Origin: Octopus vulgaris
Lineage: Eukaryota
Assembly (NCBI GenBank): GCA_951406725.2
Contig: OX597821.1
Span: 30,814,001-30,878,000, forward strand
Direction of reading: 5' to 3'
Length of the DNA stretch: 64,000 nucleotides
The notes below the pieces were generated by a model that was not told where the DNA came from, made no database searches, and saw only the letters and a list, made by a program, of their open reading frames with translations. Position 1 is the first letter of the stretch, and every line of letters starts with the position of its first letter. Of this stretch, positions 1-64,000 are shown one piece after another. The position numbers and the translations under genes are program-made.

Positions 1-227
1 ACGGTACAGAATGCTTTTTAACTCAATAGACGTATTTGATTGGTTGAAATTGCAGAAATTGAAGAACAAAAAAAAACCAGCAGATATCTTACAACCTTTA
101 GAATTTTCTCAATAAAGCCAAGAGAAAATGATGTTTTATAAACACATTCTACCAGTATACGAAGTTTAAAAGTGTTTCGTTACGTGGAAATTAATTTTAA
201 AAACTGCCGTTGAAACCGAAAGCATCC
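1..227. mobile_element. Partial copy of GG-ended TIR MITE (same family as 9594-10069 and 50869-51267), cut by window edge
   Basis: Colinear with 51059-51267; ends in the TIR aaaaactgccgttgaaaccgaaagcatcc. Confidence 0.85.
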
Positions 228-684
228 CGCAAGAACACGTATAGATATATTAAAACATATATGCATACACACTCACACGCATAACAACAAAAGTGAAAGG
301 AGAGGAAAGGAAAATTAAGTACATCAAGAAAGAACGAATGCAATAGCTTAGTGTGGTCATTTTGTATGATATGGTTCTATAAAGCCCTGACTTACTGTTT
401 CGAAGAAAGAGGCACTAAAAGGAGGCATTAAATATGAACTTTACTGAACTTTTTTGACCTTTCTGCTTTCTCCTATTGTCGTTTTTTCTTAATCTGTTTT
501 CTCTCAATCCGTACGTTGTTACTTTGCATCTCTCTCTTTCTCTCTACCTTTCTTTTTCCTTTTCGTCTCCTCTTCTCCCTTTCTCTCCGTTACGTCTTTC
601 TTTCTTCTTCTTCCTTTTCTAATTTTTTTTTCTCCTCTTGCCCCTTGCACTTTTTTTCTCTTCACGCCTTCTGAATTTCTTTTT

Positions 685-788
685 GGATCTTTTCAATCTG
701 ACCGACATGTTTAATTTTTTTATTAATTTTTTTTTAAAACTTCACACTTTGAAACTTCGGATACTGGTAGAATGTGTCACATAGAACA
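685..788. mobile_element. Truncated relative of the same MITE family
   Basis: Starts ggatcttttc and contains aaacttcggatactggtagaatgtgt, matching 9654-9679. Confidence 0.6.
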
Positions 789-983
789 TACAAACATGCG
801 TGCACATGTATACATGTGTACATACATTGATCTGTACAAATATATATCCATGCATATCTTTTTGCATATATGCACATACTATACAACGCTAATATGTATA
901 GGCTTATCTTATTCTTGTTCACTACACAAGAGCAAATGTCTCTCAGACACATACACACACACATACACACACAGACATTCATA

Positions 984-1033
<50 letters not shown>

Positions 1034-1140
1034 ATATAAATGCATGTATATATATATAAATATATATGAAGTTTTATCTTGTGTGACAACAACGTTCAAG
1101 ATATACAACGGACTGGAAATAGTAGTGCTTTAATGAGCTG

Positions 1141-1281
1141 TATATACTTTTTATATCCGAGGGAGGCAATGTGAGCAACAACTAAAGGAACATTTAAAAA
1201 TCCACAGAATCTGTGGATTTTGCAATGTTCCTTTAGTTGTTGCTCGCATTGCTTCCCCTCAGATGAAAAAAAAAATATATA
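1141..1281. repeat. Long imperfect palindrome (~65-bp arms, 1-nt centre)
   Basis: gcaatgtgagcaacaactaaaggaacatttaaaaatccacaga-a-tctgtggattttgcaatgttcctttagttgttgctcgcattgc. Confidence 0.9.
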
Positions 1282-1296
1282 TATAAGCATATATGC

Positions 1297-1344
<48 letters not shown>

Positions 1345-1797
1345 CATATGCATATACATACATGAGCACATGTCAATGGAACATGTAAACTGATCAGAAC
1401 GTTTTATTATTACATTATTTATATTTTACTATGATTTTATTTTACAGCTGAGGGAATTCTGTCAGATTGTATTGTCTCTATTAATGTCCACAAAGTTTTA
1501 CAATGAAACACGTGATAGGAATACCCATACTGCAATAGAGCAATATCCTTGGCATAATACACACACACACGCAAAGACACACGCACAAACACAGGTACAC
1601 ACACACACATATACAGTAATGCCTCGATATACTAATGTGTCCGGCTGTTTTATGTTTCTGCAGGTTATCTTCACAATTAAGTTTTCGTTATGTGCGCATA
1701 TATGTAAAACACCAAGGTTGCTGCTGATGCTACTGCAACTACAACTATTAATGTTACTGCTATTGCTAATACTGCTGCTGTAGCTGTCACTGCCACT

Positions 1798-2030
1798 TAG
1801 GCGGCGAGCTGGCAGAAACTTTAGCACACCGGGCGAAATGCGTAGCCGTATTTCGTCTGTCGTTACGTTCTGAGTTCAAATTCCGCCGAGGTCTACTTTG
1901 CCTTTCATCCTTTCGGGGTCGATAAATAAAGTACCAGTTTCGCACTGGGGTCGATGTATTCGACTTAATCCCTTTGTCTGTCCTTGTTTGTCTCCTCTGT
2001 GTCTAGCCCCTTGTGGGTAGTAAAGAAATA
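1798..2030 (+). mobile_element. tRNA-derived SINE family A, full length
   Basis: Box A-like tggcagaaac, box B gagttcaaattcc; 13-bp TSD tgtcactgccact (1785-1797 / 2031-2043); many copies in window. Confidence 0.92.
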
Positions 2031-2139
2031 TGTCACTGCCACTACTACCACCCATACAATACACAAAGCACACAGTGAAACATATACAAGCTTATATCTC
2101 TATACATATATATGTATATGTAGGCACACGTGCAAAATC

Positions 2140-2752
2140 ATTCCTCGTCTTTCACATTTCCTGGCTTTCTCTTCATTATCACCTTCCCTCCTCTTTCACT
2201 TCATTCTGTACCTTTTCTTCTTTTCTCGTTTCTCCCTAATTCTTCTATCCCTCTACCTCTAACTTTTCACTCGTCTCTCTCCAGGTGACCGGTTTTCGGC
2301 CAAGGTTGACCTTTCTTTCTTGGTTCGACTACCATCTGTGCAACATCTATATTCCTCTCCATGCCTGTCATCTCTTACGTCTCCGCACTAAGGCTTCACT
2401 TCCACAAACACCAGCTTACTTTGATTCGTCCTTAGTCGAACCACACCTGTTGTTAATTTACTGTTATTTGAATTTGTATTTATGTAACATATCTCCGTTT
2501 TTTTTTTCGTCCTTGTTTTCGTATACATTCGCTGCTTTCTTCCAAGGAATCTAGTGCTCTTAGCTTAGTTTTCTCTCGGGGCTGGCCAGATTGGAGCGAT
2601 CTCGAGTATAACTAACCGAAATTGAAAAGATAATCTGGAACTCGACTGAGGAAAGAAAACTCCGAATGACCCGCCCTTGCTTTTTCTCCTCCCTTTATTG
2701 TATCATCCATTTGTGTGGATGTTTTGCGATCTTGTCCCATTTTTCGTTTTCG
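2140..2752. mobile_element. Unclassified interspersed repeat (possibly retroelement terminal repeat)
   Basis: Pyrimidine-rich block followed by a GC-richer structured segment, bounded by (TA)n; resembles a recurrent octopus repeat from memory only. Confidence 0.35.
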
Positions 2753-3624
2753 ATATATATATATATATATATATTCACACACACACTATATGTAAATGTA
2801 TGTGTATAACCCAAATTTCTATGTATAAGTGCATAGATAAATAGCTAGCCAGATAGATATAAAACTGTGCATTTCTGAACTGCATATGTATGTGTATTTG
2901 GGTGTGTGTATGCGTGTATATGTGTGTGTGTATCATTTATAACTGTATGGAAATTATTATTTAAAAATATAACTTAAAAATATAGTGTCATGTTATGCAG
3001 ATGATGGCAAGACATTGTTACTTGAATAAAATTAATATCGAATTTCCTATCGCATATGTGGTTTCCAATGATTCTGTTAAAATACTATAAAATGTTTTGC
3101 CTCATTAAGTCGAAGAAATAAAAGTTACATTTCGTGATTAGAAGCAAATATATATTTTATGAGGTGGAAGGGAATAGATAAATCTAAAAAAAAAAAAATA
3201 ATATATATTTAGAAGCTGTTAGAATGACCATTGCTACAGAGAAAAATGAAGGATATAAACGTCAAAATAGATTTTACTAAGAACAGACATTTGAAAAAAA
3301 TATACTGAGAGACGTATATATTCCTACGAGATCATATCATAAATAACGACTGTGTATGTAAGTGTGTATATAGTATGCATATGTATATGGCATGTATGTA
3401 TGTCTGTATACACACGTATATATATATATATATACACATACATAAATTTCTATATGTTTATATCTATATTTATCTCTCTATATTAACGTTTATATACGTG
3501 TGTGTGTATACATATATGTGTAATCTATATGCATATACATGTATATATAAAAGTATGATATATATATATATATATATACACATGCATACATACATACCTA
3601 CATATATATATATATATATTTATA

Positions 3625-3674
<50 letters not shown>

Positions 3675-3734
3675 TATATATATATATATGCGTGTGTGTC
3701 TGTGTATCTCTGTGTATGTATTTTTTAATATTTT

Positions 3735-4245
3735 ATTTATTCCAGATTTTACATTTCGGTCATGCTTGAGTACCGCATTGAAAATGTTTAGAAGAACGAA
3801 TTGACCCCAGTTCTTATCTTTTAGTCTGGTACTTTTTCTATTGGTTGTTGTTTGCGTAACGGCTAGATAACGGTGAAAAAAAAACACACCAATACGTGCT
3901 GTCTTCCACTAGTGGAGGACGAACACATACACGAGAACACGCACATACACGAACCTGCTCACACTCACAAAGAGTCAAAAGATTTCTTCCACTTTGCCGT
4001 TTACCAAATTCATTCTCGAGGTATTAGTCATCCCGAGTTCCAGAGGTCGAATTTGCCTTTCATCCTTTCGGGGTCGATAAATTAAGTACCAGTTGCGCAC
4101 TGGGGTCGATGTAATCAACTTTATCCGTTTGTCTGTCTTTGTTTGTCCACTCTATGTTTAGTCCCTTGTGGGTAATAAAGAAATAGGTATCATGCGATGA
4201 TAGTGATCCCGGAACCTTTAGGGTGAAAAGCAAACTTCTAAGCAC
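3735..4245 (-). mobile_element. Degenerate SINE family C interrupted by a family A fragment
   Basis: Similar to 11781-12192; head remnant resumes at ~4200 after the nested insertion. Confidence 0.65.
4042..4188 (+). mobile_element. 5'-truncated SINE family A
   Basis: gaggtcga..tgcctttcatcctttcggggtcgataaattaagtaccag...aaagaaataggta. Confidence 0.85.
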
Positions 4246-4271
4246 TGCGAAAAAATTCGCTACTAATATAT

Positions 4272-4360
4272 ATACTCTTTACTCATTTACCCTTTTACTT
4301 CTTTCAGTCATTTGATTGCGTCTATGCTGGAGCACCGCCTTTAGTCGAGCAAATCGACTA
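4272..4360 (-). mobile_element. SINE family C 3' tail fragment
   Basis: ttttact repeats followed by ttcagtcatttga...atgctggagcaccgcctttagtcgag. Confidence 0.8.
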
Positions 4361-4371
4361 ATTTTTTGGGG

Positions 4372-4493
4372 GGAAGGGGGCCAGTTGATTAGATCGACGC
4401 CAGTATACAACTGGTAAATGATTTATCGATCCCCAAAGGACGAAAGGCAAAGTCGACCTCGGCAGAATTTGAAATCAGAATGTAAAGACAGAC
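4372..4493 (-). mobile_element. SINE family A fragment
   Basis: Reverse complement of the family A core (gaaaggcaaagtcgacctcggc). Confidence 0.8.
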
Positions 4494-4583
4494 TGTTACA
4501 GTATACAAAGATTGTTCATGGCACCAGTACACTGTTTATAGATGCTTAAATTTTGTTTCTTTTCGGGGAAATTTTCACGGGTC

Positions 4584-4708
4584 TCTTTCGGGGTCGATTA
4601 AATAAGTACCAGTTACGCACTGGGGTCGATATAATCGACTTAATCCGTTTGTCTGTCCTTGTTTCTCCCCTCTGTGTTTAGCCCCTTGTGGATAGTAAAG
4701 AAATAGGT
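4584..4708 (+). mobile_element. SINE family A 3' half
   Basis: ctttcggggtcgattaaataagtaccag...aaagaaataggta. Confidence 0.85.
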
Positions 4709-5917
4709 AGTAGAAGTAGATCGAACACAGGAATGTACTACCGATTAAACAGCTGAGATTGGGAATTAGCATTACAGCGGGGTGCACCATATCTGTTTTT
4801 GCTATTTGTGGCTGTCATAAACACAGAACTTGTGGTGGGAATGAAACAGTTGAGATGTCCAATAAAATGACTGAAACATAGGAAATCCAGTTTGAAGGAC
4901 ATTAATAGATGACATGTCGGTTATGACTCCATGAATTGAAGGAGCACAGCGGACAGTGAGCTCACTTTAAAAAAATGACCACATGTTCTTCAGCATTCAG
5001 GGTTCTTAGATACCGAAAATCCAATAGAAAATTGTGTGCTGCATTAGGAAAAATTACGATCATATCCTGAAGGATACGGAAAATATCGGAGAAAATTTGA
5101 CTACTAGATACTTAGAAGGTTCAAAATTGGTGCTTCGGGTATGGTAAAATACTCAGATCCCAGTGGATAGTTTTGGTTAGCGGCTTTTCCATGACACCCG
5201 TAAAGAAACTGGAGGTGTTGCGTAGCATATTCGTACGAATGTGGCAGTGTTTCCCCCAAATTTCTGTTCAGTCAGTCTGCATTGGAATCCTCTAAGCTCC
5301 GCCTATCAATTTTTATCAAGATGGTGTTCTGACTACGATACGTAAAAAAATTCGTACTGACACAAAATTTACTTCTAGATGGAAAATAAAAAAAAACTGA
5401 GCGATATTTTATGCTATTCTCAACGAAAAAGGGAGAACTATGTTTTAAAAATTAGAATACCTGTACTATTAACAAGTATAGTGAGGAGGTAGGGAGACCT
5501 ATTCGTGATTAATATGCTCTGCTGATAAGATTTTAATGACACACTGACATCTATACATGTTACGGTGCCAAATAATATCGATCTTATTTCCTTGTGTGAT
5601 AACAATTTTTTGTGTAATTCATTCATAATTTCTATAAATTATCTACTCTATTTTATAGATGAAAACAATTGCCGGTTGTTTGACTCTCCCCTAGGAGCAA
5701 ATTGCAATATAATGTGAATATTTTTTGCAAATCATTGAATATATAGCCAGAGATATATGTGATCAATTATGATTTTTACTTCTTACAAAGAAACTGTAGC
5801 ATGCAAGATAGTTCAAAGTATAAAGCCCAGGGGAGTCTATATCAAATTATTCAAGCTGAAGTACAATCTTTAAATTTCATAAAGCTCTCGAAACAACAAA
5901 AAAGTTTTATTCGTGAA

Positions 5918-6100
<183 letters not shown>

Positions 6101-6174
6101 ATATCTCTGTATAAATATAAATATATAAATAGAAAGAGAGAGAGAGAGAGATAAAGAGATAGACAGATGGATAT

Positions 6175-6505
6175 TCTTTTCTTTTATACTTTTACTTCCT
6201 TCTAACTTTTGACTGCAGCCATGCTGGAGAACCACATTGAAGGGTTTTATTCGAGCAAATTACCCCCAGGATTTATTAATTGTAAGCCGAGTACTTATCC
6301 TATCGGTTTCTTATGCGGAACCGCTATGGTACAGGGACGTAAACACACCAACACCAGTTGTCAAGCGATGATGGGGACAAACACAGACACAAAGACACAC
6401 ACACATATGACGTGCTTTTTTTCACTTTCCTTTTACCAAATCCACTCACAAAACTTTGGTCTGTCCACGGCTATAGAAGAAAACACTTGCCCAAGGTTCC
6501 ACACC
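6175..6505 (-). mobile_element. SINE family C, headless and degenerate
   Basis: Colinear with 11781-12130. Confidence 0.85.
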
Positions 6506-6802
6506 ATATTTATGCCGTTTTCAGTTAGCCTAGAAACGCTGTCGAATATGGGAATTTAATATTTAAATAAGGTTTACAATACCAGTATCACATTGTATTT
6601 TACGATATAATCTTGTTATTTAGTTCGTGATCAACAATGATACACCTAGCTCATGATAATACAGTAGCATACAGTAGCAGTGTATCGATCATATTTTTAT
6701 CAATTTTATTTCTATTGCGAGTTATTTCAGCGGCAGTTGTGGTGATCTGTTATTATCTCTTGTTTTAACGTATTATTTTTATCCAGTGGTAATATTAAAT
6801 AT

Positions 6803-7246
6803 GGAGGCGCAATGGCCCAGTGGTTAGGGCAGCTGACCGGCGGTCGTAGGATCGCGGTTTCAATTCCCCGACCGGGCATTGTGAGTGTTTATTGAGCGAA
6901 AACACCTAAAGCTCCACGAGGCACCGTTTCTGTTGTACCTGTACTTCAAAGGGCCAGCCTTGTCACACTCTGTGTCACGCTGAATCTCCTCGAGAACTAC
7001 GTTAAGGGTACACGTGTCTGTGGAGTGCTCAGTCACTTGCACGTTAATAAATGAGCTGCGACGTCGCTGATGCCAAGTTGTATTGGCCTTTGCCTTTCCC
7101 TTGGATAACATTGGTGGCGTGGAGAAGGGAGGCTGGTGTGCGTGGGCGACTGCTGGTCTTCCATAACCAACCTTGCTCAGACTTGTACCTCGGAGGGTAA
7201 CTTTCTAGGTGCAATTCCATGGTCATTCATGACCGAAGGAGGTCAC
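6803..7246 (+). mobile_element. tRNA-derived SINE family B, full length
   Basis: tRNA-like head ggaggcgcaatggcccagtggttagggcag...ggtttcaattccc; 12-bp TSD aatattaaatat (6791-6802 / 7247-7258). Confidence 0.92.
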
Positions 7247-7262
7247 AATATTAAATATAATC

Positions 7263-7480
7263 AAGGCAGTAAGCTGTCAAAATCGTTATTAAGCCAGGCA
7301 AAATGCTTAGCAGCATATCAGATGTCTTTATCTTCTAAGCGCAAAATCTACCGAGGTTAAATTTGCTTCTCATCATTTCGGACTCGATAAATAAATAAGA
7401 ACCTACTGAATAATGGGGTCGATGTAACGGATTTAACCCCTCCCCGAAATTGCTGGTCTTGTACTAAAATTTTAAACCAG
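7263..7480 (+). mobile_element. Old SINE family A-like copy
   Basis: aaggcagtaagctg...ccgaggtt...ggggtcgatgta...tttaaacca. Confidence 0.7.
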
Positions 7481-8622
7481 TATTGAACATAATTCTTTCG
7501 ACTTAAATATGGAAACAAAAGTTCGGTAATTCGAATCCCTTAAATTACTTTTAATAATTCGTACAAATCAACGGTTTTCTTCTATCTCCTGATAACTGGT
7601 AACCTTTCTGCTGGAAATAGGTGAGCTTTGGCTAAAACGCGAAAAACATTTATATATACGTTGAACGCAATATATTTATTCTAACAGATTACTACAAGTT
7701 CTGTAAATTTTATTTCTTTTACGAGTGAAACTAAACAAAAATAAAATACGTTTAGCTCTAACATGCAAAGGAAATAGTCGCTGAAGAAAATATTTTATTG
7801 CGTGAGAAAATGCAGGCCAGCAAATTTGCAATAAATTAGGTTAGTTTCATTATTCATAAAATAACTTCTTCAAAAGAATGTTTTGTTTTTTTTTATAACT
7901 GATATCGTATTGAGTAAGAACATTTTTAGAGAAAGACAAACAACCGCATATACATATATACAAATTAACTCATTGATTATAAATACTTGTTGCACTTCGA
8001 CAGATTGGCAGATGTTATCTCTATGTTTATTTCTTACACATAGTTGGATTATGTTGCTGAAGAATTTAGAAATGTGGATAGGAAGCTGAAGTACCAATAA
8101 AGGAATATCAGAGGTATTTTGCAAACAAATTATGGCAGTTGATTTTGGGGAAGATATATCATAGTTGCAAATATCTATCCCACTGAAGTTGTTACCTCTC
8201 AGTACAGTTTTGCTGGAAGTTATATATCACCTTCTTTATACACGACAACACTATATTTACCACCAGCATTTACATCATACTGATTTTGACTGAGACGACT
8301 GACATTCGTGCGTTTCCGTAGACATCTCACATATGTAGTATGTCCTGAAAAACTGTTAAGCACTCAAATAGACTACTAGTCCTAGCACTCAAATTTATTT
8401 AATCACATCTTAGTGTCTTAAAATGAAATGGCATGTTAGCCAATACATTGTATTCAATCGATCGCAGTAGCGATCGATTGAATACAACATACTTGTAAAT
8501 AGATATTTAGATAGACAAATAGATAGATAAATATATAGATAAATAGATGGATATACAGACAGATGAATGGAAAGACAAACATACAGGTTGCTAGGTAGGT
8601 AGGTAGGTAGGTAGGTAGGTAT

Positions 8623-8831
8623 GGCAACGAGCTGGCAGAAACGTTAGCACGCCGGGCGAAATGCTTAGTGGTATTTCGTCTGCCGCTACGTTCTGAGTTC
8701 AAATTCCGCCGAGGTCGACTTTGCCTTTCATCCTTTCGGGGTCGATTAAATAAGTACCAGTTACTAAATCCGTTTGTCTGTCCTTGTTAGTTCTCTCTGT
8801 GTTTAGCCCCTTGTGGGTAGTAAAAAAAATA
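8623..8831 (+). mobile_element. SINE family A embedded in (TAGG)n
   Basis: Family A head and core, flanked on both sides by taggtagg arrays. Confidence 0.9.
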
Positions 8832-9593
8832 GGTAGGTAGGTAGGTAGGTAGGTAGGTAGAGAGGGAGGGAGGGAGGGAGGTAGACATGTGGATAGATAG
8901 GTAGATAGATAGATAGGTAGATACATAGATAGGTAGGTAGGTAGAATGAAATGTATGTATTTAATAAGCAGAAGACTTGAATTTCGGCCGTTATGACTTG
9001 ATCTTGTTTCTGCTCGACCAGGAGTGAAATGTGACTAAACACAAACACTGTTATGTACTTTTAAAATGTTTTGATATTAACGACCCTGAATACACGAATA
9101 ATTCTATTATTATTCTCTGTCGAGTGATGGGTATTAATATATTCCTCAGTGCGTTCCGTTCATACATATTCAAAGTATTCATTATTAGACTTTCTACAAT
9201 TCAGTTTCTCTATCGATACACGACCTGTGTTATTGAAGATCAAAATGCATGAAACCGATTGATTCCAGTTACTATTCCAACTTCACAAATATATGTTAGT
9301 ATCCAAATTACATAAACGCTTATAAATATGAATATTGAATTCTATGACACAGAAGAGTACGCTGAAGTGATTCTTTAAATCGTGCTACTCATTGAAACCA
9401 TAGCAAGTTATAGATTTTTGTTCATCCCTATAACAACAGTGTTATATAGTTTCTGTTGTTATATTTTGTATTTTTGCTATGTTGTTTATATTGTTGTAGT
9501 GTTGATATTTTTTACATTGTGTTGATCCGGAAACGTAAGATTAATTGTATTATAGATGTGATTATTCCGTCATTTTAAGCGGTTAAGAAGGTT

Positions 9594-10069
9594 GCATCTA
9601 TTCGGTTTGAACGGCAGTTTTTTAAAATAATTTTCACGTAACTAAACACTTTTAAACTTCGTATACTGGTAGAATGTGTTTATAAAACATCTTTTTCTCT
9701 TGGCTTTATTGAGAAAATCCTATAGTTTGTAAGATATTTGTTGTTTTTTCTTCAATTTCTGCATTTTCAACCAATCAGTGACCTATATTGAGGTAAAAAC
9801 ATTATGTGCAGTATGAATATGTCCCTCGTTTAAGACACATATAGGCTTTATTTACATTTGTGAAGAAAAAAAAGATACCCTTCACTCCACTCCTAACCCT
9901 AACCTTAACCCTAACCCTAACCCAAACCCTAACTAACACTAACTAATCCTAACTAGCCCTAACCCTAAAACAGATTGAAATGCAATAGATCGATACTAGA
10001 GTCATAATTATGTGTGACACTTTCATATGACACCGCTAGAAAATACTGCCGTTCAAACCGAAAAGATCC
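9594..10069. mobile_element. Non-autonomous TIR element (MITE, Merlin-like) with internal telomeric repeat
   Basis: ~28-bp TIRs (gcatctattcggtttgaacggcagttttt / aaatactgccgttcaaaccgaaaagatcc); perfect 8-bp TSD agaaggtt (9586-9593 / 10070-10077). Confidence 0.92.
9893..9967 (-). repeat. Degenerate interstitial (TTAGGG)n tract
   Basis: ctaaccctaaccttaaccctaaccctaacccaaaccctaa... about 12 imperfect units. Confidence 0.9.
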
Positions 10070-10304
10070 AGAAGGTTTAAAATATTCAGGTAATTGGATA
10101 CTTAGCTGATACACTAGAGTGAAGAATTGAAGGAGATTTAGCTTAAGTTTCTAGCGGGACGAATTACTCAATTTATGCACACTTCTACTTATTGAAATTT
10201 TTAAACAACCAATTTTACATTGCATAAGTCGTAGCTTTGTTCTAAAGTAAAAAAAACTACCAAATTACACAATCGAATTAGTATATTCCAGCCATGGCTA
10301 TATT

Positions 10305-10514
10305 TTTGTTTTCTACTCTAGGCAAAAGGCCCGAAATTTTTAAGAGCGGGCCAGTCGATTAGATGTGTACGCATCTGGTACTTAATTTATCGACTCCGAA
10401 AGGATGAAAGCTAAAGTCAACCTCAGCGGAATTTGAACTCAGATCGTAAAGACAGACGAAGTACGGCTAAGCATTTCACCCAGCATGCTAACGTTTCTGC
10501 CAGCTCGCCGCTTT
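10305..10514 (-). mobile_element. SINE family A variant
   Basis: Reverse complement of family A; 14-bp TSD gccatg(g/a)ctatatt (10291-10304 / 10515-10528). Confidence 0.9.
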
Positions 10515-11618
10515 GCCATGACTATATTATTAAAATAATGTATATTGTATAAAAGTATTCATTACTCGACTGTTCTTGGTGGAAAATAGTCTATGGATAT
10601 ATGGTTGCGGGAAGGATACCGGAACGATGATGGTTCGAGGTAAGATTCTTAACCACACACCAATGCTTTCACTTCTATGTAAAATATTCTTGTCTAATTT
10701 TTGTAATAAAAAAATTGTTGTGAACAGAAAAATTCTTGTTCGTATAATTGTTAGCCTCTTAAAATTATAAATCTAAAATTCACATGAATTCGACTTTGCT
10801 TTTCATCCCTTCATGTGCTAAAATTATAAAACCATTTCTAGAACTAATGTTGCACAATGCCCACACCAAAATAGTGAGCCTTTCCATACATCAGAATACA
10901 TTCAACTTTTGTCCGTTTAAAATCATTCCATGGCATTCCTCTGGTGTATCCATAGGTTCCGGTATCGTTAGATACCCATTTATATCAAATTCGATATAAT
11001 AAACTACTTTTATGAATATATTAAATTGATAATCGTCACTGAATTTCTTACTGTGTTCTTATGAGGACAATGATGATCGACCTAATATATCTGTAAATGA
11101 AGGTCAATAGATTGATAATGAATATACACAAAATCCGTTAATAATGTGATGTATGAAATATGCATCTGCATAAGTTGTCATTATTAAATCAACGAATATA
11201 TTACAACAATCTATGTTACAATGATTTTAAACATTAAGATGAAGAATATAAGTTCAAACCATACTCCGATTTATTTTAGCTAGTGATTAACTAACAATAC
11301 TTCAACAACGAAATCTTAAATGCTCACCATAACTGCTACAAATCATTTCTTATGGACCACTTATTATCCGTCTCATGTAAAATACCTAATAAAGATTATT
11401 AAGACGCAACGTTCCCGAAAAACTTTCATCATGTTTCCGATGTATAAATATCTGAGAAATATCAGGGTGCTGTTACGAAATGTATAACGGGTGAAATGTA
11501 AAGATAACTCTTTGACATAACTGTTACTATAATTCAGTGTTCTGCATTTCGATCTTCAAAAACTCGCTGAATTAAGTAATCGGCTAAGAATGTTTCGACG
11601 AAACAAACCATTTCGTAC

Positions 11619-11780
11619 ATGTATGCATGTATATATGTATGTATGTATGTAGGTGTGTATGTATGTATGTATGTATGTATGTATGTATGTATGTATGTAT
11701 GTATGAATGTATGTATGTATGTATGTATGTATGTATGTATGTATGCATTTATGCATGTATTTACGTATGCATGTATGTAT
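11619..11780. repeat. (TATG)n microsatellite
   Basis: Direct observation. Confidence 0.95.
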
Positions 11781-12192
11781 ACTCTTTTACTCTTTTACTC
11801 TTTTACTTGTTTCAGTCATTTGACTGCGGCCATGCTGGAGCACCGCCTTTAGTCGATCAAATCGACCCCGGAACTTATTCTTTGTAAGCCCAGTACTTAT
11901 TCTATCGGTCTCTTTTGCCGAACCGCTAAGTGGCGGGGACGTAGACACACCAGCATCGGTTGTCAAGCAATGCTAGGGGGACAAACACAGACACACAAAC
12001 ACACACACACACACATATATATATATACATATATACGACAGGCTTCTTTCAGTTTCCGTCTACCAAATCCACTCACAAGGCATTGGTCCGCCCGGGGCTA
12101 TAGCAGAAGACACTTGCCCAAGATGCCACGCATTGGACTGAACCCACAACCATGTGGTTGGTTAGCAAGCTACTTACCACACAGCCACTCCT
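11781..12192 (-). mobile_element. tRNA-derived SINE family C, full length
   Basis: On minus: tRNA-like head gtggctgtgtggtaag...ggttcagtcc, then cttgggcaagtgtc, internal (TA/TG)n and (GTAAAAGA)n tail. Confidence 0.92.
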
Positions 12193-12255
12193 GTATATAT
12201 ATATATATATACATGTATATATATCATTATGTATAATTATGAATATTTAATTATG

Positions 12256-12340
<85 letters not shown>

Positions 12341-12343
<3 letters not shown>

Positions 12344-12461
12344 TGTGAACACCCTGACCGACCAGGCTATCAGATGTTGCTACACATCGCTGGTCACAAA
12401 TCGCTTTGCATTGTTTTAGCCTTGAAATGACGCCACCCCGCTGGCTAAGCGAGCAGGCCAA
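12341..12461 (+). mobile_element. Probable SINE/LINE 3' fragment between (TA)n tracts
   Basis: GC-rich island gaccgaccaggctatcag...ggctaagcgagcaggcc resembling a recurrent octopus repeat (memory only). Confidence 0.45.
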
Positions 12462-12469
12462 TATATATT

Positions 12470-12529
<60 letters not shown>

Positions 12530-13078
12530 CATACACTTGCATATATGTACGTGTATGTGTGTATGTATATATAGACATCAATAAATATGTATATATATTC
12601 TATATATCTATGCATATGTAGATACATATACAAGCATAGAAACATATATCTGCATGATTCTCTCAGTCCACATAATTTGCTTCTGTTACATACATGTATA
12701 TACACACAGATATACATATACTTGCACACGCACATACACATATTCATGCGCCCTCAAACACATGCACACAAACGCATACACACAAACACATATTGTGTCC
12801 TTTTAATTGTGTCAGTCATTAGAGTGCATCCATGCTGGGGAAACGCCTTGAACAAATTTATTGAATAACAATGGACTAATACGCTCGCAAATAACCAAGA
12901 GGTATTTTTAAACACAATCACAGGATCTGCCTCTTCTAGCAGCCATGCCAAACGATTTCACTCTTGTACGATATATGTGAATGACTCAACGTGTTAATTC
13001 TGTTCTGTCACTATTATTTATTTTCTAATAAACCTGCTGGCTATCCGAGTGGACATATGTGTGAACGTGTATGTGTAC

Positions 13079-13145
<67 letters not shown>

Positions 13146-13289
13146 TGTGCGTTTGTGTATGTATGTTTACATGCAGGTAGATGTTAAATACCAATATCTT
13201 TATTAAGACCAAGTGTGAATTGAGTGTATGAGGATAGTTTCCGAGTAAAGTAAAACTTCTATAATATGAATTGAAGAAAAATTACACAG

Positions 13290-13752
13290 GCGGCAATGTA
13301 TGAAACGCTAGGGGGATACGGACCCCTAAGCGATACATTTTATCATTGCATAGACAGGGACCATATGAAAAGCCAAAACACGTCACTTGCCAAAACTCGG
13401 TTCCAAGTACTCGCAATAGTACAACGGGTCAATCAGAAGTGAGACATGCGACTACAATAGTATAAATAATGATAGAAACATATTTTATAGTTACGCGTGA
13501 AGAATATGGTTGTCAAATAAGACAGGGACCGTACATATATAATATACCTAAAAAACCATCAGAGATGGCTTTTGGGAGGGAATAATTTTTACTTAAACAA
13601 TAAGGTTTTTTACAGCGAGTGACTCAGGTATGTGTTTCAAGCTTCAAGTAGCCGTTTTCAACGTGAAAATGCAAGTTTTACTGGTTGCTTAAGTAGCAAA
13701 AGAATTATTCTTAAAAGAATACGCAGAAAAAATACACAAAAGAGGGAAATGT
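13290..13752 (-). repeat. Fragment of ~170-bp-periodic repeat element, inverted relative to 14800-16480
   Basis: Reverse complement of 13545-13750 aligns with 14800-15010 (tgcta[c/t]ttaagcaaccagtaaaac, aagcttgaaac[a/t]catacc[t/a]gagtca). Confidence 0.75.
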
Positions 13753-13827
13753 ATATATATACCGGAGTAAATACATAAATGTGAAACAAGGTGGAAAAAA
13801 GAGTACTCAAATACCAGTGGTAGAGTA

Positions 13828-13897
13828 ATATGCTTTATTTAAAGCAGCAGAAAACAGAGAAACAGGTTTTGTTGAATTTTCTGCTGCTTCAAATAAA

Positions 13898-13903
<6 letters not shown>
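13828..13903. repeat. Inverted repeat, 27-bp arms with 22-nt spacer
   Basis: atatgctttatttaaagcagcagaaaa ... ttttctgctgcttcaaataaagtatat (2 mismatches). Confidence 0.9.
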
Positions 13904-13956
<53 letters not shown>

Positions 13957-14040
13957 AAAGTATGTGTGTAGTAGAGGAAAAAAGAAAAAAGAAGAAGAAG
14001 AAGAAGAAGAGCAGCAACAACAACAGCAACAGCAACATGT

Positions 14041-14217
14041 GGAGGCGCAATGGCCCAGTGGTTACGGCAGCGGACTCGCGGTCGTAAGAACGCGGTTTCG
14101 ATTCTCAGACCGGCATTGTGAGTGTTTATTGAGCAGGAACACCTAAGCTCCTTGAAGTTCCGGCAGGGAGGGGTAGTGAACCCCGTTGTACTCTTTCCCC
14201 ACAACTTTCTCTCACTC
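14041..14217 (+). mobile_element. SINE family B 5' part
   Basis: ggaggcgcaatggcccagtggttacggcagcggactcgcggtcg head. Confidence 0.9.
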
Positions 14218-15921
14218 GGAACTATGGTATAACCCACTATGGTGTGGCACACTTTCAGACCCTAGTCTAGATTGCGAATCCTCTGTACCACAGGATGGTT
14301 CAGCTCTCCACCCGTTAAAAGCCACCGTTTACAGTCTATCGCATGTGGTGGGTGGATCTTCAAGTTACCACACGCACTTTTAGTAGCTTAGAGTAGGCTC
14401 GAATTGAAGATTATTCTTTTGTGGCTAATGGCGCAGTCCTGATTGGAAGAAGAAGACAACAACAACAAGGACGCGAAGAAGGAAGGGAATGAAATAAGAA
14501 AGAAGGCGAAGAAGGGACAAAATAAAGAAGATAAAATTTTAAATAATTATGAAGATAAAAAAAATGATAAAAATAAAGATAAGATTAATAGTAATTGAGA
14601 ATGGAGGAGGAAGGAGATTAGGTCCATCAAAAAATAAAGGTATGTCATATTTTCGAGTGGTCAATATTAGTTGTGAGTTGGTAAAATATTACCGGTGGGA
14701 TGCCTACTGATTTGAGGTTGCCAATTCAGTTCTCACACCATGTATGGTGTATATACACATGCTTCATCTTCTACACACATGATTTTACATTTTTAAATAT
14801 GTTTTCCCCTTTCTTGTGCATATTCTTTTGTGTGAATATGGGTAAAAAATGTTTTTTGCTATTTAAGCAACCAGTAAAACATACATCTTTCAGTTTAAGA
14901 ACGGTATTTTTAAGCTTGAAACTCATACCAGAGTCATTCACTGTAAACAACATTATTATTAAAATAAAAAATATTCCCCAAATATCTCTACTCATTTTTT
15001 CAAATATATAATACTGTACCAAGAACTTTCTTTTTGTGTGTGTGTATATACATATATAATTCATTCAACTGCGGCAGTAGTTGAATAATATTCTTAAGGC
15101 CGCAATTTTCACACATGCAGCTTCGTTCAGACTTTGTTCGTGATTCAGTTATTAACCAAATTGAAAACTGTTAACATTTTTGAAGAGGGCTGGTCCCTAG
15201 CTATATTTTGGCATTAAAAATTGTGATTTACTCCAGCTGAAAAAAAGTTTACAACAAAATTTGTAGCAACGTTATAGGAGAGTAAGTAACGCTTCCTGCC
15301 AAGTTTAGATTTAAATAACGTTTTTATTTTAAAAGTAAACTATATATATCTTAAATTAAATGACAGAAAAAAAATATGAGGAATTTCATAGTTTTTGTCC
15401 CTTGCAACAAAAATTTGCATTAAAAAGGTTGTGAGTAAGATATTATGAAAAATTAAGGTAAGAAAATTAGATTCAAGTATAATTAAGGTTTTTTTTTATT
15501 TTAAAACAAACTATATTTTAATTACGCTTAAATAATAGAACTCAGTTCAAGGAATTTCATGGTAGCAATCTCATGCAATGAAGTTCTAAGAAAACGTCAT
15601 GAGTGTTTGCTTCTCAAATTTGAGGGTGAGAGTATAGTTCTGTACATTTTATGAAGAAGGGGACTTTTAAAATATGTCACCGGCATCATTGAGGTAAGGA
15701 AAATATTATCAATGACAGCACTAGGAATTTCTAGATTTTGCTCCCATTAAATTAAAAAAAAAAAATTTTATATAGTTGTATATCGATTAAAAAATAAAAT
15801 TTACACACTCATAATTTCATTGACATTTAATCTACCTTCGTATTGGGATTCTTAATGCTACAATGTTAAAATCAAGTAAAAATGTTTGTTTAATAATCCA
15901 GTTTTTCAGCTTTCCAATTAA

Positions 15922-16027
15922 GGGTTTGGGGGAGGTGGGTTTGAAGGGGGTGTGGGTTTTGGGGTGATGAGGGTTTGAGGGGTGTAGGTTTGGAGGGTGT
16001 GGGTTTGGGGGATGTGGATTTGGGGGG
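15922..16027 (+). repeat. G-rich minisatellite (~GTGGGTTTGRGGG)n
   Basis: About 7 imperfect units with many GGG runs. Confidence 0.85.
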
Positions 16028-16217
16028 ATTACTTGCTTTTATATTAATTTTTGTTTTAAACAACCTAAATTATTCAATGAAATGTAGCCACTTGTGACTG
16101 TGTCTCTATGAGCAGTACTGAATCATGTAGTAGGGCTGTTCAGAAAAGGCTGAAATTAAGTCATTATATTTTATATTACTTTTAATTTTAATTTTAAATT
16201 TATTAACAATAAAGCCA

Positions 16218-16310
16218 CAGGCGCAGAAATGGATGTGTGTTAAGTAGCTTGCTTACAAACCACATGGTTCCGGATTCAGTCCCACTGCGTGGCACATTGA
16301 GAAAGTGTTA
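16218..16310 (+). mobile_element. SINE family C head fragment
   Basis: ggcgcagaaatggatgtgtgttaagtagcttgcttac...ttcagtcccactgcgtggcac. Confidence 0.85.
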
Positions 16311-17477
16311 TATGCTTCAAATATACACATCTAATTTAATGGGGGAAAGAATATAGTAATTTTGGGCTCTGTCTCTATGGGCAGACCTGAAGGCAAGTAG
16401 TAAGGCTCCAGAAAAGGCATTGTTATAAAGTGATTATATTCTAAACTTATTATTTAATATCAAAATTAATCTAAAGGGATTTTCATCTGTGAAGTTTTCT
16501 ATTATGGGAATGTAGGCAATTTTCTCTTGTGTATATTTGATATACTTTCATAATTTTTATTGTATTCAATCATTGTTGATATATCTAGATCAGCCGTAGT
16601 CATTGCTATTTTCAGCAACTCAGAATTTCGGTAGTTGATGGTTATGACAACGTGTTGTTTGTAACCGATAGGTGAGCCATGGTGCAATCTTCAATATATT
16701 ATAAATTATGCACCAGACATGTATACTTACTTCCTGCTATACATATATATGTATGTGTGTTGGCCTTTTTTGTTCATATGCTTAAGTGCGTTTATCTATG
16801 TGCAAGTTTAGACACATATAAACTCGCACGTAATCTTCAATTCGAAGCAATGAAATAATAACTCAACGAAGCTATGTTAAAACCAAAGCAAATATAGGAG
16901 TAACCTACCCTATCAATGAAAAATGTTTGCCACCACGGATGTAATGATGCATGTGTGTGTATGGGGGTATGGGTTATTTGCAATCGATCCTAATAAAGTA
17001 ATCATTACTTACACATAATGCTCATAAAATACGATAGTGAGGTGTTACGATTTGTTTGCTTTTTATGCATACAGCGCCTAAATGATAAGATCTCAAGGTC
17101 TAGTTACGCACACATATATGTATGTGCGCATATGTATACATATGTATACTTGTACATACATACATACATATATATATATAGAGAGAGAGAGATAGATAGA
17201 TATAGATATACAGTGTATACTGGCACTCCATCGCTTAAGGCGGCGAGGGTTCTAGTTGATCCGAATTATGAAGGGTTAAAGTTGGGAACAAAAGCAGGAC
17301 AATGGAGATATACAAAGAAACCGGACGCAACCAAATATGGAGGTTATTTACAACATGCACACACACACGCACATGCACACACACACATATATTATTTATA
17401 TTATTATCTGATTGAACTCCACGCATCCATTTTCAAGTATATATATATATATATACATATAAGAGAGGGTACGTACG

Positions 17478-17528
<51 letters not shown>

Positions 17529-17540
17529 AGAGGGTACATA

Positions 17541-17576
<36 letters not shown>

Positions 17577-18008
17577 ATGGATAGATGGATGGATGTATGG
17601 GTGGATGTTTGGATAGAAAAGCCGAAGCTCTTTTGGATTCACTACTTCAAGTGAGTAATAATACCTTCCATCAAGATAAAACCTCTACTTAAATGAAAGT
17701 GGCTCGGTGCCAATATTTCAGAAATAAATTTTTTGTATGCCTAATAATAGGATGGCAATAGTTTATCAATAATTGCAGCTAAAATCTACAACAAATTATG
17801 CTTTTAAGGATAATCCATCACCTAGAATCATTACTAGGAATTAAATCAATTAGTTTTCATTCGAGAATATGAACATTGGCGATGATAATGACATTACAAA
17901 TCCCCAGAGACGGTATTAAAGAAGTACAGCTAAAAGCTGAAGCATAGTTTGTACACTTAGGCAACGATCTCGAATTACTGCGCGTGTGTAATTTCCCAGT
18001 CACCATCA

Positions 18009-18220
18009 TATGACAGGGTACTAGAAAGTTCCTGGCTTTAAGGGTATCGCGAAGTGTATGGTTGGAGGTCCAACCTTCTGTGTTCATTTACAGGGCTTAG
18101 AGAACCTGAAAGACCGATGCAACAAATGTGTGAATTTAAGAAGGGGATATGTTGAATACAATCATAATTAATTGATCCTCCTCTATTTTCTTTCAACCCA
18201 AAACCAGGAACGTTTCATCC
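18009..18220 (+). mobile_element. Internally deleted mariner derivative (MITE)
   Basis: Imperfect TIR-like ends (gaaagttcctggctt / aaaccaggaacgtttc) after TA; internal GLENLKDRCNKCVNLRRGYVE resembles the mariner transposase C-terminus. Confidence 0.7.
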
Positions 18221-18231
18221 GTTTGTGGGTA

Positions 18232-18426
18232 TGCTCTTTGCTCTTTTGCTTGTTTCAGTCGTTTGACTGCGGCGATGCTGGAGCACCTCCTTTAGTCGAG
18301 CAAATCGACCCCAAGACTTATAATTTGTAAGCCTAGTACTTATTCTATCGGTCTCTTCTGCCTAACCTTTAAACACACCAGCATTGGTTGTCAACAATGC
18401 TAGGGGGACGAACACAGACACACAAA

Positions 18427-18515
<89 letters not shown>

Positions 18516-18680
18516 ATATACGACGGGTTTCTTTCAGTTTCCATCTACCAAATCCACTCGCAAGGCTTTGGTCGGCCCGAGGCTATAGTAAAAGGCACTT
18601 GCCCACGATGCCACGCAATGGGACTAAACCCGGAACCATGTGGTTGGTAAGCAAGCTACTTACCACACAGCCACTCCTAG
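18232..18680 (-). mobile_element. SINE family C
   Basis: Colinear with 11781-12192, with an expanded internal (CA)(TA) tract. Confidence 0.92.
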
Positions 18681-19460
18681 GTCTATAATGTATGTATGAA
18701 TGCATGAATGTTTAAATGTATGCATATTCTATCACAGAAATGATTGACAGTGTTCATGGGATGGATTTTATTATCTTTTTATAAACCCTTCCATTTGGTG
18801 CGGGTTATCGTCTTATTTTGATCTATTTTCGGATGAACAATCGACGTAGGTTGTGCATGGGGTTAACCAAGTACAGTCATTTATGCAGCTTGTGTATATA
18901 CAACATTTAGAAAGGTCTGCAGTAGTAAGAACAGTGGCTGAAAGAAATGAGCACTATCTCTAAGTGCAACATATAATATAATTTTAAGTGAATTTATAAT
19001 TTCCCTTCCGATTTTAATGCGGTTCTTCATTGCTTGTGTATATCATTGTTCTTCGTCATCAACTTTGCCGTCTTCATCAGCGTCACCAACATCATCCTCC
19101 TCCTAATCATTATCAACATCGCAATATGAGTGATCACTACTATAATATGGGTCACAATTTCGCTTTTGTAGTTAGTAGATCGAAGCTAACGCGTTTTGTA
19201 ACTCTGACACGAAATGATTTCCTCAGCCTCTTTGTTTTTGCCTCTCTACCTCTACTGTCCTGCCTCTTTCTTTTTCTCTTTCTCTTCCATATTTATCAAC
19301 TTACATAGGCATACATATCTGATTTTATAAAAACCTACATATATACACAGAAACACACATACGTACATATACATACAAATACACACGCACACATATACAT
19401 ATACATACGCATATTTATACACACATATACATATACATACGCATATTTATACACACACAC

Positions 19461-19509
<49 letters not shown>

Positions 19510-20649
19510 GCATACAGGCACATGTGAATAATCACTGTGTCTTTCACATCTCAAGAGAAAATCGATAATCGATCAACAGTCACATTATTAATTTTCCTTC
19601 TGTCTTGTACAAAATTATTTTTCAAAAATACAAAAAAAAAAACGAAAACAAAAACATAAGATCGCACAAAAATAACTATCAAAAATATAGCATAAATAAT
19701 CATATAAAATTTCAAGTATTCGACTCTATTGGTCTAAATAACGCTAGTTAACTTCAAAGCTTGTTCGTTTTGACTTTGTAATGTTTACCCATTACTTCAC
19801 ACGTATGCTTCTATGAAGCTGAACAATTAATTCTGATACAATTTCATCCCCAAATTATAACAAATATTACAGTCCGATTATTCTTATGAATTATACATGG
19901 TTCACGCCCTTCTTTGATATAATTTTATTGATTTAGCTATATTTATGCTCTTCTCGCGTTTCGTTAATAATCATTGCTGATCAATCTATAACCATTCAAA
20001 ACTTCTCTTTTTTTATAAATAAATAAATAAATAAATGGGAACGGGAAGAGAAGAAGAGAACACTGACCACATTTCTTTTCATTTCTCCTTTTCTCTTTTT
20101 ATTGTTCTCTCTATCCCTGTGTCTTCGTCACGCTCTCACATCTTGGCTTCCTTCTTTATTTGATTAAGCAAACATTGACCGGTTATTTTATCATTTGTCA
20201 ATATCTATTCTGGAGGTTAAGGTAACGATTTGACTTATCAAAATAGGGGAAAAAAAGAAACCTTGGATATATGCTTAATGAAACGCATTACAACAAAAGG
20301 GTTATTGACTCTGCGATCTAGGATCAAATTTCACCCCTGTCGATTATGCTTGAACAATGTATTCCATGCATGCACACATAAATATGTACATACATGTGCA
20401 ATCACCTGTAAATGCATATAAAATTACAAAGCTCTGGAAGGAAATTTGGTGGGAGAAAATATGCGTTTTTGATAGGAAAAGATGGGAAACGTATCAAAGT
20501 TAATAAATAAAAGGCTTGAAAACTCAGTCTTTACTCTCTGGGAAACGGAGGCTGCGAAAGCGTAAGACACAGCAAGGGAAATAACTGGTGTCCTGTCAGC
20601 ACCTGCACGCCGGAATTCATCCACATATAGGCGAACAGTGCCGTATGTT

Positions 20650-20960
20650 TAATTCAGACGGCTATGTGAAGCTGCTGGAAACTAGTCAAGCCCTGGCTGA
20701 AGATGTTAGATGATGAAATGCCGTATATGTGGTAATAGGATTTGTTGCCCAATTACTGGACTACAAATTGTGATGATTATACTCTCATCAATTGTAATGT
20801 ATGCTATGCATGTGAGAAAGACACCAACCGCACTGCCTGTAACACCTACACTAAGCTGGGGGACGAGAACATGGATCTTGCCCGGGACACAGTGCAGAAC
20901 GCTTGCGCCAGGATCCGGTGTCTCATTGACACCGTGATGGCAGATGATGATGGAAAATGT
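20650..20960 (+). pseudogene. Decayed Tc1/mariner (maT/DD37D-like) transposase fragment
   Basis: NSDGYVKLLET..KPWL, PYMW, CEKDTNRTACNT, DLARDTVQNACARIR..D.V.ADDG; homologous to 35735-36110. Confidence 0.75.
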
Positions 20961-21603
20961 TTCAGAAAACTATCATCTGTAAGCCATACCTATACGATAT
21001 ATATTGATTTTTAAAAAAATATTTATTTTTGGATGGGATATTGTTTTGAATTTCACCCTCCTGTCAAACGTAACTCAAACAGATTGTATATATATGTGTA
21101 ATTCATAATTACACACACACGCACACACGCGCGTACATATACACACGTGTGTGTGTGTGTGGGTGGGTGGGTGTGCTTGTGTGTGTAAAGAAATAATTCA
21201 CCGCCACTAAAAGTGACGCAGGGTTCAGGTAGCACCAGTATTGTCTTACTAAAGCGTACAATGTTATATACAGCAAGAAAGAGAATGAAAATATCAATAA
21301 GATTAAAGTTGGCTATATGTGGTTCAGTAACATTCCACTTTGAGGCACATTAGATATAGATGACTATGTGAGAGAAATTACTTGCGGACTCTATAATTGT
21401 TCCTATGGTTCAACAGTATATATATATCATATCGGATACAATGCTTAGTGGCATGTTTAAATTTTTAAAAAATAGTAATTATAGCATATAATCATCTTTC
21501 GGTAATGTGGTTCGAAACGAAATGTTGGTAAAACAATTGCAAGCACTATGAAACTGCTACTATATTATAGTACTGAGTCTTCCACTTCTAATTTATATAT
21601 TAT

Positions 21604-21715
<112 letters not shown>

Positions 21716-22289
21716 GTATGCGCTGAAATTCTGACACTTCTAACAAATGTCAGTCACATTACCTTTCAAATTATCACTATATTTCTTGCCATTAAAATGA
21801 ATTTTCATCTAAATTAACTGAATTGAAATTCCTACATCCGTTATAGTGGACGAGATTTATATATCGATATTGCAAGTTTATCTTTGACATTTGTATATAT
21901 TAAATTGCAAATTGAGATATATGAAAATAGCAGCTTACACAAAAATGCAATTATGTCTTATCTCAACTATAATCAATGGACAATATTGTTTAGAAGCTGT
22001 CCTTGGGCAAAAAGAGGAAAAGAAATTAGCAATGCTAAATCCAGGTGACACGCGAGAAAAAATGCATGCGTTGCGCATAATAGCAGATTGAAACCATGAC
22101 ACTTAGACTTTGCGAATTATCCGTATTTTTATATCTGTCACAAGACATATATTCGTTTTAATAAAATGTTCCGCACAGAAATATTTATTAGTACAAACAC
22201 TGCAACAAATCTAATATCATAATTTCTGTTAATCGACACTACATATATATATAATTATATGTACATAAACATACATGCAATATACATAC

Positions 22290-22342
<53 letters not shown>

Positions 22343-22497
22343 CATAACATATATGTATGTATATGTGTGTGTGCATGTAAGTATGTGTTACGTGAGCATG
22401 AGTGTGCATATATGTCAATGAATTTCGATAACAGCATATATGAAAGTTGTAAATTAATTTCAATTACTTGATTTCATTATATGTTTATTTTTCTGTT

Positions 22498-22547
<50 letters not shown>

Positions 22548-22716
22548 CCTGTGTTCAATTTTAAAGTAATAAGAATATATCATAGTTATGCGTAAATTTG
22601 TTGTATATTTTAATACATATCATTAAAAATATTTTTACCCATGCAAGTAGACTTGAAGATTTTAATCACATACACACAGACGTAAATGTGTGTGTGTATA
22701 TGTGTTTGCGAGTGTG

Positions 22717-22755
<39 letters not shown>

Positions 22756-22828
22756 ACATCTATCTCTATATATATAGTCAGAGAGAAAGAGAGAGAGAGA
22801 GAGAGGGAGATCTGTATATATGTATATA

Positions 22829-22899
<71 letters not shown>

Positions 22900-22900
22900 G

Positions 22901-22960
<60 letters not shown>

Positions 22961-22970
22961 CATACATACA
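22717..22970. repeat. Compound (TATC)n/(GA)n/(TA)n microsatellite
   Basis: Direct observation. Confidence 0.95.
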
Positions 22971-23701
22971 CTTATATAGTTTTAAACGTCTTGTTTCCTT
23001 TTAAACATTTAAATATTTTAATGTCCAAATACTTATTTCTAAATTTAATTCATCTTTCCTCTACATAGCAACAAATGTGCGTGTGAAAGTGTGTTTTCGT
23101 ATGTTTCTATGTATACATCTGCATTTATGAAAAATAAATTTGTTTGGCATTCCTGTAATTAAAATATATTAAAAAAAAGCGATTCAGTTTTATGTTACCG
23201 TTGTTTTTATAGAAACGTAATTAACTAAATGAAAATATAATAAATATAAATATTTTCTTCCTCTCTATTAACGCAATGTATTTCTGTTGCGTATTTACTA
23301 ATTATTCTAATGACCTATTCCGAAAAAAATTATAGCAACTGGAAATTCTGAACTTGTCGTCACTAATATGTAACATGTGAGTCAAAATGCAAGAGCAAGA
23401 TATCATATTTGTTTACGTTCTGTTATCGTTAACCGTGTATCTATTTTCGTATCTTAAAGTATAACATTATAAGACGTAACACGACTTCATTATTTTAGCT
23501 TAAATGCCATCACGAATCGATTTTTAAAACCTTTAGTATCTTCCTTACCATCCCAGTACATCACTTTATTCAAACGCTCTCACAGAATGTATGATCCCAT
23601 GAGTATCATACGATTTACTACAGCTACAATGAACCAGGCATAACTGACCGAAAACTTGTACTATTTTACTTGTTTTTTTTTTTACTGACATGGTATATCG
23701 C

Positions 23702-24106
23702 CTCTCTTTACTCTCTTTTACTCTTTTACTTGTTTCAGTCATTTGACTGCGGCCATGCTGGAGCACCGCCTTTAGTCGAGCAAATCGACCCCAGGACTCA
23801 TTCTTTGTAAGCCTAATACTTATTCTATCGGTCTCTTTGCCGTACCGCTAAGTTATGGGGACATGAACACACCAGCATCGGTTGTCAAGCGATGTTGGGA
23901 GGACAAACACAGACACGCAAACACACACACCCATATATATACATATACACGACAGGCTTCTTTCAGTTTTGGTCTACCAAATCCACTCACAAGGCTTTGG
24001 TCGAGGTTATAGTAGAAGACACCTGCCCAAAGTGCCATGCAGTGGGACTGAACCCGAACCATGTGGTTTGTAAACAAGCTACATACCACACAGCCACTCC
24101 TGCGCC
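23702..24106 (-). mobile_element. SINE family C, full length
   Basis: Colinear with 11781-12192. Confidence 0.92.
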
Positions 24107-24328
24107 TATATAATTTTTATAAATAAATTTTTGCCGCATAACATAATATATGTTTCGTGCACTCCAGGCTGAATAGAATGTTCTGGATTTTTTTTAAATG
24201 AGCATGTGTGAGCTCAAAGACTCCATTAAATACTAAGTGTGTTTTAGGGAGTAAGTATTCGCTATAAACATAGAATCCACTAATCATATATCGCTACTTA
24301 CATGGTTAGATGAATGGTATTCTTAATA

Positions 24329-24801
24329 CGAGCTGGCAGAAACGTTAGCACGCCGGGCGAAATGCGTATTCGTATTTCGTCTGCCGTTACGTTCTGAGTT
24401 CAAATTCCGCCGAGGTCAACTTCGCCTTTAATCCTTTCGGGGTCGATAAATTAAGTATCAATTATGCACTGGGGTCGATGTAATTGACTTAATCCGTTTG
24501 TCTGTCTTTGTTTGTCCCCTCTGTGTTTAGGCCCTTGTGGGTTGTAAAGAAATATATATTAGAAACTTGAGGCGGCGAGCTGGTAGAAACGTTAGCGCGC
24601 CGGGCAAAATGCTTCGCCGTATTTCGTCTGCCGTTACGTTCTGAGTTCAAATTCCGCCGAGGTCGACTTTGCTTTTCATCCTTTCGGGGTCGATAAATTA
24701 AGTACCTGTTAAGTACTGGGGCCGATGTAATCGACTTAATCCGTTTGTCTGTCCTTGTTTGCCCCCTCTGTGTTTAGCCCTTTGTGGGTAGTAAAGAAAA
24801 A
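24329..24801 (+). mobile_element. Tandem dimer of SINE family A
   Basis: Copies at ~24329-24555 and 24570-24801; imperfect direct repeat ggtattct[t/g]aat[a/g]cg flanks the pair. Confidence 0.9.
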
Positions 24802-25031
24802 GGTATTCTGAATGCGGTTATTTTAATAACGAATTGGCTGCGAAATACCTGGGGTACTTGTGATGATTGTTGGCAGCTCTTTGGCATTCAGTTAACTCTG
24901 TCATTTGTAGTGCTTATTAATCACACTTCTGAAAGTTAGTCGTCCACTACGGCGTGTCTTCGACATTTCGAAGTTGCTTTTGCTTATTTATGAATTGTCG
25001 TTGTAAGATAGGTCAGAAAGGCTGAAACTGT

Positions 25032-25238
25032 GCCATGATAGATCGTTAGCTCCTACACGCATTTTTCTCTCTCCTTATTTCTCTCCTTGTTTTTTTCTGT
25101 GCATCTTTCTGTGGAAGAGCGTAGGCTCGAAACGTAAAATGCTTTTTTCTATTTCTATTCCTGAGCGCTATACTGATACATTTCTTTGTTTGTACTCCAC
25201 CTGCCTTCGTCTTTTGTTTATTTTCGTAAACCTTCCCG
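25032..25238 (+). mobile_element. Penelope-like terminal repeat relic with hammerhead-like motif
   Basis: ttt-CTGTGGAA-GAGC-gtag-GCTC-GAAA-CGTA-aaa at 25106-25139; a second, internally deleted copy lies at 60898-61000. Confidence 0.55.
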
Positions 25239-26394
25239 ATAAAATATTTAAGCCGGTTGTATTTCGTTTCAATGCTAATGGAGGCGTCGGGTAAATTAGT
25301 CGATGCTTTCTGTCAAATGTAAGGATATAACTCTGGTCTAACCCACTTCTGTTCTCTTTAGAAATATGATGGATGCAATCTTCATCAATCAAAATAGCAT
25401 ACGTCTTGTTCCGGTTATATTGTAGAGTACAAATAATGTGTAACTATTCATATAATTTATGTCATGCTATAGTGTTTTAAATGCTGGTGCGGCGTCAACA
25501 GATTAAATCTCAAATTTGAAAAAAACAAAAATCAAATTAAACACTCCCCGAATTGATGACACAACGTAAGAGGAAATAAGATGTCACATAAGAACATGTC
25601 AGCTGTCGTTCGAAATTTCATATGAGTAAACACTAGAATGGGTACTTTACGAGATATTTCTATCAATATATTTCTATGAATAGAATTTTAGCATGAATAA
25701 AGGTGTATAAAAAACGATATGTCTAATACACGAAGATTCTCAATTAAGTTCCACTGCTTCCTTCTTATGAATCATAATATACCAGAATGCAATGAAAAAT
25801 AATGTTTGATGGTGAATGGATATTAGCAGGTAGAGTATTTTACACATATACGCACACATACAAACACACACACAGATGTGTATACGCACACATACACACA
25901 GATGCACGCGCGCGCGCACACACACACATGTATATATATATATATATATATACATACGTACACATACAAACGCACACACAGATGTGTATACGCACACATA
26001 CACACAGACGCACGCGCACACACATATATATATATATACACATACGCACATATATACATATGTACACAAGAACGAGCACTCACCCATACATCTCACCACA
26101 ATATTTATTTCAGGAGAATGAACAAAGAGTTGTTAGTTGCATGTACGTATATAAGCGGAATAGACTAATGCAGGTATAGAAAATAATATACAACACATAT
26201 TCTTGATTCGTTCGATTAATCTCCGCCTGTATACGTGGATTTTTCAATTGCATGAAGTAAAACTCGGAGGTGGATGGGATAAACTACCTTTATCAACTTG
26301 CTATAAAAGCAGGGGGTAATTTTACCTTGTCCTTATTCTTGATGTAATTATGAAGGGTACAGTTAAATCTAAAATTTATTTTTTCAAAGCTTTA

Positions 26395-27210
26395 ATGGAA
26401 GTGACAAAGGAGCCTATTCGACATATTTTGCTTTATGTGTTCAATAAAGGCAACAACGCAACGGAAAGTGTGAGGAAAACTAATGCAGTATAAGGGGATC
26501 GGACAATAAGCGTAAGTCAGTGTCAACGATGGTTCCAGAAATTCCGAGTCGGAAACTACAGCTTAGAAGACGAGCCTCGTACAGGAATAATTGTAGAGCT
26601 CGACGAGGACGTCCTGCAAATGCTGGTGGAACAAAATCTGTTATAAGAGTTGAGGAGCTAGTAGACACGCTTGGATCTTGTCATTCAACCAATCGTCGAC
26701 ACATGCATTCTATCAGAAATGTCAGTAAATTTGGTCAATGGTTTCCGAGTCTAATCGCGTACGGAGAGTGAATGTATACTTTTCTTTGCTGTCCTGTCTC
26801 ACGAATGAATCTTTTTTCCGACCGAATAGTGACTGGTAACTAGAAACGGGTTCTCTATAAAAATGTCAAGTCCCGAAGACGGTAGGTAGGGAAAGGAGGA
26901 ACACTGGCTCCACAGGCTAAATAAGGTCTTCACCCATGTAAAGTGTTGGGGGGATACGAAAGGTTTAGCCCACTTTGAACTTTTGAACCCAAACTAAGCA
27001 ATAATAAAGGAGATTTACTGTGAGCTACTTGAGCGGCTTAAGTCAGCGCTAGAAGAATGGTGTTCATCAGGATAATGCTGAGCCACATACAACAATGATG
27101 CCATTCTGAAGGCTGGAGCAGCTTGAATCGGAAATGATGTCCTACCCACCACATTCATCGGACATTACCCTGTGTGATTATCATTTATTCCACAATCTTC
27201 AAAGTTGTCT
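26395..27210 (+). pseudogene. Decayed mariner (DD34D) transposase
   Basis: MEVTKEPIRHILLYVFNKG...QRWFQKFRVGNYSLEDEPRTG; GQWFP (WVPHEL-like); RIVTGN*K; HQDNAEPH; PPHSSDITLCDYHLF; 105 nt between 2nd and 3rd Asp codons (27071, 27176) = D34D; stops and frameshifts. Confidence 0.93.
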
Positions 27211-27401
27211 GTTAACCATGCCTTCAAGTAACTTATTAAGAGTATTCTCTCTCTCCACTCCCCCGCCTCTCTCACTCATCTACCTTTTGAATTATAGAGC
27301 ATACCTTCTAGAAGTCTCCCGCTGTTAATTGAATGTTTAAAATGGCGTCATGTTATTGCAGAAAAATATCCATAAGTAAATAATATATTTATATATCTTT
27401 A

Positions 27402-27540
27402 AGACGGCGAGCTGGTAAAATCGTTCCCGCGCCGGACAAAAAATTCATAGTGACATTTTGCCTTTACGTTCTGTGGTATATTCCCGCCGATGCCGACTTT
27501 ACCCTATCCCATTTGTGGTCGATAATATAAGTACCAATTG
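27402..27540 (+). mobile_element. Degenerate SINE family A
   Basis: agacggcgagctggtaaaatcgtt...gtcgataatataagtacc. Confidence 0.75.
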
Positions 27541-30272
27541 AGATTATTTATGGGCTGTTCCAATATATAGCTTTGCTTATGTGAACATCTAGTTCTCACC
27601 ACTCACACAAATATATCTGCGCCGAATCACCTGTCACTTTTCCAGGAACTATTTTTAATGCTAGAAAATTGCAATGAATACACAACCTACCTTACGTGTA
27701 GATTGCAGATATCAGTGATTTCAACCTGAAGAATCAAGTCTAGTAATTGAAACTCGTTACTCAACTAAATCCCGGTGTCATTTCCATCGCCATGCAGCTT
27801 CTTTTATTCAATGCCCATCCTATCCCTTCGAAATTCGAATCTGCTGATCGGCTGTGGGTTGCCTTATGCAACAACGAAGCAGTTACTATCGATATACGCA
27901 TATATACTCCTTTTCTCTCTAATTATTGAGTTTCACAGTCCAAATCATCCTCCAATCCTTACAATCGCTCATTTTGTGAAGCTAAAGAGAAAAGCATAAC
28001 TTTTCGCTTTCCTATGTGAGTGCTATGGCTTTATACAGAAATTAGATTAATGCCGTATTCTTTTAATACACAAATCATTTGAATTTCCGACGATTATCTA
28101 TATGGCATGTTTTCCCCTTGCCAAATGTCATACTGAAGTGGTTCGCAGTCCTGAATAAATATTGCTGTGAGCTGATTTGTAGGAAATACTATTTAAATCT
28201 CTCCCAAATTCTTTGAAGCATTTTGAAATTGGAAAACATCATTGTGAGCAGAGTCTATGTCACATTTATGACAAACGTTAATGAGAAAAGTAATCAAAGT
28301 TCAACAATTGCGCATTGGCTAAAAGATTCCGGACATTTTGCAAAAAATAAATCATTGAATTTCTGTTAATGGTAATATTGGAATAGTTCAGGAGAACGAC
28401 ATGTTTTCCCGATAACTATTGTATTCAATTATGGTTTGTATATAACTACGGTAAAACTATCATATGATTTAAGAAATGAACATCAAAGTTCTGAAACTGG
28501 AAAATTTATGATGTTAGTGACTTTAATATGCGAAATCTAACAAGCGAAAGGGAAATTGTGAAATAATTAATCAACAACGTGAAGAAATATTTCTAGATAT
28601 AAGATTTCTTTCGAATGTAATATATAAATTTAATATTATTGATAGTAAAATATATCTTTTAAGCCAGAGAGATATATTTTAATTCTTATCGATTTTTAAG
28701 TCTTCTTTTCAAATGAGATTTCGTTTGAAGATGATTTAAGAATTTGGATGTAATGATTGCGAAAATTTGACAATTAGTTTACCGACTTCCATTTACATAC
28801 ATTAATTTTATTAATTCCAAAATAATCTACTTCTGGTTTTATGTGTTGGTGTGTAAGTGAGTGTGTAAATATAATACTGTTAATATAATTTTATTATTAT
28901 TGATATTATTGTAGTTGTTATTGAAGTTTCATTATAAACAAATAGGAGTTAACAAAAACACTGGAAACGGTACAAGACAATACGTTGTCAGGCTACATAA
29001 AATGAAAGTGTAAACAGTGGAAACGAAGAATAAATGTTAACACTGAAAAATTCCTCAAAAGCGGGAGACTTCTTAGGGCTGTTATAGAATCTCCACACAA
29101 CCACAAAGGCTCTGACTACTAGGGAAGGTCTCCTTTCCATATCGTCTACAGGCGGATGCTTGGTGTAGACCCGTTCAGTCAGATCATTCTTGCAGCATTC
29201 ACTCACCTTCATGTCTTTGAACATCTTACAGGTATCTGAAATCTCATACAACTAAATTCTTGAGTTATTAAACATAACGCTCTTATGAGAGGCGTTAAAG
29301 CCCCTATCAGTCACAGAAGAAAAGATAATGTCAAGACTCAAGTTGGTATTACGTGCTTCTGGCTCAATAGCAGTCAGCCAGTAGATAGATATGACGCGTA
29401 CTCTGAACGTGAGACTATTTAAATATTTCATAAATTTAACATGTATATCTGTATTTTTCATATGTCTTCAATGCTACGTTATTCCTAAGCCATATATGAC
29501 TTGTACTCATTTTACTACAAGCCTAATTCCGTGGGCCATTGGGGAAAAGATTAAACAGTTGTCGCGCGGATGACAGATATTTTGTGTTAGAAAGACGTGT
29601 CTCCAACTGTCCTCTTAAACATGCCCTGTTAATTTATTTAAATGGCATGTCAATTTAGGTTAGTTATTAGGTTTTGAGATTATATCTCCATTCATAAAGT
29701 GCAGGTGGCCTTAATTTTTATTCAGTAATTATAACACATCCCATAAATACAGAAATTGTTTTCACACATCGAATTTTATGCTGTATGAAAATTGATACAC
29801 TAGTATTTCCCTATACACAACAGACTCAATCACTCTCACACCCATACATACAAACATGCATGCATACAAAAACACTCATAAATAGGGAGAGACTAATACG
29901 CAAATTTAGAAGTTATACGCTTTTGTGACTATAATTAGCGGGAAATAATTTTAAATTGTGTGTTAATCTTATATTTTGTATTGAAATTAGAAATAAATTA
30001 TGAAAATACTCGAAGTTTTTATAATACCTGTAGTAGTGGCAATCTTATAAAAAAGAAACTCAAGGAAACTAAATAAAGATATATATTGGACATGCCATGT
30101 ATGGCTGAGTTATTTCAAAGATTGAAAGTTTTATAACTGCTATTTAAATATAATCTAGTACTTAAATAATTTTCCAATTTCCGGTCAATCATAATGATAG
30201 AGAGGCGTGAATGAAAATCATATAATAATTCTGTTTGTCATTCCGTTGCTTAGCCCGTCGGTAACGTTTTCA

Positions 30273-30499
30273 GCGAGCTGGCAGAAACGTTAGCACGCTG
30301 GACGAAATCAGTAGCCGTATTTCGTCTACCGTTACGTTCTGAGTTCAAATTCCGCCGAGGTCGAGTTTGCCTTTCATCCTTTCGGGGTCGATAAATTAAG
30401 TACGAGTGATGCACTGGGGTCGATGTAATCGACTTAATCCGTTTGTCTGTCCTTGTTTCTCTTCTCTGTGTTTAGCCCCTTCTGGGTAGTAAAGAAATA
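30273..30499 (+). mobile_element. SINE family A
   Basis: 13-bp perfect TSD ggtaacgttttca (30260-30272 / 30500-30512). Confidence 0.93.
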
Positions 30500-32717
30500 G
30501 GTAACGTTTTCACGTGATTTAAGAAGACGGAGAAAGAAAAGTAGAAATTAAAAGACGGAGGGAGAAAAAGAAAAAGTAAGAAAAAACGGACAGAACAAAA
30601 GCGGGAGAGCAAAACGTCTATTGCGTGAAGTAGAGGAAACGTAAATGCATCACTTTCACGTGATTAGTTGAAGGGGGAGTACAACAGGGGAAAAAGGGAG
30701 AGAGTAAAAGAGGATAGGCCGAATAGTGAAACAGAAAGAGGGAGTGAGTAAAATACGGAGAGTGATAAAGTGGGCAAGAGAAGCGTCTATGGCCTGAGGT
30801 AGCGAGAGTATAATATTTATTACAGGGTTAGAATAGTTAGCTGAAGGTAGAGGAGTAGAGTTTGAACATATAATTTTAGAATAAGAGTGATGTTCTGATG
30901 GGGAGGTTAAAGGCAGAGAGTGAGAGAGGGGGCAGAGAGATGATGATGGTGGTGGAGGAGATGGAGGTGAAGGTTTTGGAAGTGGAGGTGGCGGTGGTGA
31001 GTAAATAGTGAAAAGTGTGTCTATCTGCCTGTTAGTTAGGTGTGTAACAAATACTAAAAGTACTAACAAAAAACAATTATCAAAGGCTTAACCATCTAGA
31101 AATATTTTCATCCAAGAAATTTCCTAAAATTTCGATTCCTCAAGTATTTTTGAATTTTTTAAAATCCAATTTCTCGCAAACTTGTATATTCACTGCATCC
31201 AATACATCACAAATGTGAATGTTCATCGTATTCACTGCGGACTGTTCTGTTTTCATTTGCAAAGTTTCTCACATTCTCTTTTAATTTTTAATTCGCTATT
31301 AATGTATACGTAATGTAGAAATATTATTTATTGAGTTAATATTTTTGAAAATAGCCATATAATTTTTGAATGCAGGTTAGCTGTGAGAAGAGCCTAGAAA
31401 GTTGGGTAATTACTATTAGAAGGGGAGGTGAAAAAAAAAAAACAAATGTTATTGACAAGTACTTGAAACTCGCATCTTATTCACAGTTTTCAAACACGAC
31501 TTCAACAGTGACACAAAGACACACACAGACGCCAATACATACTCGCGAACACGCAGATGTACATACACAAAATGAAAGGCAATGAATATATGTGTATGCG
31601 GGGGCGTGCCTGCTTACGTGTGTGTGCATGTGTGCATGTGTGTGTGCTGTTTACTGACAAAACTTCGTGCTGCATCACTTTTGTGAAGTTTTGTTAGTGA
31701 ACAGGTCGTACTTTCAAAGCGACAAAAGTATTTTGACGCAAATGAAGCTTTAATGATAAAATGAAACTAAGGGCATGTTGCTGTTCTTAAATAGTTTACA
31801 AACAACTTCCAAGCTGCAATCGTTTTCGTTTCAGCACATGATCTCAGATAAAGTCACTTGTTATGCAGGTACATCTCTATAATTATTTTAAATCACCGTG
31901 GACAAGTACCAGCAATGACTTTCTCAGGCCCTCCAAAATTTTAATTTCTAAACCGAAACACTCGGAGGCAGGGAGTGGGGTTGCAAAACTTCATAATATC
32001 TCAAATTTTATATTTTATACCATATAAATGTATTTATGGGGGGAAATATAGAAAAACATTAATACATGCTAGAGTGATAAAGGCACGAGGAGGAATGTCT
32101 TTAGATCTTCAACAGCCAAATCGCCATTAAATCACTTTCCCTCTGAAAATATTAACAATTTTTCCCTTTTTTAACTGAAAATGCAGCTCCCATGGTTTTG
32201 AAGTCCAAAACAAAATTGTCCAAAACAGGTCCGGAGTGAGAGGATGAGTGAGGGGGTGTCAAAGAAATAGTTTTTGAAACATTTTCATGCAAAAATGAAC
32301 CCGCCGCCAGGACCCCATCATTTCGAAATCTGTGGTTTAAAATAAATGAGGAAAATCCACGTAAAATTTTCGCCATGAATTTCGTTATAACTATAATCTA
32401 TGCGGTTTCAAAGGGATTTGTATAAGTTTTCATTAAGAGATACCCAACTTCCTGAAAGTTAAAAAAATTTCATATTAGGTGAATTTTCTGAAATTCTTCT
32501 CTCCGCGCCTTCGCAAAAATCTTATCCTTAATTCCTTATATACTCTGAAGCTAAAACATCTAAGCGGTATTTGTATAAAATTTTACAAATTTTGAAAAAG
32601 TATCTATTATTCTGGATGTTATGAGGCTAGAAATTCGGGGGCATATACATCTGTAGTAACGCCCCTTTATTGATACGAATTTTCATTTCATGTTTATTTC
32701 ATTCACATATTTGCAAT

Positions 32718-32771
<54 letters not shown>

Positions 32772-33027
32772 TGCAAAGTTTACATATCGGCTGCAGAAGT
32801 GAAATATCTCTGTTACTTTGAGGTGAATGGAAAACTTGATAAAATGCTCCCACTCTGTTGTTGGACTACCGTGATATTTGTTTAAAAAAGAGAAATTATA
32901 AGTGTGATTAAATAATGAACGGAATATTTACTAAGCAAGTGGGCATTATGTTAGAGAGAAATAATTAGATGTAAAATATAAAGGTTATTAGAAATGGGAA
33001 TCAAATGTGAAAATATTATCAAGGGGA

Positions 33028-33065
33028 TAGCAGAAAACCGCCTAGAAGGCGGTCTTTCTGCTAGT
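33028..33065 (+). other. GC-rich hairpin ending in CTAG-T (Helitron-like 3' terminus)
   Basis: tagcagaaaaccgcct-aga-aggcggtctttctgcta-gt. Confidence 0.5.
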
Positions 33066-33698
33066 TTTTATTTAATTGAGCTAATTTTTTATATCACGTA
33101 TAACTTAACACCTACGCATAAGCACAATTCCGTGAAATATTTACGCTTATTTACGTGGTAGATATGTGCAATTTAACTAAAGTTTGAATCATATATACGG
33201 TGATTTTTTTTTTGTTTGCGAAAAATAGAAAAATAAGAGTGAATATCTATTTTATGAGTGCTGTGTATTAAGTCTATAAAATTGTGCATAAAGTATATAA
33301 AGCGTATATATAAAGGGACTTAAATAATCATCGTATTCCAATTTCTTAGTTATCATTGTGTAGCAGATGAGCTACCTTGTATACAGACAAAACACAGGCA
33401 AAGCTTTCATGATTTTTGGATAAAGTTTTCAGACAAAAAGTTACCCTTAAATCCGTGAGATATTCGTGGTTCCCGCTAGAAAGTGGTTATCGTGTTTGAT
33501 TGATGTGTTTATAATTAAAATAGTAATCTTGTATATTCTGTAACATACACAAATATACACAAATATTTGCTACGACTTCCTTTTGTTTACATTTACTGCT
33601 CTACGTTTCTGATTACATGGTCACTACCTCCTACATTTCTTTTCGTATTTGCAGTTTTGTAAAAAAAATTGGTCTAATTCTACTCTACTTTGTATAAA

Positions 33699-33757
<59 letters not shown>

Positions 33758-33821
33758 GACAGAGGGGGAGAGAGAAGGAGTGAGAGAGAGTGCGCAGTTT
33801 TCAATATTTAGAACTAAGAAG

Positions 33822-34015
33822 GTGGTGAGATGGCAGAACAGTTCCCGCGGAAGGTAAAACGATTAACGTTATTTCATCTGTGTTTGTTCTATGTTCACTT
33901 TGCTTTTCATTGTTTCGGGTCGATAGAATATGTACCAGCTGGTCACTGGGGTCGATATAATCGATTTACTCAATCCCCGTAATTTCTGACCTTTTGCCAA
34001 AATTTGTGACCAGTA
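33822..34015 (+). mobile_element. Degenerate SINE family A
   Basis: ggtggtgagatggcagaac...cgggtcgatag...ctggggtcgatataatcga. Confidence 0.75.
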
Positions 34016-34297
34016 TTATAAGGCTAAGTACGTATTTTAGTATCAATACATTTCCAAAAACAATTAGAGAGTAAAGTTTTGTATCAATTGACCCTGAATA
34101 CTAGAACACGAATATCCGATCTTCATGAATTCCCTACACCAGAATACGACCCACAATTACACTGCAGAATACTGTTGATGGAGATACATCCCAACCTGTC
34201 TCTCTCTCACTTTCTACCTCTCTTACTCTCTCTCACTGTCTCTCACTTCTTCTCCCTTTCTCACATTCTCTCTCTATATATACATACACACGTCCAT

Positions 34298-34300
34298 CTG

Positions 34301-34376
<76 letters not shown>

Positions 34377-34475
34377 CCTACCTATCTATGTATCTATCTA
34401 TCTATCTATCTATCAATCTATATATCTCTCTATCTAGATCTCTCTCTCTCTCCCTATATATATATATATATATAC
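34298..34475. repeat. (TATC)n/(TC)n/(TA)n microsatellite
   Basis: Direct observation. Confidence 0.95.
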
Positions 34476-34957
34476 AAATACATATATGTATACACACACA
34501 AAAAGAAAAGAAAAAGAAAAATGGAGATTTAGGATTGGCACATTTTAATTTATTAACATATCAATATATTATCATGATTATAAAATATAATATAATATTA
34601 AATAAATATAAATATTTAAGCCTACAATTGTTTCAATTCAGACTCAATAATAAATTTATAAATTTATTATTGCGTCTGATGTTGAAACACTTATAGGAAT
34701 ATAATATTCATACTTATATTATATTATATTATATTATAACAATGTTATATTGCGTTAATAAATTAAAATATGTGAATTATTAATCTCCACTTTTCATTTT
34801 TGCATTTTGAATATATAACCATTTGAATTGTGGAAATGTTTTTCTGTGCTATATTGCGCATAAAACCACCAAACCTGTGAAAAACTGGATATTTCAATCC
34901 CTATAGTGGAGACTGTTTTATTTGCATTGGATTTCAATTATATATGTATATAGAGGG

Positions 34958-35008
<51 letters not shown>

Positions 35009-35234
35009 AGAAATATATCTATCTATATATGTAGTAGTTGAATGAATTATCTTATTATGGATAATTCGGTTAACCGATACCTGGGTAGCAAATTCACGTC
35101 AGAAAAACACGGTTGAAGCTACATGCCTAGGGCAAAGACCACGTGCTATCGTGTGGAAATTTGTGTGTTTGTTTGAATACAAATAAATGAAAGAATGGAG
35201 TTGAACGACGAATTTTAAAAATTCCTTTATTTTA

Positions 35235-35318
35235 TTTTCGACATATGTTTTGAAGGCTGCTTATTCCTAATTTCGAAGGAATAAGGGGTGCATTATGCCG
35301 CCTTCTCATCAGGAAAAA
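35235..35318 (-). ncRNA. Type I hammerhead ribozyme motif with G12A core change
   Basis: Minus strand: TTTTC-CTGATGA-GAAGGC...GCCTTC-AAAA-CATATGTC-GAAAA; 5-bp stem I, but GAAA>AAAA at 35251. Confidence 0.65.
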
Positions 35319-35390
35319 GTAAGGAACTTATGTCAGCATCAAGATGCACAAAAACTTTTAGATGCCTGCCCACACGGAGCCCATAGCGAT

Positions 35391-35475
35391 AATTCTCTGA
35401 TGAGAAGGCGGCATAATGCACCCCTTATTCCTTCGAAATTAGGAATATGCAGCCTTCGAAACATATGTCGAAAAT
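35391..35475 (+). ncRNA. Type I hammerhead ribozyme motif (intact catalytic core)
   Basis: CTGATGA 35397-35403; stem II GAAGGCgGCATA/TATGCaGCCTTC; GAAA 35458-35461; palindromic mini-stem III ACATATGT; GTC triplet, predicted cut after 35469; stem I weak. Confidence 0.8.
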
Positions 35476-35557
35476 AAAATAAAAGAATTTTGTTAATTCG
35501 TCGATCAACTCCATTCTTTCATTTATTTGTATTAAAAAAAAAATCTATATATGTATG

Positions 35558-35612
<55 letters not shown>

Positions 35613-35734
35613 ATATATATTTATTTAATTATTTATTCATTTATATTCTTGTGGATTTTTTCAGAACATTTTGATATTTTGGTGAAGAGAGAGAAGTTCT
35701 TACTGCGTCCACTCGCCGGTGTTTCATCAGTAAC

Positions 35735-36110
35735 AGATGATTACGGACTCTATGTGAAGATGCTGGTGAAACACTGGTTAGAGAAGGTTACATTTGGAAG
35801 GACATCTGCGTGACAGTATTATTCGTTTCCCTGCCATACCACCGGAAGAAATGGACGTCGGAGAATTTCTACGATTCCATTAGCTCCAACTACTTGTATA
35901 GTAATTATCCCGATTGTAATGCTATGGATTACTGAAACGGCGCGCTTGACACAAACACGATCGCCTTCTTGCAACACTGAGAATGAGCTGGTGACCAAGA
36001 TTATGGCCATGTTCGAAGGTCTTGCCAGGGACCCATGTGCCAACATGTAGATTCTTATCCATGACATGACGAAAACCATGCGTTAGTTCGAGTAAACACT
36101 TACCTGCCAT
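35735..36110 (+). pseudogene. Decayed Tc1/mariner (maT/DD37D-like) transposase fragment
   Basis: YVKMLVKHWLEKVTFGR..*QYYSFPCHT (WQQDSAPCHT-like), SENFYD, YPDCNAMDY (SPDxNPxDY-like), SCNTENELVTKI..FEGLARD. Confidence 0.8.
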
Positions 36111-36253
36111 CCAAAATTCAGTTGAAAGTTTTGAATTTTAAAATGCTGTATATTTGGATGATATACTGTGTCCTCTTCTTTCATGCAAAGTATCAAATTT
36201 AAACCTCTCTCTTTCTCTTAATCTATCTATCTATCTATCGATCGATCGATTTA

Positions 36254-36298
<45 letters not shown>

Positions 36299-37122
36299 AT
36301 TTATAAACAAGGGCAAACAAAATTATTTCCATGCCAATATGCTGACATCAGACTTTTTTTTGAATCATCAATTTCCACATACTATTATATACGCTCTGCA
36401 GAAATACGTTGCGCTGAATCAAGGCGGCTCGTCACCATAATTTTTTTTAAAACGTTCGTTATTCTTATATTGAATCAACTTCAGAATTAATCTCATAGAC
36501 TTTTTCTCTTCAGTAGAAAATACGATAAAAAATAAATGAAATACTTACATGCGCCCACGGAAAAAGCCGAAGCAAATGTCATGTGTACACATAAGTATAT
36601 ATCTAAATATATCTAAATATAAAATCCTTTGGCTAGCCTCAGCTATATATATGTAAAAATGTCTGCATGTATGCGAGTATGTGTATGCATATTCACACAT
36701 TTATACGTATATGCTTCTACATACATATATACATATACATACACACACATATGTATGTAAGTACATAGGTAGGTGGGTAGGTAGGTAGGTAGGTAGGTAG
36801 GTAGGTAGGTAGATGGACAGATAGATACGCTAATGTCAAACACTGAGAATGAGTATTCAACACTGCAAATATTCTTTATTTGTGAGTTGATAAGGCTACC
36901 ATTATTTTCATGTAGAGTATTCTCAGCAATCATCAGGCTTGCCACATGGGACGTTGGTACTTGGATGGGAATACAACATAGCTACACAAGATTGAGGGTG
37001 ATTTAGGAATAAACAAATAAATATACAGATCTAGATGAACTGCTGATTAGTTTTCGTTGCGTTCAAATTTATAAATACAAATATGAATATGAACACACAT
37101 GTATATGCACATTTACATTCGT

Positions 37123-37203
37123 GGAGGCGCAATGGCCCAGTGGTTAGGGCAGCGGACTCGCGGTCGGAGGATCGCGGTTTCGATTCCCAGACCGGGCGTT
37201 GCG
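37123..37203 (+). mobile_element. SINE family B head only
   Basis: ggaggcgcaatggcccagtggttagggcagcggactcgcggtcggaggatcgcggtttcgattccc. Confidence 0.88.
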
Positions 37204-37369
37204 AAATTTTTTTTCTTTCACATATATCTAAACGTTAAACGGTGACCACGTTGTTGTGAATTCATGGGATAGTATACTAATAAATTTTTGTATATATCCA
37301 TGCTTTGCATCATACTGTATCATACACACGCAGACGCACACACACACACACACACACGCGCGCGCGCGC

Positions 37370-37416
<47 letters not shown>

Positions 37417-37421
37417 ATAAA

Positions 37422-37452
<31 letters not shown>

Positions 37453-37539
37453 ACATATATATATATATATATATATTCACATAAAAGCACACACACGAAC
37501 ATTAGTGGTCATCACCGAGGAAGCTCCACCAAAATAACA

Positions 37540-37865
37540 GTGCGGTGTTCGCCCCGCCTGTAGTATCATCAACATGGTCTTTTGCGCCCACCTTCTCCAA
37601 AAAATTCTGAGAGCAGAGAAAGCCATTACTTTTTTCTGTTCTGGGACTTGGAGCCTTTCGAAATCATACCGAGAACAGCAATGTGGCCAGCCTAACGCAC
37701 TTCAGTTGTCCCGATGGCTTTCCGAACCTCATTCAGGATTTACACGACGGAATGTCTGGCCATATCATCACCAAAGATGCTCTCTTTGATTCCTTCTCAA
37801 TTAATATTAGCCTGAGGCAAGGATACATCCTGGCACCAGCATTGTTTCCCTCGATCTGGGTAACA
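37540..37865 (+). pseudogene. Decayed RTE-clade RT fragment
   Basis: MVFCAHLLQK; FSCPDGFPNLIQDLHDGM...LRQGYILAPALF (QGCVLAPTLF-like). Confidence 0.75.
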
Positions 37866-38146
37866 TGACATCCATAAAATCTTTGATCAAGCTCCTCTCA
37901 TGTGCATGTGTGCATGTATGCGTGTAAGTTTCGTTTAAACATCTACGAAGAGACTAGACCTGCTTTAAATAACTATCATATGCTTCCTATAACACATAGA
38001 ACATTTTTGAATAAAGTATACATAAATTAACATAGCCGTTATATACAGTAACATTATAAAACGGAAGACGGGGCATTTCGAGAATTAAGTCAAAAAGAAA
38101 AATCGGCAAAGTATATTTTTATTTATTTATTTATTTATTTTATTTA

Positions 38147-38431
38147 AGCTTCAGCTCAGAGCTGCGGACATGCTGATGCACCGCCGTTAATTGTGGTGAG
38201 AGTGTACAGCAGCGTTCGCCACCGACCCCTGCCGGAGCCTCGTGGAGTTTTTTAAGATAAGTAAGAGTGGAGTGAGAGAAAGTTGAGGCGAAAGAGTACA
38301 ACAGGGGTCGCCACCACCCCCTGCTTTAGGTGTTTTCGCTCAATAAACACACACAACGCCCGGTCTGGGAATCGAAACCGCGATCCTACAACTGCGAGTC
38401 CGCTGCCCTAACCACTGGGCCATTGCGCCTC
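38147..38431 (-). mobile_element. SINE family B head with family C-like tail
   Basis: Reverse-complement B head at 38330-38431; tail gctgcggacatgctgatgcaccgcc at 38161-38185. Confidence 0.8.
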
Positions 38432-39147
38432 GACATGTATACACTGTGTTGATATGTACGAAATATAACTATGTTTTCGTTTTGTTTTGGTGTTTTTTTT
38501 CCCGTTACATTGACGGTCTCTTCATAGAACCGAAATCTGTCGTTGCTAGAAAAGCATATTATGTTTCACAGTAATTGCTGCATGTGTCAGTTTGAAAAAA
38601 AAACAGGAGAATATGCTGTCTGTGAAACTAAGCACCTAAACGCTGATCGTTTAGTATAATTATTTAATTGAAGTGTATATGATATTCTCATGTCAAGTGA
38701 AAAAAAAAACTTTAAAAATATGCAACAAATATTTAGTTATGCCTACTCTTTCTATAATTTTACGTCGGGTGTGACAACAATACGTTAATAATATGATTTG
38801 TGTGGCATTGCTCCAAATCTACGTTTATCCAAAAATAATAACGTTTTAGGTTGTTGCTCTTTAGTTATAATGAATATCATATGCAATTGACAAAAAATAA
38901 GCGTGCTATGAAATAGCATTCCTGTCATGACTCTAAGTTGTTTATCTTATGTTGCATAAGCGTTACTGCATAAATATACCAAAATCCACGTAAGATGGAT
39001 AATTCTTACACACTCTAAATATTTTCATAGGGAGAAATTTGACATTAGTGTAATGAAGTCAGATCATTTTTCAGTTGGATAATCAGCTATACTACCATAT
39101 TAGTTATATAGAGGTTAATGCCTAGATTGAAATGTAGCTACAAAAAA

Positions 39148-39280
<133 letters not shown>

Positions 39281-39412
39281 CTAATACTCTAATATTAATA
39301 CTCATGATGATGATGATCATGATCAAGATCCTTTTAATATTGGCACAAGTCCTGAAACTTTGGTGAAGATGGCTAGTTGATGATATCGACCCCAGGGCGT
39401 AACTGGCACTTA

Positions 39413-39413
39413 C

Positions 39414-39466
<53 letters not shown>

Positions 39467-39486
39467 TAATAATAATAATGATAATT
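39413..39486. repeat. (AAT)n microsatellite
   Basis: Direct observation; immediately precedes the RLE LINE. Confidence 0.95.
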
Positions 39487-39489
39487 ATT

Positions 39490-42195
39490 TGCAACCTTAA
39501 AAAGGTTGATCGATGGATATTGAACCAAGAAACGAAAAATGTCAATGAAATTCTGAAATACATCGAAACAAACAACATCACAGAAACAAATAATTTGATC
39601 AAGGTTGCAAGTATTTTTGTAGCAGAAACTCTTGGTGTCGATGTCAAGAAAAAGCAACACAATGGGAGTGACAAAAGAAAATATCCATGGTGGAAAAGAA
39701 GAATCCAGGCAGGGTTAGACATGCTTGAGAAGGAAATCTCTGTGTTAGACCGAAAAGAGAAAGGGCAGATATAAAAACGAACAAAAATACAGGGCGCTGA
39801 AAAGGAAGTATAATTTTGAAAGAAAGGGTCTGAAAGTAGTAGTGGAGGAATTGAACCAGCGCCTCGTTGCAAAGAAAGCAAAGATGGTAATATATGATTG
39901 AAGAATGAAGATTTACAACCAGAATAGGTTATTCAGAATAGATCAGAAGGAGCTTCTATAAAGAAAAAAAAGTGTGTGCAGATGAAAAGTTGATATCAGA
40001 TAACATTGAAAGCAAAAGTTTTTGCAGTAACAACTGGAGTAAAGACAAGGAGCACAAGAAGGACGCAAAATGGTTGCAACAACTGAAACAAACAGTAATC
40101 TATCCATAACAGGCAGAACTAACCATTTCAGTTAGGGAAGTGAACGAATACGGTAGACAATTACATGCCGATATCCTGTTTGCCACTTAAGTGGACGTCA
40201 TTGACTGGAATACTCGCAGAGTCAATATACGAACACCTGGAATAAAATGGAGTCCTGCCACATAAGCAAAAGTGTGGCAAGCGTAAGAGTAGAGGTACCA
40301 AGGATCAACTCCTGATAGACACAACTGTACTCAGAGATTGCAAGAGGAGGAAAAGTACCTTAATCATGGCATGGATTGACTATCGTAAGGTGTACGATAG
40401 TCGATCCATGACATTCTTGGATTATGGAGTGTATGAACATGTTTGGGATTGCATCGAATGCTGAGCAATTGCTTGGAAAAAGTATGACGAATTGGAAGCC
40501 GGACCTGACATCATATCGATGATGTTTAGGGACAGTAGAAATTAGGAAGGGCATATTCCAAGGGTACTGCCTGTCCCCACTGATATTTGTACTGTGCTTG
40601 ATAACACTAACATTGATTCAGAGGAAAGCAAAAGCTGGGTATATCTTCAAGAACCAGCAACAAAAAGTCAAGCATTTGTTATTAATGGATGGCCTCAAAT
40701 TTTATGGTAAATGAAGCCCAAGTCAGTTCCCTCGTTGACACGGTGTATACCTTCAGTGCTGATGTCAGAATGGAGTTCGGACTTACAAAGTGTGGTGCGT
40801 TAGTATTCAAGAGAGGTAAAATCAAATGTATGGAAGGACTAACGATACCGTCGGTGGAGGTTATGAAGCATATAGAAGAGACTGGCTATAGGTACTTGGA
40901 GGTTTTGGAAATGGATAAATTGATGGAGAAAGAAATGACAGAAAAATTTAAGGTGGAGTATTTGCGCAGACTGAGACTGATCCTTGAGTGGAAATTAAAC
41001 GGACGGAATAAGATCGGAACTATCAACACCGCGGTGGTTTCACTCCTTAGATATGGAACAGGGGTAATCGCATGGTGAGTAGACAAACTAAACAGCTTAG
41101 TCAGAAAGACAAGGCAGTTGCTAACTAGGTATGGGTCACTCCACCCAAAAAATGACACAGGCAGATTGTATGTACCAAGAAAAAGAGAGGGAAGAGGACT
41201 TATTGGATGCGAACACAGCAATAGCGCAGAAGAATGGTATGTAAAAAATGCCACAGAAACGCTATTACTAAACGTAAGAAAGTCAGGCTTGCGTAGGATG
41301 AAATATTGCAACGATAAAGTACAATACAAGAAACTGAAAACGAATGAAACTGAAAATAGGTGGGTAAAGAAACGAATGCATGGACAATTTCATAGGGATG
41401 TTGAAGATAAGACAGACAAAGAAAAAAGATTTCCGTGGATGACTAAAAGTGATTTAAAACCAGAAACAGGGGCTCTGATCTGCGCTGCCCAAGAGCAAGC
41501 ACTAAGAACAAACTACATAAAATACAGAATAGACAACACATCAGAAAGTGATAATTGAAGAATCTGTGGACAACAGTGTAACCGTATGGCATATTACCAG
41601 CCAATGTACACCAATAGCCAAGAAGGAATATAAGAGACGTCACGACAATATAGCCAGGCTTGTCCATTGGACACTTTGCAACAAGTATGGACTTGGCAGA
41701 ACAAAAATTGGTACGACCACAAACCTGAAGGCATTGTCAAAAATAGAAATACAAAGATACTATGGGATTTTATGATTTAGTGCGACCATGAGATTGAGAA
41801 CAGGAAGCCGGACATAGCCTTAATTGAGGAAGAAAATAAACTATACTGGATCATTGACATAGAATGCCCAGCTGACAAGGTATGAGATAAGGAAGAAAGG
41901 AAATTGAGAGATATGATAGGTTAGCTTGGGAAGTTAAGCAGGTGTGGTCGATGAAAAAGGTAGTAGTAGTACCAATAACTGTTGGAGTCCTGGGAACAGT
42001 GAGCAAAAATCTCCAGAAGTACCTGGAACAAATAGGGGCTGAAACAAAAGTGGAGCACTTGCAGAAAAGAGCACTGCTAGAACCGCTCGAATACTCCTTA
42101 AGGTGCTTGAAACATAAGAGGTGTTTCCTTAGTTCACTGGTAGTGGACAGCTGACACTGTAGTACATCTCCAGTGTTAGAAGCTGTGCAAAGGCA
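39490..42195 (+). mobile_element. Decayed R4/Dong-type non-LTR retrotransposon (RT + CCHC + restriction-like endonuclease)
   Basis: [96 protein letters not shown]; many stops; (AAT/AAC)n tail. Confidence 0.9.
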
Positions 42196-42249
42196 ATAAA
42201 TAACAACAAGAACAACTATAATAATAATAAAAATATTAATAATAATAAC

Positions 42250-43530
42250 TGAACCAAAATCTGTTTATGGATGACCTGAAAATGTTTGGGAAATCTGAAA
42301 AACAGATAGATTCCTTAACCATAAATTCCAGGAGTGGGGAAGAAACATCGGTATAGAATTCAGGATATCAAATGCTGAGTACCTAATATGAAAAGTGGGA
42401 AGAAAGCATCCTGCAGAGGATTGCGGTTATCATCAGGAGAGACCGTGGGTGAACCCGACGATAGTGGGTATAGATATTTAGGAGTTTTGGAGCTGGATGC
42501 CATTTTACAAAGAGAAATGAAAGTTAAGGTTAGTGAGGCGTATAAAAACAAGGTGAAGTGGGTGCTGAAATCAAAACTGAATTCCAACAATTTGATTATG
42601 GCAATGAATATCTGGGCAGTTGCGGTGGTCATATATGGTGCGTCCATCCTCAAATGGATTAAGGAAAATCAACACCGGATAGAAGGACATGAAAGTTGAT
42701 GGCGCTTCGTGGAGCGCTACACCCAAAAGCAAACGTAAACAGACTGTATAAGAAAAGAAAGGCTGGACTAATTAGTATAGACCTTTGTATAAGGAATGAA
42801 AGGAAGTTTGCCGAGTATTTGATAAATAGTGATGAAGACCTGCTACAATATGCCGCGAAAGATATTGGTGTATATGCAGATGAAATGATGGGCAAGGCAG
42901 AGTTTAACCAATGGGCTGAGGAGGAGAGAAAAGAAGACATTTTTGAAATGAGATTGTATGGAGAGTTAGAAAGTAATACACAGTCCAATAAGGATAATAT
43001 AGCTTCGTGGGCATGGCTTGAGCGAGTTGATTTCAAGCGTATCACCTAAAGCCTAATCATTGCTGCACGAGACCAGGATCTCGCTACCAATTCAGTGAAG
43101 TATAACAACTATAACACTTCTGACACCGAAAAATGCAGACTCTGTGGAAAGCGTGTGGAAAATGTGACTCACTTGTTAAGTGGATGTGACAGCCTTGCTC
43201 AAATGCTTCACCACAATAAAGTGTGTGTGTACCCTCATTTGCTCTTAGGCCGTAAATAGCAATATGAATCAACAGGGAACTGGTATTAGCATTACCAAGT
43301 AAGGTTACGCAGTCGGATGGAAAAGTAACGATACTCTGGGACTAACATTGCAGACCGCCCGCCGGATATTGTCATTTTGCGTAAGAAAGACAAATACCGT
43401 CAGATCATTGATGTAGCCTTACCAAATGACATGAATGTTGTGAGTAAAGAGGTTAAAAAAAATCACCAAGTACTCCCAAATAAAAATGGAAATGGCAAGA
43501 GAGTAATGTAAAAGTGATACCAGTGATGAT
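42250..43530 (+). mobile_element. Second R4/Dong-type fragment (RT C-terminal half to RLE)
   Basis: LFMDDLKMFGKSE, YRYLGVLE, ALHPKANVNRLY, AARDQDLATN, CRLCGKRVENVTHLLSGC, PDIV, IIDVALP. Confidence 0.88.
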
Positions 43531-43539
43531 CGAAACGTT

Positions 43540-44650
43540 GGGTTCAATCCCATTACGCTCTCTCCACTTCTTTTCTGCTTGGCACTGACACCTTTATCTG
43601 ACATGCTAAACAGTACTTGATGCGAATAAACTGTTACGACAAAACAATCAGCCACCTCTTTTATATGGATGACCTAAAACTGTACGCTACAAATAACAAG
43701 CAGCTGGAAACATTACTGCAGACAGTACATGGATTTCCCAAAGAAATAAATATGAAATTTGGCTTCGACAAATGTGACAAAGCAACCTTGAAAAGAGGAA
43801 AACTAGTTAAGAGTAGCAACATCACACTAGATAAAGCAAATGAAATAAGAGAACTAGACCAAAGCCACACATACAGATATTTAGGAATCAATGAACTAGA
43901 TACGATACAACACACACAAATGAAAATGAAAATAAAAAATAATACTATAGACGAGTTAGATTAATACTGAAAACAGAGCTCAATGCGAAAAACAAAATAA
44001 TAGGCATCAACACTCTAGCCCTCTCAGTTATGAAGTTACAGCTACAATATCCTCAACTGGACACTAAATGAACTAATCTAAATAGGCAGGAAAACAAGAA
44101 AAATAACGATAGGATTTAGGATGTACCATCCAAAATCTGACATAGAAAGGTTATATATACAACGTATAGAATGTGGTAGAGGCCTTATACAGCTAGAAAA
44201 CTATTACAAAATAAACACCATTGGTCTTTAAAAATACCTACTTCAGAAGCAAGAAATACTAATACAAATAGCCACATAACAAAACAAAAAAATGGTCTCA
44301 GTATTTAAGGAAGCTGAAAAATAAAAAAAGAAATCATACTACCTACCAACTATGAAGCAGAAGAAGAAACAACAAAAGCTGTAAAACAAATGAAATCCAA
44401 ACAAAAACTAGAACAGCAACGGACCATGATAAAACGATGGCAAGAAAAGCCCCTCCATCGCAAATACTGGGCTAAACTAAATGCAAAAGAAATAGACAAA
44501 GAAAAATCCCAGCAATGGCTGAGAAGCTCAGGGCACGAAGGAGACATTGAAGGATTTTTATTTGCAGCACAAGACCAAAGCCTCCCCACCAGAAATTCTC
44601 AAAAACTTATAATGAAAAGAAGATAACAAGTAACTGCAAAACATGTGGAG
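43540..44650 (+). mobile_element. Third R4/Dong-type fragment
   Basis: ISHLFYMDDLKLYA, YRYLGINE, HPKSDIERLY..GRGL, FAAQDQSLPTRN, CKTCG. Confidence 0.88.
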
Positions 44651-45399
44651 TTTGCAATGTTTCACCAAAAAGTAGAATTACAAATGTCAGTAAATGCGAC
44701 TAGGGTGTTAGAAAACATCTACATTCCCAGAAATAAAAATTAAACCGCTATTATGATGTGGTTAACGCGCATCAGGGAAAACATATACACTCACAGGGAC
44801 CATACATATATGTATACATTTATGTAAGTTTTTATGCTTACATTTGCATGCATGTATGTGTGTTTGTGCGTGAAATGTCTCTGGCAAATGAAGGTCACAT
44901 TTGGAACGTTAGAAGACAGAGCTGATTTTTCAAGTCAGTCCATTTTATACTTACGCTGATGTGGTGATAGAACGAGATGTGGTAATAAGTAAATATAATG
45001 GAAAGTGATTGAAACTATCGGAAATCTTTGGCGTCAATTATTCCACATTAAAATTATGCACTGTAGGCTGTTGACATGAACTAGAAGGCATTTGATTTTA
45101 GACTGTTAGGATAAATCGAGCTTGTATGCGGAATCCAAAACCACTTTATATGATTTCCCATTAATTTTCGTAATTTGCGTTGTGAACGTTTTTTTTTTTC
45201 TTTTCTCTTACTTTGTTTGACTATTACAAATCTGGGAATATTACTTTCATTGGAAATAATCTTAATCATTCGATGTAAAATCTTTCGATGTTACTTGTTT
45301 TCTTTCTTTTCGTAACAAATTGAGGATCTTACCATCAACTATTTAGCAAAAAAAAAACAACCTTTTATAATTACTGTTATTGTTACTATTATTCCAAGA

Positions 45400-45600
45400 G
45401 TGGATTGAATACTTAACGACATTTCTTCCGGGTTTTATGTTCTCAGTTCAAATACAACATTAGTCGACATTGCTTTTCATTCTATCGGAGTCAATAAAAT
45501 AAGTACAAGTTGAATACTTCAGTCGATGTAATCGACTTAGATCGTTCCCCGAGGAATTGTTCAAAATTTCTTGCAGCAATTGTTCAAAATTTTAGACCAA
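45400..45600 (+). mobile_element. Degenerate SINE family A
   Basis: gttctcagttcaaat...gcttttcat...gtcgatgtaatcgactta. Confidence 0.65.
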
Positions 45601-45639
45601 TACATACGTACATTCATACACATACTTTAAATAAAAATC

Positions 45640-46092
45640 GAAAAGGAAAACGTTTGGCACCACTTGAAAAAAATCCCTTTTAATGAAGAAAGGCTGAATA
45701 TGCTCGACCTTTATTCTCTAGAAAAACGACGACGCTGTGGTGATCTCATTCTTGCTCACAACATCATTAGCGAAAAATGTAACCTCTCGAAAGAGCTGTT
45801 CTTCACTCCTGCTCCAGAGCGTCGGCTGCGGGGTTACTCCGAAAAGCTCTCTCTGCGACGATTTCATCTCAATCGAAGGAGAGCGGCTTTCTCCGTCCAG
45901 GTTGCGGATCCGTGGAATAAGCTGCCGGACGAGATAGTGAAGATGCCGACGACTGATCGGTTCAAAGTCTCTCTAGACCAGAAATGGCCTGAACTCTTTG
46001 CATGAACACCCTCCCTGTACATAACTCCATGTCCCCCTACATGGCCTTGATTTTTGCTTTTTGAGCCCAAAAATTAACTTAACTTAACTTTA
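45640..46092 (+). mobile_element. 5'-truncated CR1/L2-like LINE 3' end
   Basis: ERLNMLDLYSLEKRRRCGDLI...RLRG...FSVQVADPWNKLP..V...FKVSLD; (AACTT)n tail. Confidence 0.88.
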
Positions 46093-46471
46093 ATTGAGAT
46101 AGAGAACATAAAATGTATTGAGACTTTTACACGTTTCTAGAGTAGCCAGGCATGTGGATCGTCATATTGAGTAAGGATTCATATAAACTGAGAATTCCAT
46201 CATCAGAGCAGAATTCAGAAAGATGTAAAAATGAGGGAATATTCCCAATCGAGGATATTAGCATATTCCAGTTTTTTAAATATGGAAGACAGATCAGAAT
46301 AAAGTGACTAAGCTTTACGTAGTTCTATAATACAATAGATAATATGGACATTAACATACGTATGTATGTTATGTATATATGTGTCTGTATATGTATGTCT
46401 GTCAGTCGAGTACGTGTTTATGTGCGCGAGTATACGAGTGTTTGTATTTATGTGCGTTTGTGTGTGTTTAT

Positions 46472-46858
46472 ACTTTTACTTTTGTTTTGCTTTTTACTTG
46501 TTTCAGTCATATGACTGTGGCCATGCTGGACTTATTCTTTGTAAGCCTAGTACTTATTCTATCGGTCTCTTTTGCCGAATCGCTAAGTTACGGGGACGTA
46601 AACACACCAACATCGGTTGTCAAGCGATGTTGGGGGGACAAAAGCAGACACACGAACATAAACATACACACACACATTATATACACATATATACGACAGG
46701 CTTCTTTCAGTTTCCGTCTACCAAATCCACTCACAAGGCTTTGGTCGGCCCGAGGCTATAGTAGAAGACACCTGCCCAAGGTGCCACGCAGTGGGACTGA
46801 ACCCGCAAGCATGTGGTTGGTAAAGAAGCTACTTACCACACAACTACTCCTACGCCTA
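46472..46858 (-). mobile_element. SINE family C
   Basis: Colinear with 11781-12192, with a small deletion. Confidence 0.92.
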
Positions 46859-47336
46859 TGCGTACATGTATATATGTATGCGTATATCTATTACACTGAC
46901 ATGACCGTTATTAAACACAGAAAATGCGAGAAGGCAGTTGCTGAAACTGTAATTAGCATATTGAATATAATGCTCGGTGATATGAAGTATATGCGATATT
47001 CGTACATCAATAGTCTGGTGAAATTATTAGTTGATTGCTTTATTATTGAAGAAATACTCTAGCAGTTCGCACTGAAACTTGTTAACCGAGCGGATAAAAC
47101 ACAGAGAAGCAAAAAAGCAATAAACAATAAAAAAAAATACGGAGAATAACAACAGAAAACAGTAACAAATAAATGATAGAAGAAAATATTTGAATCAAAA
47201 AAATAACTGATGAAAATGTAACGGGTTTTAAGGAATACAAAGCATTAAAAATCCAAAGCAAAACGTTTAGGTTGATCAATTCTTTCGATTTGCCGAAAAA
47301 TATCGATTTATTGATGAAGTGTAATATTATATTCTG

Positions 47337-47377
<41 letters not shown>

Positions 47378-47407
47378 GCACACACACTTACATATATACA
47401 TATATAC

Positions 47408-47438
<31 letters not shown>

Positions 47439-47489
47439 TGCGTGCGCGTGTGTATGTGTATTTATATGTGTGTATGTGTTCATGTATCC

Positions 47490-47534
<45 letters not shown>

Positions 47535-49389
47535 TGACACATACGCACATACACATACACATGGCAGAAATTGTTGTGTGCATGTGTACTTGTTTGCATC
47601 ATTATCTGTTTGTGCTTGTGTGTTTATGTGTGTGTGTGTGTGTGTGTGTATGTGTGTAAGTCTCTGTGTGTATGAACATGATGTCTGCGTATGTTTTTAT
47701 GTTTTCGCATGGTTTATTTTTGTTGTAATTTTGTTTGAAATTATACTGACGTTATTAATGAACTATCATGGGCGACTGATCGGGTTTAGAGATAATTATG
47801 ACAGTCAAAATTTGCATCTAATTTGCAAATAATCAAAAGGTCAAAGTTTAATACGAAGTTAAAACAAATACAATCATAGAAAGAACTGACAGCTCTGCCA
47901 CCATTATCTCAATCACTGAATGTATTGGTGTAATAAAAACAATAGAGCATCAGATTAAAAGCTTTTTTCGCTTCTATTAATATCGCTCAGAACACGCCCA
48001 ATTTTCTGGGGTCAAATAATTAGGTACTTAAGTACCAGTAATAGGACGTTGTTGATACAATTTTCTTATCAAGCTTTCTCCATAAATTGTCAGGCAGCTG
48101 GAAAATATACAATTAGTCTGTGTTGAATGCACTTCATATGTCTCTTAGTTAAATTCCCTCCAATATCGGCATCTTTTCACCATTCGTTCTCTTGTCATTA
48201 ACATAAAACATAAGTACTCACGTTTACTATATTGATTAATATATGCGTCCTCCCAAGCGTTGCACATATATCCCTTATTCTTGAAATCGGTATAATTTCA
48301 GTCAATCGAAGAATAGACAAATAGGCAGCTTCCGATATTATATTTCGCTTTTCAAATATCGATTAATGATGTAGCAGTCAACAGTTGATTTGCTTCTGTC
48401 CTTTGCTATGCCAGATTTTACCATTGTAATCAAAGCTAATAATACAGTAGAAAATTTAGGGTATCGTACAAATTGCTTCACAGCATAATATTCACCTTCC
48501 TTTAGGTTTGCTTTCATTAATACTTTTTGCTTTTTTCCCTTTTCTCGGACAGCCGATAAAATCCGAACGACGAATATAGGATTTTGATTGTATTCATCAC
48601 CCGCATTACAACAACTAATTTATGCTTTATTGACAAGGAACCAATTTATTTTTATTGTTAGTTTTAACAAGTAAAAATTGTAAATCTCAGTTTGCTGAAG
48701 TTTTAACCACCAGAATCGTATCAGATTTAGTGCGATAGTCTATTCTTAATCGATCTGAACTGTTCGATAATTAGTAGCTACGTATTTGGAGATCGATTCC
48801 CTCCTATGGCCAACTGAATCACAAAATAGAGTTCCGAAATTTCAACTAACAATTCTACGAAGTTTCGTTAGTGTCGAATTATTATGGCCAGATTCATACA
48901 TATAAAACTATACTATCGAGAGAATTGTCTTCAGTTTGCTGTGGATTATATTTCCTTGAGGAAGTATAGGTTACAAGGAGAGACAAATCCAAAATACATT
49001 ATTCAATAAAATATGTATATGAAGTAAAAAATTGAATATTTGTTCTTCTGGAAATAGACAATGGCACAAATCGCAAAGTAAGTATAGAAAAATACATGCA
49101 AACGTTTCACGGTTTTACAAGATTACGACAAGAATTATAATTTGGTATATCTTTTATCCTTTATCGTTTACTTCTTCCAGTCATTAGACGGTATTCCATC
49201 CCAAAACGAATTATCGGTTTGTAATGATACAAAATGGCCTGGTGTATCATATAGTCTTTTGAAATATATAATGACACGATATTACGGGAAGCAGAACTAC
49301 CAACAAAACTATGTAGGAATCTCAAGAAAGATCAGACGAGGAATTAAGACCAAATGATATGAAAGAAGACCTTGCTTCTAGAAGTTTAC

Positions 49390-49740
49390 CTGTCTCCAAA
49401 TATGGTGTATCAGAACCATTGCTCATTTAAATGGGAGAAAGAGAGGGATCCCAGTTACTACTAAAAGACATGAGCTTGTTCTTGCCAGGGTTGAATGTTA
49501 CACACCACTTCTCAACGAATGTCATATTAGCCTGCAAATTTATCTCAAGACTAGAACCAAATTCCAACTGTTTCAAGGGAGAGTGATGGCCAGTCTTAGC
49601 AGGATTGATAACATTTTTTATCGCGACTTCCAAGCTTCTGAGAGGCAATGGATTTAGGAACACTGTGTCAATAAGTAGCTTGAGCAATAGTATTCTTGGG
49701 TATTGCTGGTTTTCCAACAAGCGAGCCGAAAAGCGTTGAT
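49390..49740 (-). pseudogene. Highly decayed LINE RT fragment
   Basis: LEINLQANMTFVEKWCVTFNPGK resembles the L..DL..I..W...W...FN..K thumb motif. Confidence 0.5.
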
Positions 49741-50868
49741 AAAGAAGATGTATGTGAGTATGTACGTAGTCATATACGTACACAAATCGTCAATCCTTTC
49801 CACAATTTTACTTATAGTTACGGTGACTATCTTAAATTAAATAAGAACGTTTAATTTCACACAATATTACGTTGGCATTGTCATGTTTTTGCATGTCATT
49901 CAGAATATGAATTCGGTTGAAATATATACATATTGACTCTCAAAACCTTACTGTTTTGATTCCAATGTTTGCTGCTGCTGAATTTGTTACATATTCCTCC
50001 GAGGCCTATACAAAATGTAGCTGTAATTTGCTGAGAATCGATACTTTTATCAACTACATGCAACACATATGAAAATTGGCCAAGTGCCTATTAAAAGTAA
50101 ATCAATATTATTTTTTCATCTATAATTTTTTTCTTTACTGTGTACTATATGTACAATCTTTTACATTCTCTTAATTGAGCTAAAAAGGCAGAAAACAAAA
50201 ATGTTATTCTACACCAGTGCATACATGATGCGATGTCGTGACGCCGCTTTGCATTGCTAAAGATAAAACAGATGTGAGTCTTAATTGCGGATCGGTAATA
50301 TGCAGAAAAAAAAAAGAAACAAATTAAAGCAATTTACGCTTTTTAGCTGACTTTACAGTTGAAAGTAATTTTACCCAAACAACCGCAAGCTAACATTTGT
50401 TGCAGTCATTTAGTAACAACTAAACAGCTAGACGGTAATTAAATCCACTTCACTTTTCTTGATATTTATATATAAATGCTGTATATACGGCTATGCATAG
50501 TACCAATTATTGTCAGTGAGAAAATACACTGAAAGAATTAGGGCACTCATATCTATGACTGCATAAACATATTGTTCCAAAGCCGTCTGACTCAGGGTTC
50601 AATCTCTATGCACAGAGAGTCAAATAAATAAATCTATAGCATAATATTCGGTTAACAAATATATATGGGAAAGTTTTACTTGCTTAAAGCAAATAAAGAC
50701 CTACATCACATACAGGGCATACATTCTGAATATATATACATAAAACAATTGAAATCAAGAAGACTAACAGGATAATACAACAGCTGTTTCAGGAAGTTCG
50801 AAATATTCATACTTATCTGATAGAATGTGCAAACAGTCTTGGGTATATAACAAGTAGATACAAATATC

Positions 50869-51267
50869 GGATCTTTTCAGTTTGAACGGCAGTTTTTTCT
50901 ACTAGCGTGTCATATGAAATTGTCACCCATAATTATGACCCTAGAATCGATCTATTGCATTTCAATCTCTTTTAGGGTTAGGGTTAGGGGGGTATCTTTT
51001 TTTTCTTCACAAATGTAAGTAAACCCAATCTGTTTCTTCAACGAGGGACATATTCAAACGGCACAGAATGTTGTTTACCTCAATGGACGTCAGTGATTGG
51101 TTGAAATTGCAGAAATTGAAGAACAATCAACAACAAATATCTTACTAACTATAGAATCTTCTCAATAAAGTAAAGAGAAAAGATGTTTTATAAACACATT
51201 CTACCAGTATACGAAGTTAGTTATCTAGAAATTATGTTAAAAACTGCCGTTCAAACAGAAAAGCTCC
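50869..51267. mobile_element. TIR MITE (Merlin-like), opposite orientation to 9594 copy, with 3 TTAGGG units
   Basis: TIRs ggatcttttcagtttgaacggcagttttt / aaaaactgccgttcaaacagaaaagctcc; 8-bp TSD caa[a/g]tatc (50861-50868 / 51268-51275). Confidence 0.92.
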
Positions 51268-51749
51268 CAAGTATCTCGCTAGAGATGTTATACGTCTTGC
51301 TCATTTCGTCAAGAGAAAAATTCGCAAACGCAGTTCACGTAGTGGTGAGAGAGAAGAATAGGAGCAAAAGTCAGAGAGAGGGACGATATAAATACCTTAG
51401 AAATACGTGGTAGAAATACTGGGAAAGAAAAAAGAAAGACAAGATGGTGAAGGGAGGACGAAAATCTATAAGAGTGGGGGAATGAAGACAAGTAGAAGTG
51501 GAAGGAAGAGGGTTAATCAAGATCAGTATGATGATAGAAAGATCTACTTTTGATTTGTCTCTAAACAAACGGTAAAACAATTAGGGATGACAGTTAGCTA
51601 GACAGAAAGACAAGAAAAGAAAACCGACGGTGGAGCATTGTTAAGGGCGTGTCTATAATTACCGATACGTTTCTTGGATAAGAAATTAGTTTACATATTC
51701 TTCACCATCATCACTCCTCTTTAGTCAGATGGTTCTCTGATGTAATCTT

Positions 51750-51980
51750 CTTGTGTGTGGATTTGGTAGACAGAAAGTGTGTGTATGTGTTTGTCCCTCA
51801 AACATCGTTTGACAACCAATGCTCATGTGTTCACGTCCCCTTAACTTAGCGGTTCGGTAAAAGAGACCGATAGAATAAGTACTTGGCTTAGAAAGTATAA
51901 GTCCTGGGGTCGATTTATCGACTAAAGGTGGTGCTCCAGCACGGCCGCAGTCAGATGAGTGAAATAAGTAAAAGAGTAAA
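51750..51980 (+). mobile_element. SINE family C 3' part
   Basis: tggatttggtagac...ctggggtcgatt...ggtgctccagcacggccgcagtc...gtaaaagagtaaa. Confidence 0.88.
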
Positions 51981-51995
51981 GACAGAGAGATAGAT

Positions 51996-52106
<111 letters not shown>

Positions 52107-53044
52107 TAGATTGATAGATGGGTAGATATGTATACATAAAAACACAACTGGATGTTTGGCAATAAGTTTCTACTAAGAAAGTAAAAGGACTCTACATACA
52201 CACACACGATCGTACACACACCCACAAACACCCATGCACTCACACACTTTCCGATTTCATCACTGTTTTCCCATGAAACTGAGATGTAATTCCAACATTA
52301 TTTTTACTACACCACTTACACAACAAGATTTCAACAGGAAAATTAGGAATATTATTCTCCACTGCATATGTTTATGACTGTGTGCCTAGAGTTTTTGATT
52401 GCCTGCAACTATATATTTATTTACCACTCTATCTGTTTATATACACAGCGTGTATATAAATGTCATTGTTAATTTAAAAGATATTTCCCTTTTTAAAATG
52501 TAACGGAATCTCTAGACAGAATAATATATTGTTATGCACGTCTGTGTTCAAACTAATGACAGTCCAGGTCAACGCTCTGCTGATAACTCAAAGCTGTGAA
52601 ATCATAAACATCAAAGAGCATTCCTTTCAATATTTGTGTACATTTTCGTTCAGCGGATGTTCTCGATTCACCGAGTGTTGGTGATTTTTGTACAATAAAC
52701 AATGTTTTAAATTTAATCATAAAATCGTGTTGTGATATGCGGTTCTGGGAGCGCAGAGGTTATTCTATTGAACTTTTTGGTCCGATCCACCTATTTGGCA
52801 AAATCTCAGTAGTATAATACTACGGCAGTGTCGCAGCTCTCCATCTTGCGGGAGATAAAACTCCACAGCTTCAAATTCTCTTCAGTGTTTGGCATGACTG
52901 GCTATCGCAGTAAGATCAAGTAAAAGTAACGAGTGACAGCGCTGTCAAGTAACAATCGTTCGATTATCCCATTTTGATGTTAAAGTGTACCACATGTAAC
53001 TGGTTAATCAAAATAATGTTCATCCGTTAGGTACGGATTTTCAG

Positions 53045-53215
53045 CACTGCCTTTGATCGACCAAATCGACCCCAGGACTTATTCTTTCTAAGCCAAGTAC
53101 TTATTCTATCGGTCTCTTTTGCCGAACCGCTAAGTTACGGGGATATAAACACACGAGCATCGGTTTTCAAGCGATTTTGTGGGGACAAACACAGACTCAC
53201 AAACACACACACATA
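53045..53215 (-). mobile_element. SINE family C fragment
   Basis: aaatcgaccccaggactttattc...gccgaaccgctaagttacgggg. Confidence 0.85.
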
Positions 53216-53810
53216 TACATACCTATATTATGTGAAAATGTGGATCTTAGTTGATTCATTTAATATAAATGTAGTATCATCGCCCCAAAAGATCGATGCT
53301 AGAAAATTTCCATCTTCTGCACTTACTGCCAAGTATCACTCTCAAAACTCCTCCACGTTCCTATCAGGAATATCTTCATTAGGAGGATGAACTTGTCTTC
53401 AAATATAACTTTTCCAAAGACATCGCTTTAAAATGTGATGATTGATTGGGTTTTTTTAAAATTCAGATCACATTTTATTGATACCTAGCTATACGTTTCT
53501 AATACTCTCTTTTTCCTTTGTGATGTATGTGGATATCTGCGGACATTCTGAACTGTTGAATCTGCTTCAAACTTATTACTAATTCAAGTGATGGTAAATC
53601 GCGCTGGCGGATCTGTTTGAAAATCCCTTCTAAGCAATCTGTGAACTCCGACAGAATTTCCAAACTTCTAGTAGCCCTTTGTTCAAATCTTCGTTTGGCT
53701 CACTCCATTCTTTCCAATGAGTTAAATCTAAGAATTGAAAACTAAACGAATAATCAGCTGTTGAAGTGTCTATACATTTCTTTAACCAGCGCATACACAC
53801 ACACACATCA

Positions 53811-53979
<169 letters not shown>

Positions 53980-54734
53980 ATGTATATGCTCATGTACTTT
54001 TGTGTGTCGATGTGATTGCTTGTTGTTTTGGAGCATTTCACAATAACTCTCTAAGCAAATTATAATTCCAGATTTTATCGCGTCTTCGAAGCCAGTTTCA
54101 ATAATGGTACATTTCAGTTGTGTACTGCTTAAGGGAAAGACTACAATAGATATTTTCTTTATCACTCAACTGATATGACATCTTTATTTTTAAGTAGGAG
54201 ATTTCGGATATAATATTGCCTTCATGTGTTCGCACACAGATGCGTACATAACTTCCGATAATTATACGGCAAATTTGTTTGTAATTATATCCGCTAGTAT
54301 GATGGATTCAAGGAATAATAGAAATAAAGCAATTGTATTTTAGGAATGATAGAAAATAAGCTCTAGCATGGTTTCTCATTTATTTTTCTAGATCGAAATT
54401 TGAAGTTGCCATCAGCAATAGAATTCAAGTAAATTCTTTTGAATTTCATGAGTGTGTCTATGTGTGTTAAGTCGTTTCTCTCAACAGACTTTGTAAACTA
54501 TAATAAACAGTATTTTTCAACACAAACTCGTAATTTTCTTTTCTGTAGAATGTATCGCATTCAACTCTACGTTGTCGCGCAATACATTAGAAACAAAACT
54601 GCAATATACTTTAAATCGAACTAATAAATCAACGATACACTGAATAGCGTAACGCTATGTACTCGTTAAAAAAAATGTAAACACGAGTGCAATACATTTG
54701 ATCATTTATGAGGTCTAATTGAAACCGGAACATA

Positions 54735-55125
54735 TCAATTCTGCCGAGGTCTATCTTCCAAAGCAGGCATCTGCGGAATCGAGATGCTTTCGGTATCGAT
54801 TAAATTAGTAGCATTTCAACACTGAGGTCGATGTAATTAGCTTGCAACTTCTTTGAAATTTGGGAACTTATTCCCTTATAATAGATAAGATTAATATACT
54901 TTCAACTAAGGCGGCGAGGTAATAGAACATCGCCGGCCAAAATCCATAGCGGCGTCTGCCTTTAACTTTTGAGCTCAAATGACATTCATCTTTAATGGAG
55001 TCGACAAATAAATTAGCAGTCGATGTTATCGAACTCTCTTCCTCTAAAAAAAACAAAAAAAAAAAACAAATATAAAAAAGACAAATGAAAATAAAAGAAC
55101 TGCTGACTGCGCAAAAATTTGAAAC
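54735..55125 (+). mobile_element. Two degenerate SINE family A-like copies
   Basis: ctgccgaggtc...gaggtcgatgtaat (54740-54865); aaggcggcgag...aaatttgaaacca (54908-55127). Confidence 0.6.
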
Positions 55126-56399
55126 CATTGTTATATCTGTAACTAAATTTAAAATATCCTTTTAATACACCATCATACTTTAAAAGCAGTAAGAATAGTT
55201 TTATGACTTAACCACAGAAGGAAAGACAGACTTTGCAAATATTTATAAGATGTAATTGGTAGGGAAAATCGAGAGAAAAGTCATGGTTTATAGATTGATC
55301 CTAAAGAGGGAGACCTGATTCCAAAGATTATAAAATTCATGAACACAGGTGTCCAATGTAAATTGGTTGTGTTAAACTTGGAGACGGATTAATATTGTCA
55401 TCGAAGAAATTTCTTAGAATATAAGCGATGTTTGCCGATTATTTTTACAAAAACTTGAGAGAGATTTTTTTTTAACATATCTATAATAACTAATACAGTA
55501 TTAACAGAGAAAAAAAACCCTGGGGCACTAATATATGGATATGTATTGTCCATTATTCAGTTACTTGTATGCTGCATTTATTCGTTCAGTGTAGACCCAT
55601 TTACAAATTTTCATCACCATTGCTAATAATATAGTAAAGCAAACTTGTAACCTGTTTTTCGTAATGGTCAGTAATTCAATTATTTACGAAATTTCCCATT
55701 TGTCTAAAAGTAACTATATCGGAAATTTTATTCTTCACCCTCAAACTTATGCCATTGCGCCGCTCATATAAGTACCTTCTTTCTCTCCATGAATATATAA
55801 AACATCATTCACTCGCTAATGTAACGCAATTTAATCGCATCTCTACTTTTCTTGACATAAAAGAAGCATTTTATATATATATATATATTTTTGCATCACT
55901 CATTAAATGGTAACACTAAGTCAATATAAAAGCCGAATAATTGTAGTGAATACAGAATGGATAAATATTTAAGTCAGGCGACAATTACTTTTTTTAACAA
56001 TGTTCACAAATAGAACGAATATTTTGAAGCTTCAGATTCGCGTACAAGCTAATGCATATGAACTAACAGAAACTAATGAAATTCACATTTTAAATTTTAC
56101 CTATGCCGTGATTTTGGAAGAATCTGTAGCATGACGGACGAAACATATCGCAGTATTCTGTTATCATACTTGGATTTGATCCTTCCACGTTTAAAAAATA
56201 TACCAGTCAAGTACTAGGCCTCATTTAATTTCCTGTTGATCTGCACCAAATTCCAAGGACTACAATGTCATAGAGCCTAAAGTTGGATGTGATGGGATCC
56301 CAACTAAGTGTGTACAGGTGGAATCACTTTAGTATCTATCACAATTCTATCTTTCCTAAACGCATCATTATACTGCCAAAGATGTCACCCATAGATATT

Positions 56400-56835
56400 A
56401 CGTCGTCGTCGTCGGCATCCGTCCATCTCGAGAGACGATGGTGTAGATCGGAAAAGGTGGTGGGTTTATCTGCACGTCCTGGTGTGGCTGTGCAGACAAT
56501 TCATCGAGTGGCAATCTCTACCACATCTGGTGCAAGTGAAAGGGGATGAGAGATGTGGTTGCTGCTGCTGCTCCTTTCGCCTGGTTCTCTTTAGTTTGGC
56601 AGTAGTGGTCCTCAGGTTCTCTGCTGTCGCGGCACCCTGCTTGACACTGTGTCGCCAGGCGCCTCTGTTGGCAGCGGCGGATTCCCATGTTAGGGTGTTG
56701 ATCTGGCATAGCTTTAGGTCCTTCTTGCAGATATCCTTGAAGCGCATTTTGGGGCGTCCCATTGGTCTGGAGCCTTCCACTAGCTGTCCGTACAGTAGGC
56801 CCTTTGAAATCCGTCCTGCATCCATTCGGCTGATC
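56400..56835 (-). mobile_element. 5'-truncated RTE-clade LINE 3' end
   Basis: RMDAGRISKGLLYGQL..GSRPMGRPKMRFKD..K.DLK...WE..A.NR..WR; C-terminal CTRCGRDCHS...HSH zinc motif; (GAC)n tail. Confidence 0.92.
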
Positions 56836-58527
56836 AAATGATAGTAGTAGCTGATCAAATGATATTTTTCTTTAATGCAACTGAGATGCCGCTCATGGTT
56901 AAACCTAAGTTGTTTTTTTCCTTGCCTGCCACATACTATAGTAAATGGTAGTGAAAATATGCTGTTTAATATCGAAATAGTCCTTAGAATACAACGTTCA
57001 TTAAAAACATGTAAGAAAATCACATATATCAGTTTTCACAAATTTAGCCCGAATTACATCTGCATCATGTATGGATTACAGATATCCGGAAGTGATAATA
57101 TAGGAAAGAAATGTATTCCGCCAGATGGTTAAAAATAGCTAGTTTACTTGATGACAAAGTATTCAGTGGTTCTTCTTCCGTGTCATGGTATTCGGAAAAT
57201 ATCGATCGTCTAGTCTATCTCCGCCCTTTTAATATCATCAATTTCAACGTTATCTGAAAAGTGGTTTCCGAAGTATATTTAGGATTCAATTGGAAAATTT
57301 TACTATTGACATGTGCCAATGAAAGAAAAATTACTTGCCAAATGTTACTGCCATTCTAGACGTTGTAAGCAGATGTTTTGTGACAAAGTTCCTTGCATTT
57401 TGCTAATGTAATTTTAATTCGAGAACAAAAGATTATGAAATTTACTTATGTATGCATTACGTACGGAGGGCAATGATTTTCAGGTAGTGGAAATTTGTAG
57501 TTACAGAAGAACATTCTTTTACCCAAGGACATATCGTTTGATGGGTCTTGAACACCCCACCCCCGCACGGCTCCTGAAATATTAAACTCGACACAATATG
57601 ATAGTAAATATAAAAGCTCTGAGTTACATACGTTCTTATGATGTCCTTACCATTGTAGTTGTGCATTCGCCACTAAAGAAACGTCAGGTGGTTAGGAATA
57701 GCATGTGGTCTATTGGAAACTAAACTGATATAGATGTTCTAGTGTACATTGAAAATAACAGGATAAACCGGATGCCCTGTCCCAACGATGGTGCATAAGA
57801 AAGGTCATAAGATATGTAAGGAAAAGCAGAAGGTCTATTATGATACACATATGAAATTCATGTTATTCGAAGGATAAAAACGAGAGTTAGAAACGAAAAG
57901 AGCAACGATGCATCCTTAGTGGTACTGTTACAACAGCACCAATATTTGCAAAACCATTTACCTGTCATTGGATGGTGTAATATCAATTCTTGTTCTTAGC
58001 CCCCAACATTTATGAGTAAAAATCTGATACGCATGATGGCAAGGACAACTAACGCGATTGAAATTCCATTTGAATGCTGAACATGTAAGTAAGCGTTTAT
58101 GCAAAGATACATTTTTGTGTTGGACAATGTCTAACCCTGTGTTTATAAATCCAGATATGAATATATAAAATTGCTATAAACATATGCTAACATCTCTATA
58201 TCCACGTACAAACAAAAATCACACACACACACACACACACACGCATGTATATACATAAATGTGTATGTATGTTAACATATGCGCGTGTGTAAAATTAGTA
58301 ATAGTAAGCAACGCTTCCCTTGTACAGTAGCAGGAATGAGTTGGTAAGGCTTGACGATGATATGGCAAATGAAAGAATTCGAATTTATTCTACTTTGGAG
58401 TGCGATGATCAGGTAAATGTCTCATTACAGAGCGGAATTAATCTATAAGTTTACCTTTTAAATATATGTACGTAATATTCATATAAAATTTGTAAATTAT
58501 TTGTACTGGCAAATCATCTTGAAGAAA

Positions 58528-58590
<63 letters not shown>

Positions 58591-58949
58591 TAAATGCCAC
58601 ATGGTTTTTAAATAGAATTGCATTAAACATGCAGAAATGAAGGATGGCCCATGGAAAAAGAATCTACACGGCCTGACAAAATCTTCAAATGCTCATCTAT
58701 ATAATACATGAACCACACTAAATTACTATTATATTTTTGCCACCACAGACACGATATGCTTGATAATGATGTAGGGCATTCTTATTATTTTCGTTGTCTG
58801 AAAAGTGTGAGTGGCGTACGCAAAGCGAGCTGTCGATTATTTGGCAGACTGTTTGACGGAGAAGAAATATTGTTTTCAAATTATGTGACAAAACCAGCGC
58901 GATTTTAGGGAAAGAGTAAGACGCTTACACTAACCATAGTATTCACCTG

Positions 58950-59257
58950 TGGAGGCACATGACCTAGTGGTTAGAGCAGCGGACTCGCGGTCGAGGGTTC
59001 GCGGGTTCGAATCTCAGGCCGGGTGATGTGTGTGTTTATGAGCGAAAACACCTAAGCTCCACGCCGCTCCAGCAGAAGGTAATGGTGAACTTCTGCTGAC
59101 TCTTTCGCCACAACTTTCTCTCACTCTTTCGTCCTGCATCTTGCAGCTCACCAACGACGGACCGGCATCCCGTCCAGGTGGGGAACCTATACGCCAAGAA
59201 ACCGGGAAACCGCCCCTTATGAGCCAGCCATGGCTCGAGAAGGAACAAAGAAAACAA
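58950..59257 (+). mobile_element. SINE family B variant, full length
   Basis: tRNA-like head with ggttcgaatctc; 14-bp TSD atagtattcacctg (58936-58949 / 59258-59271). Confidence 0.92.
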
Positions 59258-59526
59258 ATAGTATTCACCTGGTACATAATTTATCAACAGCGAAAAAAAA
59301 AAAATGAAAAGCAAAGCTGGCCTCCGCGGAATTTCTTATAGGTACTTGTCCAAGGTATCAAGCAGTGATACAGAACCCGGAACTACGTGTTTCAGAAGAA
59401 AGCTTCTTAACGCACAGCCACGTCTGCGATTTGATCGAAGACATATTAATGTCAAAGTAAAAAGTAACAGCTGCAGATATGCGTATCTGTGAACATGTAT
59501 ATAACACGCACAGGTAGATAGATTGA

Positions 59527-59583
<57 letters not shown>

Positions 59584-60496
59584 CGTGTATGTGTGCGTGT
59601 GTGTGTGTGTGTCTCTACAGGCATATATTTGTTACACGAACTTATAAATATATTACATACACACGCGCTTGCTTATAGTTTTTTTGTGTGATTCGGTGCA
59701 CGTAAATGGATATCTGATGAGTTCCGGTTAATTAAAATGATGTATATGTGTTTTCTCATAGCACAACTATCATCTTCGTAGTTCATAGATCGCTACGTAA
59801 AAGAACGATGCATATCGAATTAGTTTCAATAAATATACAATTAAGTGTAAAATATATACCAAAACATGATTTAGCGTTATTAAAACACGGTATGATAAGG
59901 TTAAGTGTGAATTAGTATACAATTTTGTAACTCTATAAAAGCAGTATGGTAATCTGTAACCGCTAACATTCTATGGAACATATGTTTCGTATTTAAGTAA
60001 CGGCTCACAAAATTATAATGAATTTCTTACTATAATCCGATAGCTAGTTTGACATTGGAATGAAATATCATTTTCTAGAAAATTGCAAATTAATGTTAAT
60101 TTTCGTACACATTGCTTCATAATCTTTAGGAATTATACCGGAAAAGATTATAACGGTTTCAAGATCATAAAAAAAAATGTTGTTCAAGGTTTTTTTGTTT
60201 CACACACATTATTGTGCAGTCTCACGTGTACACTCACACACATACTCATACGCATACGCCACTCATACATACATTCAGACATACATTCATACATAGATAT
60301 GTATATATATATATATACTCATACACACACACACACACATATACTTATATATATATATAATATATATATATATATATACAAATATATAAGTTCAGCAAAA
60401 ATTTAGATTCAAATGAATATGGTACTTAATTTAGATGCACCACAATTTTGTATGGTGTTATCCATAAAAATCCGTGTGGTGAATATTATCAAAATA

Positions 60497-60588
<92 letters not shown>

Positions 60589-60897
60589 CAAATTAAGCAA
60601 CAAGGATATCCAGTGGTAATGCAGTGCGTTCGTTTCATACGACTCCATTAAATTGAACAATGCAAACATTACATATTTGCATTGTTAAATTAAATGGAAT
60701 CACGTGAAACGATCGTACTCCATTACTTTTACCTAAACCTGTTGCTTATTTTGATTATATTCACCTTATTTTAAATTATATGGATAACACCATACTAAAT
60801 TCTGGTGCCTTCAACTTAAGTACCATATTCATCTGAATCTAAATTTTATTGAGTTTATCTACCATACCTAGTATAAATACATATATATACATATAAC

Positions 60898-61000
60898 GCC
60901 ATGATGGACCGTTAGCTCCTACACGCATGTTTTCTCTCCTTGTTTCTCTCCTTGTTTCTTTTCTGTGTATCTTTCTGTTTATTTTCGTAAACTTTCCCCT
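60898..61000 (+). mobile_element. Deleted copy of the 25032-25238 element
   Basis: gccatgat..cgttagctcctacacgca...atctttctgt joined directly to ttattttcgtaaac. Confidence 0.8.
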
Positions 61001-61018
61001 TATATATATATATATATA

Positions 61019-61313
61019 GGAGACCCCCTCCGGTCACGACACAGACCATGGGATTGCACCTAGAAAGTTACCCTCCTAGACACAAGTCCAGGCCTTCCCC
61101 TCTCCACGCCACCAGTGTTTATCCAAGGGAAAGACAAAGGTCGATACAGCTTGGCACCTGGGACGTCGCAACTCATTTCTACAGCTGAGTGAACTGGAGC
61201 AACGTGAAATAAAGTGCCTTGCTCAAGAACACAACACGCAGCCCGCTCCGGGATTCGAGCTCACAACCTCACGATCGTAAGCTCGACGCTCTAACCACTG
61301 ACCCATGCACCTT
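61019..61313 (-). mobile_element. tRNA-derived SINE with a distinct head and the same tail as 6803-7246
   Basis: Minus head gcatgggtcagtggttagagcg...gctcgaatccc; tail ggagggtaactttctaggtgcaatcccatggtc. Confidence 0.88.
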
Positions 61314-61384
61314 CACATATATATATATGTATGCATTTATGTATGTGTATATACATATACATATATATGTACATATATATATAC

Positions 61385-61417
<33 letters not shown>

Positions 61418-61906
61418 AAAGAGGAAGAATTTACGGATTTTTTCTCTTACGAGGTTTTTCACGCTGACTACTGATAATTTCTTTTAAAGATTTTATCCTC
61501 AATTGTTAATTTATATTTTTCACCGGAATAGTTCAATACTGAATTTTTACTCCGACTAGACAATTTGTAACCGAAATGCATTGCGAATAAGCCCGCCATT
61601 TTCATAGATATGTAAAGATGAACATTCGTACATGCTACGACGAATTCTACGGTTGGCTATCGAGCTTGTAATGTTATGTTTTTCTCTTATATTTCTTGAG
61701 TTTGTTGCACTGATGAACATGAAATGCATATTCTGCATTAAATGCGAAATCACATGTGATATGTAACTCAATTCTTTTTTAAAATGATGTGTTTTGAAGT
61801 TTTGCATTCGTTAAAATTTTGTTTATTTTTAGTAGTTTTGACCGCATTGGTCCCTCTTAGCGTGTTGGTATCTACGAATAGTAGTACCCTCAATATAATA
61901 TAAATA

Positions 61907-61942
<36 letters not shown>

Positions 61943-61945
<3 letters not shown>

Positions 61946-64000
61946 CTTAGATAAACTTAGATATGTTTCGACCAAAGATTGGTCCAAGGCCATGTCTAAC
62001 TTAATAGCACCACCTGATAGGATTATTTGAATCCTGTTTAAGTCAAGTTTTGTTTATGGTCCATTCAAGTAGTGAGTTTTTGTTGGGTGAGTTGTATCCA
62101 ATTATGGGTGGCTTATCTGGTATTCCTTGAAGGAATCTATCCAGACTCCGTTTAAAGTTGATGGGATCCTTTTCCTCTTTGATCTCTTTCGGGACAATGT
62201 TAAATAGGGCAGGGCCTGTTGAGGAAAAGAAATTATGTTGCAGTGTACATGTATGCTGTGATCTTGAATTGGGCAGGGGACGTATGGCCCGTGGTCCCAG
62301 TCTTGGATGAACCTTGAAGCTAATGTTCAGGTCGTTTGGGCAAAGTTGGCGGTATATTCTCCACATCGTACAAATGATGTACCGCTCACAGCGACGCTGG
62401 AGAGAGTAGAGTTTCAAGGCTTTAAGGCGATCCCAATAATCGAGAGCAGCCATGCCTTCAATTCGTTTAGTGAGTGCCCTCTGGGGTGATTCAATCCTCG
62501 AGATGTTTTGTCTTGTATGGGGAGACCACAGTGGGCAGCAGTATTCGAGGTGTGGCCGTACAAAGGAGGAGAAAAGTGGTATGATGACACCTTGTTCTCT
62601 GGACCGGAAAGTTCTTAAGATCCAGGAACTCATCCTACGAGCTATATCGACCTTCTTGTTGATGTGTGCACTCCAACTGAGATCGTCATCAACAATTACA
62701 CCCAGGTCTCTGATATTGTTAGAGGCTGTGAGCGGTTCCCCTGAAGGAAGAGAGTATGGCTGTTTTAGTGAGGAATTTCTTCCAAAATGCATCAGCTCAA
62801 ATTTTCCCTCGTTCAGTTGCATTTTGTTTCTGTCTGCCCATTGACTCACAGCATATAGATCAGACTGGAGTTGAGTTCGGTCTGCTTCTTCATTGACGAT
62901 TTGCTGGAGCTTAGTGTCATCAGCAAATATTTTCACTTTTTTGCAGTAATGTACGACACTGGAAGGGTCGTTTATGTAAATTATGAAGAGTAGCGGACTC
63001 AAGACAGTCCCCTGGGGGACACCGCTGGTGACTATTCGCCAGGAAATACTTAATCCGGTGTAGAACATTTCCACGAATTCCAACATTTGCCAATTTTGAG
63101 AGTAGGATATTATGGTCTACCCTGTCGAACGCTTTACTGAAGTCAAGATATATGACATCAGAGTTCGAACCTGTTCCCAAGGCTTTGAGTACATCTTCAA
63201 TGTGGTGTAAGAGCTGTGTTAGACAGTCCCTGCCACAGCGAAAGCCATGCTGATTTGCATTTAGGAGTTTGTGGGTCTCCAGGAAGTCAGCTATCCTTGA
63301 TCTTAACACTCACCTCCCACATCATTAAAGTGTTTGAAAGAGTGTTAACACCTGCGTCTAACGAATTTCTACAGAGGTTGGTCAGAGGGACTGCAAGTTG
63401 GTGTCTACATTCCTTCAGGAGACTAGCGGGAATCTATCAGGGCCTACAGCAGAGTAGTATTTGACCTCATTTATTGCTGCTATGATGTCAGTGGCAGTGA
63501 AGGTTATGTCTGAGATTTTATGTTGGGAGTCAACTTCGTTCGCTTCTCTTACGTCAATATCAGTGGGAACACTAAAGACAGAGCAGTATTGTTTCTGCAG
63601 TATTTCTGCCATTTCTTTAGCATCATGTTGGGGAATGCCGTTATCATCAATCAATGGCCCAATGGGTGAGACAGTGGTTCTATGCTTATTTGCATAAGAA
63701 TAGAAACTTTTGGGTTCTGTTTGATGTTTTTGATTACCCACTGTTCCTCCACAGCTCTTTGATTTTCAATGGAGGTTTTCATGTCGGTCTGCAGATGAAG
63801 TTTTTCCAGCTCTAGCCTTTTCATTGTTGTTGAATGTGGATGTTGTATGTGGGAATATTTTAATTGGTTGATTTTTTTGTTGAGTCTTTTGATGCGCCTG
63901 ATGAGTGTTTTTTTTCTTTTTAGGGAGCCGGTTTCTGTTTGTGTTAGTAGATTTCGTGGGAGCGTGTTTAGAGCATGTATAGGTGACAATGTTTTCAAAG
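61943..64000 (-). mobile_element. CR1/L2-like LINE (RT, frameshifted), running off the window end
   Basis: QHGFRCGRDCLTQLL, YLDFSKAFDRVDH, GVPQGTVLSPLLFIIYIND, IFADDTKL, VRPHLEYCCPLWSP, LYSLQRR; (TATCTAAGTT)2 tail. Confidence 0.93.

Follow-up and report, generated by a model that had tools for sequence, protein, structure and literature searches.

What process placed two hammerhead ribozyme motifs back to back, on opposite strands of a long inverted repeat, in the genome of Octopus vulgaris? An earlier note on the stretch of DNA analysed here (64 kb, hereafter the window) had proposed a candidate non-autonomous mini-element carrying its own ribozymes. We consider another origin highly probable, namely that the locus consists of head-to-head, 5'-truncated terminal-repeat (pLTR) copies of a hammerhead-bearing, protein-coding Penelope-like element (PLE) lodged in a TA-rich microsatellite, likely through a single event, with reverse transcription primed from each of the two cut strands of the target, and that it is likely dead now. 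Priming, transcription start and cleavage are reconstructed in what follows from the scars that they would have left in genomic DNA.

The two arms of the inverted repeat (35168-35312 and 35397-35541) are each 145 nt long, lie 84 nt apart and are 94% complementary, with nine differences, two of them within a terminal A run. Alignment with other copies identifies the 84-nt "spacer" as the upstream portion of the minus arm, which also extends about 140 nt past the repeat, to about 35033 (Table 1). The earlier note was right about a long inverted repeat with outward-pointing hammerheads, but the unit is larger than the 137-bp arms it described, comprising the 145-nt repeat and an arm that runs from 35393 to 35033. 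This main arm, the B arm (coordinates taken from L001 1154-1514), reads from -80 relative to hammerhead residue C3, the predicted transcription start, through the hammerhead and a first 3' end site, site A, to its own 3' end at a second, site B. The 3' end of the inverted A arm adjoins an A run that reaches 35543. The AATAAA reported after GUC is present, but it sits inside the 3' strand of stem I and was rejected as the end of the element. The right flank is a (TA)n/(TG)n microsatellite, and no target-site duplication could be called at the window insertion. The 64-kb window holds no further copy of the arm and no parent or related ORF elsewhere, and the window copy itself is devoid of an ORF.

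Table 1. Features of the head-to-head insertion, in window positions
Feature	Position	Strand	Evidence
Left target flank: (GATA)n and TA-rich microsatellite	34957..35032		
Main arm (B arm): 5'-truncated pLTR of Penelope-like element	35033..35393	-	Full-length copy L031, 94% match
One-sided tail, 3' end site A to site B (about 155 nt family-wide)	35033..35175	-	Comparison with family copies
Minus-copy hammerhead core, made up of CUGAUGA, a long stem II containing an inner hairpin, AAAA and stem III ACAUAUGU	35240..35312	-	
Head-to-head junction: three bases, TCT, assigned to neither arm	35394..35396		
Inverted arm (A arm): exact start at hammerhead C3, end at or just past site A	35397..35533	+	
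Plus-copy hammerhead core, with its catalytic residues intact but no 5' strand of stem I	35397..35469	+	
Right target flank: (TA)n/(TG)n microsatellite	35544..35620		

By inspection, both arms display the core layout that had been claimed, with CUGAUGA, a long stem II, GAAA and a palindromic stem III. In the plus copy CUGAUGA occupies 35397-35403, GAAA starts at 35458, ACAUAUGU lies at 35461-35468 and C17 at 35469; stem II is closed by the pairs GAAGGC/GCCUUC, and the stem II region from CUGAUGA to GAAA measures 47 nt in each arm. The minus copy, with C17 at 35240, keeps an intact stem I (5 bp, an internal loop and 9 bp) and has G12A at 35251, within a CpG, so that the 5-bp stem I and the CpG-type change described earlier both stand. 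The matching description of the plus copy, an intact core with a weak stem I, holds for the core, but the weakness reflects the truncation junction and not a design. Both window ribozymes are likely dead, since the junction has cost the plus copy the 5' strand of its stem I, while the minus copy carries G12A. Since G12 is retained in 48/48 arms picked up with patterns that lie downstream of the ribozyme, we take the G12A of the window to be private decay.

Constraining the plus copy to the hammerhead fold places it 12.7 kcal/mol above its free fold, and in intact family copies the constrained folds still lie 2-5.5 kcal/mol above the free ones; isolated window copies have folding z-scores of -1.9 to -2.2 against shuffles. 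An Rfam scan gave nine weak matches at E<=10, the hammerhead family not among them, presumably because of the long stem II. Stem III is predicted to self-pair as an 8-bp duplex (-7.0 kcal/mol). A palindromic stem III is expected of dimer-type PLE ribozymes (PMC4209133), and it is through this helix that the ribozyme of the source element is predicted to act as a dimer. Because the window copies lie on opposite strands, no single transcript would hold both in sense and no dimer could form in cis. The predicted fold of a read-through RNA of the locus is a -224 kcal/mol hairpin that would bury either ribozyme.

A search with the arm gave 1765 candidates in the 2.8-Gb genome, 40 of which were scored. 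The exact-core pattern matched the genome 477 times (at least 477 copies of the element), and there were 1269 matches to a 25-mer close to site A and 832 to a 28-mer of the tail, each against 0 for the reversed control; with 477 core matches against none, the hammerhead motif is not a product of chance. It occupies the same position in the pLTR in all lineages where it was found, by descriptor or by alignment, and related lineages keep the core while varying at N7 (U/A), at N17 (C/A) and in the stem III palindrome (ACAUAUGU, ACAUGUGU or ACACGUGU). Across 13 aligned related copies the named hammerhead structure pairs in 88.5% of 452 cells, and 8/36 pairs show two-sided changes, six of these within the 12-bp stem II; the covariation score was reached by 0/500 shuffles and by none of the slid controls, which pair in at most 50%, although kinship of the sequences inflates such tests. 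Among the same 13 copies no two-sided changes occur in proximal stem I or in stem III; the lineage furthest removed has a disrupted distal stem I, and stem I was absent from the RNAalifold prediction. Judged by this conservation, the ribozyme is real at the family level, with the covariation backing concentrated in stem II. The earlier note had made its reading depend on a conserved core and stem covariation among genomic copies; the core is retained and stem II covaries across lineages. In the downstream-pattern sample the core is intact in 30/35 motif-spanning arms. The core varies less (5/419) than the remaining sites (367/7460), but subfamily polymorphism confounds this comparison, and it was set aside as a sign of selection on individual copies.

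The assignment of the motif to the PLE-type type I hammerheads with palindromic stem III is sound. The motif shares with those described by Cervera and de la Pena (2014, PMC4209133) the pLTR location, the short palindromic stem III, the long helix II and the G10.1-C11.1 pair, and differs from them in having no extra base between 9 and 10.1, a much longer, two-tier stem II and an extended, bulged stem I. A different hammerhead repeat (CTGACGA/CTGATGA ... CTCAAA stem I) was seen in L046 (minus strand, 7398 and 6833), L051 (minus strand, 2235) and L020 (1-1070); in L046 it has a 565-bp tandem period and is retrozyme-like.

The longer copies reveal the element to which the arms belong. In L031 and L036-L038, ORFs for a reverse transcriptase (RT) and a GIY-YIG endonuclease (EN) are followed by the same 3' end as that of the window arm, which contradicts the proposal of a non-autonomous mini-element; L031 has an RT frame, a GIY-YIG-type frame and an inverted copy of the ribozyme on its 5' side. 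The genome search suggested earlier, for copies and for RT/GIY-YIG ORFs, was thus productive on both counts, copies being abundant and the longer ones containing both ORFs. In the RT search 124 of 18067 candidates were scored, and 20 of those 124 were retrieved. Frames of the window family measure 741 aa (L037) and 833 aa (L036), and related lineages possess intact ORFs of 891-934 aa with about 58-72% identity to L036, as well as 3.6-kb tandems in L050. The proteins bear the motifs YRDD (RT) and IYQC..FYIG (endonuclease); Pfam gave RVT_1 at E=0.0018, below the cut-off, and no GIY-YIG match for the endonuclease of the window family. With a PLE-type RT and a GIY-YIG endonuclease in a single ORF, the parent copies are EN+ PLEs. 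Partial tandems giving pLTRs are found in L050, L052 and L048; in these the ATG comes about 55 nt after site B.

We have filed the element as a Hydra-like variant and not as a standard member of the Hydra clade, on protein sequence comparisons that include the published supplement alignment, compared by eye. That clade is defined by an RWK-like motif (RW(L)), DKT, no internal CCHH, CxxC/CxH, a CxCX5C linker and (TA)n insertion (PMC8557442). The element shares with Hydra-clade PLEs (Craig et al. 2021, PMC8557442) a single ORF with RT followed by a C-terminal GIY-YIG; RW(L) and SDKT, found here as (I/M)RWL in 8/13 frames and SDKT in 11/13, the frames without them being N-truncated or damaged; the CxxC...E...N...CxH of the endonuclease, here CxxCxSE and RCxH around conserved E and N at the C-terminus; the hammerhead in the 3' repeat; and inverted 5'-truncated copies, noted there for Penelope-13_HM. 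The endonuclease has no internal CCHH and one Cys between its GIY- and YIG-like motifs, and the (TA)n target is likewise common to both, mapped 3' ends running into TA-type repeats. The CxCX5C linker zinc finger of the Hydra clade, in contrast, is absent, with 0-1 Cys across the linker in 11/11 measurable frames and an Asn/Ser-rich tract of 145-199 aa in its place; at least three linker Cys are present in 116/116 EN-containing homologs among the 120 matches listed, as against 0/4 of this family's set. Asn-rich linker inserts are known in Adineta Penelope (PMC3846280). The family also departs from the Hydra clade as described in PMC8557442 in its ORF of about 900 aa and unit of about 3.6 kb (Hydra usually <3 kb), in its CUGAUGA-GAAA gap of 47 nt with a 12-bp stem and inner hairpin (3-10 nt loops in the Hydra ribozymes listed) and in its tail of about 155 nt (30-40 bp in the Hydra clade). 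Naiad and Nematis were dropped on clade definitions (C-terminal EN, DKT, no internal CCHH), and identity with Hydra-1_Obim of Octopus bimaculoides was rejected, that element having a different, short ribozyme and keeping its linker cysteines (by eye; PMC8557442).

Some of the retrieved loci hold other arrangements. L050 (G000:C1:119513500-119523400) belongs to a related lineage and contains a tandem of three almost identical units, each of 3624 bp, with open frames of 867-899 aa, and the many equal-scoring genome matches of this lineage suggest a young, possibly active family. L036 includes a unit-length copy (2741-5572) that runs from just past site A round to site A again and so represents the tandem unit in circularly permuted form. 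In L035 (7531-9499), a second, canonical Hydra-type family with the CSCRNKELC linker kept forms an inverted pair near a copy of the window element.

The layout of the window recurs at many loci. We mapped 130 of them (30 best arm matches, an unbroken series of 40 exact-core loci and 60 located with two downstream patterns), a non-random sample chosen by similarity or exact patterns and located mostly on contigs C1-C2, which after de-duplication represented 108 events, of which 58 were back-to-back pairs and 50 were single arms. No arm passed the filter in L107, L086 entered as two singles, the reference falling short of its junction, and L073/L074, an apparent segmental duplicate, was counted twice. 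In 57/58 pairs one arm has its 3' end at site A (about +133 from C3) and its partner at site B (about +290); one pair was A+A and none was B+B. Both pair ends adjoin TA-type repeats, and the same two 3' ends occur in full-length copies of related lineages (L042, L053, L049, L055). Junctions between arms show microhomology in 35 pairs, inserts in 19 and a blunt join in three. Core and proximal stem I are present in both arms of 22/57 pairs, and this recurrence, with the ordinary changes seen in the window copy, G12A included, makes it extremely unlikely that the pair is a regulatory device retained by the host, be it a dsRNA/ADAR substrate or a switchable ribozyme, as the predicted read-through hairpin of -224 kcal/mol might suggest.

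The reach of the two arms bears on whether one was copied from the other. Inversion through fold-back self-priming, by nascent cDNA or on an antisense template, has been proposed for Adineta Penelope from palindromic junctions (PMC3846280), and it would suit the window, where the A arm is nested in the B arm, as well as the 11/57 pairs with equal 5' ends. However, the A arm extends further 5' (>10 nt) in 30/57 pairs and the B arm in 16, and in 11/57 the arms do not overlap; in the pairs with a longer A arm or no shared sequence neither arm can template the other, so neither is always a copy of its partner, and the B arm tail is missing from the A arm. Fold-back is contradicted as a general route and very unlikely to have produced the locus, though it may explain a minority of pairs. 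In the 27 pairs with at least 80 nt of overlap, the arms agree in 399/420 polymorphic cells (95%, as against 74% when shuffled; 0/2000 shuffles reach this value), and such shared alleles fit the same RNA molecule, the same source locus and arm-to-arm gene conversion alike.

The 5' ends of the arms concentrate upstream of the ribozyme. They fall at -84..-64 in 54/166 arms, and exactly at -80 in 16, a count partly favoured by sampling for intact cores; 18/74 do so in the downstream-pattern sample. Within 5 nt of the cleavage site lie 4/166 arm 5' ends, and of the downstream-pattern arms 49/74 cross that site and 3/74 stop there; on the low counts of 4/166 and 3/74, a template ending at the ribozyme cut site was rejected. 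Position -80 is predicted from its sequence context to be the transcription start. Upstream of it, full copies have the TGACGTCA palindrome and then TATAA, 28 nt ahead of a TCATT at which the start falls between TC and ATT; we take these to be CRE, TATA and Inr, respectively. The TATA-to-start spacing is 15-21 nt in related L042, L053 and L054, and this variability weakens the promoter reading. The window copy begins at the predicted start and so would lack a promoter, which makes it a likely dead end. Three of four presumed-RNA contig sets aligned to a long family copy, with patchy cover and no usable ends.

Short copies that begin at -84..-64 form the most frequent class, and one reading of this is a non-autonomous ribozyme mini-element, retrozyme- or SINE-like and about 370 nt long from -80, that spreads via the PLE enzyme; solo pLTRs that keep the promoter could furnish such short RNAs in trans, and retrozymes derive from pLTRs (10.64898/2026.07.22.740005). 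We find this unlikely, given that copies from -80 have no upstream promoter motifs for self-renewal, that longer copies continue seamlessly into the 3' UTR and ORF, that the short arms comprise several subfamily haplotypes, and that head-to-tail arrays of the short unit are rare (L006/L016 are one locus, with microsatellite between the units). With metazoan non-LTR retrozymes (PMC7229834; 10.64898/2026.07.22.740005) the window sequence shares the type I hammerhead, the palindromic stem III and pLTR kinship; it differs in being inverted and non-tandem, with no head-to-tail monomer array, and in being the end of a coding element, continuous with the RT-EN ORF in longer copies.

The A+B rule, together with a 5' pile-up at the predicted start and not at the cut site, speaks for priming at both ends of the target, with uncut RNA as template, in preference to fold-back copying. 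We propose that the RT-GIY-YIG protein would nick (TA)n on both strands, and that one DNA end would prime at site A of the RNA while the second would use site B, which lies about 155 nt closer to the 3' end. Each cDNA would head toward the RNA 5' end across an uncut or re-ligated ribozyme, halting there or earlier, and the two far ends would be joined, mostly through microhomology or a few added bases. In the window, the B arm would have run off the RNA start and the A arm halted at C3, the template being either a single RNA used for both arms or a pair of RNAs of the same source. In L099, L102, L111, L127, L144, L153 and L155, several B arms end at +116..+136, close to site A, and look as if blocked by a complex primed at A.

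Poseidon_Ac of Anolis (Frangieh et al. 2024, PMC11167929) encodes a PLE protein, predicted to be a dimer, that cuts and extends both strands, and two RT start sites on its RNA define the tail, ribozyme cleavage not being needed. It has in common with our proposal the two RT starts, the cutting and extension of both strands and the uncleaved template, and with the window family an AT-rich target. It belongs to another clade, its start sites adjoin each other within the ORF whereas those described here precede the ATG with about 155 nt between them, and strict one-site-per-arm pairing is not reported in the available parts of that paper. A fuller model, which we put forward tentatively and with some doubt, is that the finger-less Hydra-like PLE still targets (TA)n, that an asymmetric enzyme pair assigns strands to sites A and B, 155 nt apart, copying one uncut capped RNA twice to its start, and that the hammerhead, whose stem II is long, two-tiered and covarying, would be a folding or dimer module and not what defines the template end.

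The locus itself is ordinary transposon debris and the family a variant of a known PLE clade. Inverted 5'-truncated PLE copies with one-sided tails (PMC8557442), opposite-strand hammerhead pairs 100-700 bp apart (PMC4209133) and octopus Hydra elements are already published. The window family and the loss of the Hydra linker finger were not found in the literature searched (mainly open papers, Repbase and Dfam being outside its scope), nor, in the same mainly open papers, were the long two-tier stem II, the 155-nt tail and the quantified A+B rule; the term "twin priming" was not found in the Penelope/PLE papers searched. The family bears on how PLEs make head-to-head insertions and on what the PLE ribozyme does, its 57/58 A+B pairs arguing against fold-back as a general route. 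The loss of the linker zinc finger with (TA)n targeting kept tests the published idea that the finger aims insertion, and the intact young tandems of L050 are a possible basis for an in vitro system.

Elsewhere in the window, fragments at 39249-44626, 45631-46005, 56466-57035 and 62043-63765 resemble, by eye, ORFs of non-LTR retrotransposons. Two short imperfect hairpins flank the insertion (34618-34700 and 35708-35785) and gave sub-threshold matches to a miRNA model, the second of them including CTGATGA on the minus strand.
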